From the sequence record PX068456.1: DNA of 64,000 nucleotides, one strand, 5' to 3'. Shown one piece after another: positions 1 through 64,000 of this stretch (position 1 is its first letter; every line of letters starts with the position of its first letter). The translations under genes and the position numbers were made by a program. This DNA is from a phage. Below the pieces are notes generated by a model. The model was not told where the DNA came from and made no database searches. It saw nothing but the letters and a program-made list of their open reading frames with translations.

Positions 1-10033: not shown

Positions 10034-10112
10034 TGGAGGCGGGAGTAGGATTTGAACCTACGATCTCCAGCATATGAAACTGGCGAGGACGACCAGACTC
10101 CTCTATCCCGCG
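10034..10112 (-). tRNA. tRNA-Met (anticodon CAT)
   Basis: encoded CCA, T-arm gtagg/atttgaa/cctac, anticodon loop TTCATAT, D-loop with GG, U8-A9; pair 1-72 is C-C. Confidence 0.6.
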
Positions 10113-10127
10113 CAATCTGTAGTAATT

Positions 10128-10203
10128 TGGTTGATAGTAAGAGAATCGAACTCTTCTCGCAATGCCTTATGAAAGCACTCGAAACGCCAGCTTCACACTA
10201 TCA
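10128..10203 (-). tRNA. tRNA with anticodon CAT (second Met, initiator or Ile2-type)
   Basis: encoded CCA, perfect acceptor stem tgatagt/actatca, T-arm aagag/aatcgaa/ctctt, anticodon loop TTCATAA; D-arm atypical. Confidence 0.5.
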
Positions 10204-10291
10204 ATGGCTAACCCTTTATAACCCGTCTTGGCGTGGTATCCTTAACAGGATGGTAGATATCCGTTGCAAACCCTATGATATCTCTTAGATA

Positions 10292-10376
10292 TGGTGGCTA
10301 AGGTGAGACTCGAACTCACAATCCCTTGGGGCAATACGTTCTAAGCGTATCGTGTATACCATTCCACCACTTAGCC
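10292..10376 (-). tRNA. tRNA-Leu (anticodon TAG), type II
   Basis: encoded CCA, acceptor ggctaag/cttagcc, T-arm gtgag/actcgaa/ctcac, anticodon stem atacg/cgtat with loop CTTAGAA, 14-nt variable arm. Confidence 0.65.
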
Positions 10377-10453
10377 ATAATAAATACACCACTGTAAGAA
10401 GCCTCAATGTGCTATTGACAGTTAACCAAGTCTACTCCTTGGATGGTGATATT

Positions 10454-10528
10454 TGGTGCAGAGAGATGGTAACGATCCATCCTTTCTACCTTTTCAGGGT
10501 AGCACTAATCCGTCTCAGCTATCTCTGC
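10454..10528 (-). tRNA. tRNA-Phe (anticodon GAA), non-canonical T-loop
   Basis: encoded CCA, perfect acceptor gcagaga/tctctgc, T-stem gatgg/ccatc with loop ATCGTTA, anticodon stem ctacc/ggtag with loop CTGAAAA. Confidence 0.5.
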
Positions 10529-10533
10529 AAATT

Positions 10534-10609
10534 TGGTCAGTGCGGCAGGACTCGAACCTGCGACCCGAAGCATCCAAAGCTCCCACGCTACCAACTGCGC
10601 TACGCACTG
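10534..10609 (-). tRNA. tRNA-Pro (anticodon TGG)
   Basis: encoded CCA, acceptor cagtgcg/cgcactg, T-arm gcagg/actcgaa/cctgc, anticodon loop TTTGGAT. Confidence 0.65.
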
Positions 10610-10616
10610 TAAATAC

Positions 10617-10691
10617 TGGCTGGAGATCTAGGAATCGAACCTAGTCATCACGACTTCAAAGGCCGTTGCCTTCCCACTAGGCTAATCTCCA
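10617..10691 (-). tRNA. tRNA-Gln (anticodon TTG)
   Basis: fully parsed cloverleaf: acceptor TGGAGAT, D-stem GCCT/AGGC, anticodon stem-loop ACGGC-CTTTGAA-GTCGT, T-arm CTAGG-TTCGATT-CCTAG, discriminator G, encoded CCA. Confidence 0.7.
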
Positions 10692-10790
10692 ATAAAACTA
10701 AAAATCACTTAAAAAGAACCGCTAGAGTTTGAAGGAGAAAACCATGAGCGAAAAGAGAAATTTTCTCTAGCGATTCCATTTAAATAATCT

Positions 10791-10865
10791 TGGAGCGAGT
10801 AACAGGACTTGAACCTGCACCTGGAGGGTGGAAACCTCATATGCTACCATTAACACTATACCCGC
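10791..10865 (-). tRNA. tRNA-Gly (anticodon TCC)
   Basis: encoded CCA, acceptor with one GU pair, T-loop acttgaa, anticodon loop TTTCCAC, D-loop with GG. Confidence 0.6.
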
Positions 10866-10920
10866 TTAACAATATTACTCTAACATATTATTAGCCCCTT
10901 TGTCAAGAGGCTTTTGATAT

Positions 10921-11244
10921 TTATTTTAAAATAGTAGATGCACCACGTCTGTTTAGATATGCAATAGTAAAATCCAAATCACCTATTTCTTCAGGTTCCC
11001 ACTGACCTTCTAAACCATAACAAGAACAATGATATGCGTGTACTTCATAAAACAAAGATGTTTTCATATCATAAAAATAAACGTGAGATTCACCTTCATA
11101 ATATGCACAATCATAAGTGGCAGAAAGAATTACAATGTTATCCTTATCTAACTCTACTTCATAATATCTTTCAACATCTTCAATATCATCAAAACCATCG
11201 AAAACATTGATATTAAAATATTTCTCTAACTCTTTTTCTGTCAC
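10921..11244 (-). CDS. hypothetical protein embedded in the tRNA array
   Basis: 107-aa ORF between tRNA genes, same strand. Confidence 0.45.
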   Translation of the reverse strand: MTEKELEKYFNINVFDGFDDIEDVERYYEVELDKDNIVILSATYDCAYYEGESHVYFYDMKTSLFYEVHAYHCSCYGLEGQWEPEEIGDLDFTIAYLNRRGASTILK

Positions 11245-11267
11245 ATATACTCCTTTAGAGTTAAAAT

Positions 11268-11342
11268 TGGTGCTCCCACAAGGACTCGAACCCTGATAAG
11301 TTGCTTACAAGGCAACCGTAATAGCCGTTATACGATAGGAGC
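11268..11342 (-). tRNA. tRNA-Thr (anticodon TGT)
   Basis: encoded CCA, acceptor gctccca/taggagc, T-arm caagg/actcgaa/ccctg, perfect anticodon stem gttgc/gcaac with loop CTTGTAA. Confidence 0.65.
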
Positions 11343-11419
11343 AAAATATTTGCTTGGTAGGATTTGATACCTACAATTCTAGAAAATTCTAGAGGTTTCT
11401 ATTAACTCTACAAGCACTA

Positions 11420-11504
11420 TTTGGCGATGGATCAAGGATTTGAACCTTGCTAGAACTTTCGTTCACGGATTAACAGTCCGTCGCCCAACCACTAGGCCAA
11501 TCCA
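11420..11504 (-). tRNA. type II (Ser-like architecture) tRNA whose anticodon reads GTT
   Basis: encoded CCA, discriminator G, perfect acceptor gatggat/atccatc, 3-bp D-stem, perfect anticodon stem acgga/tccgt with loop CTGTTAA, 15-nt variable arm forming a GAAC/GTTC hairpin. Confidence 0.45.
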
Positions 11505-11511
11505 TCTTTAA

Positions 11512-11598
11512 TTTGGTGCAGGTAGTTGGACTCGAACCAACGAAGCCCCGAAGGGCAGGAGATTTACAGTCTCCAGCAATTGCCGCTATGCGATACCT
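11512..11598 (-). tRNA. tRNA-Tyr (anticodon GTA), type II
   Basis: encoded CCA, T-arm gttgg/actcgaa/ccaac, perfect anticodon stem ggaga/tctcc with loop CTGTAAA, 16-nt variable arm. Confidence 0.65.
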
Positions 11599-11603
11599 AC
11601 GTG

Positions 11604-11679
11604 TTTGGTACATCGTGAAGGATTCGAACCTTCGACCTTGGAGTTAAAAGCCCCTTGCTCTACCAACTAAGCTAACGAT
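11604..11679 (-). tRNA. tRNA-Lys (anticodon TTT)
   Basis: encoded CCA, perfect acceptor acatcgt/acgatgt, T-arm gaagg/attcgaa/ccttc, anticodon loop CTTTTAA, D-loop AGTTGGTA. Confidence 0.65.
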
Positions 11680-11815
11680 GTATAAATTATCTTTAAAATA
11701 GCCAGTGTTTGCGGCACTTGACTATGAAGTATTAGGGTATCGGTAAGATGGTGGAGGCCATCTGCCGAAAGTTTACTCTATTAAAGTAAGATTACAAGCT
11801 ACATTAAAGATAACT

Positions 11816-11901
11816 TGGCGGTAGATGTAGGACTTGAACCTACACGCCGTTTCCGACGACAGTTTAGCAAACTGTTGTGGCTACCATTTCACCAATCTAC
11901 C
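11816..11901 (-). tRNA. tRNA-Ser (anticodon GCT), type II
   Basis: encoded CCA, discriminator G, perfect acceptor ggtagat/atctacc, T-arm gtagg/acttgaa/cctac, anticodon stem acagt/actgt with loop TTGCTAA. Confidence 0.65.
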
Positions 11902-11909
11902 GTTCTTAA

Positions 11910-12110
11910 TTATTCAAAACAACCGGAATCTTTTTGTTCTGCTTTTACCATACGAATATTTTTACCATCTTCAGATTGTTGAAGATTAGAATACTCATAA
12001 ACAACTTTATTATCTACAATCTTAACTCCGGTAACAACCTGTCCAATAGTTTTATAATTCATAAAGCTCCTAGTTGAATTTGGAGGAAGATAATGGAGTC
12101 GAACCATCAC
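11910..12110 (-). CDS. hypothetical small protein embedded in the tRNA array
   Basis: 66-aa ORF; its 3' region may overlap the tRNA-Ser(TGA) call, so one of the two may be wrong. Confidence 0.3.
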   Translation of the reverse strand: MMVRLHYLPPNSTRSFMNYKTIGQVVTGVKIVDNKVVYEYSNLQQSEDGKNIRMVKAEQKDSGCFE

Positions 12111-12170
12111 CGTATCGCTACAATGGGCCAGGGTTCAAACCTGGTTGCGCACCGCTGCGCCCTACCTTCC
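12081..12170 (-). tRNA. tRNA-Ser (anticodon TGA), type II, about 90 nt
   Basis: encoded CCA, T-loop agtcgaa, anticodon stem ccagg/cctgg with loop TTTGAAC, about 19-nt variable arm; D-arm parse uncertain. Confidence 0.45.
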
Positions 12171-12233
12171 CGTTATCATACTTTAAATCTAACATAAAAC
12201 TATCTTGCTTGTCAAGTAGTTTTTAAAACTTTT

Positions 12234-12315
12234 TGGTCGGGGTGACAGGATTCGAACCTGCATACTCCAATTACTCGGTTAACGCCTGATTAGAAGTCAG
12301 GTGAGATACACCCCG
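12234..12315 (-). tRNA. tRNA-like, anticodon arm reads TCT (Arg) but no normal D-arm and 23 nt between anticodon and T arms
   Basis: encoded CCA, perfect acceptor cggggtg/caccccg, T-arm acagg/attcgaa/cctgc, stem-loop cctga/CTTCTAA/tcagg. Confidence 0.4.
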
Positions 12316-12384
12316 TTTTCACAGTAACTATAACAAAAAACTAAGTGAATGTCAAGATATTTTTACTAAAATTATTATTTAAAT

Positions 12385-12493
12385 TGAAGCCTAGTTATGG
12401 AATCGAACCATATTTCGTATTTAGTTAGACAAAGCGGTCTAACATATTTTTCAGGCTTTGATGGCCTCGGAATTACCAAATACCCTACTAGGC
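12385..12493 (-). tRNA. tRNA-like element or pseudogene: good 3' half, 5' acceptor complement only about 100 nt away
   Basis: T-arm tatgg/aatcgaa/ccata and acceptor strand gcctagt present, no encoded CCA; matching actaggc at 12487-12493. Confidence 0.25.
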
Positions 12494-12495
12494 GT

Positions 12496-12581
12496 TGGTG
12501 CAAGTGGAGGGATTCGAACCCTCAATCATTTAAGCGTTGCGTTTTAAGCACAATGTGTATCACCAATTCCACCACACTTGC
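12496..12581 (-). tRNA. tRNA-Leu (anticodon TAA), type II
   Basis: encoded CCA, perfect acceptor gcaagtg/cacttgc, T-arm gaggg/attcgaa/ccctc, anticodon loop CTTAAAA, 13-nt variable arm. Confidence 0.65.
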
Positions 12582-12695
12582 ATATAGGAGATGCATAGCA
12601 CCTCCTTTTAAATGGTGGTTCCCCAGGGTTACAATCCCTGCCCTCGACACTTATGAGGTGTGCGCTCTCGTCAGTGAGCTATGGAACCTTGAATA

Positions 12696-12962
12696 TTAAG
12701 CATACTGGGTCATTTCGCCAGCTTCGCGTTTCTCCAGAAGAACTGTAATCAAAGCAATAGCTGCTTCTTCTTCGTGAGGCAGCCCCATTTCATCCAGAAG
12801 AGCAAGGAAGTCAATTACCAAACTTTCTGTTTTAAGGCTCACGCTACCATTTTCGTTTTCAGTAAGAACTGATTCAGGTTCAAAAATAAAGATTGCTCCA
12901 CCTTTATTATCAATCAATACGTGCTTCTCAATCAGTTCTTTACCATAAGTACGTTCTGTCAT
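12696..12962 (-). CDS. hypothetical protein
   Basis: 88-aa ORF downstream of the tRNA array. Confidence 0.45.
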   Translation of the reverse strand: MTERTYGKELIEKHVLIDNKGGAIFIFEPESVLTENENGSVSLKTESLVIDFLALLDEMGLPHEEEAAIALITVLLEKREAGEMTQYA

Positions 12963-13142
12963 AGTTTTCTCCTTTTTGTTTAACTTGTGCTTATCTTAGC
13001 AAATAACTAGCTATGTTGTCAACTAGTTTTTACAATATTTTTTCTTGATCTGTAACCTAGTGTATAACCGCATACAAAAGATACAATAGCAATAAAAACA
13101 GATAAGCCAAAAATAATTTCTGTAGACATACTGTTTCCTTAA

Positions 13143-13364
13143 TTATGTGAAATCTAATTCCTCCTCTGGTGCTGTGTAATTTAGAAGAAGATCAGTTACA
13201 CTTTGATGTTGATAAACCCTTTCGGGACTGTCATCGAATGCCAAACTTGTACAAATCGAGCATAGATCCGACTCTTGAATATTACCATTCCTGTCTCTAC
13301 GGGAATGATTAGTCAAGTGTCTGTTACAGGCTCGGCAACGAAAATAAAAATTATGTTGTTTCAT
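13143..13364 (-). CDS. small zinc-finger-like hypothetical protein
   Basis: 73 aa with CxxC ... CxxC cysteine pairs (CRAC, CSIC). Confidence 0.45.
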   Translation of the reverse strand: MKQHNFYFRCRACNRHLTNHSRRDRNGNIQESDLCSICTSLAFDDSPERVYQHQSVTDLLLNYTAPEEELDFT

Positions 13365-13435
13365 AAATCCTTCGTGAAGCCCATCCAGGGCAGTTGTAGG
13401 CTCTCCTTACCTTAATCTTATCACGAAGTTTTTAT

Positions 13436-15169
13436 TTAGTCAACCTGGATGGTTCCCATAGTACGAAGAACCTCTACGTCAACACGGTTGCGGATATCAG
13501 TAAATGTTTCATCACGTCCTTCTACTTGTGGTGTAATAACCTTACCATTCTTGAAGATAACTTGTAACTCATTGTCTTCATCCTGGATATCTTTAAAAGA
13601 AAGATTATCTACAAGAGAAAGATTACCATTGGTATCCTTAACAACCTTAATAAAACCTTTTGCAGAGCGTTTACCAGGATCAGTTTTAGGCTCCTTACTT
13701 ACCAAAATTTCGTGTTCACCGATGATGCTACCTGTTGCTTTAACAGCAAAACCAAAAGTATCTCGTGTATTGAACTGATAAGTATAACTACCAACACCAA
13801 ATACAATATTGGAAGCTGCAAAACCTTTCTTCTTCAGTCGGCGTAAGATCTCGTGTTCTCGTTCAACAGTAATAGAATCACCATAAATCATACCGATATG
13901 CTGATCAAGAACCTTGTAGCCTTTTCGGTTGATAGTACCACCAAACACTTCCCAAAGGATTTGAATAGAACCTACTGCTTCACAATAAGGAATCTCATAA
14001 GTTTCATCAATGCAATCAGCAACACTGCAATCCTGAAGAACATTGTAATACTTATTAACATCAGCCAAATGAACTACTTCAGTGGCTGTCGCAATACCAT
14101 TATTTAAGAGGTCTTCATAGTTATCAAAAGATTCAACATTGTATCCTGCAACAACTTTAACCGGATCTCCTGAATCTGGACGAATAACAAGACGACCATT
14201 TCGTGACATAATGGAATCTTTCAATTCTACCAGAATGCGAGTCAATACAGCCCAATAGTCATAAGAGTCTGCTACATATGAACAAAAACCTTCTGGAACA
14301 ATTTCTTCGATATAACGACGAAGAAACTCTTTTTCTGCTACATAACGAAGCCCATCTACATCATCTTTAAGATGTGGGAAATGTTTCTTCAGATCTTCAA
14401 CAATAGCTCCAATGTTAGTCGTTGCTACTGAATGTTCTGTTGCCGGAATCGAACCTGCAACAAACTGATCATAATCAATACCATAATAATCATGCACAGT
14501 TTCAATAGCCAGAATATTATCTGTTCCTGTGAACGATGCCAAGTGAGCGATACCACTCTTATAACCATCTTCGATATTACTTAAACCACGTAGGCTAAAA
14601 TCATGACACTGGAAGTTAACGTGATCAATATTATCACACGTTGCCATCGCATATGCCATAGCGATACGCTTATACTGAAAAGCTGCTGTGGCATTAGTCA
14701 TTGTCTTCCAAGTTTCATCTGACAACAGTGTTTCCACATAGTTAGTTAACCAAAAGAATTTTTCTAAAGTATTATGCACAGTAAATACAGGAACACCAAT
14801 AGGACACAAAACACCCTCTGGCAGAGATCGAACTTCCAGCGGAAGATAACCTAAGTCGTGCAATTCTCCCCAACATTCAGCAGAAGGAGCAGAAGCACCT
14901 AATGCATTTTTAGACATACGATAAAATTTATTTACTGCTGCACTACGAGACATTTTAAAGAAGCTATCCCACATAGTTACAAGAGCATCAGTGACTGCTC
15001 GACGAATACCTAAAACAATCACACCACGTGCTTCACGATCTGCATAGTGTGCAAAGTTTTTATCATTACGAGGAGTTAAATTAGAGAAAATAAGTTTTGT
15101 ATTTTGGTTGTACATCTGCTTGTGACCAGGTTTGTACCAATCAGTAGCAAAAGGTGCAAAAATATTCAT
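13436..15169 (-). CDS. nadV: nicotinamide phosphoribosyltransferase family protein (NAMPT/NadV-like; alternatively a nicotinamide ADP-ribose transferase, Namat)
   Basis: 577 aa, NAMPT-family length; adjacent to a PRPP-synthetase-like gene on the same strand. Confidence 0.8.
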   Translation of the reverse strand: MNIFAPFATDWYKPGHKQMYNQNTKLIFSNLTPRNDKNFAHYADREARGVIVLGIRRAVTDALVTMWDSFFKMSRSAAVNKFYRMSKNALGASAPSAECWGELHDLGYLPLEVRSLPEGVLCPIGVPVFTVHNTLEKFFWLTNYVETLLSDETWKTMTNATAAFQYKRIAMAYAMATCDNIDHVNFQCHDFSLRGLSNIEDGYKSGIAHLASFTGTDNILAIETVHDYYGIDYDQFVAGSIPATEHSVATTNIGAIVEDLKKHFPHLKDDVDGLRYVAEKEFLRRYIEEIVPEGFCSYVADSYDYWAVLTRILVELKDSIMSRNGRLVIRPDSGDPVKVVAGYNVESFDNYEDLLNNGIATATEVVHLADVNKYYNVLQDCSVADCIDETYEIPYCEAVGSIQILWEVFGGTINRKGYKVLDQHIGMIYGDSITVEREHEILRRLKKKGFAASNIVFGVGSYTYQFNTRDTFGFAVKATGSIIGEHEILVSKEPKTDPGKRSAKGFIKVVKDTNGNLSLVDNLSFKDIQDEDNELQVIFKNGKVITPQVEGRDETFTDIRNRVDVEVLRTMGTIQVD

Positions 15170-15240
15170 AGTTATGTCTCCTTGTTTGTTAATGTGGGAG
15201 TATCTTACTAAGCATACTCCCTATTGTCAACACTTATTAT

Positions 15241-16134
15241 TTAAAAATTCCACACGTATGGAGATACAATTTGTTGTTGCAAATCTGACTGATTCTTAAC
15301 AAGAACACCAGAATCTTCTTGGATGTTATCTTCCCACACATTAAGAGAATGAATGCAGTCAAAGTGCTCACTTAACTCTTTAAGACCTTTAGAAAAGATA
15401 CCGTGCGTAACATATAGCTCAATCTTACCTGCGTTACGAGCACGTAGCACTTTAGCCAATTCGATAAAAGTTCTACCACCATCACAGATATCATCTACGA
15501 TCATCAGGTTACGCTTATTGAAATCCTGTACAGAAATGTCTGTACGAACAATAGCACCTGTTGCGGTATCTCTAACCTTCTCTGCACAGAACACATCTAA
15601 AGACATTTTCTTAGATAATTTAAATATTTTCTTAAGAGCACCACCATCAGGGCTAACAAGAGCAAAATTCTCCATACGTAACTTCCACTTTAAAGTTTCG
15701 TAAGCAATCTCTTCTTGAGGTATTACACAGAGTCTGTCAAACACTGCTGGAGTAACATCACTATGCGGATCAGCAACGATAACACGTGAGAAATTTAATG
15801 AATTAATTATAGAAGCAAATGCTTTAACTCCGAATGCTTCCCCAGGCTCACACACTCTGTCTTGTCGTGCATACGGCACATACAACATGAGTAAATCAAC
15901 ACAATATGGTTTATGATATAGCATATTGTCCAATGCATTCTTAGTCATAACCAAAGTCATCAAGTCTTTAGCAGATCTTACTTCTAAAGTGAGTAAGATT
16001 CTGTCTGTAGTATGATTGAAACCTGATAGATTCGTATCTAACTGAACATGTTGTTCTCCACCAGAGAATGTAAACACTTTAACGTCTACATCAGTAACAT
16101 AACAGTCAACACCATGCAGAATACTAACTTTCAT
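15241..16134 (-). CDS. prs: ribose-phosphate pyrophosphokinase family protein (Prs-like; alternatively an ADP-ribose pyrophosphokinase, Adps)
   Basis: 297 aa with PRPP-binding-loop-like motif MIVDDICDGGRTF. Confidence 0.8.
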   Translation of the reverse strand: MKVSILHGVDCYVTDVDVKVFTFSGGEQHVQLDTNLSGFNHTTDRILLTLEVRSAKDLMTLVMTKNALDNMLYHKPYCVDLLMLYVPYARQDRVCEPGEAFGVKAFASIINSLNFSRVIVADPHSDVTPAVFDRLCVIPQEEIAYETLKWKLRMENFALVSPDGGALKKIFKLSKKMSLDVFCAEKVRDTATGAIVRTDISVQDFNKRNLMIVDDICDGGRTFIELAKVLRARNAGKIELYVTHGIFSKGLKELSEHFDCIHSLNVWEDNIQEDSGVLVKNQSDLQQQIVSPYVWNF

Positions 16135-16543
16135 TCTTTATCTCCTTAGTTGAGTTAGGACTTTATGTTCTCTACTCTACATACAGATAGATCTAAAGTC
16201 AATAGATATTTATTATTTAATTAATAATAAAATTAATAAATAATCTATTGTTAGTATAGAGCATGTATGTTAGTATTATAGACATAACATAGTGTTATAT
16301 GTAGACTACTCAGTTGTCTGTTAGATCATGTATCACAAGATTAGATAACACCCCCTCGCTGCGCTCGGCGTTTTTCGGGGGTTAGGGTAGCATACTTTTT
16401 TGCGTTTGTCAACACCTTTTTAGATTATTTTTAAGTACAACCTGAACCTCCTAAAAACGATTGTAACGAGTTTTACTGTGAGGTAAGGTGATTGCATATC
16501 TTAGGTGCTATTAGCTCGTTACAGAGCCATACAGGAGGGAATA
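16135..16543. promoter_or_regulatory. AT-rich divergent intergenic control region between the minus and plus gene blocks
   Basis: about 400 bp non-coding with an AT palindrome (ttatttaattaataataaaattaataaataa), short direct repeats and a GC island acaccccctcgctgcgctcggcgtttttcggggg. Confidence 0.4.
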
Positions 16544-16912
16544 ATGAGGGTCACACGTTACGTTAGAAGTGAAACAATAGATGGAGGCATAATGTATGCT
16601 TTCTACGATGATAAAACTTTTTGTTCTGCATTCTATGAAGAAGACTTGTCTACGGAATGGCAACAAATCATCTTCTTACTTGACATTTTGAAAAGAAGAG
16701 ATAACTTTGAAGGTATTGAGTGGACAGTGGGAAGCAAAGTTATCGTTGCAGGTTTAAGCAAACATGAGTTGCTTGACTTAGACTGTAAACTTTGTAATTA
16801 TCAATTCTCAAAACGTTTACCATTAGAAAGACAGTTAGGAGTTGAGATTCATGTTGACTTGGGCGATGGAGTATCCTATACTCTCAACAATCATAGTGCT
16901 GACGTTAATTAG
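16544..16912 (+). CDS. hypothetical protein
   Basis: start set to the ATG after acaggaggg (MRVTRYV...). Confidence 0.5.
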   Translation: MRVTRYVRSETIDGGIMYAFYDDKTFCSAFYEEDLSTEWQQIIFLLDILKRRDNFEGIEWTVGSKVIVAGLSKHELLDLDCKLCNYQFSKRLPLERQLGVEIHVDLGDGVSYTLNNHSADVN

Positions 16913-16978
16913 TGGGATCACAAAGTGCGTCACAAGCATTTGCGATTGTTTAACACATTTTAAACAAAGGAAAAATAA

Positions 16979-17176
16979 ATGAATCAAACTATGCAAACAA
17001 TCTATAGAGTAATCCTTGGTGAGTTCCATGTTGTTAAGTCAACATTGAATTATGAAGAAGCTAAAGAGAATTTCTTGCTATGGGTTGAAGCATTCTCTGA
17101 AGTTGAAAAGGTAAGTTACAATTGTGTAACTTTAACTGCCGATCACGTACCTGTATTGGAGTTTATTAAGAAATGA
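16979..17176 (+). CDS. hypothetical protein
   Basis: 65-aa ORF with aaggaaaaataaATG. Confidence 0.5.
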   Translation: MNQTMQTIYRVILGEFHVVKSTLNYEEAKENFLLWVEAFSEVEKVSYNCVTLTADHVPVLEFIKK

Positions 17177-17412
17177 AAAAAGAAATTTTAACTGATGTAA
17201 CATATTCTTGTATTAGCAAAGGCGGTTTATATCGTGTAGTTGGCTTTCCTAAACCAGCGGGTGTATCTAAAGTATTTGATCCTGTTGTGATCTACGAAGA
17301 TGTAAGGACTGGTCAACAGTATTGGCGATTCCAGCAAGATTTCTTACACCGCATGGAGGTTGTTGATGGCGAAAACACCGAAGAAGCGATCCGTAACAAA
17401 GCGCGCATCTAA
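17173..17412 (+). CDS. hypothetical protein
   Basis: 79-aa ORF overlapping the upstream stop (ATGA). Confidence 0.5.
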   Translation: MKKEILTDVTYSCISKGGLYRVVGFPKPAGVSKVFDPVVIYEDVRTGQQYWRFQQDFLHRMEVVDGENTEEAIRNKARI

Positions 17413-17701
17413 AGATGGGGCGGCAAAAGCCGCTCCTAAGAAACAAAAATTTGACACAGAGGCTTTTGTCTTTGATACTCCAATAGAAAAGATAGAAGAA
17501 GCTCTTGCTAAATTTGAAGCACGTGATGCAGATCCTATGGCAGATCCTTTCACAGAAGATGAATTGTACTGGTTTGGCTGGTGGGTTTTGAATCTACCAG
17601 AAGCTAAAAAACGAGGAATGAAGTCAGTTCCTATTTGTGCAAAAGAATCGGCTGTGTTAGGTTTATACGAGAAACCTAAAAGAAGGAGCAAAAAGAAATG
17701 A
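17366..17701 (+). CDS. hypothetical basic protein
   Basis: start set to the ATG after ggagg (MAKTPKKRS...); lysine-rich termini. Confidence 0.45.
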   Translation: MAKTPKKRSVTKRASKDGAAKAAPKKQKFDTEAFVFDTPIEKIEEALAKFEARDADPMADPFTEDELYWFGWWVLNLPEAKKRGMKSVPICAKESAVLGLYEKPKRRSKKK

Positions 17702-17976
17702 GAAAAACTTATCTGAAGTGTTTGTCTGTTGTGCAAAATGAATGGTATTCAGGTTTGCTGACAGCAGGTAAGAAATATGAAGTGCTCAATAAACCAGGGG
17801 CAAGATTTTCATTAATTAAGAACGACAAAGGCACTGAAATGCTTATTTCAGTTGCAGATTCTATGTATGGTACTTTTGAGTTGGTCTATGAATATGTACC
17901 AATTATTCTTGAATACAGCGGTACAAACAAACCTTACACAGCTTTAGATGTGATCAACAACAAAAGGAATAAGTAA
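17698..17976 (+). CDS. hypothetical protein
   Basis: 92-aa ORF, ATGA overlap with upstream gene. Confidence 0.5.
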   Translation: MRKTYLKCLSVVQNEWYSGLLTAGKKYEVLNKPGARFSLIKNDKGTEMLISVADSMYGTFELVYEYVPIILEYSGTNKPYTALDVINNKRNK

Positions 17977-18167
17977 TGTTCCTTATTTATTCAGGTAAAG
18001 CCAAATACATGCAAGGTGTGAAGCGTGTAGAAGTAGTAGATACTGTAACTATAGGAAAATCCTTTATTCTTTATTTGTTTTATATCAATGGAGAAAGATT
18101 TGCTGTTTCTAAGAAGTTGGTAGATAATGGTAAAACTTGGAAAGAAGAGAAACAGGAAGGGGGTTGA
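17976..18167 (+). CDS. hypothetical protein
   Basis: 63-aa ORF, overlapping start and stop. Confidence 0.45.
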   Translation: MFLIYSGKAKYMQGVKRVEVVDTVTIGKSFILYLFYINGERFAVSKKLVDNGKTWKEEKQEGG

Positions 18168-18169
18168 TA

Positions 18170-18511
18170 GTGGCTAAAATTCTTTGGTTAGACGATTTAA
18201 GAGATCCTAAAGATTATGGTTATGAGGATGCCATTTGGTTAAAATCTTTTGAGGATTGGTCATCTTTTGTTTCAGATGAAGATAATTTCAATAATATCTC
18301 AGAGATACACTTCGATAATGATCTTGGAGAAGATCAGGAAGGATATCATGCATTCTTAGACGTAGAATGTATGTTGTATGCGGGTGAATGGGATGCTCTT
18401 AAAACTATCTATGTCCATACATCAAACCCTTCTGCTGCTGGTAAATATATGTTAGCTAAGGAAAATTTTATTTCATCCTATGGTGTTGAAATTAAACGTG
18501 TTAACTATTAA
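18170..18511 (+). CDS. hypothetical acidic protein
   Basis: probable GTG start after aggaaggggg. Confidence 0.45.
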   Translation: MAKILWLDDLRDPKDYGYEDAIWLKSFEDWSSFVSDEDNFNNISEIHFDNDLGEDQEGYHAFLDVECMLYAGEWDALKTIYVHTSNPSAAGKYMLAKENFISSYGVEIKRVNY

Positions 18512-18520
18512 GGAGGTGTT

Positions 18521-18667
18521 ATGCTTTATGTTATTTGGGTAGATGAAGGGGATGGGTTTTATATATACAAACACACTAACCATTGGCCCGATGTAGAAAA
18601 AGCACTTGCAACTTTTGAAGATTGCTTTTACGATATACATACAGACGAAGAGTATGAAGAAAATTGA
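18521..18667 (+). CDS. small hypothetical protein (48 aa, below the ORF-track cutoff)
   Basis: aggaggtgttATG, fills the gap between neighbours. Confidence 0.4.
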   Translation: MLYVIWVDEGDGFYIYKHTNHWPDVEKALATFEDCFYDIHTDEEYEEN

Positions 18668-19026
18668 TGTGCACTACTAATCAACATGATATTTGTTACC
18701 AACCTCTTACTTGGATTGGTGAGGATCACTATGCTCAACGTGTTATAGTCTGCGCTGCGAATAAGTATATTCTCAACAATGGCGAAGAGTTAATTATTCC
18801 TTGTGTTAGGCATGCAAATCCTGTACTATCTGCACAACTTAATGTTTTAAAAGATGCAGGATTGATTGGTAAACTGTTTTGCTTACCTGATAATCAAGGG
18901 TTTATTGATCAGTATTATAACTGGTGGAGTCGCAAAGATGCTTATATCATTGCAGATAACGCCAAACAAATTAACTACGAAAGAAATGGTCACGACAGTG
19001 AACTATTCAGCGAGGGATTATACTAA
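18664..19026 (+). CDS. hypothetical protein
   Basis: 120-aa ORF, ATGA overlaps. Confidence 0.5.
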   Translation: MMCTTNQHDICYQPLTWIGEDHYAQRVIVCAANKYILNNGEELIIPCVRHANPVLSAQLNVLKDAGLIGKLFCLPDNQGFIDQYYNWWSRKDAYIIADNAKQINYERNGHDSELFSEGLY

Positions 19027-19577
19027 TGTTTATTACAAGTGATTTGCATTTTATGCACAAACGTATCCGAGAGTTTGCTCCTGAATATCGCCCGTGGGAA
19101 GATATGGAGCATATGACAGAAGCACTGATCGAAGCATGGAATAAATGTGCCACAACACCAGGAGTAAAGATGTACCATCTTGGGGACTTCTGTTTCGGGA
19201 CTGAAGAAGATACCCGTAAGATTGCTTCCCGTCTCCAAGGGGATATTACTTACTGTGTTGGGAACCATGATTACAGTAAACACCGAGAAGTGCTTGCAGA
19301 ATATGGCGAGGTGGTGTATTATGATGAAGTGAAATATCAGAAACTGTTCTTCGTCTTAAGCCATTACCCTATGGCTTCCTGGAATAAACAAGGGCATGGA
19401 TCAATCATGCTACACGGGCACTCTCACGGATCATTCCCTGATCATTTGTATGGGAGAATGTTGGATGTTGGTTGGGACGCACACGGAAAAATCTTGCATT
19501 TTGACGAAATCATCTCTATTATGGATAAGCGTGATATTGTTGTTGTAGACCATCATAAGATAATCAAAGGAGATTAA
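19026..19577 (+). CDS. metallophosphoesterase (calcineurin-like phosphatase)
   Basis: metal-binding motifs GDFCFG and VGNHDY, His-rich C-terminus. Confidence 0.7.
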   Translation: MFITSDLHFMHKRIREFAPEYRPWEDMEHMTEALIEAWNKCATTPGVKMYHLGDFCFGTEEDTRKIASRLQGDITYCVGNHDYSKHREVLAEYGEVVYYDEVKYQKLFFVLSHYPMASWNKQGHGSIMLHGHSHGSFPDHLYGRMLDVGWDAHGKILHFDEIISIMDKRDIVVVDHHKIIKGD

Positions 19578-19578
19578 G

Positions 19579-20511
19579 GTGGCTAAGTTCAATTGTGATG
19601 ACCTGATTGCAAAAGGTTTAGTGCATAAAAAAGAAGTTAAATCTGGAGAGTATGCTGGTCTTGCTGTACTTAAATACAAAAACAATGTATTCTGGGACAA
19701 CTTGTGGGACGTAGACAAACGCCTTCTAGATTGTCGTGGGTTGGTTGTTGACTCAGAAGACAATGTTGTTATTTGGCCTTTTACTAAAATCTTTAATCGT
19801 TTTGAGAATGGTACAGATCTTCCAGCAGACCATCTTGTAGATGCTGTCCGTAAAGTAAACGGTTTTATGGCATCTGTAGGTGTGTACAAAGGGCAACTTA
19901 TTGTATCAACAACAGGGAGCCTAGAGTCAGATTTTGCAATTCTTGCCAAGAACCATATTGTTTCCGAGTGTGATGACATAGAATATTTCATTAAGTGGAC
20001 AGAAAGTGCAAAAGCAACTTTCCTTTTTGAAATCTGTGATCCTTCTGATCCACATATTGTTGAAGAAGAACCAGGCGCATACTTAATTGGAGCAAGGATT
20101 CAAAATCCTGATGGGACAAGTTTCATGCTACCCGAAGGTGTGCTTGATGGGATTGCATCTATTACAAAATTTAAACGTCCTGAAGTTTATCCGATGATTA
20201 AATTTTCAGATGTTGTTGAAATGTCTAAACATTGTAAGCACGAAGGGTTTGTTATTCGTGAAACAAACTATCCGTTTAACTTGCTGTTAAAGATTAAGTC
20301 ACCATATTATCTTGCTAAGAAATTCCTTATGCGTGGTGGCAATAAGAAGTGGGATATGATTTGGGACAACCCAAAAAATGCTAAACAAATTGTTGACGAA
20401 GAATATTATACTTTGCTAGAATGGCTTCGAAACAACTTTACTAAGACTCAATGGGCTGCTTTAGATCCACAAGAGCGACGTAAAGAAATAGAAAACTTCT
20501 TTGGAGGCTAA
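19579..20511 (+). CDS. Rnl-family ATP-dependent polynucleotide ligase, probable RNA ligase
   Basis: GTG start after aaggag; nucleotidyltransferase motif I KVNGF and motif V EGFVIRE. Confidence 0.55.
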   Translation: MAKFNCDDLIAKGLVHKKEVKSGEYAGLAVLKYKNNVFWDNLWDVDKRLLDCRGLVVDSEDNVVIWPFTKIFNRFENGTDLPADHLVDAVRKVNGFMASVGVYKGQLIVSTTGSLESDFAILAKNHIVSECDDIEYFIKWTESAKATFLFEICDPSDPHIVEEEPGAYLIGARIQNPDGTSFMLPEGVLDGIASITKFKRPEVYPMIKFSDVVEMSKHCKHEGFVIRETNYPFNLLLKIKSPYYLAKKFLMRGGNKKWDMIWDNPKNAKQIVDEEYYTLLEWLRNNFTKTQWAALDPQERRKEIENFFGG

Positions 20512-20916
20512 ATGAAACAACTTATCATTTTACGTGGTGTTTCAGGTGCAGGTAAATCTACAGTAGCAGAAATTATTTCTGAAGGTTATTGGCCTATCTG
20601 TGAGGCAGATCAATATCATTACACAGAAAGTGGTGTTTACGATTGGAAGCCAGAGAATGTAGGTAAAGCACACGCATGGTGTCAGAGTATTGTTCGTGAT
20701 GCTATGGCATCTAATATTAAAAAGATTATTGTCTCTAACACTTCAACCACAGAGAAAGAACTTAAACCTTATTTAACTCTTGCTGAAGAGTTTGGTTATC
20801 AAGTTATCTCCTTAGTTGTTGAAAATAGGCACGGTAACGACTCAATTCATGAGGTTCCACAACATATTCGTGATCAGCAAGAGAAACGTCTTCGCAGTTC
20901 ACTTAAGCTACAATAA
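20512..20916 (+). CDS. P-loop polynucleotide kinase-like protein
   Basis: N-terminus MKQLIILRGVSGAGKST resembles the T4 Pnk kinase domain. Confidence 0.6.
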   Translation: MKQLIILRGVSGAGKSTVAEIISEGYWPICEADQYHYTESGVYDWKPENVGKAHAWCQSIVRDAMASNIKKIIVSNTSTTEKELKPYLTLAEEFGYQVISLVVENRHGNDSIHEVPQHIRDQQEKRLRSSLKLQ

Positions 20917-20925
20917 GGAGAGTGT

Positions 20926-21246
20926 ATGGAAATTTATTCTGGTGAAGGTAAGTATTTTACAGTAGTCGATAATGGTGAAATTATTATTTATCGCTACGGA
21001 AGTGAGTGGAGGAACGAGACAGGAGACGGCTATATCTTATCTTTGCTCCGTTTGATTAATGATCTTACGGAAGAACTTGAAGAAACAAAACGTTCATATG
21101 ATGATCAAGTCGATTCATTAGAAAACATTATTTCAGATCTAAATGAAGAAGTTTGTTATTTGAGTGGACAAGTTTCAGAGTTAACACTGGAATGTGAAGA
21201 TTTAGGTGATGTTATTGCAGATTTAAATGAACGTCTTAAGGATTAA
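20926..21246 (+). CDS. hypothetical coiled-coil protein
   Basis: 106-aa ORF with aaggagagtgtATG. Confidence 0.5.
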   Translation: MEIYSGEGKYFTVVDNGEIIIYRYGSEWRNETGDGYILSLLRLINDLTEELEETKRSYDDQVDSLENIISDLNEEVCYLSGQVSELTLECEDLGDVIADLNERLKD

Positions 21247-21249
21247 TAT

Positions 21250-21474
21250 ATGAGTACAGCTATCTATGTTAAAGGTGTAAGCGAAGATCAACAAATGTTA
21301 TTCTCATTTGGTGAGAATACTGAAATGGAAGATATGTTTAATGATATCCTTGATGCCCTTTCTTCGGAAGGGTTCACAATGATTACATACTTTATGGCAA
21401 CATCTTCTGAATACGTTGATACAGATCTTGAAGACTTGATGGAAGAGATTCAAACTCTTGTGTATAATTGGTAA
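21250..21474 (+). CDS. hypothetical acidic protein
   Basis: 74-aa ORF. Confidence 0.45.
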   Translation: MSTAIYVKGVSEDQQMLFSFGENTEMEDMFNDILDALSSEGFTMITYFMATSSEYVDTDLEDLMEEIQTLVYNW

Positions 21475-21482
21475 GGGTAACT

Positions 21483-21671
21483 ATGACATTTATTGAAGAA
21501 CTAACGAGAATTGCAAACGCACCTAACAGTAGCGAAGATCCTTACTTTATGGTAGATGATTACACTGGTGGTAATATTGATGATGCCTATGAACTAGGCA
21601 GACTACACGGTGAAATTGAAATGGCTAAATGGGTTCTTTCGCAACTGGAGGTTAAAGATGAAACAAACTAA
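21483..21671 (+). CDS. hypothetical protein
   Basis: start moved to the ATG (MTFIEEL...) downstream of the track start. Confidence 0.45.
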   Translation: MTFIEELTRIANAPNSSEDPYFMVDDYTGGNIDDAYELGRLHGEIEMAKWVLSQLEVKDETN

Positions 21672-22773
21672 TCCTACACTATATGGTAAAACTTCTACAG
21701 GTAAAATTAAACAGTGGTCAGTCTATACCGAAGGTAGTGTTGTAACTGTTGCTCATGGTCAATTAGGTGGAAAGATTACTAGCAAATCTTATACAGCAGA
21801 ACCTAAAAATATTGGTCGCTCAAATGAAACAACAGCAGAAGAACAAGCTGAAATCGAAGCTCTTGCCAAATGGACAAAGCAACTTAAGAATGGGTATTAT
21901 AAAACAAAAGAGGAAGCTGAAAACCATGTTCCTTCCACACCCATGAAATGTCAGGATTATAAAGATTATGCTGATCGTGTTTTGTTCCCAGGTTATGCAC
22001 AGTATAAATTGAATGGTCTACGTTCAATGATTAACATGCAAGGTGAATGCTTATCTAAAGCTGGGGAAGTATATAAACTTCCACCTCACTGGAAAGAAAT
22101 TCCAACCTTCATTAAAGAAGTAGTTGGTCATCCTCTTGACGGTGAAGTTTTTGCTGGTTTGGGTGTCCTTAGCCTTCAACAAATTAATAGTGCGTGGAAA
22201 AAGCATAATACTAACACTCCGCTTCTTAAATACTATGTATATGATGTTCCTGTGCCATCTGTACCATTTGAGAAGAGGGTTGAAGTTTTGGCTGCTCTAA
22301 AAGAAGTTGTTGAAGATAAAGGTTTAGATGAACTTATTTGTGTAGTACATACAGAGTACATTGAAAACCAAGAGCAGTTTGATGCGTTCTATGCAAAAGC
22401 TCTACGTGAGAAAGCTGAAGGTGTTGTGTATCGTAATGCACAAGGTGTTTACGAGTTTGATAAACGTTCTTATGATGTTATTAAACGTAAACCACGTCAG
22501 ACACTTGAAGTTAAGGTGGTAAGTGCAAAACGTGATAAAAATGGTGACGGGGTATTGACAGGCGAGATGGAAAATGGTAAAGTAGTCGAATTCCTGATGC
22601 GTAAGGATTCAGATGAAACCATTAACTATCGTAAAGAAGAAAATGCTTTGACACTTATTGGTCAATTTGTTGAAATTGAGTACGAAGAATTTTCAGACGA
22701 AGGTATTCCTACCAAGCCTGTTGGGGTACGTGTACGTAAGATGATTCCAGGTACTTGGGAACCAGCAGAGTAA
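21658..22773 (+). CDS. ATP-dependent DNA ligase
   Basis: start at the ATG after ggagg (MKQTNPTLYG); motif I KLNGLR, DGEVFAG, motif V EGVVYR. Confidence 0.65.
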   Translation: MKQTNPTLYGKTSTGKIKQWSVYTEGSVVTVAHGQLGGKITSKSYTAEPKNIGRSNETTAEEQAEIEALAKWTKQLKNGYYKTKEEAENHVPSTPMKCQDYKDYADRVLFPGYAQYKLNGLRSMINMQGECLSKAGEVYKLPPHWKEIPTFIKEVVGHPLDGEVFAGLGVLSLQQINSAWKKHNTNTPLLKYYVYDVPVPSVPFEKRVEVLAALKEVVEDKGLDELICVVHTEYIENQEQFDAFYAKALREKAEGVVYRNAQGVYEFDKRSYDVIKRKPRQTLEVKVVSAKRDKNGDGVLTGEMENGKVVEFLMRKDSDETINYRKEENALTLIGQFVEIEYEEFSDEGIPTKPVGVRVRKMIPGTWEPAE

Positions 22774-22782
22774 GAGGTAAAT

Positions 22783-22962
22783 ATGGTATTAGTAACATTT
22801 CTTATGATGTTAATTGCTATTGCAATTATAATGTTAGCCTCGTTTCCAGTGAACAAATGGTACTGCAATTTTTGTAGATTTGTTGTTTTCCTCTGTGCTG
22901 GGGCGTATATGGGCGAATCGGTAGTTCGCATTAGTGTTTTGTTAGAACAATATTTTAAATAA
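22783..22962 (+). CDS. small membrane protein (59 aa, not in the ORF track)
   Basis: taagaggtaaatATG; one or two hydrophobic helices; possible holin-like protein. Confidence 0.4.
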   Translation: MVLVTFLMMLIAIAIIMLASFPVNKWYCNFCRFVVFLCAGAYMGESVVRISVLLEQYFK

Positions 22963-22971
22963 GGAGAAACA

Positions 22972-23694
22972 ATGATCGAGAATTTTTTCAAACAAGTAAA
23001 AGTGGACAATAGCTTCTTTATCAAGGCTGCCGATCAAATTGTTGCTTGGAATGCTAAGGCACGTGGTGGCGTAACCCCAGAATTTACTCAAGAGATGTTT
23101 GAAGCTCAACTTTCTTTTGTACGAGAAGAACTAAAAGAGTTCCAAGCAGCAGCACAGGAAAATGATCACGTTGAATTACTTGATGCAGCAGCAGATATTT
23201 TTGTGGTAGCATCCTATCTGGCGTTTATGTTTTTTGGTAAAGAAGGTGTTGATAAAGCTCTGGAAATGCCGACAGGAGATGTTCTGGCAGAAAACATCTA
23301 CGATGTTATCATTGAATTTGATAAAATGGTAGAAAATGACTTGCAATTTGCCCTAATGTCTCTTACACTTACACGTATGGCACGAGATACTTTGGTGCGT
23401 TCTGTTTATAACGAGAAGAAGGTTATGCGTGAAGTGTTGAATAGCAATGAGTCCAAGTATCCTACCAAGAAGCAACTCCTGGCTATTTGGGAAACTAAGG
23501 ATATTGTTGAAGCTCTTGAAAAAGAGTGTGATGCTATCGAGATGCGAAGCAAAGATCGTGCAGAAGGTTCTTATACTGGAATACATGCTGTATATAACGA
23601 AGTTCAAAAGGTATACGTATTCTTTGATGACAAAGGTAAAATTATGAAGCCATCTACCTTTGTTAAACCTAATATCGCAGCAATCATTGCTTAA
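22972..23694 (+). CDS. MazG-like nucleotide pyrophosphohydrolase
   Basis: EELKEF...E...D..E.LD..AD pattern typical of all-alpha NTP pyrophosphatases. Confidence 0.55.
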   Translation: MIENFFKQVKVDNSFFIKAADQIVAWNAKARGGVTPEFTQEMFEAQLSFVREELKEFQAAAQENDHVELLDAAADIFVVASYLAFMFFGKEGVDKALEMPTGDVLAENIYDVIIEFDKMVENDLQFALMSLTLTRMARDTLVRSVYNEKKVMREVLNSNESKYPTKKQLLAIWETKDIVEALEKECDAIEMRSKDRAEGSYTGIHAVYNEVQKVYVFFDDKGKIMKPSTFVKPNIAAIIA

Positions 23695-23698
23695 GAAA

Positions 23699-23722
23699 TA
23701 AAGCCCCTTCGGGGGCTTATTG
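23699..23722 (+). terminator. rho-independent terminator
   Basis: aagccccttcgggggctt hairpin then T-rich. Confidence 0.55.
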
Positions 23723-23730
23723 GAGGTATT

Positions 23731-24009
23731 ATGTTAACAGCAGAAGATATCTTTAAACACGGTTTGCGTCAGGTAATCAAATCCTTGAAGAATGCAGGTA
23801 TTGAAGATATCACACAGGAAATTGTTGGTTTAGAAAAAGAAGGTAAGAGAACAGAATTTAAGTTTTACACAGAAGAACAGTGGTTGAGTAATCCGCAAAA
23901 CAAAGCTAATGAGGCTGTTAGTCTGTTTGGTAAATCTTATAAAGGATTTAAATATCCTGATCATATTGTCGAATATGATGGTGTAAAATATTTTGTAGTT
24001 GTTATTTGA
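23731..24009 (+). CDS. hypothetical protein
   Basis: 92-aa ORF with ggaggtattATG. Confidence 0.5.
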   Translation: MLTAEDIFKHGLRQVIKSLKNAGIEDITQEIVGLEKEGKRTEFKFYTEEQWLSNPQNKANEAVSLFGKSYKGFKYPDHIVEYDGVKYFVVVI

Positions 24010-24019
24010 GGAGAAAACT

Positions 24020-24904
24020 ATGTTTGCTAAAAATTTCAAATCTTGCGTAACCCTGATTTCTGGTGATGGTCTGTCTATTTCAGCACTGAACACAGTAACA
24101 GACAAACCGCTTGATTTTGTTGTGGCACAGGGGCAACAAGCACATACCATTGGTCTTGTTCGTTTTGAAGATGATGGTTCCTATGTAAAAGTGTTCTCTG
24201 GTTTAGAGGTTATTAAAGTAGGGCAATCTGTTAAGAAAGTTAACAAGAAGAAAGTTAAACGCATTCTTAATGAAAAACTCCAGGAGATGGAACAAGAGTT
24301 TATTGCTGCAAATCCTACTAAAGAGTTCTTCTTGGACAAAGAAAGCAAAAAAGCAATTGAGGCTGATATTGTGTTTTCTTTGCTCCCAGAAACAGAGGCA
24401 GATGATTTCTATAACTATGTTGTTGTAGACACTGAAAACAGTATTACCTATGTTCTTAATGGTACTAAGAAAATTAGTGAAGATATTGCTGTATTTCTTC
24501 GTGAGGTGTTGGGTACTTTCCCAGTTCTGCCGTTTAGTGTACACGAAGAAGCCATTATTAAAGGTTTTGATACCATCTTAGAAGAACATGAAGCTGAACG
24601 ACTGACCCTGGGTAATTATATTAAACTTGAAGATTCGGAAGGTGTGGTTGTATGGAGTAAAGAGTCCCTTTATGAATCTCGTGCAGTAGAACTTATGGAA
24701 GATGGTAAGCACGTTGTTGCCATTGGCCTGGAATATGACGGCTTCGTTAACTTTATTGTTGATAAAGAATTTAAGTTGAGTGGTATTAAATTCCCTAAAT
24801 ACTTTAATGATGAAGAAGGATCTTTTGAAGCATCTGTCCTTCTGTGCTTTAACGAAATCCGTGGTATTATGCAAGACCTTATCAAGTCAACTATTCAAAA
24901 ATAA
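24020..24904 (+). CDS. hypothetical protein
   Basis: start set to the ATG after gaggag (MFAKNFKS...). Confidence 0.5.
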   Translation: MFAKNFKSCVTLISGDGLSISALNTVTDKPLDFVVAQGQQAHTIGLVRFEDDGSYVKVFSGLEVIKVGQSVKKVNKKKVKRILNEKLQEMEQEFIAANPTKEFFLDKESKKAIEADIVFSLLPETEADDFYNYVVVDTENSITYVLNGTKKISEDIAVFLREVLGTFPVLPFSVHEEAIIKGFDTILEEHEAERLTLGNYIKLEDSEGVVVWSKESLYESRAVELMEDGKHVVAIGLEYDGFVNFIVDKEFKLSGIKFPKYFNDEEGSFEASVLLCFNEIRGIMQDLIKSTIQK

Positions 24905-24907
24905 TAC

Positions 24908-24937
24908 TTGACTTACTAATTTAATATGTGTTAATAT
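24908..24937 (+). promoter_or_regulatory. putative sigma70-like promoter
   Basis: TTGACT, about 18-bp spacer, TAATAT. Confidence 0.35.
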
Positions 24938-24978
24938 GCCTACCTACTTAGTTAGGTGGGCTTTTAAGGAGACACACC

Positions 24979-25191
24979 ATGAAAAAACTTCTTGTCTGTT
25001 TACTTCTAGTAATCAGTTCTTATTCTTATGCTGGTCAAATAACTTTAATTAATTCTGGAGAACAAGTTTCTGGAAGTACAAAATACTGTTTTTACTCTAA
25101 TGGTATGTACGACAAGGTTATAGAGGTTTCTGCAAGTCGTCAGTGTCCCTACACACGAACATTCTCAACAGAGAGTTCAGATGATGAATAG
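24979..25191 (+). CDS. small secreted protein
   Basis: N-terminal signal peptide MKKLLVCLLLVISSYSYAGQ. Confidence 0.5.
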   Translation: MKKLLVCLLLVISSYSYAGQITLINSGEQVSGSTKYCFYSNGMYDKVIEVSASRQCPYTRTFSTESSDDE

Positions 25192-25199
25192 GAGGTAAT

Positions 25200-26318
25200 A
25201 TTAGCGGTTACATTTTAATCCAACCGGAAGACCTGCACAAATATGTTGACGAGAATACAATTCTTGCAATAGACTACGATCAAGTGGCGTTCCAAGCGTC
25301 TTCAGCTTTAGAACAAAGAAAAATCCACGCTGTACACAAGTCTTCCGGTAATGTAAAAGAGTTTGAAACAAGAACAGATTTTTGGGGTAAATCTTCAAAA
25401 AATATTGGAGGATGGTTAGGAGCACTTAACGCGCAACGCGAAGCTGCTGGTAAGAAGTTGTTCTCTAGAGAAGATTTTGAAATAAAAGACGTTCAAATAG
25501 TCCCAGATAATATTTCTTTTACGTTTCAAGCTGCAAAGACAAAAATAACCCAGATGATGGATCACCTAAAACTTCAAAAGTATTGCGGTGTCATCGGGGT
25601 AGGAAAAACCTTCCGGCATTCTTTCAAAATGCCAAAAGAATATAAATCAGAACGATCAGATTTAAGACCAATCCATTTATCAGATACTAAAGATTATCTA
25701 GTTGAAAAACATAACGGTGACGTTGTTACTGGTATTGAGGCAGATGATGCTTTAGAAATCTATGGATATGCAGGGTATAAAGCCTACAAGGAAACTGGTA
25801 AGTTTTCTCATATTGTAGCATCTATCGACAAAGATAGCTTGCACACACCAAGTTTACTCTTTAACTTTTATAAAGAGGATGGTGTTTATAAAAATCCTTG
25901 TATTATTCTGATTGATGAATCTATTGGTGATATCTGGATCGTAGAAAAAGGTAAGAAAAAAGAAATTAAGGGTTGGGGTAGTTACTGGTTAGCTTATCAA
26001 ATGCTAATGGGTGATAAGACAGATAGTATTCGACCTTACCAAGATTTCGATGTTAAGTTTGGAGATATTACTTGCTTTAATCTTATTTCCAAATGTAAAA
26101 CACAGGCTGAACTTTTTCAGACAGTTAAAGATCAGTATTATGAATGGTTCCCAGATGGCGTTAAATTTACTTCTTGGGATGGTGAAGAAGTAGAGATGAC
26201 AACTGACGAATGGATAGAGACAATTTTTCAGTTGGTATATATGAAACGTTGGGCGAATGATGAAACAACTTTTGAAAGTATGCTACAAGCATATATTTCA
26301 GAGCAGGAGGAACATTGA
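25200..26318 (+). CDS. flap endonuclease / RNase H (5'-3' exonuclease family), start uncertain
   Basis: 5'-nuclease motif GIEADDALEIYG; N-terminal ILAIDYDQVAF resembles T4 RNase H ICLIDFSQIAL but lies upstream of the track GTG start at 25284; frame opens at 25200 (ATT) just after taggaggtaat. Confidence 0.65.
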   Translation: MSGYILIQPEDLHKYVDENTILAIDYDQVAFQASSALEQRKIHAVHKSSGNVKEFETRTDFWGKSSKNIGGWLGALNAQREAAGKKLFSREDFEIKDVQIVPDNISFTFQAAKTKITQMMDHLKLQKYCGVIGVGKTFRHSFKMPKEYKSERSDLRPIHLSDTKDYLVEKHNGDVVTGIEADDALEIYGYAGYKAYKETGKFSHIVASIDKDSLHTPSLLFNFYKEDGVYKNPCIILIDESIGDIWIVEKGKKKEIKGWGSYWLAYQMLMGDKTDSIRPYQDFDVKFGDITCFNLISKCKTQAELFQTVKDQYYEWFPDGVKFTSWDGEEVEMTTDEWIETIFQLVYMKRWANDETTFESMLQAYISEQEEH

Positions 26319-27277
26319 GTAAATTAACAGACGAACAGAAAGCCTTGATTGTATCTATGAAAGCACAAGGTTATTCTTCGCGTAAGATTGCACAAGAGGT
26401 GTTGGGAAGTTCTACTAAGAAGAGCACAGTAAATGATTACTTAGCTCGTGTAAATTCACCACATCGCGGTGCTCCGCAAGATAAAGGTGGGCCAGTAATT
26501 AAAATTATTGACGTAGAGACAGCACCGGAGATTGTGTATAGCTTCTCACGTTTCAAAGCCTTTATTGCACCTGAACAAGTTATTCGTCGAGGTTACTTGC
26601 TTTCCTATTCATCTGCTGATTTAGAAACAGGAGAAGTAGAAGGTAAGAACCTTAGCAATTACCCTCTGTTTGACATAGATCATACAGATGATTGGGAATT
26701 ATGTCAAGATCTGTGGCACTTGCTTGACGATGCAGATATTGTGATCGCGCACAACGGTATTAAGTTTGATAAGGCTTATATTAACCAACGTTTTGCTTTT
26801 CACGGTATGGAGCCACCATCACACTATGTTGTAATTGATACACTCAAGGCAGCTAAGAAGCAGTTTGCACTACCTTCTAATGCGCTTAAAGAAATGTGTT
26901 TGTATTTTGATACAGAAAACTTTAAACTTGATAATGAAGGTTTTCCTTTGTGGAAAGCATGTTGTGAAGGAGACAGACACGCCTTCTTCCGTATGCAAAC
27001 ATACAACGATGGTGATGTTGTTTCTCTTAGAGATCTTTACATCAAACTTCGTGCGTGGATTCCACAACATCCTAACGTATCTGCATTCTATGACGATGAA
27101 AAACTTCGTTGTCCTCGTTGCGGTAAAGAGCACCTTGAAGTTGTTCCTGGTAAGGTTTACACAACAGCGGTTAGTACATTCCAAGTGCTAAGATGCACAT
27201 CATGTAATAGCCTGTCTCGTGGACGTGTTAATTTGCGTAGCAAAGAGAAGCGTGTAAACACTGTTATTGGAATTTAA
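26315..27277 (+). CDS. DnaQ-like 3'-5' exonuclease with N-terminal HTH and C-terminal zinc ribbon
   Basis: TTG start after aggagg; DEDD-like motifs IIDVETAP, AHNGIKFD, YNDGDV; C-terminal CPRCG...CTSC. Confidence 0.55.
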   Translation: MSKLTDEQKALIVSMKAQGYSSRKIAQEVLGSSTKKSTVNDYLARVNSPHRGAPQDKGGPVIKIIDVETAPEIVYSFSRFKAFIAPEQVIRRGYLLSYSSADLETGEVEGKNLSNYPLFDIDHTDDWELCQDLWHLLDDADIVIAHNGIKFDKAYINQRFAFHGMEPPSHYVVIDTLKAAKKQFALPSNALKEMCLYFDTENFKLDNEGFPLWKACCEGDRHAFFRMQTYNDGDVVSLRDLYIKLRAWIPQHPNVSAFYDDEKLRCPRCGKEHLEVVPGKVYTTAVSTFQVLRCTSCNSLSRGRVNLRSKEKRVNTVIGI

Positions 27278-27280
27278 TAA

Positions 27281-27307
27281 AAAGGGGCGAAAGCCCCTTT
27301 ATTTTTG
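27281..27307 (+). terminator. rho-independent terminator
   Basis: aggggcgaaagcccct hairpin plus T run. Confidence 0.6.
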
Positions 27308-27315
27308 GAGGATTT

Positions 27316-27717
27316 ATGACTACAGCACTGGATATTCAAATTGATGGTGATCACTACAAACGTATGCGTATGCAACCTTTGGAACTTGCATATCTAATTG
27401 GTGCAACTCCTTGTTTCACTAAGTTAGCTAAGTATGCTTGTCGAAACAAAGGTGATCGTGTGATCAACCTAAACAAAGCGATTCACGTTATTCATATTGA
27501 AAAAGAATTGAGTGATAAATATTACAATATGTTGTATGAAGCCTACCCTAACTTAAAAAATCCTGTAAAAATTGAGTTAGCTAATCAGCTAATTGATTTA
27601 TACACAGACGATGATCTTGTTCGTAAGGCTTTAAAAGCAATGTATAAAGGTAAGTATATTGAAGCAGCAGATGCTATTGAACAATTGAAGGAGAGTGTGG
27701 ATGGCTTCTCACGGTAA
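27316..27717 (+). CDS. hypothetical protein
   Basis: 133-aa ORF. Confidence 0.5.
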   Translation: MTTALDIQIDGDHYKRMRMQPLELAYLIGATPCFTKLAKYACRNKGDRVINLNKAIHVIHIEKELSDKYYNMLYEAYPNLKNPVKIELANQLIDLYTDDDLVRKALKAMYKGKYIEAADAIEQLKESVDGFSR

Positions 27718-27895
27718 ACAATACGGAGAGGGTGAAGTATATAAAATATACAATAAACGTGGAGATAAACTCCTATATACAATCACAATCCCAGAAAACA
27801 TGTGTAAGGCGGGTTTAGACCGTATGCTTTTCTTTAAATATAACATTCCACCTGGAGATTATGTAGCTAAAAAGGTGAGCACTATTGGAAAATAA
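27701..27895 (+). CDS. hypothetical protein
   Basis: start set to the ATG after aaggagag (MASHGKQYG...). Confidence 0.45.
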   Translation: MASHGKQYGEGEVYKIYNKRGDKLLYTITIPENMCKAGLDRMLFFKYNIPPGDYVAKKVSTIGK

Positions 27896-28460
27896 AGAAC
27901 CTAAAGTTATTTGGGGAGATGGAACACCTTGGAAAACTCAAGCAGCCTTTTATACATATTTAAGGGGTTGCTTAAGGAAAGCATGGGTGAGACACCCGAA
28001 TAAGATAAAAAAGATCCAATCTGTACGATTTAAAGCCGATAGGTTGGATAAAGATGGCAATGTAGTTTTAGATAAGAAAACAGGCAAACCGAAACAGGTT
28101 TGGAATTGTCAATGTGAATTGTGTGGACATACAGGAGGTATGAAAGACTTTCAAGTAGACCATATTAATGCAGCAGGTACATTAACCTGTTATGAAGATA
28201 TCCCAAGTTTTGTTTTACGCCTATTGTATGTAACAGAAGACGACCTGCGTGTAGTTTGTAAGCAGTGTAACGCTATCCTAGCTTATGCTGACAAGCACGA
28301 TATGACATTCAGGGAAGCAAAAGCGGAGAAGGAAGCGATAGCTTTATGCCAGTCTAAAAAGGATAAAAATTGGCTAACGAAGCGCGGAATTTCACCAGAA
28401 AGTACAGTAAGTAAGCGAAGAAAACAAATAGTAAAAATTCTTCTTGACGAAGAGAAATAA
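27885..28460 (+). CDS. HNH homing endonuclease
   Basis: TTG start; CELCGH ... DHINAAG ... CKQCN HNH zinc-finger pattern. Confidence 0.6.
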   Translation: MENKEPKVIWGDGTPWKTQAAFYTYLRGCLRKAWVRHPNKIKKIQSVRFKADRLDKDGNVVLDKKTGKPKQVWNCQCELCGHTGGMKDFQVDHINAAGTLTCYEDIPSFVLRLLYVTEDDLRVVCKQCNAILAYADKHDMTFREAKAEKEAIALCQSKKDKNWLTKRGISPESTVSKRRKQIVKILLDEEK

Positions 28461-28471
28461 TAAAGTATTAT
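28444..28471 (+). promoter_or_regulatory. putative sigma70-like promoter upstream of tdk
   Basis: TTGACG, 16-bp spacer, TATTAT. Confidence 0.35.
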
Positions 28472-28505
28472 CGCTCCCACAAACGGGAGCGTTAGAGGAG
28501 AAAAT

Positions 28506-29069
28506 ATGGCTAAACTTTATTTCCGATATAGTCCGATGAACAGTGGTAAAAGCACACATCTTCTACAAACAGCTTGGAACTATAAAGAAAGAAATATGAA
28601 AGTTCTTCTTTTAACTTCAGCTTTAGATACCAGATCTGGTGGTGCTATTGCTTCTAGGATAGGTATTAAAGAGGAAGCAAAACCAGTTAAAACAAAAGAA
28701 GATATGCTGGAAATTTATACACAACTTAAAGAGAATCCAGTAGATGCAGTATTTGTGGACGAATCACAATTCCTAACTAAAGATATGGTTGACATTCTTG
28801 GAGATGTGGTAGATAATTACGATATTCCTGTATTCTGTTATGGACTTAAAACAGATTTTGCTACAGAATTGTTTGAAGGTTCTGAACGGTTATTAGCCAT
28901 AGCAGATTCCATTACAGAATTGAAAAGCATTTGTAAATGTGGAAGAAAAGCTATTTTCAATGCTAGACTTATCGACTCTAAAGAACAGATTGTTATTGGA
29001 GGAGAAGACATTTACGAAACAATGTGTAGAAAATGTTATAACAGGAGAAATAATGCGTCTAGTATGTGA
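28506..29069 (+). CDS. tdk: thymidine kinase
   Basis: P-loop SPMNSGKSTHLL and C-terminal zinc-ribbon cysteines, 187 aa. Confidence 0.85.
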   Translation: MAKLYFRYSPMNSGKSTHLLQTAWNYKERNMKVLLLTSALDTRSGGAIASRIGIKEEAKPVKTKEDMLEIYTQLKENPVDAVFVDESQFLTKDMVDILGDVVDNYDIPVFCYGLKTDFATELFEGSERLLAIADSITELKSICKCGRKAIFNARLIDSKEQIVIGGEDIYETMCRKCYNRRNNASSM

Positions 29070-29643
29070 TTGGGATTTAGTAATAGCTCCAGCGGATATA
29101 GAATGGTTAAATTGGTTAAATGCGGTAAGTAGATCTAATATCAAATTTGATAAGACACATAAAACTGTGCACTATGATATTACGAAATATTTCCCTGATT
29201 TTAAAAAGCAATTTGGTGTAGATCCTTACTCTTTTTGGGATAACCAACATCTATATGATACTATGGGAGTAGTACCTAATAGTACAGATGTTGTTCATCG
29301 TATAATTGCAAATGGAGCTAATATATCTATAGCGAGCCACACTAAGGGTGGACACCTTAGTTCTAAATATAGACACGTAACACGATCTTTAGATAAAGTG
29401 GATTTTAGTAGAACATCTGGTAATGGCTTTTTCGCAACAAAAGAAAAATACTTATTACCTTGCGATGTAACTATTGACGATAGGGCTGAAAATCTTGTCC
29501 TGTTTCCAGATGAAACGTTGAAAATATATTTCAACACTATTTACGAAGATCCATATTTGGAAGAGTTAAAGAAACTTCCTAATGTAATTATCACTGGTTT
29601 AGATAATCAGTGGGAAGAAATTGAAAGTATTTTACTACCTTAA
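29053..29643 (+). CDS. putative 5'(3')-deoxyribonucleotidase (HAD/NT5C-like)
   Basis: start at the ATG after aggag (MRLVCDWDLVIA) giving a DxDxV motif; overlaps the tdk 3' end. Confidence 0.5.
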   Translation: MRLVCDWDLVIAPADIEWLNWLNAVSRSNIKFDKTHKTVHYDITKYFPDFKKQFGVDPYSFWDNQHLYDTMGVVPNSTDVVHRIIANGANISIASHTKGGHLSSKYRHVTRSLDKVDFSRTSGNGFFATKEKYLLPCDVTIDDRAENLVLFPDETLKIYFNTIYEDPYLEELKKLPNVIITGLDNQWEEIESILLP

Positions 29644-29652
29644 GGAGAAATA

Positions 29653-30624
29653 ATGACAAATTCTATTTCAGCAAAAATTATTGCACACTCTCAAACATCC
29701 GAAGGTAAGGATATTGTTACCTTTGAACTTGAATATCCTCGAATCATTCACTCTGAATTGATGACGCATCGTTTGTTTTCTCGTAATGCCGCATCAAGTC
29801 GAGCTATCCCTGTTAAAACTCTGATTGAAATGGTACGGCAATCTCCAGCACGTCCTTATCGTTTTGGTGCTAACCAACCAGGTATGCAAGATAAAGGCAC
29901 AGATCACGATGCCCTGATTGATGCAGGTTACACTGCAAAAGAATGGTGGGACTTGGCTGCGCTAAGTGCTGCACGTTTTGCAGAAGAGTTTGCCCTTGCT
30001 GGGTATCATAAACAGGTTGCAAACCGCCTACTAGAACCATTTCAGCGTATGAAGACTGTAGTAACCACTACAGAGCTAGAAAACTTCTTGTGGTTGCGCG
30101 TAGATGCTGATGCAGATCCTACTATTGAGGCTCTTGCTAAAGAAATTAAAAAACTGTATGAATCTTCTGAACCATATCTTCTTTTCCCAGGGGAATGGCA
30201 TACACCTTACGTTAATCGTGATCGAGATCCAGAAACTGGTATGATCCGTTATTTCTTAGGTGAAACCTTCTCCAACGAGAAAATGTTGACAGAAGATGAA
30301 GCAAAAGCTATTTCAGCTTCTTGTTGCGCTCAGGTAAGTTATCGTAAGTTGAATGATACTAAAGATAAAGCATTGGATATCTATTCTCGTTTGCTGTCTG
30401 GACAAAAGGTACATGCATCTCCGTTTGAACACCAGGCAACGCCAATGAAAGAAATGGATTTGTCAGGATTAAAACAACAGAAAGGTGGTATTAATATTCC
30501 TCCGTTCCCTTCCTCTTGGGAAGAAGGTATTACACATATGGATCGTAAACATCGTTTGTGGAGTGGAAACTTCTGTGGTTGGATTCAACATCGTCAACTT
30601 TTGACGAACCATACAAAATGGTGA
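29653..30624 (+). CDS. thyX: flavin-dependent thymidylate synthase
   Basis: ThyX signature HSELMTHRLFSRNAASSRAIP (RHR...S). Confidence 0.85.
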   Translation: MTNSISAKIIAHSQTSEGKDIVTFELEYPRIIHSELMTHRLFSRNAASSRAIPVKTLIEMVRQSPARPYRFGANQPGMQDKGTDHDALIDAGYTAKEWWDLAALSAARFAEEFALAGYHKQVANRLLEPFQRMKTVVTTTELENFLWLRVDADADPTIEALAKEIKKLYESSEPYLLFPGEWHTPYVNRDRDPETGMIRYFLGETFSNEKMLTEDEAKAISASCCAQVSYRKLNDTKDKALDIYSRLLSGQKVHASPFEHQATPMKEMDLSGLKQQKGGINIPPFPSSWEEGITHMDRKHRLWSGNFCGWIQHRQLLTNHTKW

Positions 30625-30641
30625 TCAACTTAAAATTATAG

Positions 30642-30670
30642 TTGACTTTTAATTGAGATTCGTGTAGTAT
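30642..30670 (+). promoter_or_regulatory. putative sigma70-like promoter
   Basis: TTGACT, 17-bp spacer, TAGTAT; followed by hairpin ggagagctatgctctcc. Confidence 0.4.
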
Positions 30671-30721
30671 AGGCTAACGTTAGGAGAGCTATGCTCTCCT
30701 TAAAAGAGAGAAGGAGAATTT

Positions 30722-31132
30722 ATGTCACTAATTAATACAACCATTTGGGCGACCGTAAGTATGTCTACCATTAAGGCTACACCGATCTGGAAAGAAATGA
30801 CTAAAAAGCACGGAGGAAAAATTCCTCACGAGTATCATAACACTACATTGCGAGCAGCATTAGTAATGCTTGGTATGTCTACCGATGGACATTATACAGT
30901 AGAACGTGGTGTTAATATTCGTAGTAACAACAATCGACGTGTGGTGTTTGCAAATACTACATTGTATACTTTCCCAGTTCGACAAGACTATAAATATAAG
31001 CGAATCTATCAAGGTGTAGATATTTTGCACTTTGGAGAAGAAGATTTTACAGGTTGGGGTAGCTCTCATATCAAAATGGAAGACTTCGGAAATGAACATG
31101 ATCCATCACGAGATGATGATTCTGAATTCTAA
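30722..31132 (+). CDS. hypothetical protein
   Basis: 136-aa ORF with aaggagaatttATG. Confidence 0.5.
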   Translation: MSLINTTIWATVSMSTIKATPIWKEMTKKHGGKIPHEYHNTTLRAALVMLGMSTDGHYTVERGVNIRSNNNRRVVFANTTLYTFPVRQDYKYKRIYQGVDILHFGEEDFTGWGSSHIKMEDFGNEHDPSRDDDSEF

Positions 31133-31393
31133 TTGAGAGGCCAAATGACAGAAAGTAATAAATATGAAGGCTGTGAAATTGAAGTCTATTTTGATGAAAC
31201 ATTAGGTTGCAATGTAACAGTTATCCTTGATACATCTAAAAGATTATCCCCAAAAAGACAAGAAGCAGACCGCAAAGCAAAGGCAAAAGGTTTTGAAGGT
31301 ATAGATCATTTTGAAGGTTTTCTATACGCAAATGGCTTATATAATGAGATGCGTGGCGGTTATGATGTAGATGTTCTAAACATGCACAATTAA
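31133..31393 (+). CDS. hypothetical protein
   Basis: 86-aa ORF. Confidence 0.5.
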   Translation: MRGQMTESNKYEGCEIEVYFDETLGCNVTVILDTSKRLSPKRQEADRKAKAKGFEGIDHFEGFLYANGLYNEMRGGYDVDVLNMHN

Positions 31394-31404
31394 TAGGAGA
31401 GGAA

Positions 31405-33666
31405 GTGACTCAGTATCTAAGCAAATCTATCCGTTATGTAACAAAAACAAACGGCAAGAAAGAAGAATTTAATCCAGAAAAACTTCGTAAATGGTCAGAG
31501 TTTGCTGCTGGTAAATTAAATTGGTCTGAAATTGAACTTGAAGCTGTTAAACGTTGTTACGACGGTGTGCCTACTCGTGATTTACATAAAGCTATGATAG
31601 CAGCATGTATTGATAAGAAAGATCAGGCATATAGTGATATGGCAGGTCGGTTACTTCTTGGTATGATTTATAAACAGGCTCATGGGGGATATCACAATAT
31701 CCCCTCCCTCCTGGATTTCTACAATATGTCTGTAAGTAAAGGCTATTGGGGAAAAATGGATTATACAGAAGAAGAAATTATTGAGATTGGTAAAATTGTC
31801 AATCACGATAAAAACCTAACTTATGGTTATTCCGTACTGCGCCAGATGGTTGATAAGTATCTTGTGAAAGATGCGATCAATGATGTTGTTTTTGAATCAC
31901 CACAGTTTTTATTCATTGGTGTAGCAATGAAGGTAATGGAAATCCAACCAAAAGATCGCAGAGTAGAAGACATTAAACGTCTATATACCTACGTAAGTGA
32001 TCTTAAGATTAATTTACCATCGCCTTATTTAACAACTTTGCGTACTAAGATTAAAGGTAGTGCTTCTTGTTGTCTGTTTAGAGCAGATGATACAGCAGAA
32101 TCTTTAGCAATTGCTAACTATCTTGCGCATGAATATACATTGAATAATGCAGGTATTGGTGTTAACCTCCAAACCCGTGCTACAGGACAAGGTGTTAAGA
32201 ACAACCGTATCGTTCACGGTGGTCTTTTACCATATCTGAAATGGATGGAAACAAGTGTTGGAGCATCAAAACAAGCAAGTCGTGGTGGAAGTGCAACAGT
32301 AACGTTCACAATATTAGAACCTGATTTTGAAGATCTGGTACGTTTGAAAAACCCAACTACTGTTAGTGAAAAACGAGTAGATAAACTTGATTACTCTATC
32401 GTAGTAAACAATGCTTTCCTGCGCCGTGCAGCAAAAGGTAAAGATTGGATGCTAGTTAGTTATGACGAAGCACCAGAACTCTATGAGGCGCTTTATAAAA
32501 GCGAGGAAGAGTTTGAAGAAGTATATGAAAAAGTTAGTCGCAAACGAATTAAGAAAAAGTTTGTAAAAGCACGAGATCTTCTGGCAGAAATTATTACACA
32601 AAGAGCAGAGACAGGACGTATTTATATGTTCTTTGCGGATAATGCTAATAAGCATACTCCGTTTAAGGATGTTATTTATCAGTCAAACTTGTGCCAAGAA
32701 ATTTTCTTACCTACGAAAGCATTTCACAATATGACTGATCTTTTCACAGGTGAGAATACAGAAGATCAAGAATTGGCATTATGCTTCCTGTCTTCTATTG
32801 TAGCTGGTCGTGTTACACCAGAAGAATATGAAGATGTTGCATATTATACAGTTCTAACTATTGATAATGTTATTGAAACAATGCAGTATCCGTTTAAACA
32901 TAACGAAATAACTGCTAAAGCACGTAGGTCTATCGGTGTAGGTATTACAAACCTTGCACATTATCTGGCAAGTAATTTTGTTACTTATTCAGATCCTTAC
33001 GGCAAAAAACTAATTCACGAATTAGCAGAAAGGCATTATTACTGGTTAGCAAGAGCTTCTCTTCGTTTGGCAAAAGAGAAGGGTAATGCAGAATGGATGC
33101 ATAAAACCAAATGGCCTGAAGGATGGTTGCCTATTGACACCTACGCTAAAGCTGTAGACGATATTGGCAATTTTAAACTTAAAATGGATTGGGAAGGTTT
33201 ACGACAAGATATCATTGCACAAGGCGGTATCCGAAATAGTGTATTAGCAGCTATTGCTCCGAATGAGTCCAGTAGTCTTGTAAGTAATACGACTAACTCT
33301 GTGTATCCTGTACGTGATACTATAGTTTATAAACAAAGCCAAAAAGGTAATGTCCTGTTTATTGTGCCAGACTATGATAAACTAAAAGATATTTACCAAT
33401 CGGCTTGGGATACGCCAGATAAAGATATGGCTGAAGCATATGGATTATTGACTAAATTCTTAGATCAAGGTGCATCATGTGATAAGTGGATTGACTATTC
33501 TAAGATGGAAGGTGGTCGTTTATCCATTAAATCAGAAATGCAATATATCCTTCAGTTTGCAAAACTTGGTGGTAAATCTTTGTACTATCTAAATAGTAGA
33601 ACAAAATCGGCAACCTCACTCGCTCAAGAAGATGAAGAATCTGGTTGTGAGGCTTGTAAGATGTAA
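31405..33666 (+). CDS. nrdA: ribonucleoside-diphosphate reductase alpha subunit (class I)
   Basis: GTG start after aggagagg; 753 aa with ATP-cone N-terminus and C-terminal CEACKM tail. Confidence 0.9.
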   Translation: MTQYLSKSIRYVTKTNGKKEEFNPEKLRKWSEFAAGKLNWSEIELEAVKRCYDGVPTRDLHKAMIAACIDKKDQAYSDMAGRLLLGMIYKQAHGGYHNIPSLLDFYNMSVSKGYWGKMDYTEEEIIEIGKIVNHDKNLTYGYSVLRQMVDKYLVKDAINDVVFESPQFLFIGVAMKVMEIQPKDRRVEDIKRLYTYVSDLKINLPSPYLTTLRTKIKGSASCCLFRADDTAESLAIANYLAHEYTLNNAGIGVNLQTRATGQGVKNNRIVHGGLLPYLKWMETSVGASKQASRGGSATVTFTILEPDFEDLVRLKNPTTVSEKRVDKLDYSIVVNNAFLRRAAKGKDWMLVSYDEAPELYEALYKSEEEFEEVYEKVSRKRIKKKFVKARDLLAEIITQRAETGRIYMFFADNANKHTPFKDVIYQSNLCQEIFLPTKAFHNMTDLFTGENTEDQELALCFLSSIVAGRVTPEEYEDVAYYTVLTIDNVIETMQYPFKHNEITAKARRSIGVGITNLAHYLASNFVTYSDPYGKKLIHELAERHYYWLARASLRLAKEKGNAEWMHKTKWPEGWLPIDTYAKAVDDIGNFKLKMDWEGLRQDIIAQGGIRNSVLAAIAPNESSSLVSNTTNSVYPVRDTIVYKQSQKGNVLFIVPDYDKLKDIYQSAWDTPDKDMAEAYGLLTKFLDQGASCDKWIDYSKMEGGRLSIKSEMQYILQFAKLGGKSLYYLNSRTKSATSLAQEDEESGCEACKM

Positions 33667-33671
33667 TGAAA

Positions 33672-33696
33672 CTAGGGGGCTTTGTCCCCCTTTCTT
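33672..33696 (+). terminator. hairpin terminator or attenuator between nrdA and nrdB
   Basis: gggggctttgtccccc followed by ttt. Confidence 0.5.
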
Positions 33697-33706
33697 AAGG
33701 AGGAAT

Positions 33707-34042
33707 ATGCCTACATTAGTTGTATTACCTGGGGCAACACCACAAAGACGTTGGGGAAATTATACACTGGTAGATAGTAAAGATTTTACATTCGATTGGT
33801 GTTGCCATTATATTGCAGGTTTTCAATTTTCCAGTGTTGAAATATGGGCTTCCAATGATCCAGAAGCTACCTGGTATGCTTTAACCAGGGCAAGATATGA
33901 TGGAGAGGTTACTGTACTACTCACAAAGAGTGTATGGAACGCATTAGAGAAGGCTTACATAGAGAATGGTATGGAGAGAAAACACATTGATACAATAAAA
34001 GCAATGTGTGATATTGTGGAGGATTTAAATGGCAGCAATTAA
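33707..34042 (+). CDS. hypothetical protein between nrdA and nrdB
   Basis: start set to the ATG after aaggagg (MPTLVVLPG...). Confidence 0.5.
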   Translation: MPTLVVLPGATPQRRWGNYTLVDSKDFTFDWCCHYIAGFQFSSVEIWASNDPEATWYALTRARYDGEVTVLLTKSVWNALEKAYIENGMERKHIDTIKAMCDIVEDLNGSN

Positions 34043-35114
34043 TTTATACAACGACACTTACAAAGAAGGTTTCTATCCTGTATTTTTGGGAGAACAGTTA
34101 GGTATTTTTGATTCTATTAATGTAACATACCCAGAAATGCATCGTCTGTATAAACTACAAAAACAGCAAGATTGGGATGAAAACGAAGTAGACTTAGATC
34201 AGACACGAAAAGATTTCGTAGCTTGTTCTAAAAGCAACTACGATGTTATGATCAAAAACCTATCTTTCCAATGGGAAAATGATTCACTTGCTAAATCAAT
34301 TATCACTTTGTTTGCACCATTTTTAAGCAACAACGAAGCATGTGCAATGATGATGAAGCAATCAGAAATGGAAGTTTTACACGCTTTGACATATTCTGAA
34401 ATTATTCGTCAGTGTATCCCTAATCCAAATGAAGTTATCGATCAGATTATGGAGAACGAAAGAATCTTCCAGAGGATGGGTATAGTTGAAGAGGTAATGA
34501 GTGATCTGGCAGAGGCAGGACATAAATATGCTCTAGGTCTGATCGAGAAGGATGATAACCTTCGTCTACTGATCCTGAAAGGAATGATTGCACTTATCGG
34601 TCTGGAAGGCATTCAATTCATATCCTCTTTTGCTGCAACATTTGCCTTAGCAGAGCAGCAACTGTTTGTAGGTGCAGCTAAACTCATTCAAAAAATTATG
34701 TTGGATGAACTATTGCACGTTAAAATGGATTATGCTATTATTGATGCACTGCTGAAAGATCCTGTTTGGAGAAAAGTATACGAAGATAATATCGACGTTC
34801 TGACAGAAATTCTTGACACGGTAGTTGGACAAGAGGAAGATTGGTGTGACTATCTGTTTAGTGAAGGAAGGGTTATCGTTGGTGGTAACGCAGAGTTGTT
34901 CAAACTTTGGGTTTACTTTAATGCTGCACCTATCTATCGCAGACTGAAAATGAAACACAAATTCCGTGCACCGAAGAAAAGTCCACTGCCTTGGATGGAT
35001 GTTTGGTTAAATCCAGATCAAATTCAAGCAGCAGCACAGGAGATCCAAATTACAGCTTACAAACTGAATTCAGCAAATAAAGATGTAAGTGATGACGAGG
35101 AGTTAGACTTTTAA
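34029..35114 (+). CDS. nrdB: ribonucleoside-diphosphate reductase beta subunit
   Basis: 361 aa, ferritin-like di-iron ligand pattern, follows nrdA. Confidence 0.85.
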   Translation: MAAINLYNDTYKEGFYPVFLGEQLGIFDSINVTYPEMHRLYKLQKQQDWDENEVDLDQTRKDFVACSKSNYDVMIKNLSFQWENDSLAKSIITLFAPFLSNNEACAMMMKQSEMEVLHALTYSEIIRQCIPNPNEVIDQIMENERIFQRMGIVEEVMSDLAEAGHKYALGLIEKDDNLRLLILKGMIALIGLEGIQFISSFAATFALAEQQLFVGAAKLIQKIMLDELLHVKMDYAIIDALLKDPVWRKVYEDNIDVLTEILDTVVGQEEDWCDYLFSEGRVIVGGNAELFKLWVYFNAAPIYRRLKMKHKFRAPKKSPLPWMDVWLNPDQIQAAAQEIQITAYKLNSANKDVSDDEELDF

Positions 35115-35332
35115 TGAAACTACTTTGTGTTGGATTAATTTCTGACTTCAAAGACGTTTTCGAAAAGGGAGCCTCTTACGAGGCTTCCGAATTACAGAAT
35201 GGTTTCTGTGATGTTTACGGGAAACGTTTAAAAAAGAATGGTGATCATTGGCTAGGAGTTATGTCTTGCGGTCATATTATAGTTAATGGTGTAGCCAAGT
35301 TTGAAATTATCAAAGGAGAAAAAGATGATTGA
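35114..35332 (+). CDS. hypothetical protein
   Basis: 72-aa ORF, ATGA overlap with nrdB. Confidence 0.45.
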   Translation: MKLLCVGLISDFKDVFEKGASYEASELQNGFCDVYGKRLKKNGDHWLGVMSCGHIIVNGVAKFEIIKGEKDD

Positions 35333-35507
35333 TTTTGCTGATGTAGATATTAATTCTGACTTAACAGAAGATGAAGGTGGCGCTTTTGTGTGTTCAGATG
35401 GAGAAAAATGTTTTACTCTGATGGTAGAAACTTATGATGGTATCACAGAAATTCTGTTAACAGAGAATGAGTTAAAACAGATGTTAGAAAAGATTGAGGA
35501 GCTTTAA
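35325..35507 (+). CDS. hypothetical acidic protein
   Basis: start at the ATG after aaggagaaaaag. Confidence 0.45.
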   Translation: MIDFADVDINSDLTEDEGGAFVCSDGEKCFTLMVETYDGITEILLTENELKQMLEKIEEL

Positions 35508-35509
35508 TA

Positions 35510-35656
35510 ATGGATGATGTAAGTATTTGTCCTGTCTGTGGTGGCACTGGGAATTTTATTGTTAGTATGGAACAATTTATTCCTTGTTGGAATTGTAACG
35601 GTTTAGGTTTCGTTCATACGGAAGAAAAAGAAGAGGAGGAAGATAATGGGAACTAA
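35510..35656 (+). CDS. small CxxC...CxxC zinc-ribbon protein (48 aa, not in the ORF track)
   Basis: MDDVSICPVCGG...CWNCNG; overlaps the next ORF by 11 nt. Confidence 0.35.
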   Translation: MDDVSICPVCGGTGNFIVSMEQFIPCWNCNGLGFVHTEEKEEEEDNGN

Positions 35657-35972
35657 TATTGAATGGCGTATGTTACAGGGTGCGCCTTTTAATAAATGGG
35701 AAGAGGCTGTAGGAGAAGATCCTAGAATTGAAGAAGAATTTGATGGAGATTTTAACTGGTTCTTACAAGAAGGTCTTGATTTAAGTCGTATCTCTCCTTT
35801 CTATGACGCTGATGCATCTTATTGCATATATGGGATTTATTTAAAAGGTGGCGAAGGAAGTGTAGCTGTAGATCTTGAGCAACTAAATAAGAATGCAAAA
35901 GAAGTCTATGCACAACTTCTTGAAAAATATAACATTGAAACGGAAACTATTATTTCTCAACACGTTTGGTAA
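35646..35972 (+). CDS. hypothetical protein
   Basis: 108-aa ORF. Confidence 0.45.
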   Translation: MGTNIEWRMLQGAPFNKWEEAVGEDPRIEEEFDGDFNWFLQEGLDLSRISPFYDADASYCIYGIYLKGGEGSVAVDLEQLNKNAKEVYAQLLEKYNIETETIISQHVW

Positions 35973-35985
35973 GGAGGATAGTAGA

Positions 35986-36183
35986 ATGATGCTAGATCAA
36001 CTGATCAATGCTCCTCGCGTAACAGTAAGTCCAAAAACATTTGCATCACTTTTAGAAGATGCTAAAGAGGTTTATAACTTTACTGAAGAAGAGCTTCCTG
36101 TTCCTGTTGAAAAAGGTTCCAGATGGTTGTTTTATGAAGGTATTATTTTTACCGAAGGGAATAATTGGAAGGAGACTAAATGA
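35986..36183 (+). CDS. hypothetical protein
   Basis: start at the ATG after aaggagg (MMLDQLINAP...). Confidence 0.45.
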   Translation: MMLDQLINAPRVTVSPKTFASLLEDAKEVYNFTEEELPVPVEKGSRWLFYEGIIFTEGNNWKETK

Positions 36184-37169
36184 AATACTTAGTAACAGGT
36201 GGTTTAGGCTTTATTGGAAGTGCGGTAGTTCGTTTCCTGGCTAAAAATACTAAGAATGATATTTACGTTATAGATAAATGGGGTTACGCTTCAGATCCTA
36301 GAAATTTATCAGAAACACCCAATGTAAAGTTTTGTCGTGTTGACTTGACAAATGCGCAGTTAACTGCTAAGATTGTGGCAGATGTTAATCCAGATTATAT
36401 AATGCATCTTGCAGCAGAAAGTCACGTAGATAATTCAATAGCATCACCGAGTGTTTTTATAAATTCAAATATTGTTGGGACATTTAATCTCCTAGAAGCT
36501 GTTCGTTTAATGGGAGATAAATCAAATCTTAAAATGTTCCATCATATTTCAACAGATGAAGTATATGGTGATATGGAAGAAGGGGATTATCCGTTTACAG
36601 AACAGAATCCTTATAAGCCAAGTAGTCCATATGCTGCATCTAAGGCAGCAAGCGATCATTTGGTAAGAGCGTGGCATCGTACTTATGGTATTCCGACAGT
36701 TATAACAAATTGTTCAAATAATTTTGGAGCATATCATCATCCAGAAAAACTAATACCTAAAACGATAACAAATATCTTGATGCATAAACCAATCCCTGTT
36801 TATGGTAATGGTCTTCAAGTAAGAGACTGGTTATACGTTGACGATCACGCAGAAGCATTACACCTAGTAGTAACTAAAGGCAAATCTGGAGAAACATATA
36901 ATATTGGGAGCAGAAACCCTAGAACTAATATTGATGTAATCTATATGATTTGTGATTATATGGATGCGGTGTATCCATCTGAAACAGATGCTTGTAGCCT
37001 CATTGAGATGGTTACAGATAGACCTGGGCATGATTTAAGATACGAAGTGAATCCTTATAAGATTGAAAAGGAATTAGGGTGGAAAGCTAAAGGCACATTT
37101 GAAGAAAAACTTTATTCAACCATTGATTGGTATGTAGATAACAAAGAGTGGTGGGAAAATAAAGTTTAA
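36180..37169 (+). CDS. rmlB: dTDP-glucose 4,6-dehydratase
   Basis: N-terminal [10 protein letters not shown] Rossmann motif and YAASKAASD active-site motif. Confidence 0.85.
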
Positions 37170-37177
37170 GGAGGAGT

Positions 37178-38047
37178 ATGAAAGGTATTATCTTAGCAGG
37201 TGGTAGTGGAACAAGACTTTACCCAGTTACTAAAGGGGTTAGTAAACAACTATTACCAATTTACGATAAACCTATGATTTATTATCCACTCTCTGTCCTA
37301 ATGCTTTCTGGAATTAGGGAAATACTAATAATTACAACACCAGAAGATCAAATTAATTTTGTAAATCTTCTAGGTGATGGTTCTTCTTTTGGTATTTCCC
37401 TACAGTATGCAATACAAGAAAGCCCGAAAGGTTTAGCAGAAGCGTTTATTATTGGTGAGAGCTTTATTGGCGAAGATTCTGTAGCACTTGTGCTAGGTGA
37501 TAATTTATTCTTTGGTCAGAGTTTTGGTAGCATTTTAGATTCTGCTAAAGAACATATTGAAAAGAATGGTGGAGCTAATATTTTTGGGTATCACGTAAAT
37601 GATCCTGAAAGATTTGGTGTTGTTGAGTTTGATTCTGAAGGTACAGTGGTGAGTATTGAAGAAAAACCAAAAACACCAAAAAGCAACTATGCAGTTACAG
37701 GCTTGTACTTTTACGATAATTCTGTTATACAGAAAGCTAAGAGCGTTAAACCTTCTGCTAGAGGGGAGTTAGAGATTACAGATATAAATGAGATGTACTG
37801 GAAAGAAAAGACTTTACGTGTCTGTAAACTAGGAAGAGGTTTCACTTGGCTGGATACAGGAACACATGAAAGTCTTATGGAAGCATCTCAATTTGTTCAT
37901 GCAATAGAAAAGCAACAAGGTATGAAGGTTGCATGCCTAGAAGAGATTGCTTTTAAAAATGAATGGATTACTTTAGACTCTGTAAAAAGTTCTGGAGAGG
38001 TTTTAAGTAAAACAGACTACGGTAAGTATTTACTTAAATTAAAATAA
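37178..38047 (+). CDS. rmlA: glucose-1-phosphate thymidylyltransferase
   Basis: N-terminal [16 protein letters not shown] signature. Confidence 0.9.
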
Positions 38048-38059
38048 AGGGGGAATTAA

Positions 38060-38614
38060 ATGATTCAAGCAACAAAAATCGAAGATTTGTTGATCATTCA
38101 ACCTGACGTTTACGGAGATGAACGTGGCTTTTTCTTAGAAAGTTTTAATCAGGCTTTATATGATCAATACATAGGTAAACAAAACTTTGTCCAGGATAAC
38201 CACTCACGTTCTATTCGAGGAGTTCTACGTGGGCTTCATTTTCAAAAGAAAAACCCACAAGGGAAGTTAGTACGTTGTGTTCGTGGTGAAGTTTATGATG
38301 TTGCTGTAGATATTAGGGTTGGTAGTCCAACATTTGGAGAATGGGTAGGTGTTCTCTTATCTGAAAAGAATAAAACACAATTTTGGATTCCTCCTGGTTT
38401 CGCTCATGGCTTTGTTGTGATTAGCGACATTGCTGATTTTGAATATAAATGTACAGAATATTACGATCCGACTTCAGAGTGTAGTCTTGCGTGGAATGAT
38501 CCAGATATCAATATAGATTGGGGTTTTGATTTAATCTTTAATGATATTAATTTTAAACCTATCTTGTCACAAAAAGATCAGCAAGCCAAAACACTAAAGG
38601 AGATCATATTTTGA
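38060..38614 (+). CDS. rmlC: dTDP-4-dehydrorhamnose 3,5-epimerase
   Basis: 184-aa cupin with RGFFLESF and RGLHFQ motifs. Confidence 0.8.
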   Translation: MIQATKIEDLLIIQPDVYGDERGFFLESFNQALYDQYIGKQNFVQDNHSRSIRGVLRGLHFQKKNPQGKLVRCVRGEVYDVAVDIRVGSPTFGEWVGVLLSEKNKTQFWIPPGFAHGFVVISDIADFEYKCTEYYDPTSECSLAWNDPDINIDWGFDLIFNDINFKPILSQKDQQAKTLKEIIF

Positions 38615-39441
38615 CAAAATTTTTAATCTTTGGTTCAAAAGGTCAATTAGGACAGTCTTTGGCAAAAGTTGCGCCCGAAGATGTTATTTTGATTGAAGCA
38701 AGTGATGTAGACATTACCAACTTTAAAGATGTTATGAATAGTCTTGTACAGCATGTGCCTGATGTTGTTGTGAATTGTGCGGCTTACACGGCAGTAGATA
38801 AAGCTGAAGAAGATGTTAACACCTGTATAAATGTTAATGCATACGGTGCAACAAACATTGCCAAAGCATGTAATGATTTACTGATACAGTTTGTACATAT
38901 TTCAACAGACTATGTTTTTGATGGGCATGTTGCTGGCACAGAAGAGAGTAAAACAAACCCCTTGAACACCTACGGTTACAGTAAACAATTAGGTGAAACT
39001 TTAGTACAAACAGTTTGTCCTACAGCACTTATTATCAGAACAGCTTCTGTTTATAGTGAGTTTGGACATAACTTTTTGAAAACTATGTTGGAACGCTACA
39101 ACGGTGGTCAAAAAGAATTTAATGTAGTATGTGATCATTTATCATGTCCTACTTATGCACCTGATCTTGCAGAAACAATTTTTAAACTTGTAAAAGATGG
39201 TGTAAATAGTAAAATTGTACACTATGCAGGTGCAGATTATATTTCTTGGTATGATTTTGCACGAAAGATATTTCTTGTTATAGATTTATCTGTTACAGTT
39301 AATCCTGTATCTGCTTCAACCTATAATTCCAAAGCAGTCAGACCAGCAACATCTTATTTAAAAACAGATCCTACTTTAAATCCGCGAAGTGTTGATAGCG
39401 GTATTGTAAGAACTTTAACTATACTTTTAAACAAGGAGTGA
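38611..39441 (+). CDS. rmlD: dTDP-4-dehydrorhamnose reductase
   Basis: 276 aa, N-terminal FGSKGQLGQ Rossmann motif; last gene of the rml operon. Confidence 0.7.
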   Translation: MTKFLIFGSKGQLGQSLAKVAPEDVILIEASDVDITNFKDVMNSLVQHVPDVVVNCAAYTAVDKAEEDVNTCINVNAYGATNIAKACNDLLIQFVHISTDYVFDGHVAGTEESKTNPLNTYGYSKQLGETLVQTVCPTALIIRTASVYSEFGHNFLKTMLERYNGGQKEFNVVCDHLSCPTYAPDLAETIFKLVKDGVNSKIVHYAGADYISWYDFARKIFLVIDLSVTVNPVSASTYNSKAVRPATSYLKTDPTLNPRSVDSGIVRTLTILLNKE

Positions 39442-39704
39442 AAATGAATTTTATTATCTACGGTAAACCAAATTGTCCTTTCTGCACTAACGCTAAGACT
39501 CTACTGGAACAGCGTGAACAGGATTTTAAATATCTTACCTTAGATGAAGACTATTCTTTAGATCAGATTCAGAATCTGGTTTTAGAGAAAACAGGTGTTC
39601 TGCCACGTACCTTTCCTCAAATTTTTGTGGAAGATGGTGAACATCTAACCCACGTAGGAGGTTTTTCTGAACTACGTGAATTCATGGCTCAGATTGCGGA
39701 GTAA
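39438..39704 (+). CDS. glutaredoxin / NrdH-like redoxin
   Basis: 88 aa with CPFC active site near the N-terminus. Confidence 0.8.
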   Translation: MKMNFIIYGKPNCPFCTNAKTLLEQREQDFKYLTLDEDYSLDQIQNLVLEKTGVLPRTFPQIFVEDGEHLTHVGGFSELREFMAQIAE

Positions 39705-39708
39705 CAAT

Positions 39709-39852
39709 ATGAAAGGTAAACAGAAACGTAAGATCTTTTCTCGTGCTTTGGCAACAGAGCTTAAGTCCCAAACTAAAAAGACGAAGCCTAAACGTGAAAT
39801 GTCTCCTGAACACCTACTGTTTCAAGAGCTAGATCATGGGGAGGGCGACTAA
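39709..39852 (+). CDS. small basic protein (47 aa, not in the ORF track)
   Basis: Lys/Arg-rich ORF filling the gap before the lysozyme gene. Confidence 0.3.
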   Translation: MKGKQKRKIFSRALATELKSQTKKTKPKREMSPEHLLFQELDHGEGD

Positions 39853-39864
39853 TATAAGGAAAAC

Positions 39865-40365
39865 ATGGCTAAAGTAGTTGATGTGTTTGATATGTTACGT
39901 TTTGATGAAGGACTAAAGCTAACTGTATACACTGATACCGAAGGGTATTGGACGGTTGGTATTGGACACCTTCTGACAAAACTTAAAGATAAATCAGAAG
40001 CTATACGCATTCTTGATAACTTAGTAGGTAGAAAAACTAATGGGGTTATTACTGAAGCGGAAGCTAGAAAAATCTTTGAGGGTGACGTAAAGAAAGCGAT
40101 ACAACAAATCCATTCAAGTACCATATTATCTCCTATTTACGATAAAGTAAGTCCTAATCGTAAAATGGCTATTATCAATATGGTATTTCAAATGGGGTTG
40201 AAAGGTGCAGAATCTTTCAAAAATAGCTTGACTTTAGTGAGTAATTCATATTATACTCAAGCCTCTATAAATTTACGTAAAAGTAAATGGTATCGCCAAA
40301 CGCCTAATCGCGCAGAGCGTGTAATTCAGGTGCTTAAAACTGGAACATTAGACGCTTATAACTAA
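39865..40365 (+). CDS. endolysin, T4-type lysozyme (GH24)
   Basis: N-terminus MLRFDEGLKLTVYTDTEGYWTVGIGHLLTK matches the T4 lysozyme catalytic region (Glu, Asp, Thr). Confidence 0.85.
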   Translation: MAKVVDVFDMLRFDEGLKLTVYTDTEGYWTVGIGHLLTKLKDKSEAIRILDNLVGRKTNGVITEAEARKIFEGDVKKAIQQIHSSTILSPIYDKVSPNRKMAIINMVFQMGLKGAESFKNSLTLVSNSYYTQASINLRKSKWYRQTPNRAERVIQVLKTGTLDAYN

Positions 40366-40367
40366 AC

Positions 40368-40390
40368 AAAGGGGCGAAAGCCCCTTTTAT
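40368..40390 (+). terminator. rho-independent terminator
   Basis: ggggcgaaagcccc hairpin plus ttttat. Confidence 0.6.
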
Positions 40391-40403
40391 AAGGAGTGCA
40401 AAC

Positions 40404-41156
40404 ATGGGAAATAAAACCGCAAAGGCTCGTCGTCAATCAGCAGCCAATGATGACAAACGTGCCAGTCGTTATGCGGCTAAAGCAGTAGGAAATGATGATT
40501 ACCGTCTTGATGAATTTACCCCTGTTGGGAATCAAGAAGCTATTGTAAGAAGCATGGTTTGGAATGATTTAACCATTGTTAATGCCCCAGCAGGAACAGG
40601 AAAAACGACAACAGCACTATGGAAAGCATTGCAAATGCTTAAAGCTGGTGACTTCAGAAAGTTGATTTTCCTTAAAAACCCGACAGAAGTAGGTGATGAC
40701 CAAATCGGTTTCTTATCTGGAGATAAGACTGATAAACTAGCAGCACACTACGAGTCAACTAAAAGAATTTTCCAACAGTTTATGACTGCAAATAAATTGG
40801 AAAACGATATTGCAAGTGGCAAAATTGAACTTAATATTCCAAACTATGCACTAGGTGCTACGTGGGATAACAGCATTATTCTTATTGATGAAGTTCAACT
40901 TATGTCACCAAACACAGTAAAACTTCTCCTTGAGCGAGCAGGTCTTAATACACGAATTGTCATTATGGGTGATGTTAATCAAACATATGCAATTAAACGA
41001 AGAGCTAACGGGTTAGGTGATTTGTTAGATCGTGTTGTTCCTATTAACGAAGAAGGAGAAAGGGAAGCTATTGTAGATTTTATTGGTTATGTTGAAATGA
41101 CAACTGCTGATAACCAACGTTCCCGTTTGTCTCAGTTCATCACGGAAGTATATTAA
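40404..41156 (+). CDS. phoH: PhoH-like ATPase
   Basis: Walker A NAPAGTGKTT, 250 aa. Confidence 0.8.
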   Translation: MGNKTAKARRQSAANDDKRASRYAAKAVGNDDYRLDEFTPVGNQEAIVRSMVWNDLTIVNAPAGTGKTTTALWKALQMLKAGDFRKLIFLKNPTEVGDDQIGFLSGDKTDKLAAHYESTKRIFQQFMTANKLENDIASGKIELNIPNYALGATWDNSIILIDEVQLMSPNTVKLLLERAGLNTRIVIMGDVNQTYAIKRRANGLGDLLDRVVPINEEGEREAIVDFIGYVEMTTADNQRSRLSQFITEVY

Positions 41157-41192
41157 TAATTACAAGGCAAGGATGCCTGTTATGGAGGTTAA

Positions 41193-41687
41193 ATGACGCT
41201 AATTGAGATTGATCGCAATGGTATTGATGAATGCTATCAAGCTGGCTTAGTTAAGCCGAATGAGTTTAGACAGATTTATATTGACAAGATTGAAAAAGAA
41301 ATATCTCTTCGTTTAGAGAACATGACAACTTTGCAAAAAGTTCAGATGTTTTTTAGTTGGTTAAAAGGAGAGGATTGGCTAACTAAATATTACCAGGAAT
41401 TATCTGATAGTCAAGAAGGCTTGTTTGAGTGTATAATAAATGTAGCCGGATCTAATTCAGAATTACTCCTGATTGATGAAGAAGATTCTAAACTTCTTTT
41501 TCTTAGCAGTATCTTTCACAAGAAGTCTATGTTAGTAAGAAATTGCAGTGATTTACTAAATCATCCACTAACAAGAACTAATAAAATTCTTGTGGATAAA
41601 GAAACACTAAGAGCTATTGATTACCTACGTAAGTATGTAAGCGGTGGTAAAGCAGTCCTTAAAACACTACAGGAGGAAGTACAATGA
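41193..41687 (+). CDS. hypothetical protein upstream of the HslV-like gene
   Basis: 164-aa ORF, ATGA overlap with the next gene. Confidence 0.5.
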   Translation: MTLIEIDRNGIDECYQAGLVKPNEFRQIYIDKIEKEISLRLENMTTLQKVQMFFSWLKGEDWLTKYYQELSDSQEGLFECIINVAGSNSELLLIDEEDSKLLFLSSIFHKKSMLVRNCSDLLNHPLTRTNKILVDKETLRAIDYLRKYVSGGKAVLKTLQEEVQ

Positions 41688-42337
41688 CAACAATTATTGC
41701 AACACATAACAAAATTCTATCTGACGGTAAAGTAACAGTAGGTAATCGAGTAGACACTTTAAATTTCAAGAAAGTGCGTAAAATTGGGGATTACCTTGTT
41801 GGTGGTGCAGGACGTCTGTCTTCTATCCTGACTTTCTTTTCTTGGTTTGAACAAAACTTACAGTGCCAGGCAGCACAAGAGACAATCCCAGGTTTGGTGA
41901 TCCAATCAGATCCTGATAAAGAAGATGAAGAGTTTGTGGCATTGGTTGTTCACCCAGACGGTAAAATTTATATGCACGAGGGTAATAATCCAACGCGAGC
42001 ATATCCTTTAACTGAAGATTACTATGCTGTTGGTAGTGGGGCAGATTTTGCTTTAGCAGCTTTAGACGCTGGGGCAACCCCAGAAGAAGCGATGGAAGTT
42101 GCAAAACTACGAGATGCTTTTTCAGGCGGTGAAACTTTTGTTGAAGAGATCGAAGAACAACTGGAGCTAACAGCGGAAGATATTCTGAACTTCAGCAAGG
42201 AGCAACTAATTAGTATGCTGTTGACTGGTGATCCTGATAGTGATGAAGCTGAAAGTATTTTAGCAGAAATGAAAGAATCACAAGAAAAAGTGTTGACAGT
42301 CTCTGAAAAACTTGATAAAGTGTCCTCTGATAATTAA
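41684..42337 (+). CDS. HslV-like Ntn-hydrolase (proteasome beta-type peptidase) with acidic C-terminal extension
   Basis: Thr directly after Met (MTTIIA...), KKVRKIGDYLVGGAG and YYAVGSGADFALAA align with HslV MTTIVSV..KKVRRL...GFAGG...GSGG. Confidence 0.6.
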   Translation: MTTIIATHNKILSDGKVTVGNRVDTLNFKKVRKIGDYLVGGAGRLSSILTFFSWFEQNLQCQAAQETIPGLVIQSDPDKEDEEFVALVVHPDGKIYMHEGNNPTRAYPLTEDYYAVGSGADFALAALDAGATPEEAMEVAKLRDAFSGGETFVEEIEEQLELTAEDILNFSKEQLISMLLTGDPDSDEAESILAEMKESQEKVLTVSEKLDKVSSDN

Positions 42338-42346
42338 TCTAACATA

Positions 42347-42366
42347 AACCCCCTCACGGGGGTTAT
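42347..42366 (+). terminator. rho-independent terminator
   Basis: ccccctcacggggg hairpin plus tt. Confidence 0.5.
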
Positions 42367-42377
42367 TAGGAGGAGAT

Positions 42378-42806
42378 ATGTTACCAGTACCTGTAATCTT
42401 TGTAGAAAAAGCCTATTACTCTTTAGAACAAAACTGTAAAAGGGCTAAAAATTTTATTGAAAGTTTAGCAGAACAGCGTTATACTGTATCTAAAAAGGGA
42501 TGGTTCAGAACTTCACAATATCTAGTCAACCCTTTCGGAGAAGTTCGTGTGTTGTACGGCAACACAGAAAATATCTTAGAAAGAATGTTAGAACTAGATA
42601 GGATCTCCTCCTGTGATTATCAACTGTTGAAATTTTACGATGTGTCAGAAAACGTTAAAAACTTTCTTGACGACTTATGTAAACGAAAAACAGAAGAAGA
42701 TACAATACCAGTATCTATGGAAGAATTAACGTTCTTAAGAGATATTATGGTTTTTGAAGAAAACCCTGAAATCACAAAAGAGGAGATTTTAAGTAGTGGC
42801 AAATAA
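42378..42806 (+). CDS. hypothetical protein
   Basis: 142-aa ORF after aggaggagatATG. Confidence 0.5.
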   Translation: MLPVPVIFVEKAYYSLEQNCKRAKNFIESLAEQRYTVSKKGWFRTSQYLVNPFGEVRVLYGNTENILERMLELDRISSCDYQLLKFYDVSENVKNFLDDLCKRKTEEDTIPVSMEELTFLRDIMVFEENPEITKEEILSSGK

Positions 42807-43305
42807 GTATGATCGTCCACCAACTGATTACTATCCTACTCCACAAAAATGTATAAATGCATTATTTAGTGTAATAGATTTTAATAACCTTAAAGAAGAA
42901 GGTTTTATTTTTGCAGAACCGTGTAAAGGTGCTGCTGCTGCAATTTATCAACATTTTCCAGAAGGATCAGAATATTGTGAGTTAGAAGAAGGGAAGGATT
43001 ATTTTAACCACGAATGGCATACTAAGCCGGATATTATAATCACAAATCCACCATTCAGACTTGCACTTGAGTTCTTGCAAAAGAGCTTAAAAGAAGCAGA
43101 CGTTTGCATATACTTGTTGCGTCTTGGGTTCCTAGAGTCTATTAAACGAAGGGAATTCCATAAACAGAACCCACCAACAAATTTGATTGTTCTTTCTGAA
43201 CGACCATCTTTTGTTGCAGGTGGTACTGACAAGACAGCATATGCTTGGTACGTCTACGACCCAAAAAACAGGCTGGGTTTAACTCAACCTTTCTATTTTG
43301 TTTAA
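42796..43305 (+). CDS. putative N6-adenine DNA methyltransferase (small)
   Basis: GTG start; DYYPTP near the N-terminus and catalytic NPPF. Confidence 0.5.
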   Translation: MANKYDRPPTDYYPTPQKCINALFSVIDFNNLKEEGFIFAEPCKGAAAAIYQHFPEGSEYCELEEGKDYFNHEWHTKPDIIITNPPFRLALEFLQKSLKEADVCIYLLRLGFLESIKRREFHKQNPPTNLIVLSERPSFVAGGTDKTAYAWYVYDPKNRLGLTQPFYFV

Positions 43306-43318
43306 GAGGAGCATTTTT

Positions 43319-43549
43319 ATGACCGAGAAATTTATTGTTACTATGGAACTCACCTTTGATGAAGAAGATTTTGATCTTCATGTATCAACTAAAGCAGATA
43401 ACATTCACACAACACAGAGTGTTGCAATCGCTATGTTCTTTAAGCAAGCAATTGCAAAACAAGCTGAAGTGTGTGCTGGTTTAGCTGTAGAGTACGCAGA
43501 AGTTGTCAAGGTTCTTGAAAGTGCTCGCAACAACGATTGGGATGAATAA
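43319..43549 (+). CDS. hypothetical protein
   Basis: start at the ATG after agaggag (MTEKFIV...). Confidence 0.45.
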   Translation: MTEKFIVTMELTFDEEDFDLHVSTKADNIHTTQSVAIAMFFKQAIAKQAEVCAGLAVEYAEVVKVLESARNNDWDE

Positions 43550-43752
43550 TGGCATACAATTACTATCTGGTATATTTTAACGAAACTAAGAAAAAAGACA
43601 CAGGAACTAATGTTTATGCGGAATCCGAAGAACACGCAAAAGCTATTGGTTCAGTGCTTCTTTCTAGAATAGCAGGTGAAGAAATTCCTGTAGAGGCTAT
43701 CTTTGCAGAAGTTGACCCTGGTATTCAAGAAGATGATATTACCACTACTTAA
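43549..43752 (+). CDS. hypothetical protein
   Basis: 67-aa ORF, ATAATG overlap. Confidence 0.45.
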   Translation: MAYNYYLVYFNETKKKDTGTNVYAESEEHAKAIGSVLLSRIAGEEIPVEAIFAEVDPGIQEDDITTT

Positions 43753-43755
43753 CTG

Positions 43756-43784
43756 TTGACTTTAACATTGAGGTAGTGCATACT
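43756..43784 (+). promoter_or_regulatory. putative sigma70-like promoter
   Basis: TTGACT, 17-bp spacer, CATACT. Confidence 0.35.
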
Positions 43785-43809
43785 TCCTGCAACAGAACAG
43801 GAGGGTATT

Positions 43810-44472
43810 ATGAAGTTTGTACTGTATCATCGACTTTCTAAGAAGAAACAACAAGGCAACCAGTATGGTATAGAATCACAGGAAGCAGATATCCAACGCT
43901 TCCTGGATTCACAAGAAAATTATACTATTGTAGGTAGCTTTGCAGAGTTTTATTCTGGTAAAGGCGATTGGAAGCAACGTAGAGAGCTTGTAAAAGCTGT
44001 TAATCTTTGCAAAGAAACAGGTGCTACACTTGTTGTTGCTAAGGTTGACCGTCTTGGACGTAACACAGCTTCTGTTGCAACCTTGTTAGAGATGATTAAT
44101 GTACGGATAGCAACTATGCCCTCCGCTGAAAATATGATAATAAATATTTTAGCAGTTCTGGCAGAAGAAGAGGCTCGTGCAATATCTGATCGTGTTAAGA
44201 AGAGCCTTAAGGTAGCAAAAGCGAAGGGAACGCTTCTTGGTGCAGCAAACCCTAAATACAAAAGAACAGATTATACGAAAACGGAAGAAGCAAAACGCTC
44301 AAAAGAGTTTGCACTTTCTTTAAAAGATTCTTTAGTTGCATACAGAGCTTGTAAAACGCCATATATGACGATTGCAAAGCATCTGAATGAATCAGGAAAG
44401 AGAACTATTCGTGGGAGTTTGTTCGATGCCAAAGCGGTACAACGTCTTTGTGCAAAATTGAATATTAAATAA
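43810..44472 (+). CDS. serine recombinase (resolvase/invertase family)
   Basis: N-terminal YHRLSKKKQ with candidate catalytic Ser, VVAKVDRLGRN motif, C-terminal HTH. Confidence 0.55.
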   Translation: MKFVLYHRLSKKKQQGNQYGIESQEADIQRFLDSQENYTIVGSFAEFYSGKGDWKQRRELVKAVNLCKETGATLVVAKVDRLGRNTASVATLLEMINVRIATMPSAENMIINILAVLAEEEARAISDRVKKSLKVAKAKGTLLGAANPKYKRTDYTKTEEAKRSKEFALSLKDSLVAYRACKTPYMTIAKHLNESGKRTIRGSLFDAKAVQRLCAKLNIK

Positions 44473-44481
44473 GGAGGAAAC

Positions 44482-44685
44482 ATGGCAGTTCAATCTTTTG
44501 AGGAGACTGTTAAAAAACAATTCCTATCGAAGCGAGCGATGGTTGAATTTTTGCATTTTCTCGAAGTAGATAGGGTACTTATTGAGACTACACCAGATGG
44601 TAACTGGCAAGTCTCGTATATTGCCACCAGGCATATCGTAGACAGTACGAAAGAAGAAAGTTCGGAAGTTACGGTTGCTAGTTAA
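44482..44685 (+). CDS. hypothetical protein
   Basis: 67-aa ORF after aaggaggaaacATG. Confidence 0.45.
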   Translation: MAVQSFEETVKKQFLSKRAMVEFLHFLEVDRVLIETTPDGNWQVSYIATRHIVDSTKEESSEVTVAS

Positions 44686-44696
44686 AGGAGTTAAAT

Positions 44697-45269
44697 ATGC
44701 GTTTAGCTTTTAACGGGAAGATAAGCACAGCAAACATATTGTCAGCAGTAGGATTATTAGGTAAAAAATTTACACCTTTCAGTTTACCAGTTTGTGTAGA
44801 TTTTGATCATGTGTTTGATATTAATAATCCTTCACGTTGTATTGCCAGAAGTAATATTGATAACCCAAGTGAAAATCTGTTTTACATTACTAAACCATCC
44901 CAGGCAATTTTGAATCAATGGGAAGCAGGTCTGATTAAACCAGGTAAATATTTTGCATTACTACCTTGTAAATCATTGGCTATAGAGGACAGTCTAAACT
45001 ATGCAAACAATCTTGTTGTTACAGCATTCATTGTCTCAGAAAAAGAAGAAACTGCGGCACTTGCAAATACTGTTAAATCTTTGTATGATGCTTTGGGTGT
45101 TACTTACACTACATTCGTTTGTGAAGATATTCCACATTGCGTTGAATTTGTAGTAAATGGTGTAACTGTATGTCGTGTAGAAACAACGCAAGATGAGGAC
45201 GTTTTTATTACTGTAGCCGATGTAATATCTGAACCTGTGTTTAGTTACGCAGTTTCATTAACACATTAA
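44697..45269 (+). CDS. hypothetical protein
   Basis: 190-aa ORF. Confidence 0.5.
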   Translation: MRLAFNGKISTANILSAVGLLGKKFTPFSLPVCVDFDHVFDINNPSRCIARSNIDNPSENLFYITKPSQAILNQWEAGLIKPGKYFALLPCKSLAIEDSLNYANNLVVTAFIVSEKEETAALANTVKSLYDALGVTYTTFVCEDIPHCVEFVVNGVTVCRVETTQDEDVFITVADVISEPVFSYAVSLTH

Positions 45270-45279
45270 GGAGAAGGGG

Positions 45280-45606
45280 ATGAAAATAACGACAGAACAG
45301 GCTTTAATAGACAAAGGAAGGGAAATCTTAGAAAGTCATTTGGAGGATATTCAAAGGACTCCAGGGTATCTCGGCTGGCGTATACAAGAAGCCGTCGATT
45401 TTCTACCCCGTAAAAATAAAGAGATTGAGGTAAGATCTCTATTCCTCCTTGTTAAAGTAGATGGTGACGCTATATATAAAGATGTAGCGTCTCACATTGA
45501 ACAAATAGAAGAAAAAGCCTACAAAGAATTTGCAGATCTTGTTGTAGAACATAATATAGAAGGTAAAGTTAATATCTTTATACTTATGGATTTTGAGGAG
45601 AGTTGA
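45280..45606 (+). CDS. hypothetical protein
   Basis: 108-aa ORF after aaggagaagggg. Confidence 0.5.
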   Translation: MKITTEQALIDKGREILESHLEDIQRTPGYLGWRIQEAVDFLPRKNKEIEVRSLFLLVKVDGDAIYKDVASHIEQIEEKAYKEFADLVVEHNIEGKVNIFILMDFEES

Positions 45607-46349
45607 TGCTAGTATATCAAGAAATTAGTGTAAAAGATGATCAAGACCTGTTTATTATTGGTGATTTACATGGTTGCTTTGATTTATACCAGAAAGGTGT
45701 TAATACTTTAGGTATCCGAGATCAAGATGTTGTTGTATCTTTAGGAGATCTTACAGATCGAGGCAAGCAGAATTTTCGTTGTACCGTTGAATTCACCAGA
45801 AAGCTAAATCGCTATGCTATTCGTGGAAATCACGAAGATATGATGATTAAAGGGTTGCTAGAAGGTGATAGACGATATTACGAATGTTGGTTTCAGAACG
45901 GAGGCCATACAGTTCTAAATGAGTGTGGAGAAGAAGGTGCAACTGCTCTTGCTTTGATGCTAGAAGATTTACCTGTTGTACTTGTTGTCAACTATCGTAA
46001 TATGAAACTAGGCTTTATTCACGGAGGATATCCTTCAGTTTTGGAACATCTACCAGTGACGGAAGTTTTGCCATTTTGTTCGAATATGAATAAAGAACAA
46101 GTATCTCGATTCACAGAATCTTTAATGTGGGATCGTGATATGATAGATTGCGCCCTTGAAGGGATTCTTCTTCCTAGAGTTTCAGGAGTAGATTATGTAT
46201 TTCACGGGCATTCTTATGTTCCTAAACCTGTAATTAGCAGTAATAGGGTATATATGGATACTGGATCTGTGTTCAATGGTAATTTAACCTTTGCATATTT
46301 TGATGATTCAAATACGTTACAATTTTATTCTACTTTAGAGGAGGACTAA
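45606..46349 (+). CDS. serine/threonine protein phosphatase (calcineurin-like metallophosphatase)
   Basis: GDLHGCFDL, GDLTDRG and RGNHE motifs; start at the ATG overlapping the upstream stop. Confidence 0.75.
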   Translation: MLVYQEISVKDDQDLFIIGDLHGCFDLYQKGVNTLGIRDQDVVVSLGDLTDRGKQNFRCTVEFTRKLNRYAIRGNHEDMMIKGLLEGDRRYYECWFQNGGHTVLNECGEEGATALALMLEDLPVVLVVNYRNMKLGFIHGGYPSVLEHLPVTEVLPFCSNMNKEQVSRFTESLMWDRDMIDCALEGILLPRVSGVDYVFHGHSYVPKPVISSNRVYMDTGSVFNGNLTFAYFDDSNTLQFYSTLEED

Positions 46350-46669
46350 TGTATAAAGTCACAATTAAAGAGACGGTAGGGAATATTACGAAAGAAACTA
46401 CTATTGAAACGGAAGACGTTGAGTTAGTCAAAGAGCTTTTATTTCCAAAATCAGAAATAAAAGATAATGACGAACAGTTGGATGAAGATAACGATACAGC
46501 AAGGGATAAATGGAAGAAACAACTAGCGGAGATTTGGAAAAAGCCTCAAGTAACGCCTCCATTTGATCCTCGTACACCTTATAGTCCTTGGGAAATTGGA
46601 AGCCCTTGGTTTACGTACCCTATTACTCCAATTGTTACTCCCAGTATTATTCCCAATATTACTTGTTAA
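46349..46669 (+). CDS. hypothetical protein with Pro-rich C-terminus
   Basis: 106-aa ORF. Confidence 0.45.
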   Translation: MYKVTIKETVGNITKETTIETEDVELVKELLFPKSEIKDNDEQLDEDNDTARDKWKKQLAEIWKKPQVTPPFDPRTPYSPWEIGSPWFTYPITPIVTPSIIPNITC

Positions 46670-46679
46670 GGAGAAAACC

Positions 46680-47258
46680 ATGAGCGATTTATTCTACACA
46701 GGTGTTGGTAGCAGAGATATTACAGACGAAGAATGGGACACTATGGTAGCTGTTGCAAAATGGTTATCTACATGGTTCATTTTGCGATCTGGTAAAGCAG
46801 AAGGTGCAGATTCCGCATTTGAATGCGGGGTATATGATAGTGGAAACAATACAAAGAAAGAAATATACATTCCTTGGCCTTCGTTTAAAGGTAATGAGAT
46901 AGAGGGAGAGGTTATTGTTCTTGACAGACCAGATAGTGTAAACTATGCTCTAACCTTGCAATATGCAAAAGAATTGCATCCGGCTTGGGACAGATTATCT
47001 CAAGGTGCTAAAAAATTACATCAAAGGAATATCCACCAAGTTCTTGGCAAAGATCTTGAGAATCCAAAACCGTCTTGTTTTCTTTTAGCTTGTGCAAATA
47101 CAGATAAAAATGGAGATCCTTTGGGTGGTACAAGAACAGCTTGGATGTTGGCTAAAAAGTTTAATGTTCCTTGTTTTAATATTCGAGGTAAAAGTAAAAA
47201 ACAAATCTTCGAATTTATTAAACCTATTTTAGAGGAGAATGGTCTTGTCCAGAAATAA
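46680..47258 (+). CDS. Rossmann-like nucleotide-binding protein (DprA/LOG-like fold), function unknown
   Basis: start at the ATG after ggagaaaacc (MSDLFYTGVGSRDIT...); TGVGSR...GAD pattern. Confidence 0.45.
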   Translation: MSDLFYTGVGSRDITDEEWDTMVAVAKWLSTWFILRSGKAEGADSAFECGVYDSGNNTKKEIYIPWPSFKGNEIEGEVIVLDRPDSVNYALTLQYAKELHPAWDRLSQGAKKLHQRNIHQVLGKDLENPKPSCFLLACANTDKNGDPLGGTRTAWMLAKKFNVPCFNIRGKSKKQIFEFIKPILEENGLVQK

Positions 47259-47763
47259 TATAAGCGTCATTAAAGATAGCTTTATTGATGTAACAAACGA
47301 TATTGTACCTACAATACAATATATAGTTGAGGCACAAGGTTTAAACTTCATACGTGATAAAGTTAAGATTGTTTTTCATAACACTCCAGGTTTTGTAATA
47401 GTAGATTCAACAAAAACGATGTATCCTACAGATCTGATTACTTTAGACAAAAACTTAACACAAGAAGAAGTAGAAATTCTTAACCTCTATTGGTTAGGTT
47501 TTAAAAGATACGAGGATACAGCTTTATCCCGAATGTCAACTATTTTAGCTAATATTCTGGTTCGGAAAATTTCTAAAATATGGGATGAAGAAAACCCAGA
47601 TGAAATAGTTTTACACTTTGCTAAACCGGAAGATGGGGCATACGATATAGACACATCTGAAATGGCTTATGGGTTTATTATTTCTGGTAATGTCTTACAG
47701 ATGGAATCTTTATTGTATGTTGAGACAGTAAAACACAATAACAATTACGAGGAGGTTGTATGA
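47239..47763 (+). CDS. hypothetical protein
   Basis: 174-aa ORF after agaggag. Confidence 0.5.
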   Translation: MVLSRNNISVIKDSFIDVTNDIVPTIQYIVEAQGLNFIRDKVKIVFHNTPGFVIVDSTKTMYPTDLITLDKNLTQEEVEILNLYWLGFKRYEDTALSRMSTILANILVRKISKIWDEENPDEIVLHFAKPEDGAYDIDTSEMAYGFIISGNVLQMESLLYVETVKHNNNYEEVV

Positions 47764-48017
47764 AAGGTTTAGAGTTTAACTTTGTAGATGCGTGGGAAGG
47801 ATGGGATGAACTAGGGGTAGGGGATTTATGTTTTTATGATGTTACCTTGAAGGAAGAATACAAACATCTAGCTCCTAGTGAAGATTGCGATGTGATTCTA
47901 TCTATTCTATTAAGTCAGTCTATAGTGCAATTCGATTTCTTAAAAGGTAGTGAATGTATTGAAAGTAAAGCATTCCGTTTGGAAGTTTCTCTTGGTGAAG
48001 AAATTCCTGTAGAATAA
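47760..48017 (+). CDS. hypothetical protein
   Basis: 85-aa ORF. Confidence 0.45.
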   Translation: MKGLEFNFVDAWEGWDELGVGDLCFYDVTLKEEYKHLAPSEDCDVILSILLSQSIVQFDFLKGSECIESKAFRLEVSLGEEIPVE

Positions 48018-48018
48018 T

Positions 48019-48042
48019 ATAAACCCGCTTCGGCGGGTTTTT
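48019..48042 (+). terminator. rho-independent terminator
   Basis: aacccgcttcggcgggtt hairpin plus tttttg. Confidence 0.6.
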
Positions 48043-48043
48043 T

Positions 48044-48073
48044 GTTGACAACACTAGTTTTTTCGAATAAACT
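48044..48073 (+). promoter_or_regulatory. putative sigma70-like promoter
   Basis: TTGACA, 17-18-bp spacer, TAAACT. Confidence 0.35.
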
Positions 48074-48099
48074 ACACAAAAACAGAAGAGGAGATTAGC

Positions 48100-48513
48100 A
48101 TGTATTATAGTGACTATTTTGTAAACCCAACAAAAGAACAACTTCAATCAGCAGTGGATAAGATGCAGATTGTAGTTAAAGAATGTGAGAAAATAAGAAA
48201 ACAACTACAAGAAGAGACTGTTGTTGTTAGTAAATGGTTTGGTCTTAGAAAGAAGGTTGTTAGTAAACACAATATCATCCTTGAAAAAGCAAAAGCGACA
48301 GGAACTAGTTACGCCTTACAAGGCTTGTTGCTAAATTACATTGATATAGAACAACATTCTCTTCTGCACTGTTGGCTTCACAGTCCTAGTATTGAGGATC
48401 TCTTGTTTTGGTTATCGTGTGAATCTGTACTTTTAAATGAAAATGAGGCTTACCGTTTAAACTTCTGCCTTAAGGCAGAATTACCAGCTAGTGTTAAGGA
48501 GAAGAAGCAATAA
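48100..48513 (+). CDS. hypothetical protein
   Basis: 137-aa ORF after agaggagattagcATG. Confidence 0.5.
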   Translation: MYYSDYFVNPTKEQLQSAVDKMQIVVKECEKIRKQLQEETVVVSKWFGLRKKVVSKHNIILEKAKATGTSYALQGLLLNYIDIEQHSLLHCWLHSPSIEDLLFWLSCESVLLNENEAYRLNFCLKAELPASVKEKKQ

Positions 48514-49502
48514 TGAAAGTTTTAAGTCTTTTTGATGGTATGTCAGGAGGAATGCTTGCACTAAAAAGTGCAGGTATTGAAGTAGATAAGTATTATGCCT
48601 CAGAATTGGACAAATTTGCCATAGCTGAAAGCCAAGCCAATTTTCCAGACATTATTCAATTAGGGGATGTTACAAAATGGAGAGAATGGGATATCCCGTG
48701 GGGAGAAATTGATCTTTTGTTAGGTGGTAGCCCGTGCCAAGGCTTCTCTTCTTCTGGTAAGGGTTTGAACTTTCAAGATCCGCGATCTAAACTGTTCTTT
48801 GAATATGTTGAAATTCTTGAACATATTAAAAAGTTTAACCCTAATGTTAAGTTCATGCTTGAAAACGTTAAGATGAAGGTGGAGTGGGAAAACGTGATCA
48901 CAAGTTACTTAGGTGTTGATCCCGTATTCATTAACTCCGCAGATTTCACGGCACAGAATAGACAACGTTTATACTGGTGCAATTGGGAAATAAAGCCTTG
49001 GGATATTACCAATGAAGTGTTGCAAGATATCATTGAAGATGATAGTATCGTAGACAGAGATAAGGCTTATTGCATAGATGCAAATTATGCCAAAGGTGGT
49101 AATATAGAACAGTATTTTGAAAAGAGTCGCAGACAACTGGTTTTTTATCCAGCAGCAATATATGGGCGTAGAATTAATGAAAATGGCAAACGTAGTACAT
49201 CTAAAACTGATCGTTTGGTACATTGCTTGGAAGTTCAGGACAGTGAAAAAACTCGTTGCCTCACGACTGTGCCGAAAGACGTACTATTAGCTTACATTCC
49301 ACCTGGAAGATATCTGGATGCCTTTGAAAAATTGAGTGAAGGTGTGCATTATAGAAAGTTAACGGTTAAAGAGTGTTGCCGCTTACAAGGTGTTCCAGAT
49401 GATTACTTTAAAGTGAGTAGTAACACACAAGCATATAAGATGTTAGGTAATGGTTGGACTATACCTGTCATTGCACATATTCTTAAGTGTATGGAGGAAT
49501 GA
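48513..49502 (+). CDS. DNA (cytosine-5) methyltransferase
   Basis: motif I FDGMSGG, motif IV GGSPCQGFS, motif VI ENV. Confidence 0.9.
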   Translation: MKVLSLFDGMSGGMLALKSAGIEVDKYYASELDKFAIAESQANFPDIIQLGDVTKWREWDIPWGEIDLLLGGSPCQGFSSSGKGLNFQDPRSKLFFEYVEILEHIKKFNPNVKFMLENVKMKVEWENVITSYLGVDPVFINSADFTAQNRQRLYWCNWEIKPWDITNEVLQDIIEDDSIVDRDKAYCIDANYAKGGNIEQYFEKSRRQLVFYPAAIYGRRINENGKRSTSKTDRLVHCLEVQDSEKTRCLTTVPKDVLLAYIPPGRYLDAFEKLSEGVHYRKLTVKECCRLQGVPDDYFKVSSNTQAYKMLGNGWTIPVIAHILKCMEE

Positions 49503-49625
49503 TGGAAACATTGTGGAAAGGCTGGAAGACTGCTCTGATAGCTTTTATAATTCCATTAACTTTTCTTGGTTGGTGTTTTTGGGAATTTATCTTTTGGTTA
49601 ATTTCCCATATACATTGGGGGTAAC

Positions 49626-50237
49626 ATGACTCAAAAAGTTGCATATCAAGTAGATCGTGAAGATGGTGAAGGTAGTGTTGTAGTTTTTGATACACATGGT
49701 CTTGCAGCAAGACGCAAAGGCGCTTGTATGCTGGACATTGGTGGTGAAGATGAATACTGCACTGTACGTAGAGTAAAAGAATTTGATCAATACGCTGAAA
49801 AAGGTTTTGTACCTGCGAAAGCACTATTAGAAGCTGGATGGTGGATACCTAGCGCACATGATTATGATATTTTGGAATCAGATACAGACGATTTTAATAG
49901 TGAGAATTTTGTTTTTTCTCTGGATGAAAAATGCGTTTGGAAAGATTGGGATGAAATGGAACGCCATGCTTATTTTATAAACGAAGCATTAGATCGTAAA
50001 ACTTGGTTTGAAAATACAGTTAAAGCCGCGTATCCTCAATTTACTTTTACAGAGTTTTGGGGTGGCCCACACCATATTACCCATGTAGCATACTTCGAGT
50101 TCCCAGGTTCACGCTATAAAGGTACTGTCTATTGGGATTGGGAAGAGGACAAAGAACCTTCTGCTCAAGACTTCCGTTGCTATGTTTGTCAAGGTGATCA
50201 AGAAGACCTTGACAACTACCTTAAAAGTCTGGTATAA
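49626..50237 (+). CDS. hypothetical protein
   Basis: 203-aa ORF. Confidence 0.5.
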   Translation: MTQKVAYQVDREDGEGSVVVFDTHGLAARRKGACMLDIGGEDEYCTVRRVKEFDQYAEKGFVPAKALLEAGWWIPSAHDYDILESDTDDFNSENFVFSLDEKCVWKDWDEMERHAYFINEALDRKTWFENTVKAAYPQFTFTEFWGGPHHITHVAYFEFPGSRYKGTVYWDWEEDKEPSAQDFRCYVCQGDQEDLDNYLKSLV

Positions 50238-50253
50238 TCCGTAAAACTTAACC

Positions 50254-50279
50254 AAAGCCCCCAACCAGGGGCTTTATTT
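50254..50279 (+). terminator. rho-independent terminator
   Basis: agcccccaaccaggggct hairpin plus ttattt. Confidence 0.55.
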
Positions 50280-50292
50280 GTCTGGAGGATAT

Positions 50293-50847
50293 ATGGGTTT
50301 TGATGATATGTTATTATATGAGGAGGCTTGTGTGAAAGAAGCTATGGCTTTACCAGTTTTATCTATTGATATTACAACAGTAGACACTTTTTCAGATTGT
50401 GAAACGTGTGGATCGTATTCATCTATTGTACATGAAGTCAGTGGGGATTTAGGCACTTACGAAGATGGAGATTATGCAAGTTGTTTAGGTGATAATCGAG
50501 ATGGTGAAGTGGCGAATGTTGCAAACTGGATTGCTTCTAAGTTAAAAGAAAGAAATCGTCCGTTCCCTAATCTTCTTACACCAGAAGCTATGCTTAAAGC
50601 TGAAGAAGAGATGTATGATTATGGTGATAAAGTAGCTCATGATTACAATGATCCTAATTATAAAAAATTGAGTGATAAGTATTGGGAACTAGCTAATGCT
50701 TATGATAAATACTACTCTACAGAAAACATTGTTAAATTGTTTTTAGATTTTGGAGTAGAAATTAATTGGGATTTCGAAGAGGAAGAGCGTTACGACGCAT
50801 CTTCTTGGGATGATGATTACGAAGAGGATATTGAATGCGAAGAGTAA
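50293..50847 (+). CDS. highly acidic hypothetical protein
   Basis: start at the ATG after ggagga; Asp/Glu-rich throughout. Confidence 0.5.
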   Translation: MGFDDMLLYEEACVKEAMALPVLSIDITTVDTFSDCETCGSYSSIVHEVSGDLGTYEDGDYASCLGDNRDGEVANVANWIASKLKERNRPFPNLLTPEAMLKAEEEMYDYGDKVAHDYNDPNYKKLSDKYWELANAYDKYYSTENIVKLFLDFGVEINWDFEEEERYDASSWDDDYEEDIECEE

Positions 50848-51647
50848 TTTTTGTCAGTGGTGCAGGTTTAAGTGCAGACAGTGGGATTCGAACATTCCGA
50901 ACAGACACAGATAGTGGTCGTGCTTTATGGGAAGAATATGATTTAGAAGAGGTCTGCGATATTGGAGCTTTCCAAGCAGGTTATCGTGTGAGAACATCTC
51001 CAGATCTTCCAGTGGTTGGTGGTGTAGACGAAAACGGTATGGATTTGTATGCCAAAACACACGAATTTTATAACAAAAGACGTGTTGAGCTTAAAGATGT
51101 ACAACCTAATGCTGCACATATTCAAATAGCAAAGTGGTTTAAGGAATATCCTAACCAAGTAGTAAACTTGACAACAAACGTTGATGATCTACTAGAGCGA
51201 GCAGGTGTAGACAGAGATTCGGTTATTCACGTGCACGGATATCTTCCTGAAGTAGTTTACCGTATGCACCCTGGGGATTACAAAACACTGGTAGATATTG
51301 GTTACAACAGTATAAACATAGATGATTATAACTGGGTGAAGCCTAATGTTGTATTTTTTGGTGAGGCTGCACCTTTGTATGCAGATATGGCTCACTTGTT
51401 TGATACTTTGACCATGCAAGATTTGGTTGTTGTAGTAGGATGTTCAAACCAAGTTATCAATTTTAATTGGGAATTATTCCCTGCACTTAATATGGGTACA
51501 AAAATGATTGTTGTTAACCCAGGAATTAATTACGAAGAAACTCTTCTTTACGAAGATAGAGGAGTCTTTGTTTATCGAGAAAAAGCCGCAGATGCTTTTA
51601 GCAATCCTGCTTTCATAAAAATGATAGAAGATCATTTGACTAAATAA
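50835..51647 (+). CDS. Sir2-family protein (sirtuin-like NAD-dependent deacylase / ADP-ribosyltransferase)
   Basis: N-terminal VIFVSGAGLSADSGIRTFR motif, TTNVDDL and catalytic-His HG (IHVHGYL) motifs. Confidence 0.75.
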   Translation: MRRVIFVSGAGLSADSGIRTFRTDTDSGRALWEEYDLEEVCDIGAFQAGYRVRTSPDLPVVGGVDENGMDLYAKTHEFYNKRRVELKDVQPNAAHIQIAKWFKEYPNQVVNLTTNVDDLLERAGVDRDSVIHVHGYLPEVVYRMHPGDYKTLVDIGYNSINIDDYNWVKPNVVFFGEAAPLYADMAHLFDTLTMQDLVVVVGCSNQVINFNWELFPALNMGTKMIVVNPGINYEETLLYEDRGVFVYREKAADAFSNPAFIKMIEDHLTK

Positions 51648-51654
51648 CTTAACC

Positions 51655-51678
51655 AAGGGGGCGAAAGCCCCTTTTCTT
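51655..51678 (+). terminator. rho-independent terminator
   Basis: gggggcgaaagcccc hairpin plus ttttctt. Confidence 0.6.
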
Positions 51679-51691
51679 ATAGGAGAATATT

Positions 51692-51949
51692 ATGACCACA
51701 GAACAAATCGTTAAAGACCATTTTATGATGCACTACGTTTATTACTTCAATAACAATCAACAGAAAGGTGAGGGATTTTGTTATCTATCCGCACAACAAG
51801 GTTTTGGTATCCGTCAAGCAGATATTAACGGGGCAGTGGCTGGGATTACAAAAGGCTTGGTTGAAAACCTTAAAGATAATGTTGTTGTTGTCCCAACGTG
51901 CATCTCTTATCTCTCAACCTGCCCTGAAGAAGATTTTATGCATTCTTAA
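51692..51949 (+). CDS. hypothetical protein
   Basis: 85-aa ORF, last plus-strand gene before the strand switch. Confidence 0.5.
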   Translation: MTTEQIVKDHFMMHYVYYFNNNQQKGEGFCYLSAQQGFGIRQADINGAVAGITKGLVENLKDNVVVVPTCISYLSTCPEEDFMHS

Positions 51950-52016
51950 AACCTCCTGTAACGCATTCTAACGAACTTTTTATTTTAGTAATACGTTTCC
52001 CTACCTAATGCAAACA

Positions 52017-52046
52017 AAAGCCCCTAGAAGCGATTCTAGGGGCTTT
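52017..52046. terminator. bidirectional terminator at the convergent junction
   Basis: aaagcccctagaagcgattctaggggcttt hairpin with A/T runs on both sides. Confidence 0.6.
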
Positions 52047-52124
52047 ATTTTAGTCTTCTGTAAAATATCCTATGACAATAATGATAAAGATGATTAACAC
52101 TACAATACTCTCTAGTAAAGTCAT

Positions 52125-52346
52125 CTATAGCTCTCGTTCATATAGTTCAATTATCAATTCATCCTCTGCTGTTATTGTACCAATTTGCCAAGTGTGAAGA
52201 TAAACCTCTGTATAAGAGTGTATCTTACTATCTAACAAGCACAGCCACGTATTGTTGCTTACCTTTTCTTGAATATGAACCTTAACCACGAAAGGGTGAG
52301 GGTTATCTACTAAGAAACCAATACTACCTTCTACAACTACAGACAT
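52125..52346 (-). CDS. hypothetical protein
   Basis: 73-aa ORF. Confidence 0.45.
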   Translation of the reverse strand: MSVVVEGSIGFLVDNPHPFVVKVHIQEKVSNNTWLCLLDSKIHSYTEVYLHTWQIGTITAEDELIIELYEREL

Positions 52347-52405
52347 AATACCTCCTATTGTTTATGGTAAAAGTGTTTATAACAGATAAAGAGCGTATAT
52401 ACAAG

Positions 52406-52427
52406 AAAACCCGCCGGAGCGGGTTTA
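52406..52427 (-). terminator. rho-independent terminator
   Basis: aacccgccggagcgggtt hairpin followed on the minus strand by a T run. Confidence 0.5.
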
Positions 52428-52431
52428 TGTG

Positions 52432-52755
52432 TTATACAATGTGTTTTGTTTTAACGTGCGAAGATTTAAAAATCTTATTATGTAATGCAATACAGTTATC
52501 ACGGAACACATAGTAGTTAACAACATCTGGTTTATCAACACAGAGTGTAGCCACGACTTTCATAGGTACAGATACATTCTCACGAATAGTAACACTACCT
52601 TTCAAACGTTCAGATGAAATGTGAATCAAACCTTCTTTTTCATCAATGATAACTTCTTTAACATTTTTGAAATTATAACAAGAGTTATCAACATAAGATA
52701 CCCTTGCTTTTGTTTGCTTCTGTTTAGGACGAGAACCAGTGTTTATTTTTTGCAT
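52432..52755 (-). CDS. hypothetical protein
   Basis: 107-aa ORF. Confidence 0.5.
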   Translation of the reverse strand: MQKINTGSRPKQKQTKARVSYVDNSCYNFKNVKEVIIDEKEGLIHISSERLKGSVTIRENVSVPMKVVATLCVDKPDVVNYYVFRDNCIALHNKIFKSSHVKTKHIV

Positions 52756-52763
52756 AGTTTTCC

Positions 52764-53051
52764 TTATTTGCTTTCACGAGCAAAATAATAATTTTCATAT
52801 TCATTACGTGTAACGATTTCTGGATGATCAGGTTCACCGTAACTAAGTTTAACTTCAGGATACACTTTGGTGTTGAACAGACACGTAACGCCTCTCATAT
52901 AATATCCTGTAGGACTTAAAACAACATCATCTTCACTTACACTTGAGAATTTTATCTCACCATTAGTATCTTTGACGACAATAAGAGCATGTTCAGGCCA
53001 ATCAAGATTCTCTTCTTTTAGTTTTTCATAAACTTCTTGTACTAGTTCCAT
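52764..53051 (-). CDS. hypothetical protein
   Basis: 95-aa ORF with ggagg site. Confidence 0.5.
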   Translation of the reverse strand: MELVQEVYEKLKEENLDWPEHALIVVKDTNGEIKFSSVSEDDVVLSPTGYYMRGVTCLFNTKVYPEVKLSYGEPDHPEIVTRNEYENYYFARESK

Positions 53052-53060
53052 ATTGCCTCC

Positions 53061-53234
53061 TCAGATTACAAATTTTTCTTCTTCTGGTTTCTCGTAGTTG
53101 GGAGAATAAACGTGGGATGGATTAAAACCTTTAAAGCTACCTCGCCCTTTTCTTGGACAATTGAACGTCTTAGCTTGGTGATCACCAAAAGATTTACCAC
53201 AATGTACACATTTATAATTGGTATCTTTGAACAT
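53061..53234 (-). CDS. small Cys/His-containing protein (57 aa), preferred over the track ORF 53066..53263
   Basis: aaggagagtaaaATG; translates MFKDTNYKCVHCGKSFGDH... Confidence 0.45.
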   Translation of the reverse strand: MFKDTNYKCVHCGKSFGDHQAKTFNCPRKGRGSFKGFNPSHVYSPNYEKPEEEKFVI

Positions 53235-53285
53235 TTTACTCTCCTTTGAAAGATAGGCTGCACAATAGTACAGCCTTTTATAAAA

Positions 53286-53390
53286 TTAGTGTTTAAATTT
53301 TTCGATTACTTCGTCAACTTTAGCGATGATAACATCCTGATACTTGTGACCAAAATAACCAACAACAACACCAACAATAAACGTCATCAT
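53286..53390 (-). CDS. tiny hydrophobic peptide (34 aa)
   Basis: aaaggagaag then ATG; single predicted transmembrane helix. Confidence 0.3.
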   Translation of the reverse strand: MMTFIVGVVVGYFGHKYQDVIIAKVDEVIEKFKH

Positions 53391-53990
53391 TTACTTCTCC
53401 TTTTTAACTATAATGGCTTCTTCATTCAGAGTAAACAGCAAGGAAGATGTATCACCAACACACCTTGCACCTGGAATGAGTTCTAAAATTTTAGAGGATA
53501 TAGCAATAGTAGTGTCATCCAGTACGTATTCTCCAGGTAACAATCTTAATGTTATTGGAAAATCTACAGATGCCAAACCAGAGAACATCCCATCATTCAG
53601 AAGAATAACTTCTAAACTGCTATCTTCTTGTTGTGCATTATGCACTTTTTCAGGTAAGAAGTCAATACATTGATTTAAAATTTCTACATCTAATTCTACA
53701 CCAGTCCTAGCCTTATAAACTCTAGCCAAATCTATGATCCGAGAATCAATGCTGGCGTAAGGAGATTCCAAGTGTTTTGGGTCAATAGGAGCAACGCGCA
53801 ATTTACCATCGAGAGATATCCACGTTACAATCCACATTTCACCAACTCTAGGTTGATCTCGCGCAGTAAGGAATTCTACCAATGCTCCAGGATTAGGCAT
53901 TATGTAATCTTGTGTGATCAACATGTTCTTTACTCGCAAAAGCATTCCTGGCTTTAGCAAGCCCTTCTCACCACTCCAATATTCTTTCAT
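53391..53990 (-). CDS. hypothetical protein
   Basis: 199-aa ORF. Confidence 0.55.
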   Translation of the reverse strand: MKEYWSGEKGLLKPGMLLRVKNMLITQDYIMPNPGALVEFLTARDQPRVGEMWIVTWISLDGKLRVAPIDPKHLESPYASIDSRIIDLARVYKARTGVELDVEILNQCIDFLPEKVHNAQQEDSSLEVILLNDGMFSGLASVDFPITLRLLPGEYVLDDTTIAISSKILELIPGARCVGDTSSLLFTLNEEAIIVKKEK

Positions 53991-54004
53991 TTTTACTCCT
54001 GATT

Positions 54005-54277
54005 TTAATGTCGTAGTTCACTAAACTTACAAACAAAGTGAACGTTAAGAAAAGTTAGTTTTCGATCTGGTGTAAACTCTGTTACTGTTTTATACACCTG
54101 TGCAATACCGAACCTGTTGACAGCAGGTACTGACAACTGACTTATACACTTCATAGCTGATAGTTTTGCCTCTTCTTCAGATGCAAAATAAGTAAACATA
54201 CCTTCTTCGTCAACTATAATTTCTTGTGTAACACAATCTACAAAACAAAAGAAAACATTAGGTAAGTTTTCCGACAT
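54005..54277 (-). CDS. hypothetical protein
   Basis: 90-aa ORF. Confidence 0.5.
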   Translation of the reverse strand: MSENLPNVFFCFVDCVTQEIIVDEEGMFTYFASEEEAKLSAMKCISQLSVPAVNRFGIAQVYKTVTEFTPDRKLTFLNVHFVCKFSELRH

Positions 54278-54278
54278 A

Positions 54279-54491
54279 TTAGTTGTTCCTGTACTTAGAG
54301 AACAAAGTATTGATTAACCAATCAGCAAACAGTAGTCCGAGTGTACCAATACCGTAACCGATAAGCATAATGTAAGGCACTGCCTTATTTTCATTACCTG
54401 TCATCACTTCAGGAAAAATCAAAAATACAATACCGTTACCAACGATAATCAAGAACATAAGAAACACAAAAACACGAAGCAACATCCCCAT
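54279..54491 (-). CDS. small membrane protein
   Basis: 70 aa, two hydrophobic helices. Confidence 0.5.
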   Translation of the reverse strand: MGMLLRVFVFLMFLIIVGNGIVFLIFPEVMTGNENKAVPYIMLIGYGIGTLGLLFADWLINTLFSKYRNN

Positions 54492-54492
54492 A

Positions 54493-54675
54493 TTATTCTT
54501 CCTCCTTCACTTCTTCAACTTTACGAAGCATACGTTTATCAAATGTAGCTTTCTGTAGTTGCTCATTAACATCAAACCACACTACTTCGCAAGTATCGTA
54601 AGTAGATACCATTACAGTCATTAACATTTCTTCGCTGGCAAGACGTACAATATCACCTGTTTTAATATTTACCAT
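54493..54675 (-). CDS. hypothetical protein
   Basis: 60-aa ORF. Confidence 0.45.
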   Translation of the reverse strand: MVNIKTGDIVRLASEEMLMTVMVSTYDTCEVVWFDVNEQLQKATFDKRMLRKVEEVKEEE

Positions 54676-55079
54676 AACTCCTCCAGAAGTTTACCAAGTT
54701 TAGTTTTAAATTCATTATCCCACGCTATGCTAACTATGTCAAGATCACCTTGTGAATTACGTTTTGTCTCTAAATAGTAACCACCACACCCATAGCGGTG
54801 TTTTATATGCTCGATCAGACGTTCTTTATCACTCTTAGATAAATAATCATCAAACTCCCCATTGAAAAGATCTAAGATTGTTTGTCTATTATCTCCTAAT
54901 TGAGTGATTCTAAAGCTAATCAGACACCCCTGTAAACCTATATCTGTTTGTTTAAGAGAAAACCCATGACCAAAGCCGCCTGTAACTATAACAAGCGGTT
55001 TTCCTGTGATAGAGCTTTTAATAACATCTTGCTTAGGTTCTGCCAAAGATGTTAGAAACCCTTTTAACCATTTGAACAT
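54669..55079 (-). CDS. hypothetical protein
   Basis: 136-aa ORF. Confidence 0.5.
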   Translation of the reverse strand: MFKWLKGFLTSLAEPKQDVIKSSITGKPLVIVTGGFGHGFSLKQTDIGLQGCLISFRITQLGDNRQTILDLFNGEFDDYLSKSDKERLIEHIKHRYGCGGYYLETKRNSQGDLDIVSIAWDNEFKTKLGKLLEELW

Positions 55080-55184
55080 AAACCCTCCTGTGTGGCGTGG
55101 CTTTGCCTAAGCGCCGAAGGCGCGGATCAAATATAAGCTGAATTTATTACGCCCAGGTAGCCAGGGCGCATAAATATCAGAAAT

Positions 55185-55433
55185 TTACCATCGAATAACT
55201 ATTCGAGTAAAGTTTTCATCGTAATGAGATGTTTCTGTATCAATAAAAGTTGAAAAACCTTCAGCATCCAAGTTAACTTTTACAAAAGTTGGATAAAGCG
55301 TGTAGATAGCAACTTCTCTGTCTCCATCTTTAGCTGCTCTCTCAATATACGAGTAGATATTTTGTAGACTATCCTTTGCTTTGTTAAGTTCTGCGTTTTC
55401 TGCCAGTTCTCTCATTTTATCTGCTACAGTCAT
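55185..55433 (-). CDS. hypothetical protein
   Basis: 82-aa ORF. Confidence 0.5.
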   Translation of the reverse strand: MTVADKMRELAENAELNKAKDSLQNIYSYIERAAKDGDREVAIYTLYPTFVKVNLDAEGFSTFIDTETSHYDENFTRIVIRW

Positions 55434-55702
55434 TTGTCAGTATCCTTTTCAATAAAGCCTGTGGTTTTACAAGGCACACATTCATACATTTGTCCAACAT
55501 CTGCAACCACCCAACCCATGCCACTGCAATAAGGACAGATTGTTTTGTTCTCTTTAGCATACACAGCCAGAAGTCTTTCTTCTAGCTTATTGTAATCGGC
55601 AAGAAGAACATAATCTCCTTCTGGATCTGGTACAATATCACATTGACCAGCAGCACCTTGACTGTACACCTCTAAGCCATATCGTGTAACCATTATTCCC
55701 AC
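55430..55702 (-). CDS. hypothetical protein, CDIVxDPxG family paralog A
   Basis: 90 aa; shares a CDIVPDPEGDYVLLADYNKL block with 60197..60421. Confidence 0.5.
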   Translation of the reverse strand: MGIMVTRYGLEVYSQGAAGQCDIVPDPEGDYVLLADYNKLEERLLAVYAKENKTICPYCSGMGWVVADVGQMYECVPCKTTGFIEKDTDK

Positions 55703-55911
55703 TCCGCAATTAGTTTTGGATTTTCTGCACGAGAATAGAACGTTGTAATGTCACCGTAAGTATAATCTTGTTCCGACAGTTTTACAAGAGAGATCATTTC
55801 ACGATCTGGAGTACCAGAGATCCAATCAAACACAGCAACACCACGGGGTGTTACATAGAAACCAGATGTATTACCCGTAAACTTATCTTTTGCTTTATAT
55901 AATTTGTACAC
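55693..55911 (-). CDS. hypothetical protein
   Basis: 72-aa ORF. Confidence 0.45.
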   Translation of the reverse strand: MYKLYKAKDKFTGNTSGFYVTPRGVAVFDWISGTPDREMISLVKLSEQDYTYGDITTFYSRAENPKLIAEWE

Positions 55912-56118
55912 TTTCTACTCCTCATAGATAAAATCTATTAAAAACCTACTATCAATCGGTACAAACAGTTTTACTTTTCGTAAAAAACATGCTACCCTAA
56001 TCTTATATACCGAGCGATAGCGAGGTAGAGAATATTCCATGTTATACATGGAAAGAGTATATGTAATGTTACTAACTCTATAACTAACTATATACTCTTT
56101 ATATCTTACTTACTACTC

Positions 56119-56382
56119 TTATTGAAGTTCAAAGATATCCCCATCTCCATCATATCCATACTCTAACTCTCCTGTATCATATAATACAATAAAGTCTGTA
56201 TCATCTTCAATAAAAGATTTAGCATAATCTACTAACTCTTCATTATCTTCATAACCTTCCAGGTACTCAATACGACCATTGATACACTTAGCTGCAACAA
56301 TTCCTGGGCCATTGCTTGGAGTCCACTCACTGTATACTCGCATGCCTAATTCTTTAATCATTGTTTGTCTCCTCATAATCAA
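56119..56382 (-). CDS. hypothetical acidic protein
   Basis: 87-aa ORF. Confidence 0.5.
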   Translation of the reverse strand: MIMRRQTMIKELGMRVYSEWTPSNGPGIVAAKCINGRIEYLEGYEDNEELVDYAKSFIEDDTDFIVLYDTGELEYGYDGDGDIFELQ

Positions 56383-56578
56383 CGTAATTGTAACACTTAT
56401 TCTTTAAGAAATCTTCTGCTTGTTTATTATGTTTTAGAATGGTGCACTTCTCTATGTTATGTTCTACATTGTTGTGTAGATTGTATAAGTTAGCTGCACC
56501 ATACAGAATACCAATTAACAAAAGCAAAAAGATTGCTGTTGATAACAAAAATTGTTGCAACTTGTTTACAGACTTCAT
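56354..56578 (-). CDS. small membrane-anchored protein, paralog of 60431..60649
   Basis: N-terminal transmembrane helix then KCTILKHNKQAEDFLKNKCYNYVDYE, cf. QCIVFKHQRDAEKFLALDCNRYVSYQ. Confidence 0.5.
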   Translation of the reverse strand: MKSVNKLQQFLLSTAIFLLLLIGILYGAANLYNLHNNVEHNIEKCTILKHNKQAEDFLKNKCYNYVDYEETNND

Positions 56579-56631
56579 GAATCCTCCTTATCGTTAGTAC
56601 ACATTGATACTAACAAGAAGTTAAGATCGTG

Positions 56632-56805
56632 TCAACATCTTTGTGTTAATTTTATCCACTGTTCACATTCTTCTTTTGTGTCATACTCTACAGGCTTTCC
56701 TGTATCATTTCCACAACCATCTCCGAATGTAGCCCACCAGGAGAATAGAAAACAAGTTTCTCTTACTCTCCACTTATTGGCATAAGGTACAACATAATAA
56801 CTCAT
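56632..56805 (-). CDS. small Cys-rich protein (57 aa), preferred over plus-strand track ORF 56552..56785
   Basis: minus-strand ORF in an all-minus block. Confidence 0.4.
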   Translation of the reverse strand: MSYYVVPYANKWRVRETCFLFSWWATFGDGCGNDTGKPVEYDTKEECEQWIKLTQRC

Positions 56806-57053
56806 GGGATTGTGATCCTTAGTTCATTTTTTAAAGTATGTCTCACACATTCTTTGAAATTGTTATCAATATACACCACACGTACTCCATGAGGTGTGTC
56901 TTTACATTCAAACACATTATATACAGTATCAGATAAGACATGTTGTACGTTTACTTGTCCAATGCCATTTTTAACCACAACCATTACTTTCAGTAAACTT
57001 GTATGGTTTTTAACTTCATCTGCTACGTATGCTACAACATCTTTGATATTCAT
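56802..57053 (-). CDS. hypothetical protein, paralog of the N-terminal region of 62163..62624
   Basis: VAYVADEVKNHTSLLKV...VQHVLSDTVYNVF, cf. VADYVKEHSSLLDV...VRHILSETRYEVF. Confidence 0.5.
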   Translation of the reverse strand: MNIKDVVAYVADEVKNHTSLLKVMVVVKNGIGQVNVQHVLSDTVYNVFECKDTPHGVRVVYIDNNFKECVRHTLKNELRITIP

Positions 57054-57349
57054 GGTTTCTCCTGTTTAAGTACGATATAGGATTGACGAGATTTCCATCG
57101 CCCTATCTTAACAAGGCAAATAATGCCTCTCTTTAACAAATATTTCATATCTTCGTCATAAGCTGTTTGCAATTGCCACTTACTGTTAACAGGAAGCGAA
57201 CCATGTACCCTTAAATGAGCTAACAAATACTTTCTTCGCTCCTTTCCATAAGGCAGGTATTGCCATTCTTTCTTTGATACAGGTTCATGTACTTTGCGAT
57301 GCCAGTAAGTAAGGTGTCTTCTTTTATGTAAACCCCTGTTCCTTACCAT
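57050..57349 (-). CDS. hypothetical basic protein
   Basis: 99-aa ORF. Confidence 0.5.
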   Translation of the reverse strand: MVRNRGLHKRRHLTYWHRKVHEPVSKKEWQYLPYGKERRKYLLAHLRVHGSLPVNSKWQLQTAYDEDMKYLLKRGIICLVKIGRWKSRQSYIVLKQEKP

Positions 57350-57588
57350 TATACCTCTACCTCCGTTACCCCAGGATCTCTAGTCCAGGTGTAGTAGAGC
57401 ATACCATCTTCTTTCAGTGCAATGCGATCACTTTCGTCTCGAAGATATAAGTCACAAACTACGCGCAGTTGCGGATCTGATCCGAGTAGCTCTGAAACAA
57501 TAAGGTCATCACCGCTCATACGAGCAACAATCACTGCATATTGACCAGTATCTTCATCAAAAATTGGTTGTCCGATGTTTAATTGCAT
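57349..57588 (-). CDS. hypothetical protein
   Basis: 79-aa ORF. Confidence 0.5.
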   Translation of the reverse strand: MQLNIGQPIFDEDTGQYAVIVARMSGDDLIVSELLGSDPQLRVVCDLYLRDESDRIALKEDGMLYYTWTRDPGVTEVEV

Positions 57589-57773
57589 TGTGTTGTCTCC
57601 TTATTCAGTACGTTGTTTTGTGCTGCGCACCAGCACTCATAAAAACCTTGGGTTAATGGCATAGTGTAGTTTCCAGAAGGATCTCTTTCGAGATCCCCAT
57701 CTGCATAACAACCACTACCTAAGAACCATTTTTCAAAATCGGATAAATCATCCCAGTCTACGCTATTTTTCAT
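57579..57773 (-). CDS. hypothetical protein
   Basis: start trimmed to the internal ATG (MKNSVDWDD...) just after the upstream stop. Confidence 0.4.
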   Translation of the reverse strand: MKNSVDWDDLSDFEKWFLGSGCYADGDLERDPSGNYTMPLTQGFYECWCAAQNNVLNKETTQCN

Positions 57774-57774
57774 A

Positions 57775-58233
57775 TTATACAGTCTTATACCCGACAATAG
57801 CAACCTGATTCGTAGGTTTCCAACGACCAATAATCTCACCAGAAATCTCTGTGCTACTGTTTATGTATTGGAAATGGGTATCATCATGATTAACCCACGC
57901 CATAACGTCAAGGGTAGGGGTTTTGACGTGTACCAGCAGTGTAGCCCATTCTGGGGCTTCTTTAATATCCACAAAATCTTGCCAATCTTCTTCGATGTGC
58001 CAAGTAGGTTCACCATCAACATCTGTAACGAAGAAACGAGCTTTCATACGTTTAAAGAACATTGGTGTATACCCATGATCGCACTCTGGGATAAAATCAT
58101 CCATCGTCTCGTCATAGGTGAAATATTGTCCATCTTTGTAATGAAAAGATGCACAAAACAGTTCATTACGAGCAGGAACATGCCATACAGCTACAAAACT
58201 ACGACCATGTGGATAATGTTTAACCTCTTGCAT
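57775..58233 (-). CDS. hypothetical protein
   Basis: start set to the ATG after aaggag (MQEVKHYPHG...). Confidence 0.5.
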   Translation of the reverse strand: MQEVKHYPHGRSFVAVWHVPARNELFCASFHYKDGQYFTYDETMDDFIPECDHGYTPMFFKRMKARFFVTDVDGEPTWHIEEDWQDFVDIKEAPEWATLLVHVKTPTLDVMAWVNHDDTHFQYINSSTEISGEIIGRWKPTNQVAIVGYKTV

Positions 58234-58249
58234 AGTTTTCTCCTTATTT

Positions 58250-58594
58250 TTATTCAAAAGAATCAATTCGATTTTGTTCTATGTCAATTGCAGCATCTAA
58301 GATAAGTTTTAATGCTTCAAATTGCAAGTGTTCTTCTAAAGAGAAGACATATAAAACAACGGACTCCAAGTAAGACAGCACCCCAAGACTAAGAGTTGCA
58401 ATTTCTACTCCTGCATCGGAGAAGCCTGTTTGCAAAACTTCTTTGAAGAAACGTTGTTTATCAACAATAGCAGATAAAATAAGCGTTTTACGCTCCTCTG
58501 CTGATCGCACTGTGCAGTATATGTTGCTAAAAGAATCCAGCCACATTTTGATCATACCTTGGCGGTACATAAGGATTTCAATATCAGCCAACAT
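58250..58594 (-). CDS. hypothetical protein
   Basis: start trimmed to the ATG after gagga (MLADIEIL...). Confidence 0.45.
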   Translation of the reverse strand: MLADIEILMYRQGMIKMWLDSFSNIYCTVRSAEERKTLILSAIVDKQRFFKEVLQTGFSDAGVEIATLSLGVLSYLESVVLYVFSLEEHLQFEALKLILDAAIDIEQNRIDSFE

Positions 58595-58595
58595 A

Positions 58596-58784
58596 TTATT
58601 TATCCTCTGGAGAAAGATTTGTATTAATTTGATAGTAAAAATCAAAATCCTTGTGCTGATCGCACCATTCTTGAGCCTCTTTAAATGACGCAAATTGCAT
58701 AGTGAATGTTGCCATCCACGTGTTCATATTTTTATTAAACTTGTCGATAAAAAATGTTTGCATTATTCCTCCCATTTTATCCAA
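58596..58784 (-). CDS. hypothetical protein
   Basis: 62-aa ORF. Confidence 0.45.
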   Translation of the reverse strand: MDKMGGIMQTFFIDKFNKNMNTWMATFTMQFASFKEAQEWCDQHKDFDFYYQINTNLSPEDK

Positions 58785-58996
58785 AGGCAGTATTCTGGAA
58801 CATAAACCTCTTTCCCTTTGTTATTCACAAAGGTGTACTCCACGAATTCTGCTTTATATGTTTTGTTATATTCCTCTGCTGCTGGCACAGGACATTTTGT
58901 AATGCGCGTTTCAGTCCAACGGCGGTGTATAACCGCCTTGTTCTTTGGATCAAACGGATGTATAAAGTGCGTTTTACTCATGTGCCATTTCCACAA
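58763..58996 (-). CDS. hypothetical protein
   Basis: 77-aa ORF. Confidence 0.45.
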   Translation of the reverse strand: MWKWHMSKTHFIHPFDPKNKAVIHRRWTETRITKCPVPAAEEYNKTYKAEFVEYTFVNNKGKEVYVPEYCLWIKWEE

Positions 58997-59378
58997 GATT
59001 TTTAATCATAGTTTCTCGACAGAGATTCCACATATCTGAAGCAACCATAGAGGCATATTCATCGGGGTTGGATTCTGGTAAAATCTCTTTAACTGCTTCT
59101 GGTGTCGGATTGCAGAGAGCAGGTAGTGCTTTAAGTGCATCTTCAATAGAGAGCTTCTTACCTTCACTGTAAATAATCTCGTAACCATAATCATTTACAT
59201 CTTCTGAAATATCCCGATCCAGGTAACGTACAGTGGAGTTATGCATTTTGTTCATAGCTTCACTAACACCTGCGCCACAAAGCTGTGCAACTTCTTCAGA
59301 GATACAATCACAAATAACAACTTCATAAGGTTTTCCACCATAATACTGCGCATTATATTTGATTTTAACAGACCACAT
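58974..59378 (-). CDS. hypothetical protein
   Basis: 134-aa ORF. Confidence 0.5.
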   Translation of the reverse strand: MWSVKIKYNAQYYGGKPYEVVICDCISEEVAQLCGAGVSEAMNKMHNSTVRYLDRDISEDVNDYGYEIIYSEGKKLSIEDALKALPALCNPTPEAVKEILPESNPDEYASMVASDMWNLCRETMIKNLVEMAHE

Positions 59379-59433
59379 ATCACTCTCCTTATTTAACGTG
59401 TTTTAGCAATTCAATAAAACATAATCTCTTTCA

Positions 59434-60018
59434 TTACACATCCTCCATTTGGAACATCTCTTTGTGGTTAGAATAGATCTGTTTGAAAATCTTGTCAAGA
59501 CGTTCATATGATTCTTTATGCTCTTGTTTCCATCCTTGATTTCGGATTTTATCTGCCAGATCATAAGCCTCGCATAAAACTTTGGCAAAATTGGTATTAT
59601 CTATAGCACAAGCCTCAAAACCCTGAACTAAACCCTCTACATCGTACCACGTGTAGTCAGAGTTACTAGGAGGCTTTCCTGCGTCGGCTAAACGTTGCCT
59701 TACCCATTCAATACGTTTTTCATTCAAATGGCACTTACCTTCCCTACACTCTTGTTCTAATTCTTCTTTAGATTCGTTGAATGGGTGAAGGACAGGAAGT
59801 TCTGCTTTTTGCAATTGCTCCAGGTATTCACCTACAATGCGCATAGCTTCACTGTGTGTACACTTTCTGCCTGTGTGCCAGTAACGGAAGATACTTTCTG
59901 TTAAACAGATGCTTTTACTAAACATCGCATTGTCTTTAACATTCGATCTAGTAACCCAGTCTATATAATATACATAAAACTGCAATAATTCATAACTGCT
60001 TGGTATAATTTTACTCAT
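59434..60018 (-). CDS. hypothetical protein, LLQFY...HPFN family paralog 1
   Basis: 194 aa; shares LLQFY, HPFN and HLNEKRIEWV blocks with 60642..61010 and 62986..63408. Confidence 0.55.
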   Translation of the reverse strand: MSKIIPSSYELLQFYVYYIDWVTRSNVKDNAMFSKSICLTESIFRYWHTGRKCTHSEAMRIVGEYLEQLQKAELPVLHPFNESKEELEQECREGKCHLNEKRIEWVRQRLADAGKPPSNSDYTWYDVEGLVQGFEACAIDNTNFAKVLCEAYDLADKIRNQGWKQEHKESYERLDKIFKQIYSNHKEMFQMEDV

Positions 60019-60027
60019 GACCTCTCC

Positions 60028-60195
60028 TTAATTGTGAAAAATGTTATCGATCAGTATGATTAGTAGTACGAGGATAGAAGGGAGTAGGAATAGAAATCTT
60101 AACATTATGTGACGCGTGTGAGAAGCGGCTTTAGCTCCAGCCGCCAATAAGCCTACTAGTCCTACAATAAAGAGCAGTTGTTCAGGGACACCCAT
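60028..60195 (-). CDS. small membrane protein (55 aa, not in the ORF track)
   Basis: two hydrophobic segments; weak ribosome-binding site. Confidence 0.35.
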   Translation of the reverse strand: MGVPEQLLFIVGLVGLLAAGAKAASHTRHIMLRFLFLLPSILVLLIILIDNIFHN

Positions 60196-60196
60196 A

Positions 60197-60421
60197 TTAT
60201 GGAACACTTGGATACTCCGTAAGTTTGGCTAACAGTTGAATATGTGGACACGTGAATTGTTGTCCTGGGTAGCGTGAGCTAATATCATCCAGCAAAGCAA
60301 TCACAGCATTGTGCAATGCTTCGTAATCTTCATAATACACCATTTCTCCATTAGGATCTTCCACAATATCGCAGTGACAAGCGTGAGCAGTACACGCATC
60401 CCATTCCAGACGTTTTACCAT
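60197..60421 (-). CDS. hypothetical protein, CDIVxDPxG family paralog B
   Basis: 74 aa; CDIVEDPNGEMVYYEDYEAL block. Confidence 0.5.
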   Translation of the reverse strand: MVKRLEWDACTAHACHCDIVEDPNGEMVYYEDYEALHNAVIALLDDISSRYPGQQFTCPHIQLLAKLTEYPSVP

Positions 60422-60430
60422 AAACCCTCC

Positions 60431-60649
60431 TTACTCATACATTTGATAAGATACATAACGGTTGCAATCAAGTGCGAGAAACTTTTCAGCATCCCTTTGA
60501 TGCTTGAACACAATACACTGTTCTTTTTTAGCTTCACTTTCACGAGCTTCTCTTGCCATATGCTCACCTAAACGAATGATACCAGAGAATAACACGTATG
60601 CAAGAATAAGACAAACAGAGATTGCACAGAAAGTTTTAAACTTAATCAT
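60431..60649 (-). CDS. small membrane-anchored protein, paralog of 56354..56578
   Basis: start set to the ATG after ggagg (MIKFKTF...). Confidence 0.5.
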   Translation of the reverse strand: MIKFKTFCAISVCLILAYVLFSGIIRLGEHMAREARESEAKKEQCIVFKHQRDAEKFLALDCNRYVSYQMYE

Positions 60650-61010
60650 TGTATTCCTCCATATCACGAATACGATCAATCACCCATTGTACACGTTCTT
60701 TGTTAAGGTGCGCAATGCCTAACTCTGTTTCCGTAAAGTAGTGTGAGAAATCTGTATTAAATGGGTGTAAATGGTTCAAACCCGCTTTCTTAAACTGTTC
60801 CTTCATTTCCTCTCGTACAGAGGCTTGAAGGTTTGCTACATTCTCAACGTCTTTTATCCAAGCAATATTGTATAAGAAGTCTACAAGACACGTGCAAAGA
60901 CCATAATGCTTTTTGCTAAAGTTTGTATCTTCTTGTTCTAACCACCACTCATAAAATTGTAGCAAATAGGTGCTGCTTTTCATGTTACACACTTTATTAT
61001 TCTCTTGCAT
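60642..61010 (-). CDS. hypothetical protein, LLQFY...HPFN family paralog 2
   Basis: 122 aa; LLQFYEWW, GLCTCLVDFL, HLHPFN, HLNKERVQWVIDRI. Confidence 0.55.
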   Translation of the reverse strand: MQENNKVCNMKSSTYLLQFYEWWLEQEDTNFSKKHYGLCTCLVDFLYNIAWIKDVENVANLQASVREEMKEQFKKAGLNHLHPFNTDFSHYFTETELGIAHLNKERVQWVIDRIRDMEEYND

Positions 61011-61019
61011 GATCTATCC

Positions 61020-61319
61020 TTAATGCCAATCTACGATCACTGAATCTACAAAACCCTCTTTGGTGTTTAAAGCATACACCTTACTAAGTCCACGCTCTCG
61101 CAGTGCTTCCATAGCAAGATCAATCAAATCCACTTGGCGTTTCCTTGCTTGTTCATTTGTCGGATAGTCATCCAAACCGAAAACAGATGGTTTAAATGCC
61201 TTGGAGTATTTGCCAGTTTTTGCCTGATCATAACAATCCTGAATAACTTCATCAATAGGAAACCACAAGCCTTCTCCACTTTGCTTTGCAATACAGCGCA
61301 GTTTTTCTGTAACAGTCAT
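61020..61319 (-). CDS. hypothetical protein
   Basis: 99-aa ORF. Confidence 0.5.
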   Translation of the reverse strand: MTVTEKLRCIAKQSGEGLWFPIDEVIQDCYDQAKTGKYSKAFKPSVFGLDDYPTNEQARKRQVDLIDLAMEALRERGLSKVYALNTKEGFVDSVIVDWH

Positions 61320-61537
61320 TCTTCCTCTCCTTTCAATTTACACTCAAAGATACCATTCTTAATGTTATCTGTCAAATAAAGGCTATCTTCTATCTCTTCT
61401 TTTGTATACACATAAGCCTCCTTTTCCACGTCTGTCAGACCTTGCATCGGAGCTAGTAGCCACCAGCCCCGCCAGTCAAACATAGGAGACTTATCAGATA
61501 CACGAAGAATGTATCTATCATTACACATATTATACAA
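61316..61537 (-). CDS. hypothetical protein
   Basis: 73-aa ORF. Confidence 0.45.
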   Translation of the reverse strand: MYNMCNDRYILRVSDKSPMFDWRGWWLLAPMQGLTDVEKEAYVYTKEEIEDSLYLTDNIKNGIFECKLKGEEE

Positions 61538-61982
61538 TGTTCACATGAACATCTGCAACACCAATAAGCGAATATACTTCAACTACACTCTGTGTACGAT
61601 CCAGTTTGTAACGTTTTGCCTCTTTTTCAACTTCCTCACGGTAGGTTGTTTCCATGATTGGAACTCCGTCCACTACTAGCAGGTATTTCTCTTCACGTTT
61701 ACTTTTTGGTGCTTCCTCTAATACTTCTACAAAGTATTCAAACTCACTTTTTGCAAGCAATGTGTAACACTGACGAAAATCGCCTTCGTTTTGAGTGATA
61801 ATTTCTTGTTCTCCTGCTAAGGATTGCAAAGAAGTTACACCATACCAGTCATCCACATCTAATACACGAAAACAGGAATCACCTAAGAAAAAAGCAATCT
61901 TGCTATTGCACTCAGACACATTACCAAACTTACGGATATAAGATGCGTTTTTAAAACGATACACTTTACCAATTTCAAACAT
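61530..61982 (-). CDS. hypothetical protein
   Basis: 150-aa ORF. Confidence 0.5.
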   Translation of the reverse strand: MFEIGKVYRFKNASYIRKFGNVSECNSKIAFFLGDSCFRVLDVDDWYGVTSLQSLAGEQEIITQNEGDFRQCYTLLAKSEFEYFVEVLEEAPKSKREEKYLLVVDGVPIMETTYREEVEKEAKRYKLDRTQSVVEVYSLIGVADVHVNIV

Positions 61983-61996
61983 TACACAACTCCTTA

Positions 61997-62170
61997 TTAT
62001 TCAAGAGTAAAAGGAATGATCTCACCATAGCTGTATTGCATGGCATTCACTTCTGCTTCTGCACGTTGTGCTAGTTCTAATGTTGCACAGATCTTGTAAG
62101 GAACAGTGCTGCATTGGCTCCAGCCTGGGGTATTCTTTGTTACTAAGTACACAGTAGTTTCTTTATTCAT
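61997..62170 (-). CDS. small hypothetical protein (57 aa, not in the ORF track)
   Basis: aggagaggaaagttATG. Confidence 0.45.
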   Translation of the reverse strand: MNKETTVYLVTKNTPGWSQCSTVPYKICATLELAQRAEAEVNAMQYSYGEIIPFTLE

Positions 62171-62624
62171 AACTTTCCTCTCCTAGTTCATCATACCATT
62201 TCAAAGCATCTTTTGGAAGCATACCAAAATCTTCTTTCAGTTCTTTTTCAATCTCTTCTTTCAGTTCATTCAACACTTGCAGTTGGCGTATTTTCTTCCG
62301 TAACAAAGTTTCCCGCTCATTGTTGCTTGGTGTTACTTCATTTGCTGCCATCATCACATATCCGGTCGGAGAGCAAGGAAGATAATCATCAATATTTTCT
62401 AAAGCATAACGAAAATTGGAATCCAAGAAGTTTACATGCACTTGATCACATCCAAACAACTTGGCACGAAATACTTCATAACGAGTTTCAGATAAGATAT
62501 GTCGCACACAGACAATACCTACATCATTTTGCACTGCACAGGTTACATCTAACAAACTTGAGTGTTCTTTGACATAATCTGCAACACATTGCACATGTGC
62601 TTCCAGTATAGATAGTTGTCTCAT
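62163..62624 (-). CDS. hypothetical protein, N-terminal region paralogous to 56802..57053
   Basis: 153 aa with an acidic coiled-coil-like C-terminus. Confidence 0.5.
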   Translation of the reverse strand: MRQLSILEAHVQCVADYVKEHSSLLDVTCAVQNDVGIVCVRHILSETRYEVFRAKLFGCDQVHVNFLDSNFRYALENIDDYLPCSPTGYVMMAANEVTPSNNERETLLRKKIRQLQVLNELKEEIEKELKEDFGMLPKDALKWYDELGEESYE

Positions 62625-62684
62625 TTTCTACCTCCCCATAATGCTAACATTATTCTGTTGTGGTGTGATCATTGCACACAACCT

Positions 62685-62915
62685 TTAATAAACAATTTCA
62701 TATTCATGAGGAAAGAAAACATAATCTTCCCCTTCTCGTGCATCTATCTCGTCCCAAAACCATTCCTGCACTTCCATCATCTTCGAGAATCGCACATGAG
62801 CAAGCCCACTGTATTCCACCGTAGCTTCCAATACTAGTGGAAATTTTACATGGGTAAGTCCTTTATAACCACCATCATTCTCAATACGAATTTTCATGTG
62901 TTTCATGTTATGCAT
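62685..62915 (-). CDS. hypothetical protein
   Basis: 76-aa ORF. Confidence 0.45.
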   Translation of the reverse strand: MHNMKHMKIRIENDGGYKGLTHVKFPLVLEATVEYSGLAHVRFSKMMEVQEWFWDEIDAREGEDYVFFPHEYEIVY

Positions 62916-62985
62916 TTCATCTCCTCATTGGCTATTTGTTATGCGCGGTATTGCATATCTTATGGAACACAGTGTACAGACATTT

Positions 62986-63408
62986 CTACTCAATGCAAGC
63001 ATTATTTGCATCTTCGATTCTGTCTTTCACCCACTGCAATCTCTTTGGGTTGGTATGGCAAGAATGTGTCTTACCTTCATCTTCATAACACAGAAGATCA
63101 TAATTAAAGGGTAGGAAGGAGGATAGCCCAGCACACGTGAATTGCAGTTTCATCTCTTCCAGCGTTTTGCTACGAACCATCTTGAAATGTTCTATATCTT
63201 CTTGCGTAGGTTTTTTCTTTGACATAGTGGTTGCCAGGTAATCCATAAGGCAATTACACAAACCAACATTCTCACGATGCATTGAGGAATGATCTTCCAT
63301 CCATGCTTTGTAAAATTCTAACAGCAGTGGACTGCTAAGAGGAACACACATATCAGACTCCTTTATAAGATTACGTTTCATGCCACACATCATACAGCGT
63401 CTTTTCAT
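62986..63408 (-). CDS. hypothetical Cys-rich protein, LLQFY...HPFN family paralog 3; first gene of the minus-strand block
   Basis: 140 aa; LLLEFYKAWM, GLCNCLMDYL, LPFN, RLQWVKDRI. Confidence 0.55.
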   Translation of the reverse strand: MKRRCMMCGMKRNLIKESDMCVPLSSPLLLEFYKAWMEDHSSMHRENVGLCNCLMDYLATTMSKKKPTQEDIEHFKMVRSKTLEEMKLQFTCAGLSSFLPFNYDLLCYEDEGKTHSCHTNPKRLQWVKDRIEDANNACIE

Positions 63409-64000
63409 CTGTTACAAGAACAGCAACATAGGAACATCATTAATGAAGGATTTAGTATAGGATTTCCCTATCAATTATTCTATATATACCTATTATTTTT
63501 AACACACCCCTTAGTACATAATATAGACAAATAAATATCTATGCCACAAAAATTTTCCGGTATACCCGATTTATTTCGACACACCCCCTTTTCATAAGCG
63601 TAAAGTCAATAATATCAATAACTTGCCGCAAAATACTGCTCGCTTGCGAGAGGTGCTTAACGCGATTTTTAGCGCCCCCCGATTTCTGCCGACCGTCCCC
63701 CTCAAATATCAATGAGAATTATTATCATTTGCATTATCATTCAATGACTTATAAGACTTTTGATTATTTTCTAAGCAAGAAAGGCATTACTCACAACAAA
63801 ACAGATAAATTCTAAGCAAATCAATGGCTTGGCAAGTCTAAACATCTATATACACCTTGCCAAATGAAATGATCCTGCGTGAAATAGTGCCACCCGTGGA
63901 AGATAGCTGATAATGATTATCATTTGCATACTTTCTATACTATAAAACGCCCTAAAAATCAAAATAATTCTGATTTATTGCGCTTTTAAGAAAGTAGGCT
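63409..64000. promoter_or_regulatory. non-coding repeat-rich control region upstream of the minus-strand small-gene block
   Basis: no ORF of 60 aa or more; GC islands (acacccc, cgccccccg, cgtccccc) in AT-rich DNA; direct repeats attatcatttgcat (about 63721 and 63919) and ttctaagcaa (about 63770 and 63811). Confidence 0.45.

Follow-up and report, generated by a model that had tools for sequence, protein, structure and literature searches.

The window analysed here is a stretch of 64,000 nucleotides from sequence record PX068456.1, which belongs to a phi92-like E. coli myovirus (Justusliebigvirus). Between approximately 52.1 and 63.4 kb, its minus strand carries at least 37 small, tightly packed genes that abut or overlap, and the majority of their products are small and acidic. 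The downstream end of this block is marked by a bidirectional terminator-like hairpin (52017..52046) with a 13-bp stem and T-runs on both strands, and the GC skew switches sign near 52 kb. At the opposite end, the block begins directly after a gene-free leader, whose edge (63409..64000) contains repeated motifs and a Fur-box-like site (63909-63927) matching the consensus at 17 of 19 positions, against 0.07 such sites expected. A gene-free leader of 1.5-2 kb precedes the block in all relatives, as seen in the gaps of phAPEC8, phiWec179 and ECGD1, and includes conserved promoter-like elements.

Pooled dN/dS values of the block genes against three relatives were 0.13, 0.10 and 0.13, indicating purifying selection and therefore real protein-coding genes. 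Thirty-five of the 37 genes occur in all three relatives checked (36 in W22, 36 in ECGD1 and 35 in PaulScherrer), with 92-100% identity. A similar small-ORF-plus-gap architecture exists in the sister group, where a single region of phage rV5 holds about 88 ORFs, most of them small, and is interrupted by an ORF-free stretch of about 2.6 kb (Kropinski et al. 2013, PMC3606486). The terms "gene famil" and "duplicat" are absent from the text of the rV5 paper; the gene families, copy-number variation and junction island described below thus go beyond that account. Set against the idea of a phage accessory region sensu Silas et al., a variable gene hotspot between conserved flanks, the block gives a mixed picture: gene content at its 5' end varies between relatives through indels of two genes (A3 and g62685, both described below) and through additional genes in W22 and PaulScherrer, whereas the 35 shared genes are stable. 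Taken as a whole, the region is nothing unusual for a phage; one of its families, designated (a), deserves experiments.

The sequence-only reading had proposed four paralogue families, (a) to (d), within the block, and all four are present where it placed them, with similarity far beyond chance by BLASTP, PHROG, hhalign and shuffle analyses. BLASTP among 30 block proteins linked the three members of family (a), namely A1 (g59434), A2 (g60642) and A3 (g62986), with E-values of 1.6e-23 for A2/A3, 1.8e-10 for A1/A2 and 1.3e-6 for A1/A3, as well as the pairs forming families (b) (3e-7), (c) (1.3e-12) and (d) (2.8e-5). Smith-Waterman scores were further compared with those of 5000 shuffles, and expressed as Gumbel p-values. 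These were about 0, 1.5e-9 and 7e-7 for family (a), 1.2e-7 for (b), 1.4e-12 for (c) and 3.3e-6 for (d); the observed score was reached by none of the 5000 shuffles, and the four sets remain significant once corrected for the 666 possible pairs of the 37 genes. A PHROG scan returned reciprocal cross-hits between the separate PHROGs of the members in (b), (c) and (d), and hhalign of orthologue profiles gave 100% for (a) and (c), 99.9% for (b) and 91%, over only 31 columns, for (d). With pairwise and profile alignments significant for every set, paralogy stands. A possible fifth pair (56119..56361 and 57349..57588; hhalign 84%, shuffle p = 0.003) fails the multiple-pair correction, and the candidate pair g55185/g61020 is unsupported (hhalign 5.6%, p = 0.06).

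Family (a) comprises three minus-strand genes. In A1 (59434..60018, 194 aa), the family domain is followed by roughly 75 further residues at the C-terminus; the phrog_27059 match covers the whole protein (E = 6.6e-140), and that to phrog_2510 covers residues 7-149. A2 (60642..61010, 122 aa) is a compact single-domain member and served as the query for structural modelling. A3 (62986..63408), assigned by BLAST, PHROG and HMM matches, likely starts at the ATG at 63351, which is preceded by the ribosome-binding site aaggag and would give a product of 121 aa, the usual family size. A3 is intact here, whereas a one-nucleotide gap shifts its reading frame in ECGD1, and both PaulScherrer and W22 have lost it by deletion. 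By position, the orthologues of A3 are phAPEC8_0019 and copy three of phiWec179, at 51-52% identity. Copy number is thus dynamic, with zero or one A3 among close relatives and three family members per genome here compared with seven to eight in sister genera. The family (a) duplications predate the Justusliebigvirus/Phapecoctavirus split, and paralogues have been kept as intact ORFs at 30-45% identity from before that split. The dN/dS of family (a) is about 0.14, and deletion-fusion variants have been seen in metagenomes (P0005).

These three proteins represent a local expansion of a large phage-specific domain superfamily spanning PHROG 2510/6418/27059. All three match phrog_2510 across a domain of about 105 residues (E = 2.2e-17, 2.2e-25 and 8.9e-23). 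A reverse HMM search of 1.84 billion representatives retrieved 705 clusters at E <= 1e-3, 143 of them at <= 1e-10, and the domain was located at 467 places in 178 phage records, while bacterial genomes and plasmids almost entirely lack it. The family is covered by neither a Pfam nor an NCBIfam model, and the PHROG profiles matched by all three proteins carry no function; PHROGs splits the family into several groups and does not record its expansion to three to eight copies in Stephanstirmvirinae, its early location or its residue signature. Structure prediction, as proposed in the sequence-only reading, yielded a confident six-helix fold for family (a) and also a confident model for family (c). 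The model of (a) had no significant match among solved structures, and its BFVD neighbours by structure are uncharacterised and come from phages of Rhizobium, Pectobacterium, Burkholderia, Achromobacter, Delftia and Klebsiella. Homology, fold matching and fusion partners likewise provided no clue to function.

Across 184 domains, family (a) shows the signature SS-L-FY-W; GLC; E-QF-AGL; PFN; Y-E; H-N-R-WV. The sequence-only reading had attributed its shared blocks to all three proteins; GLCxC and HPFN, however, each occur in only two of the three, with SKSICL replacing the former in A1 and LPFN the latter in A3. In terms of the family-wide signature, A2 is complete, A3 has LPFN and CHTN, and A1 lacks the G-L of GLC. 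Ten positions (S, Y, C, E, Q, N, E, H, N and R) are near-invariant, which argues for one fixed biochemical site, although this polar signature could have a structural instead of a catalytic role.

Only this lineage carries families (b) and (c), both of which show relatively more non-synonymous change. B1 (56354..56578, 74 aa) and B2 (60431..60649, 72 aa), on the minus strand, are related by BLAST (3e-7), PHROG, hhalign and shuffles. Both have a predicted single N-terminal transmembrane segment, with Kyte-Doolittle maxima of 2.41 at residue 10 in B1 and, in a 19-residue window, 2.56 at residue 7 in B2; hydropathy thus agrees with the earlier description of the pair as membrane-anchored and marks family (b) as single-pass membrane proteins. 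Lysines precede the transmembrane segment, suggesting an N-in topology, and a short C-terminal domain lies between two conserved cysteines. In Phapecoctavirus, the C-terminal motif of B2 (residues 44-69) is the only conserved part. Two further small hydrophobic proteins, g60028 and g54279, are encoded within the block. In family (c), C1 (56802..57053, minus strand, 83 aa) consists of the shared N-terminal domain only and aligns with C2 at 45% identity over 74 aa, whereas C2 (62163..62624, minus strand, 153 aa) adds a long C-terminal helix. The domain in common is predicted to be a small alpha/beta domain of alpha-beta4-alpha topology. Justusliebigvirus records contain C1, whereas the loci examined in phAPEC8 and phiWec179 yielded none.

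The relationship within family (d) is partial. D1 (55430..55693, minus strand, 87 aa), which starts at 55693 as annotated in relatives and not at 55702 as first read, carries an N-terminal module and a C-terminal double CxxCxGxG zinc finger, whereas D2 (60197..60421, minus strand, 74 aa) shares with it only residues ~14-44 (CDIVxDPxG...DYxxL). The shared module, which has one conserved Cys, was correctly recognised from sequence, but paralogy does not extend to the whole proteins, being confined to about 30 N-terminal residues; the zinc-finger module is wholly absent from D2. The zinc module of D1 (CPYCSGMG...CVPCKTTG) is paralogous to a 48-aa gene elsewhere in the window (35510..35656; CPVCGGTG...CWNCNGLG; p = 1.5e-6). 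Both have the classic double CxxCxGxG spacing of DnaJ-type zinc fingers and anti-TRAP (PF00684, PF15777), although D1 scores at about half the Pfam gathering thresholds (15.7 against 32 bits, and 14.9 against 32.7 for PF00684), and unlike DnaJ they are stand-alone mini-proteins without a J domain. D2 is small and, over residues 2-48, weakly matches the "Lar-like restriction alleviation protein" group phrog_3592 (E = 8.7e-4). Its assignment as a Lar/Ral protein was rejected, given the absence of any Pfam match at E <= 1 (PF14354 included), the missing CxxC pairs of a zinc ribbon, and the restriction sensitivity of relatives discussed below.

Near its 5' end, the block contains a DNA junction island of about 130 nt (62915..63045, minus strand) that is conserved across genera in a three-genome alignment. 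It runs from the final ~55 nt of A3 through the stop codon and a spacer to the ribosome-binding site and ATG of the next gene, and its coverage of the A3 3' end accounts for the frozen C-terminal tail of that protein, WVKDRIEDANNACIE. The spacer holds a candidate promoter, TTGCAT-16-TACACT, matching only four of six positions in each hexamer in this window. PaulScherrer and W22 keep a 54-nt core of the island (62961-63014) despite their deletion of A3; the PaulScherrer copy of the core occupies L001 10896-10949, with the C2 start (10838) about 58 nt downstream. Adjoining the island is a mosaic cassette gene encoding 76 aa (g62685; 62685..62915, minus strand), which has 94.7% nucleotide identity to positions 7976-8239 of phAPEC8, a phage of a different genus, and is lacking in all three close relatives. 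Cassettes gained or lost at this conserved junction change the copy number at the block's 5' end. A promoter scan of the block found 61 candidates, barely above the 48 +/- 7 of shuffled sequence, and a repeat scan of 52-64 kb detected no recurrent intergenic element, leaving this single conserved junction.

Hyperplastic early regions of T4-type phages contain mobile regulatory cassettes (PeSL), and SPO1 and T5 have host-takeover modules. The present block resembles these regions in its clustered small, mostly acidic, unannotated genes that vary between relatives and are presumably expressed early, and, as with PeSL, its promoter-like junction coincides with a gene-exchange boundary. It differs from the T4-type arrangement in having no repeated promoter/stem-loop flanks within the block and in being mostly stable among relatives. 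Early expression of the block is supported indirectly, by position and analogy: the block follows a leader with promoter-like elements, and homologues of (a) lie 2-3 kb from the left end in N4-like and T7-like phages. The single homologue in an N4-like phage lies ahead of RNAP1, 1.9 kb in from the left end, and a T7-like (Autographiviridae) phage has a single one, gp007, at 2.3-2.9 kb, so that in both cases the gene precedes those for phage RNA polymerase.

The best overall explanation, which we hold at roughly even probability, is that the paralogue sets shown above lie in an early-transcribed block whose products interact with the host during takeover. Host-type promoters in the upstream leader and the junction island would drive early transcription of the block as one long polycistronic unit, and its products would bind or modify host components. 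The fixed site of family (a) might bind a ligand, a metal or a single conserved partner, or might be catalytic, and divergence in the rest of the protein may allow paralogues to apply one chemistry to various targets or under various conditions. The site of action of family (b) would most likely be the inner membrane or the periplasm, where it might, for instance, exclude superinfecting phages or modify the envelope. By analogy, host takeover appears the most plausible role.

Other readings account for parts of the same evidence. Podovirus early regions, where family (a) also resides, carry anti-defence genes such as T7 ocr. The block could be an anti-defence arsenal, one of the two roles suggested in the sequence-only reading, each paralogue inhibiting a different immune-system variant with divergence tracking an arms race; the copy-number dynamics of (a), the mosaic exchange at the 5' end, the small acidic products, the elevated non-synonymous change in (b) and (c) and the Lar-like match of D2 would all suit such a role. 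Nevertheless, this appears unlikely, because close relatives are notably sensitive to defence: phi92-like phages are reported to be exceptionally susceptible to restriction-modification systems (PMC8594841), and a type I CBASS restricts Bas60 except when an anti-CBASS gene is provided (10.1101/2025.07.12.664507). The rigid polar signature of (a) and its low dN/dS are unlike typical fast-evolving inhibitor surfaces, and purifying selection together with the conservation of 35 of 37 genes is unlike a fast-turnover arsenal on short timescales. The paralogue families had no match to named families in Pfam, PHROG or NCBIfam, and no structural similarity was found to solved anti-defence proteins (Ocr, ArdA, Acb2, Tad, Acr and others).

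T-even phages have small exclusion proteins, and the layout of (b), with its lysine-preceded transmembrane segment and cysteine-bracketed domain, resembles them; together with the other small hydrophobic proteins, this would fit phage-phage competition, in which (b), and perhaps others, block the DNA entry or development of competitors. We consider this distinctly unlikely as an account of the block, since it covers (b) only, leaving the soluble families (a), (c) and (d) unexplained, and PHROGs and Pfam showed no relationship to proteins of the Imm, Sp, Cor or Llp type. It seems highly unlikely that the products regulate the phage's own programme by acting as transcription factors or binding DNA. 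In favour of this role, the BASEL record MZ501100 labels the C2 and D1 homologues "putative DNA-binding protein", D1 carries a zinc finger and the predicted coiled-coil-like helix of C2 could dimerise; family (c) has no recognisable DNA-binding fold or domain with basic surface charge. Finally, since every gene is annotated "hypothetical", A3 is broken or missing in relatives and fusion variants occur in metagenomes, the copies might be spurious ORFs or decaying products of recombination in a dispensable region. Selection and conservation data largely refute this extremely improbable reading, given the pooled dN/dS, the long retention of intact paralogues, the near-invariant residues of (a) across hundreds of phage lineages and the confident predicted folds.

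We tentatively raise a further, unlikely possibility, that family (a) is a hitherto unrecognised superfamily of phage effectors whose helical fold is new and whose near-invariant Ser/Tyr/Cys/Glu/Gln/Asn/His/Arg positions form a fixed catalytic or ligand-binding site, acting early in many unrelated virulent phages and diversifying its targets through three to eight divergent copies per phi92/phAPEC8-like genome. If so, its expansion would represent target diversification against a polymorphic host system, whether a defence or an essential machine, and would be adaptive because phi92/phAPEC8-like phages have a broad host range.

Small unannotated genes fill tens of kilobases in large virulent therapy phages, phi92/phAPEC8-like ones among them, and sorting such genes into duplicated, lineage-specific and widespread families helps to choose the first targets for testing. 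The junction island, with its candidate promoter, provides a concrete example of cassette swapping at a promoter-bearing boundary between phage genera. Family (a) is a tractable target, combining occurrence in hundreds of lineages, a confident fold unmatched in solved structures, an enzyme-like signature, an early-region position in several phage families and natural copy-number variation. Should it prove to have a host-takeover or counter-defence activity, hundreds of phage genes would be annotated together.

The 8-kb region under study matched 123 phage records by megablast, with Enterobacteria phage ECGD1 (98%), Justusliebigvirus VEcB, W22, PHB05, PaulScherrer (Bas60) and phi92 as the best matches, and the middle of the window matched the same phages at 99% identity. 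Together, these matches identify the window as a phi92-like E. coli myovirus (Stephanstirmvirinae, Justusliebigvirus). The region lies within a block of at least 37 small minus-strand genes that abut or overlap one another, limited on one side by a bidirectional terminator-like hairpin (52017-52046) and on the other at approximately 63.4 kb. All block genes are annotated as hypothetical in every public record, and some also bear labels of the type 'putative transcription factor/DNA-binding' in the BASEL record MZ501100.

Based on shared residue blocks, the sequence-only reading had proposed at least four paralogue sets here, all on the minus strand: (a), comprising A1 (59434..60018), A2 (60642..61010) and A3 (62986..63408); (b), comprising B1 (56354..56578) and B2 (60431..60649); (c), comprising C1 (56802..57053) and C2 (62163..62624); and (d), comprising D1 (55430..55702, or 55430..55693 with the start annotated in relatives) and D2 (60197..60421). 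BLASTP among 30 block proteins recovered precisely these sets, with E-values of 1.6e-23, 1.8e-10 and 1.3e-6 for (a), 3e-7 for (b), 1.3e-12 for (c) and 2.8e-5 for (d). As a non-circular test, Smith-Waterman scores were compared with those of 5000 composition-preserving shuffles. Gumbel p-values ranged from approximately 0 to 3.3e-6 over the four sets, and the observed score was reached by none of the 5000 shuffles. In a PHROG scan, A1, A2 and A3 all matched phrog_2510, phrog_6418 and phrog_27059, and the members of (b), (c) and (d) belong to different PHROGs yet cross-match each other's profiles. Alignment of orthologue profiles with hhalign gave 100% for (a), 100% for (c), 99.9% for (b) and 91% for (d). 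All four lines of analysis thus agree on the proposed sets, and the shared blocks are statistically significant, including those of (d), the weakest, after correction for 666 possible pairs.

Further candidates, named by window start coordinate, were also evaluated. The products of g56119 and g57349 (56119-56361 and 57349-57588) are each approximately 80 aa long and very acidic (pI 4.05 each); they align over their full length (hhalign 84%), with a shuffle p of 0.003 that is non-significant after correction, and represent a possible fifth paralogue pair. The pair g55185/g61020, whose products both begin MTV..K and finish IV..W and are labeled 'putative transcription factor' in MZ501100, was rejected as a fifth family (shuffle p=0.06, hhalign 5.6%). 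Distant membership of g54669 in (a) was likewise rejected, its shuffle p of 1.5e-4 (BLAST E=0.005) failing correction and the family (a) HMM giving no match, and the 57-aa genes following C1 and C2 (g56632 and g61997) gave no signal of paralogy (p=0.81). Along transcription, from 63.4 to 55.4 kb, the order is A3, C2, (A2), B2, D2, A1 ... C1, B1, D1, such that the order C>B>D occurs twice, against a chance expectation of approximately 6/90, with unrelated intervening genes. An ancient segmental duplication is a possible, though only suggestive, explanation. Within the same stretch, g57050 (57050-57349) encodes a 99-aa protein with a pI of 10.45 and a net charge of +17, the sole strongly basic product of an otherwise acidic block and a candidate nucleic-acid binder.

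Of the four sets, family (a) proved the most informative. An exhaustive search of 1.84 billion cluster representatives with a profile built from A1, A2 and A3 retrieved 705 clusters at E<=1e-3, of which 143 were at <=1e-10; the clusters are mostly stand-alone proteins of 100-120 aa, with some tandem double domains or fusions. By tblastn against 50,697 phage records, the family was located at 467 places in 178 records; among the matches listed, Stephanstirmvirinae records hold one to eight places each, and Rhizobium, Erwinia and Klebsiella phage records a single one. HMM mapping placed three copies in the window, two each in PaulScherrer and W22, seven in phAPEC8, and eight each in Citrobacter phage Tr1 and phiWec179. 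The family was nearly absent from a collection of 185,579 species genomes (one 367-bp contig) and from plasmids (one match), which makes it essentially a virulent-phage family; prophage or plasmid context accordingly offered no lead to function. A1, A2 and A3 are only 30-40% identical to one another, whereas identity between A3 and its positional counterparts in another genus is 51-52%, indicating that the duplications are older than the genus split. The probable start of A3 itself is not 63408 but the ATG at 63351, preceded by a good ribosome-binding site (RBS). Five GenBank records titled 'Campylobacter phage' (host C. jejuni; e.g., MG065656, MG065645 and MG065650) also match the block, with family (a) and (b) proteins 93-95% identical among the matches listed; host mislabelling or contamination is the likely cause.

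An AlphaFold2 model of family (a), built from a 20-sequence alignment, confidently predicts six helices (pLDDT 87, pTM 0.81). Across 184 domain instances (representatives <=50% identical), the rigid signature positions are each retained in 73-96% of domains; in A2 numbering, these are S13, L16, F19-Y20, W23, G37-L38-C39, E68, Q72-F73, A76-G77-L78, P83-F84-N85, Y91, E94, H101, N103, R106 and W109-V110. The many conserved polar residues among them suggest a fixed biochemical site rather than a freely evolving binding surface. Sequence and profile searches of Pfam, NCBIfam and PDB gave no matches for family (a), and thus no function by homology. Domain fusion was likewise uninformative, since none of ten multi-domain relatives carries a Pfam domain and the fusion partners fall into PHROGs without assigned function. 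In one metagenomic relative of 166 aa (P0005), an A1-like N-terminal domain is joined to a C-terminus resembling that of g58250 at a shared 'DAG' tripeptide, a natural deletion of the four intervening genes (compare window 58250-60018).

In both B1 and B2, lysines precede a single, strongly hydrophobic N-terminal segment (Kyte-Doolittle 2.4-2.6), and two conserved cysteines bracket a C-terminal motif of approximately 25 residues; in Phapecoctavirus, the C-terminal motif alone is conserved. Both are single-pass membrane proteins, with the C-terminus probably facing the periplasm. In family (d), the part common to D1 and D2 spans only approximately 31 residues (CDIVxDPxG...DYxxL). The C-terminal double CxxCxGxG of D1, a putative zinc finger, is paralogous (shuffle p=1.5e-6) to a stand-alone mini-protein of 48 aa with the same double motif, encoded on the plus strand at 35510..35656. 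As the two halves of D1 each occur separately, D1 is a two-module fusion. D2 weakly matches a PHROG described as 'Lar-like restriction alleviation protein' (E=8.7e-4), and has no Pfam matches and no CxxC pairs.

The 5' end of the block is marked by a conserved junction. A3 homologues are approximately 35-50% identical overall, yet they share the identical C-terminal peptide WVKDRIEDANNACIE, because the 3' end of A3 belongs to a DNA island of approximately 130 nt (~62915-63045, minus strand) that is near-identical in phAPEC8 and phiWec179. Within this island, the A3 3' end with its stop codon is followed by a spacer and then by the next gene's RBS and ATG, and the flanking coding sequences are divergent or unrelated between genera. 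Its spacer contains the promoter-like TTGCAT-16-TA(C/T)A(C/G)T, and the island probably carries a promoter. PaulScherrer and W22 keep a 54-nt core of the island (62961-63014) even though A3 is deleted, and in PaulScherrer approximately 58 nt separate this core from the C2 start codon downstream; A3 of ECGD1 contains a 1-nt gap. Adjacent to the island, g62685 (window 62652-62915, 76 aa) is 94.7% identical in nucleotide sequence to phAPEC8_0021, from a different genus, and was not found in the three closest Justusliebigvirus relatives, which looks like a recent inter-genus cassette transfer. The retained core, the loss of A3 and the patchy occurrence of g62685 indicate that cassettes are exchanged at the 5' end of the block, where a conserved junction coincides with an indel and recombination boundary. 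The block interior has no repeated intergenic cassettes like the PeSL elements of T4. Extra genes adjoin paralogue copies elsewhere, forming further small indel hotspots: PaulScherrer has a 687-bp gene directly downstream of A1 (record L001, 6960-7646), and in W22 and PD06 the space between B2 and D2 holds a 249-bp ORF (W22 record L005, 2942-3190), implausibly annotated as 'M20/M25/M40 family metallo-hydrolase'.

In all relatives, the block starts directly after a conserved gene-free gap of 1.5-2 kb (ECGD1 record L007, 14650-16765; phAPEC8, 5512-7022; phiWec179, 13456-15001), only the first ~600 bp of which are in the window, and the first genes of the block in this phage group are always one to four family (a) genes in tandem. 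The gap contains iteron-like repeats (CAACAAATAG..., AAGGGGTGTGT...) and small palindromes, and an Rfam search for non-coding RNA gave no match; the gap might hold clustered promoters, an origin or a packaging region. A Fur-box-like site at 63909-63927 agrees at 17/19 positions with the E. coli consensus GATAATGATAATCATTATC and is the sole such site in 64 kb (0.07 expected). It lies within a repeated 15-37-nt motif, AGAATGATTATCATT, found at 63698-63734 and 63893-63929 of the window and in four copies in ECGD1 (L007 15005-16190). The leader might be under iron/Fur-responsive control, or the motif might be the operator of a phage regulator.

Regarding timing, the family (a) homologue of Erwinia phage Kuerle (N4-like) is located upstream of the RNAP1 genes, 1.9 kb from the left end, and that of the Autographiviridae Rhizobium phage RHEph08 is gp007 (2.3-2.9 kb). 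In N4 and T7, such left-end positions are early regions, and by analogy we infer that the block would be expressed early. An argument from genome ends or DTR position that the block is 'first DNA in' was dropped: the physical ends cannot be read from the records examined, which are either circular assemblies or records ordered by the gene numbering of phi92 (W22) or opened at the terminase gene (Eryne). No published transcriptome for Stephanstirmvirinae, and no expression or screen literature specific to the block, was found.

Codon-level comparison over approximately 9.6 kb gave pooled dN/dS values of 0.13 with PaulScherrer, 0.10 with W22 and 0.13 with ECGD1, and 35 of the 37 genes were found in all three relatives at 92-100% identity. 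The non-synonymous share, obtained by hand from the codon table, was approximately 0.3-0.4 for (b) and (c), 0.14 for (a) and 0.05 for (d). The block genes are functional, protein-coding and under purifying selection, and that the block is pure junk is effectively excluded. We give roughly even chances to an early polycistronic host-interaction set, in which the small genes would be transcribed early and together, their products would interact with the host, the diverged scaffolds of family (a) would all carry a single conserved biochemical site, and family (b) would act at the envelope. The sequence-only reading had also raised an anti-defence arsenal, which we consider improbable, notwithstanding possible activity against other defence systems: phi92-like phages are reported to be exceptionally susceptible to restriction-modification (PMC8594841), a type I CBASS blocks Bas60 except when an anti-CBASS gene is given in trans (10.1101/2025.07.12.664507), neither of two predicted models resembles any solved anti-defence protein, and the genes show purifying selection and are for the most part stable across close relatives. 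The functional suggestion of that reading is plausible only in a weaker form, that of early genes whose products interact with the host.

Small unannotated gene clusters with internal families are familiar in large virulent phages. For rV5, the published genome description reports '88 mainly small ORFs' together with a stretch having 'no observable ORFs' (PMC3606486), the same small-ORF-plus-gap architecture as in this phage group; this architecture and the grouping of these proteins by PHROGs as 'unknown function' were already known. New here are the demonstration that separate PHROGs are paralogous to one another, the copy-number map, the junction island, and the superfamily size, fold, signature and early-region positions of family (a). 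This family is a good candidate for experimental characterisation.
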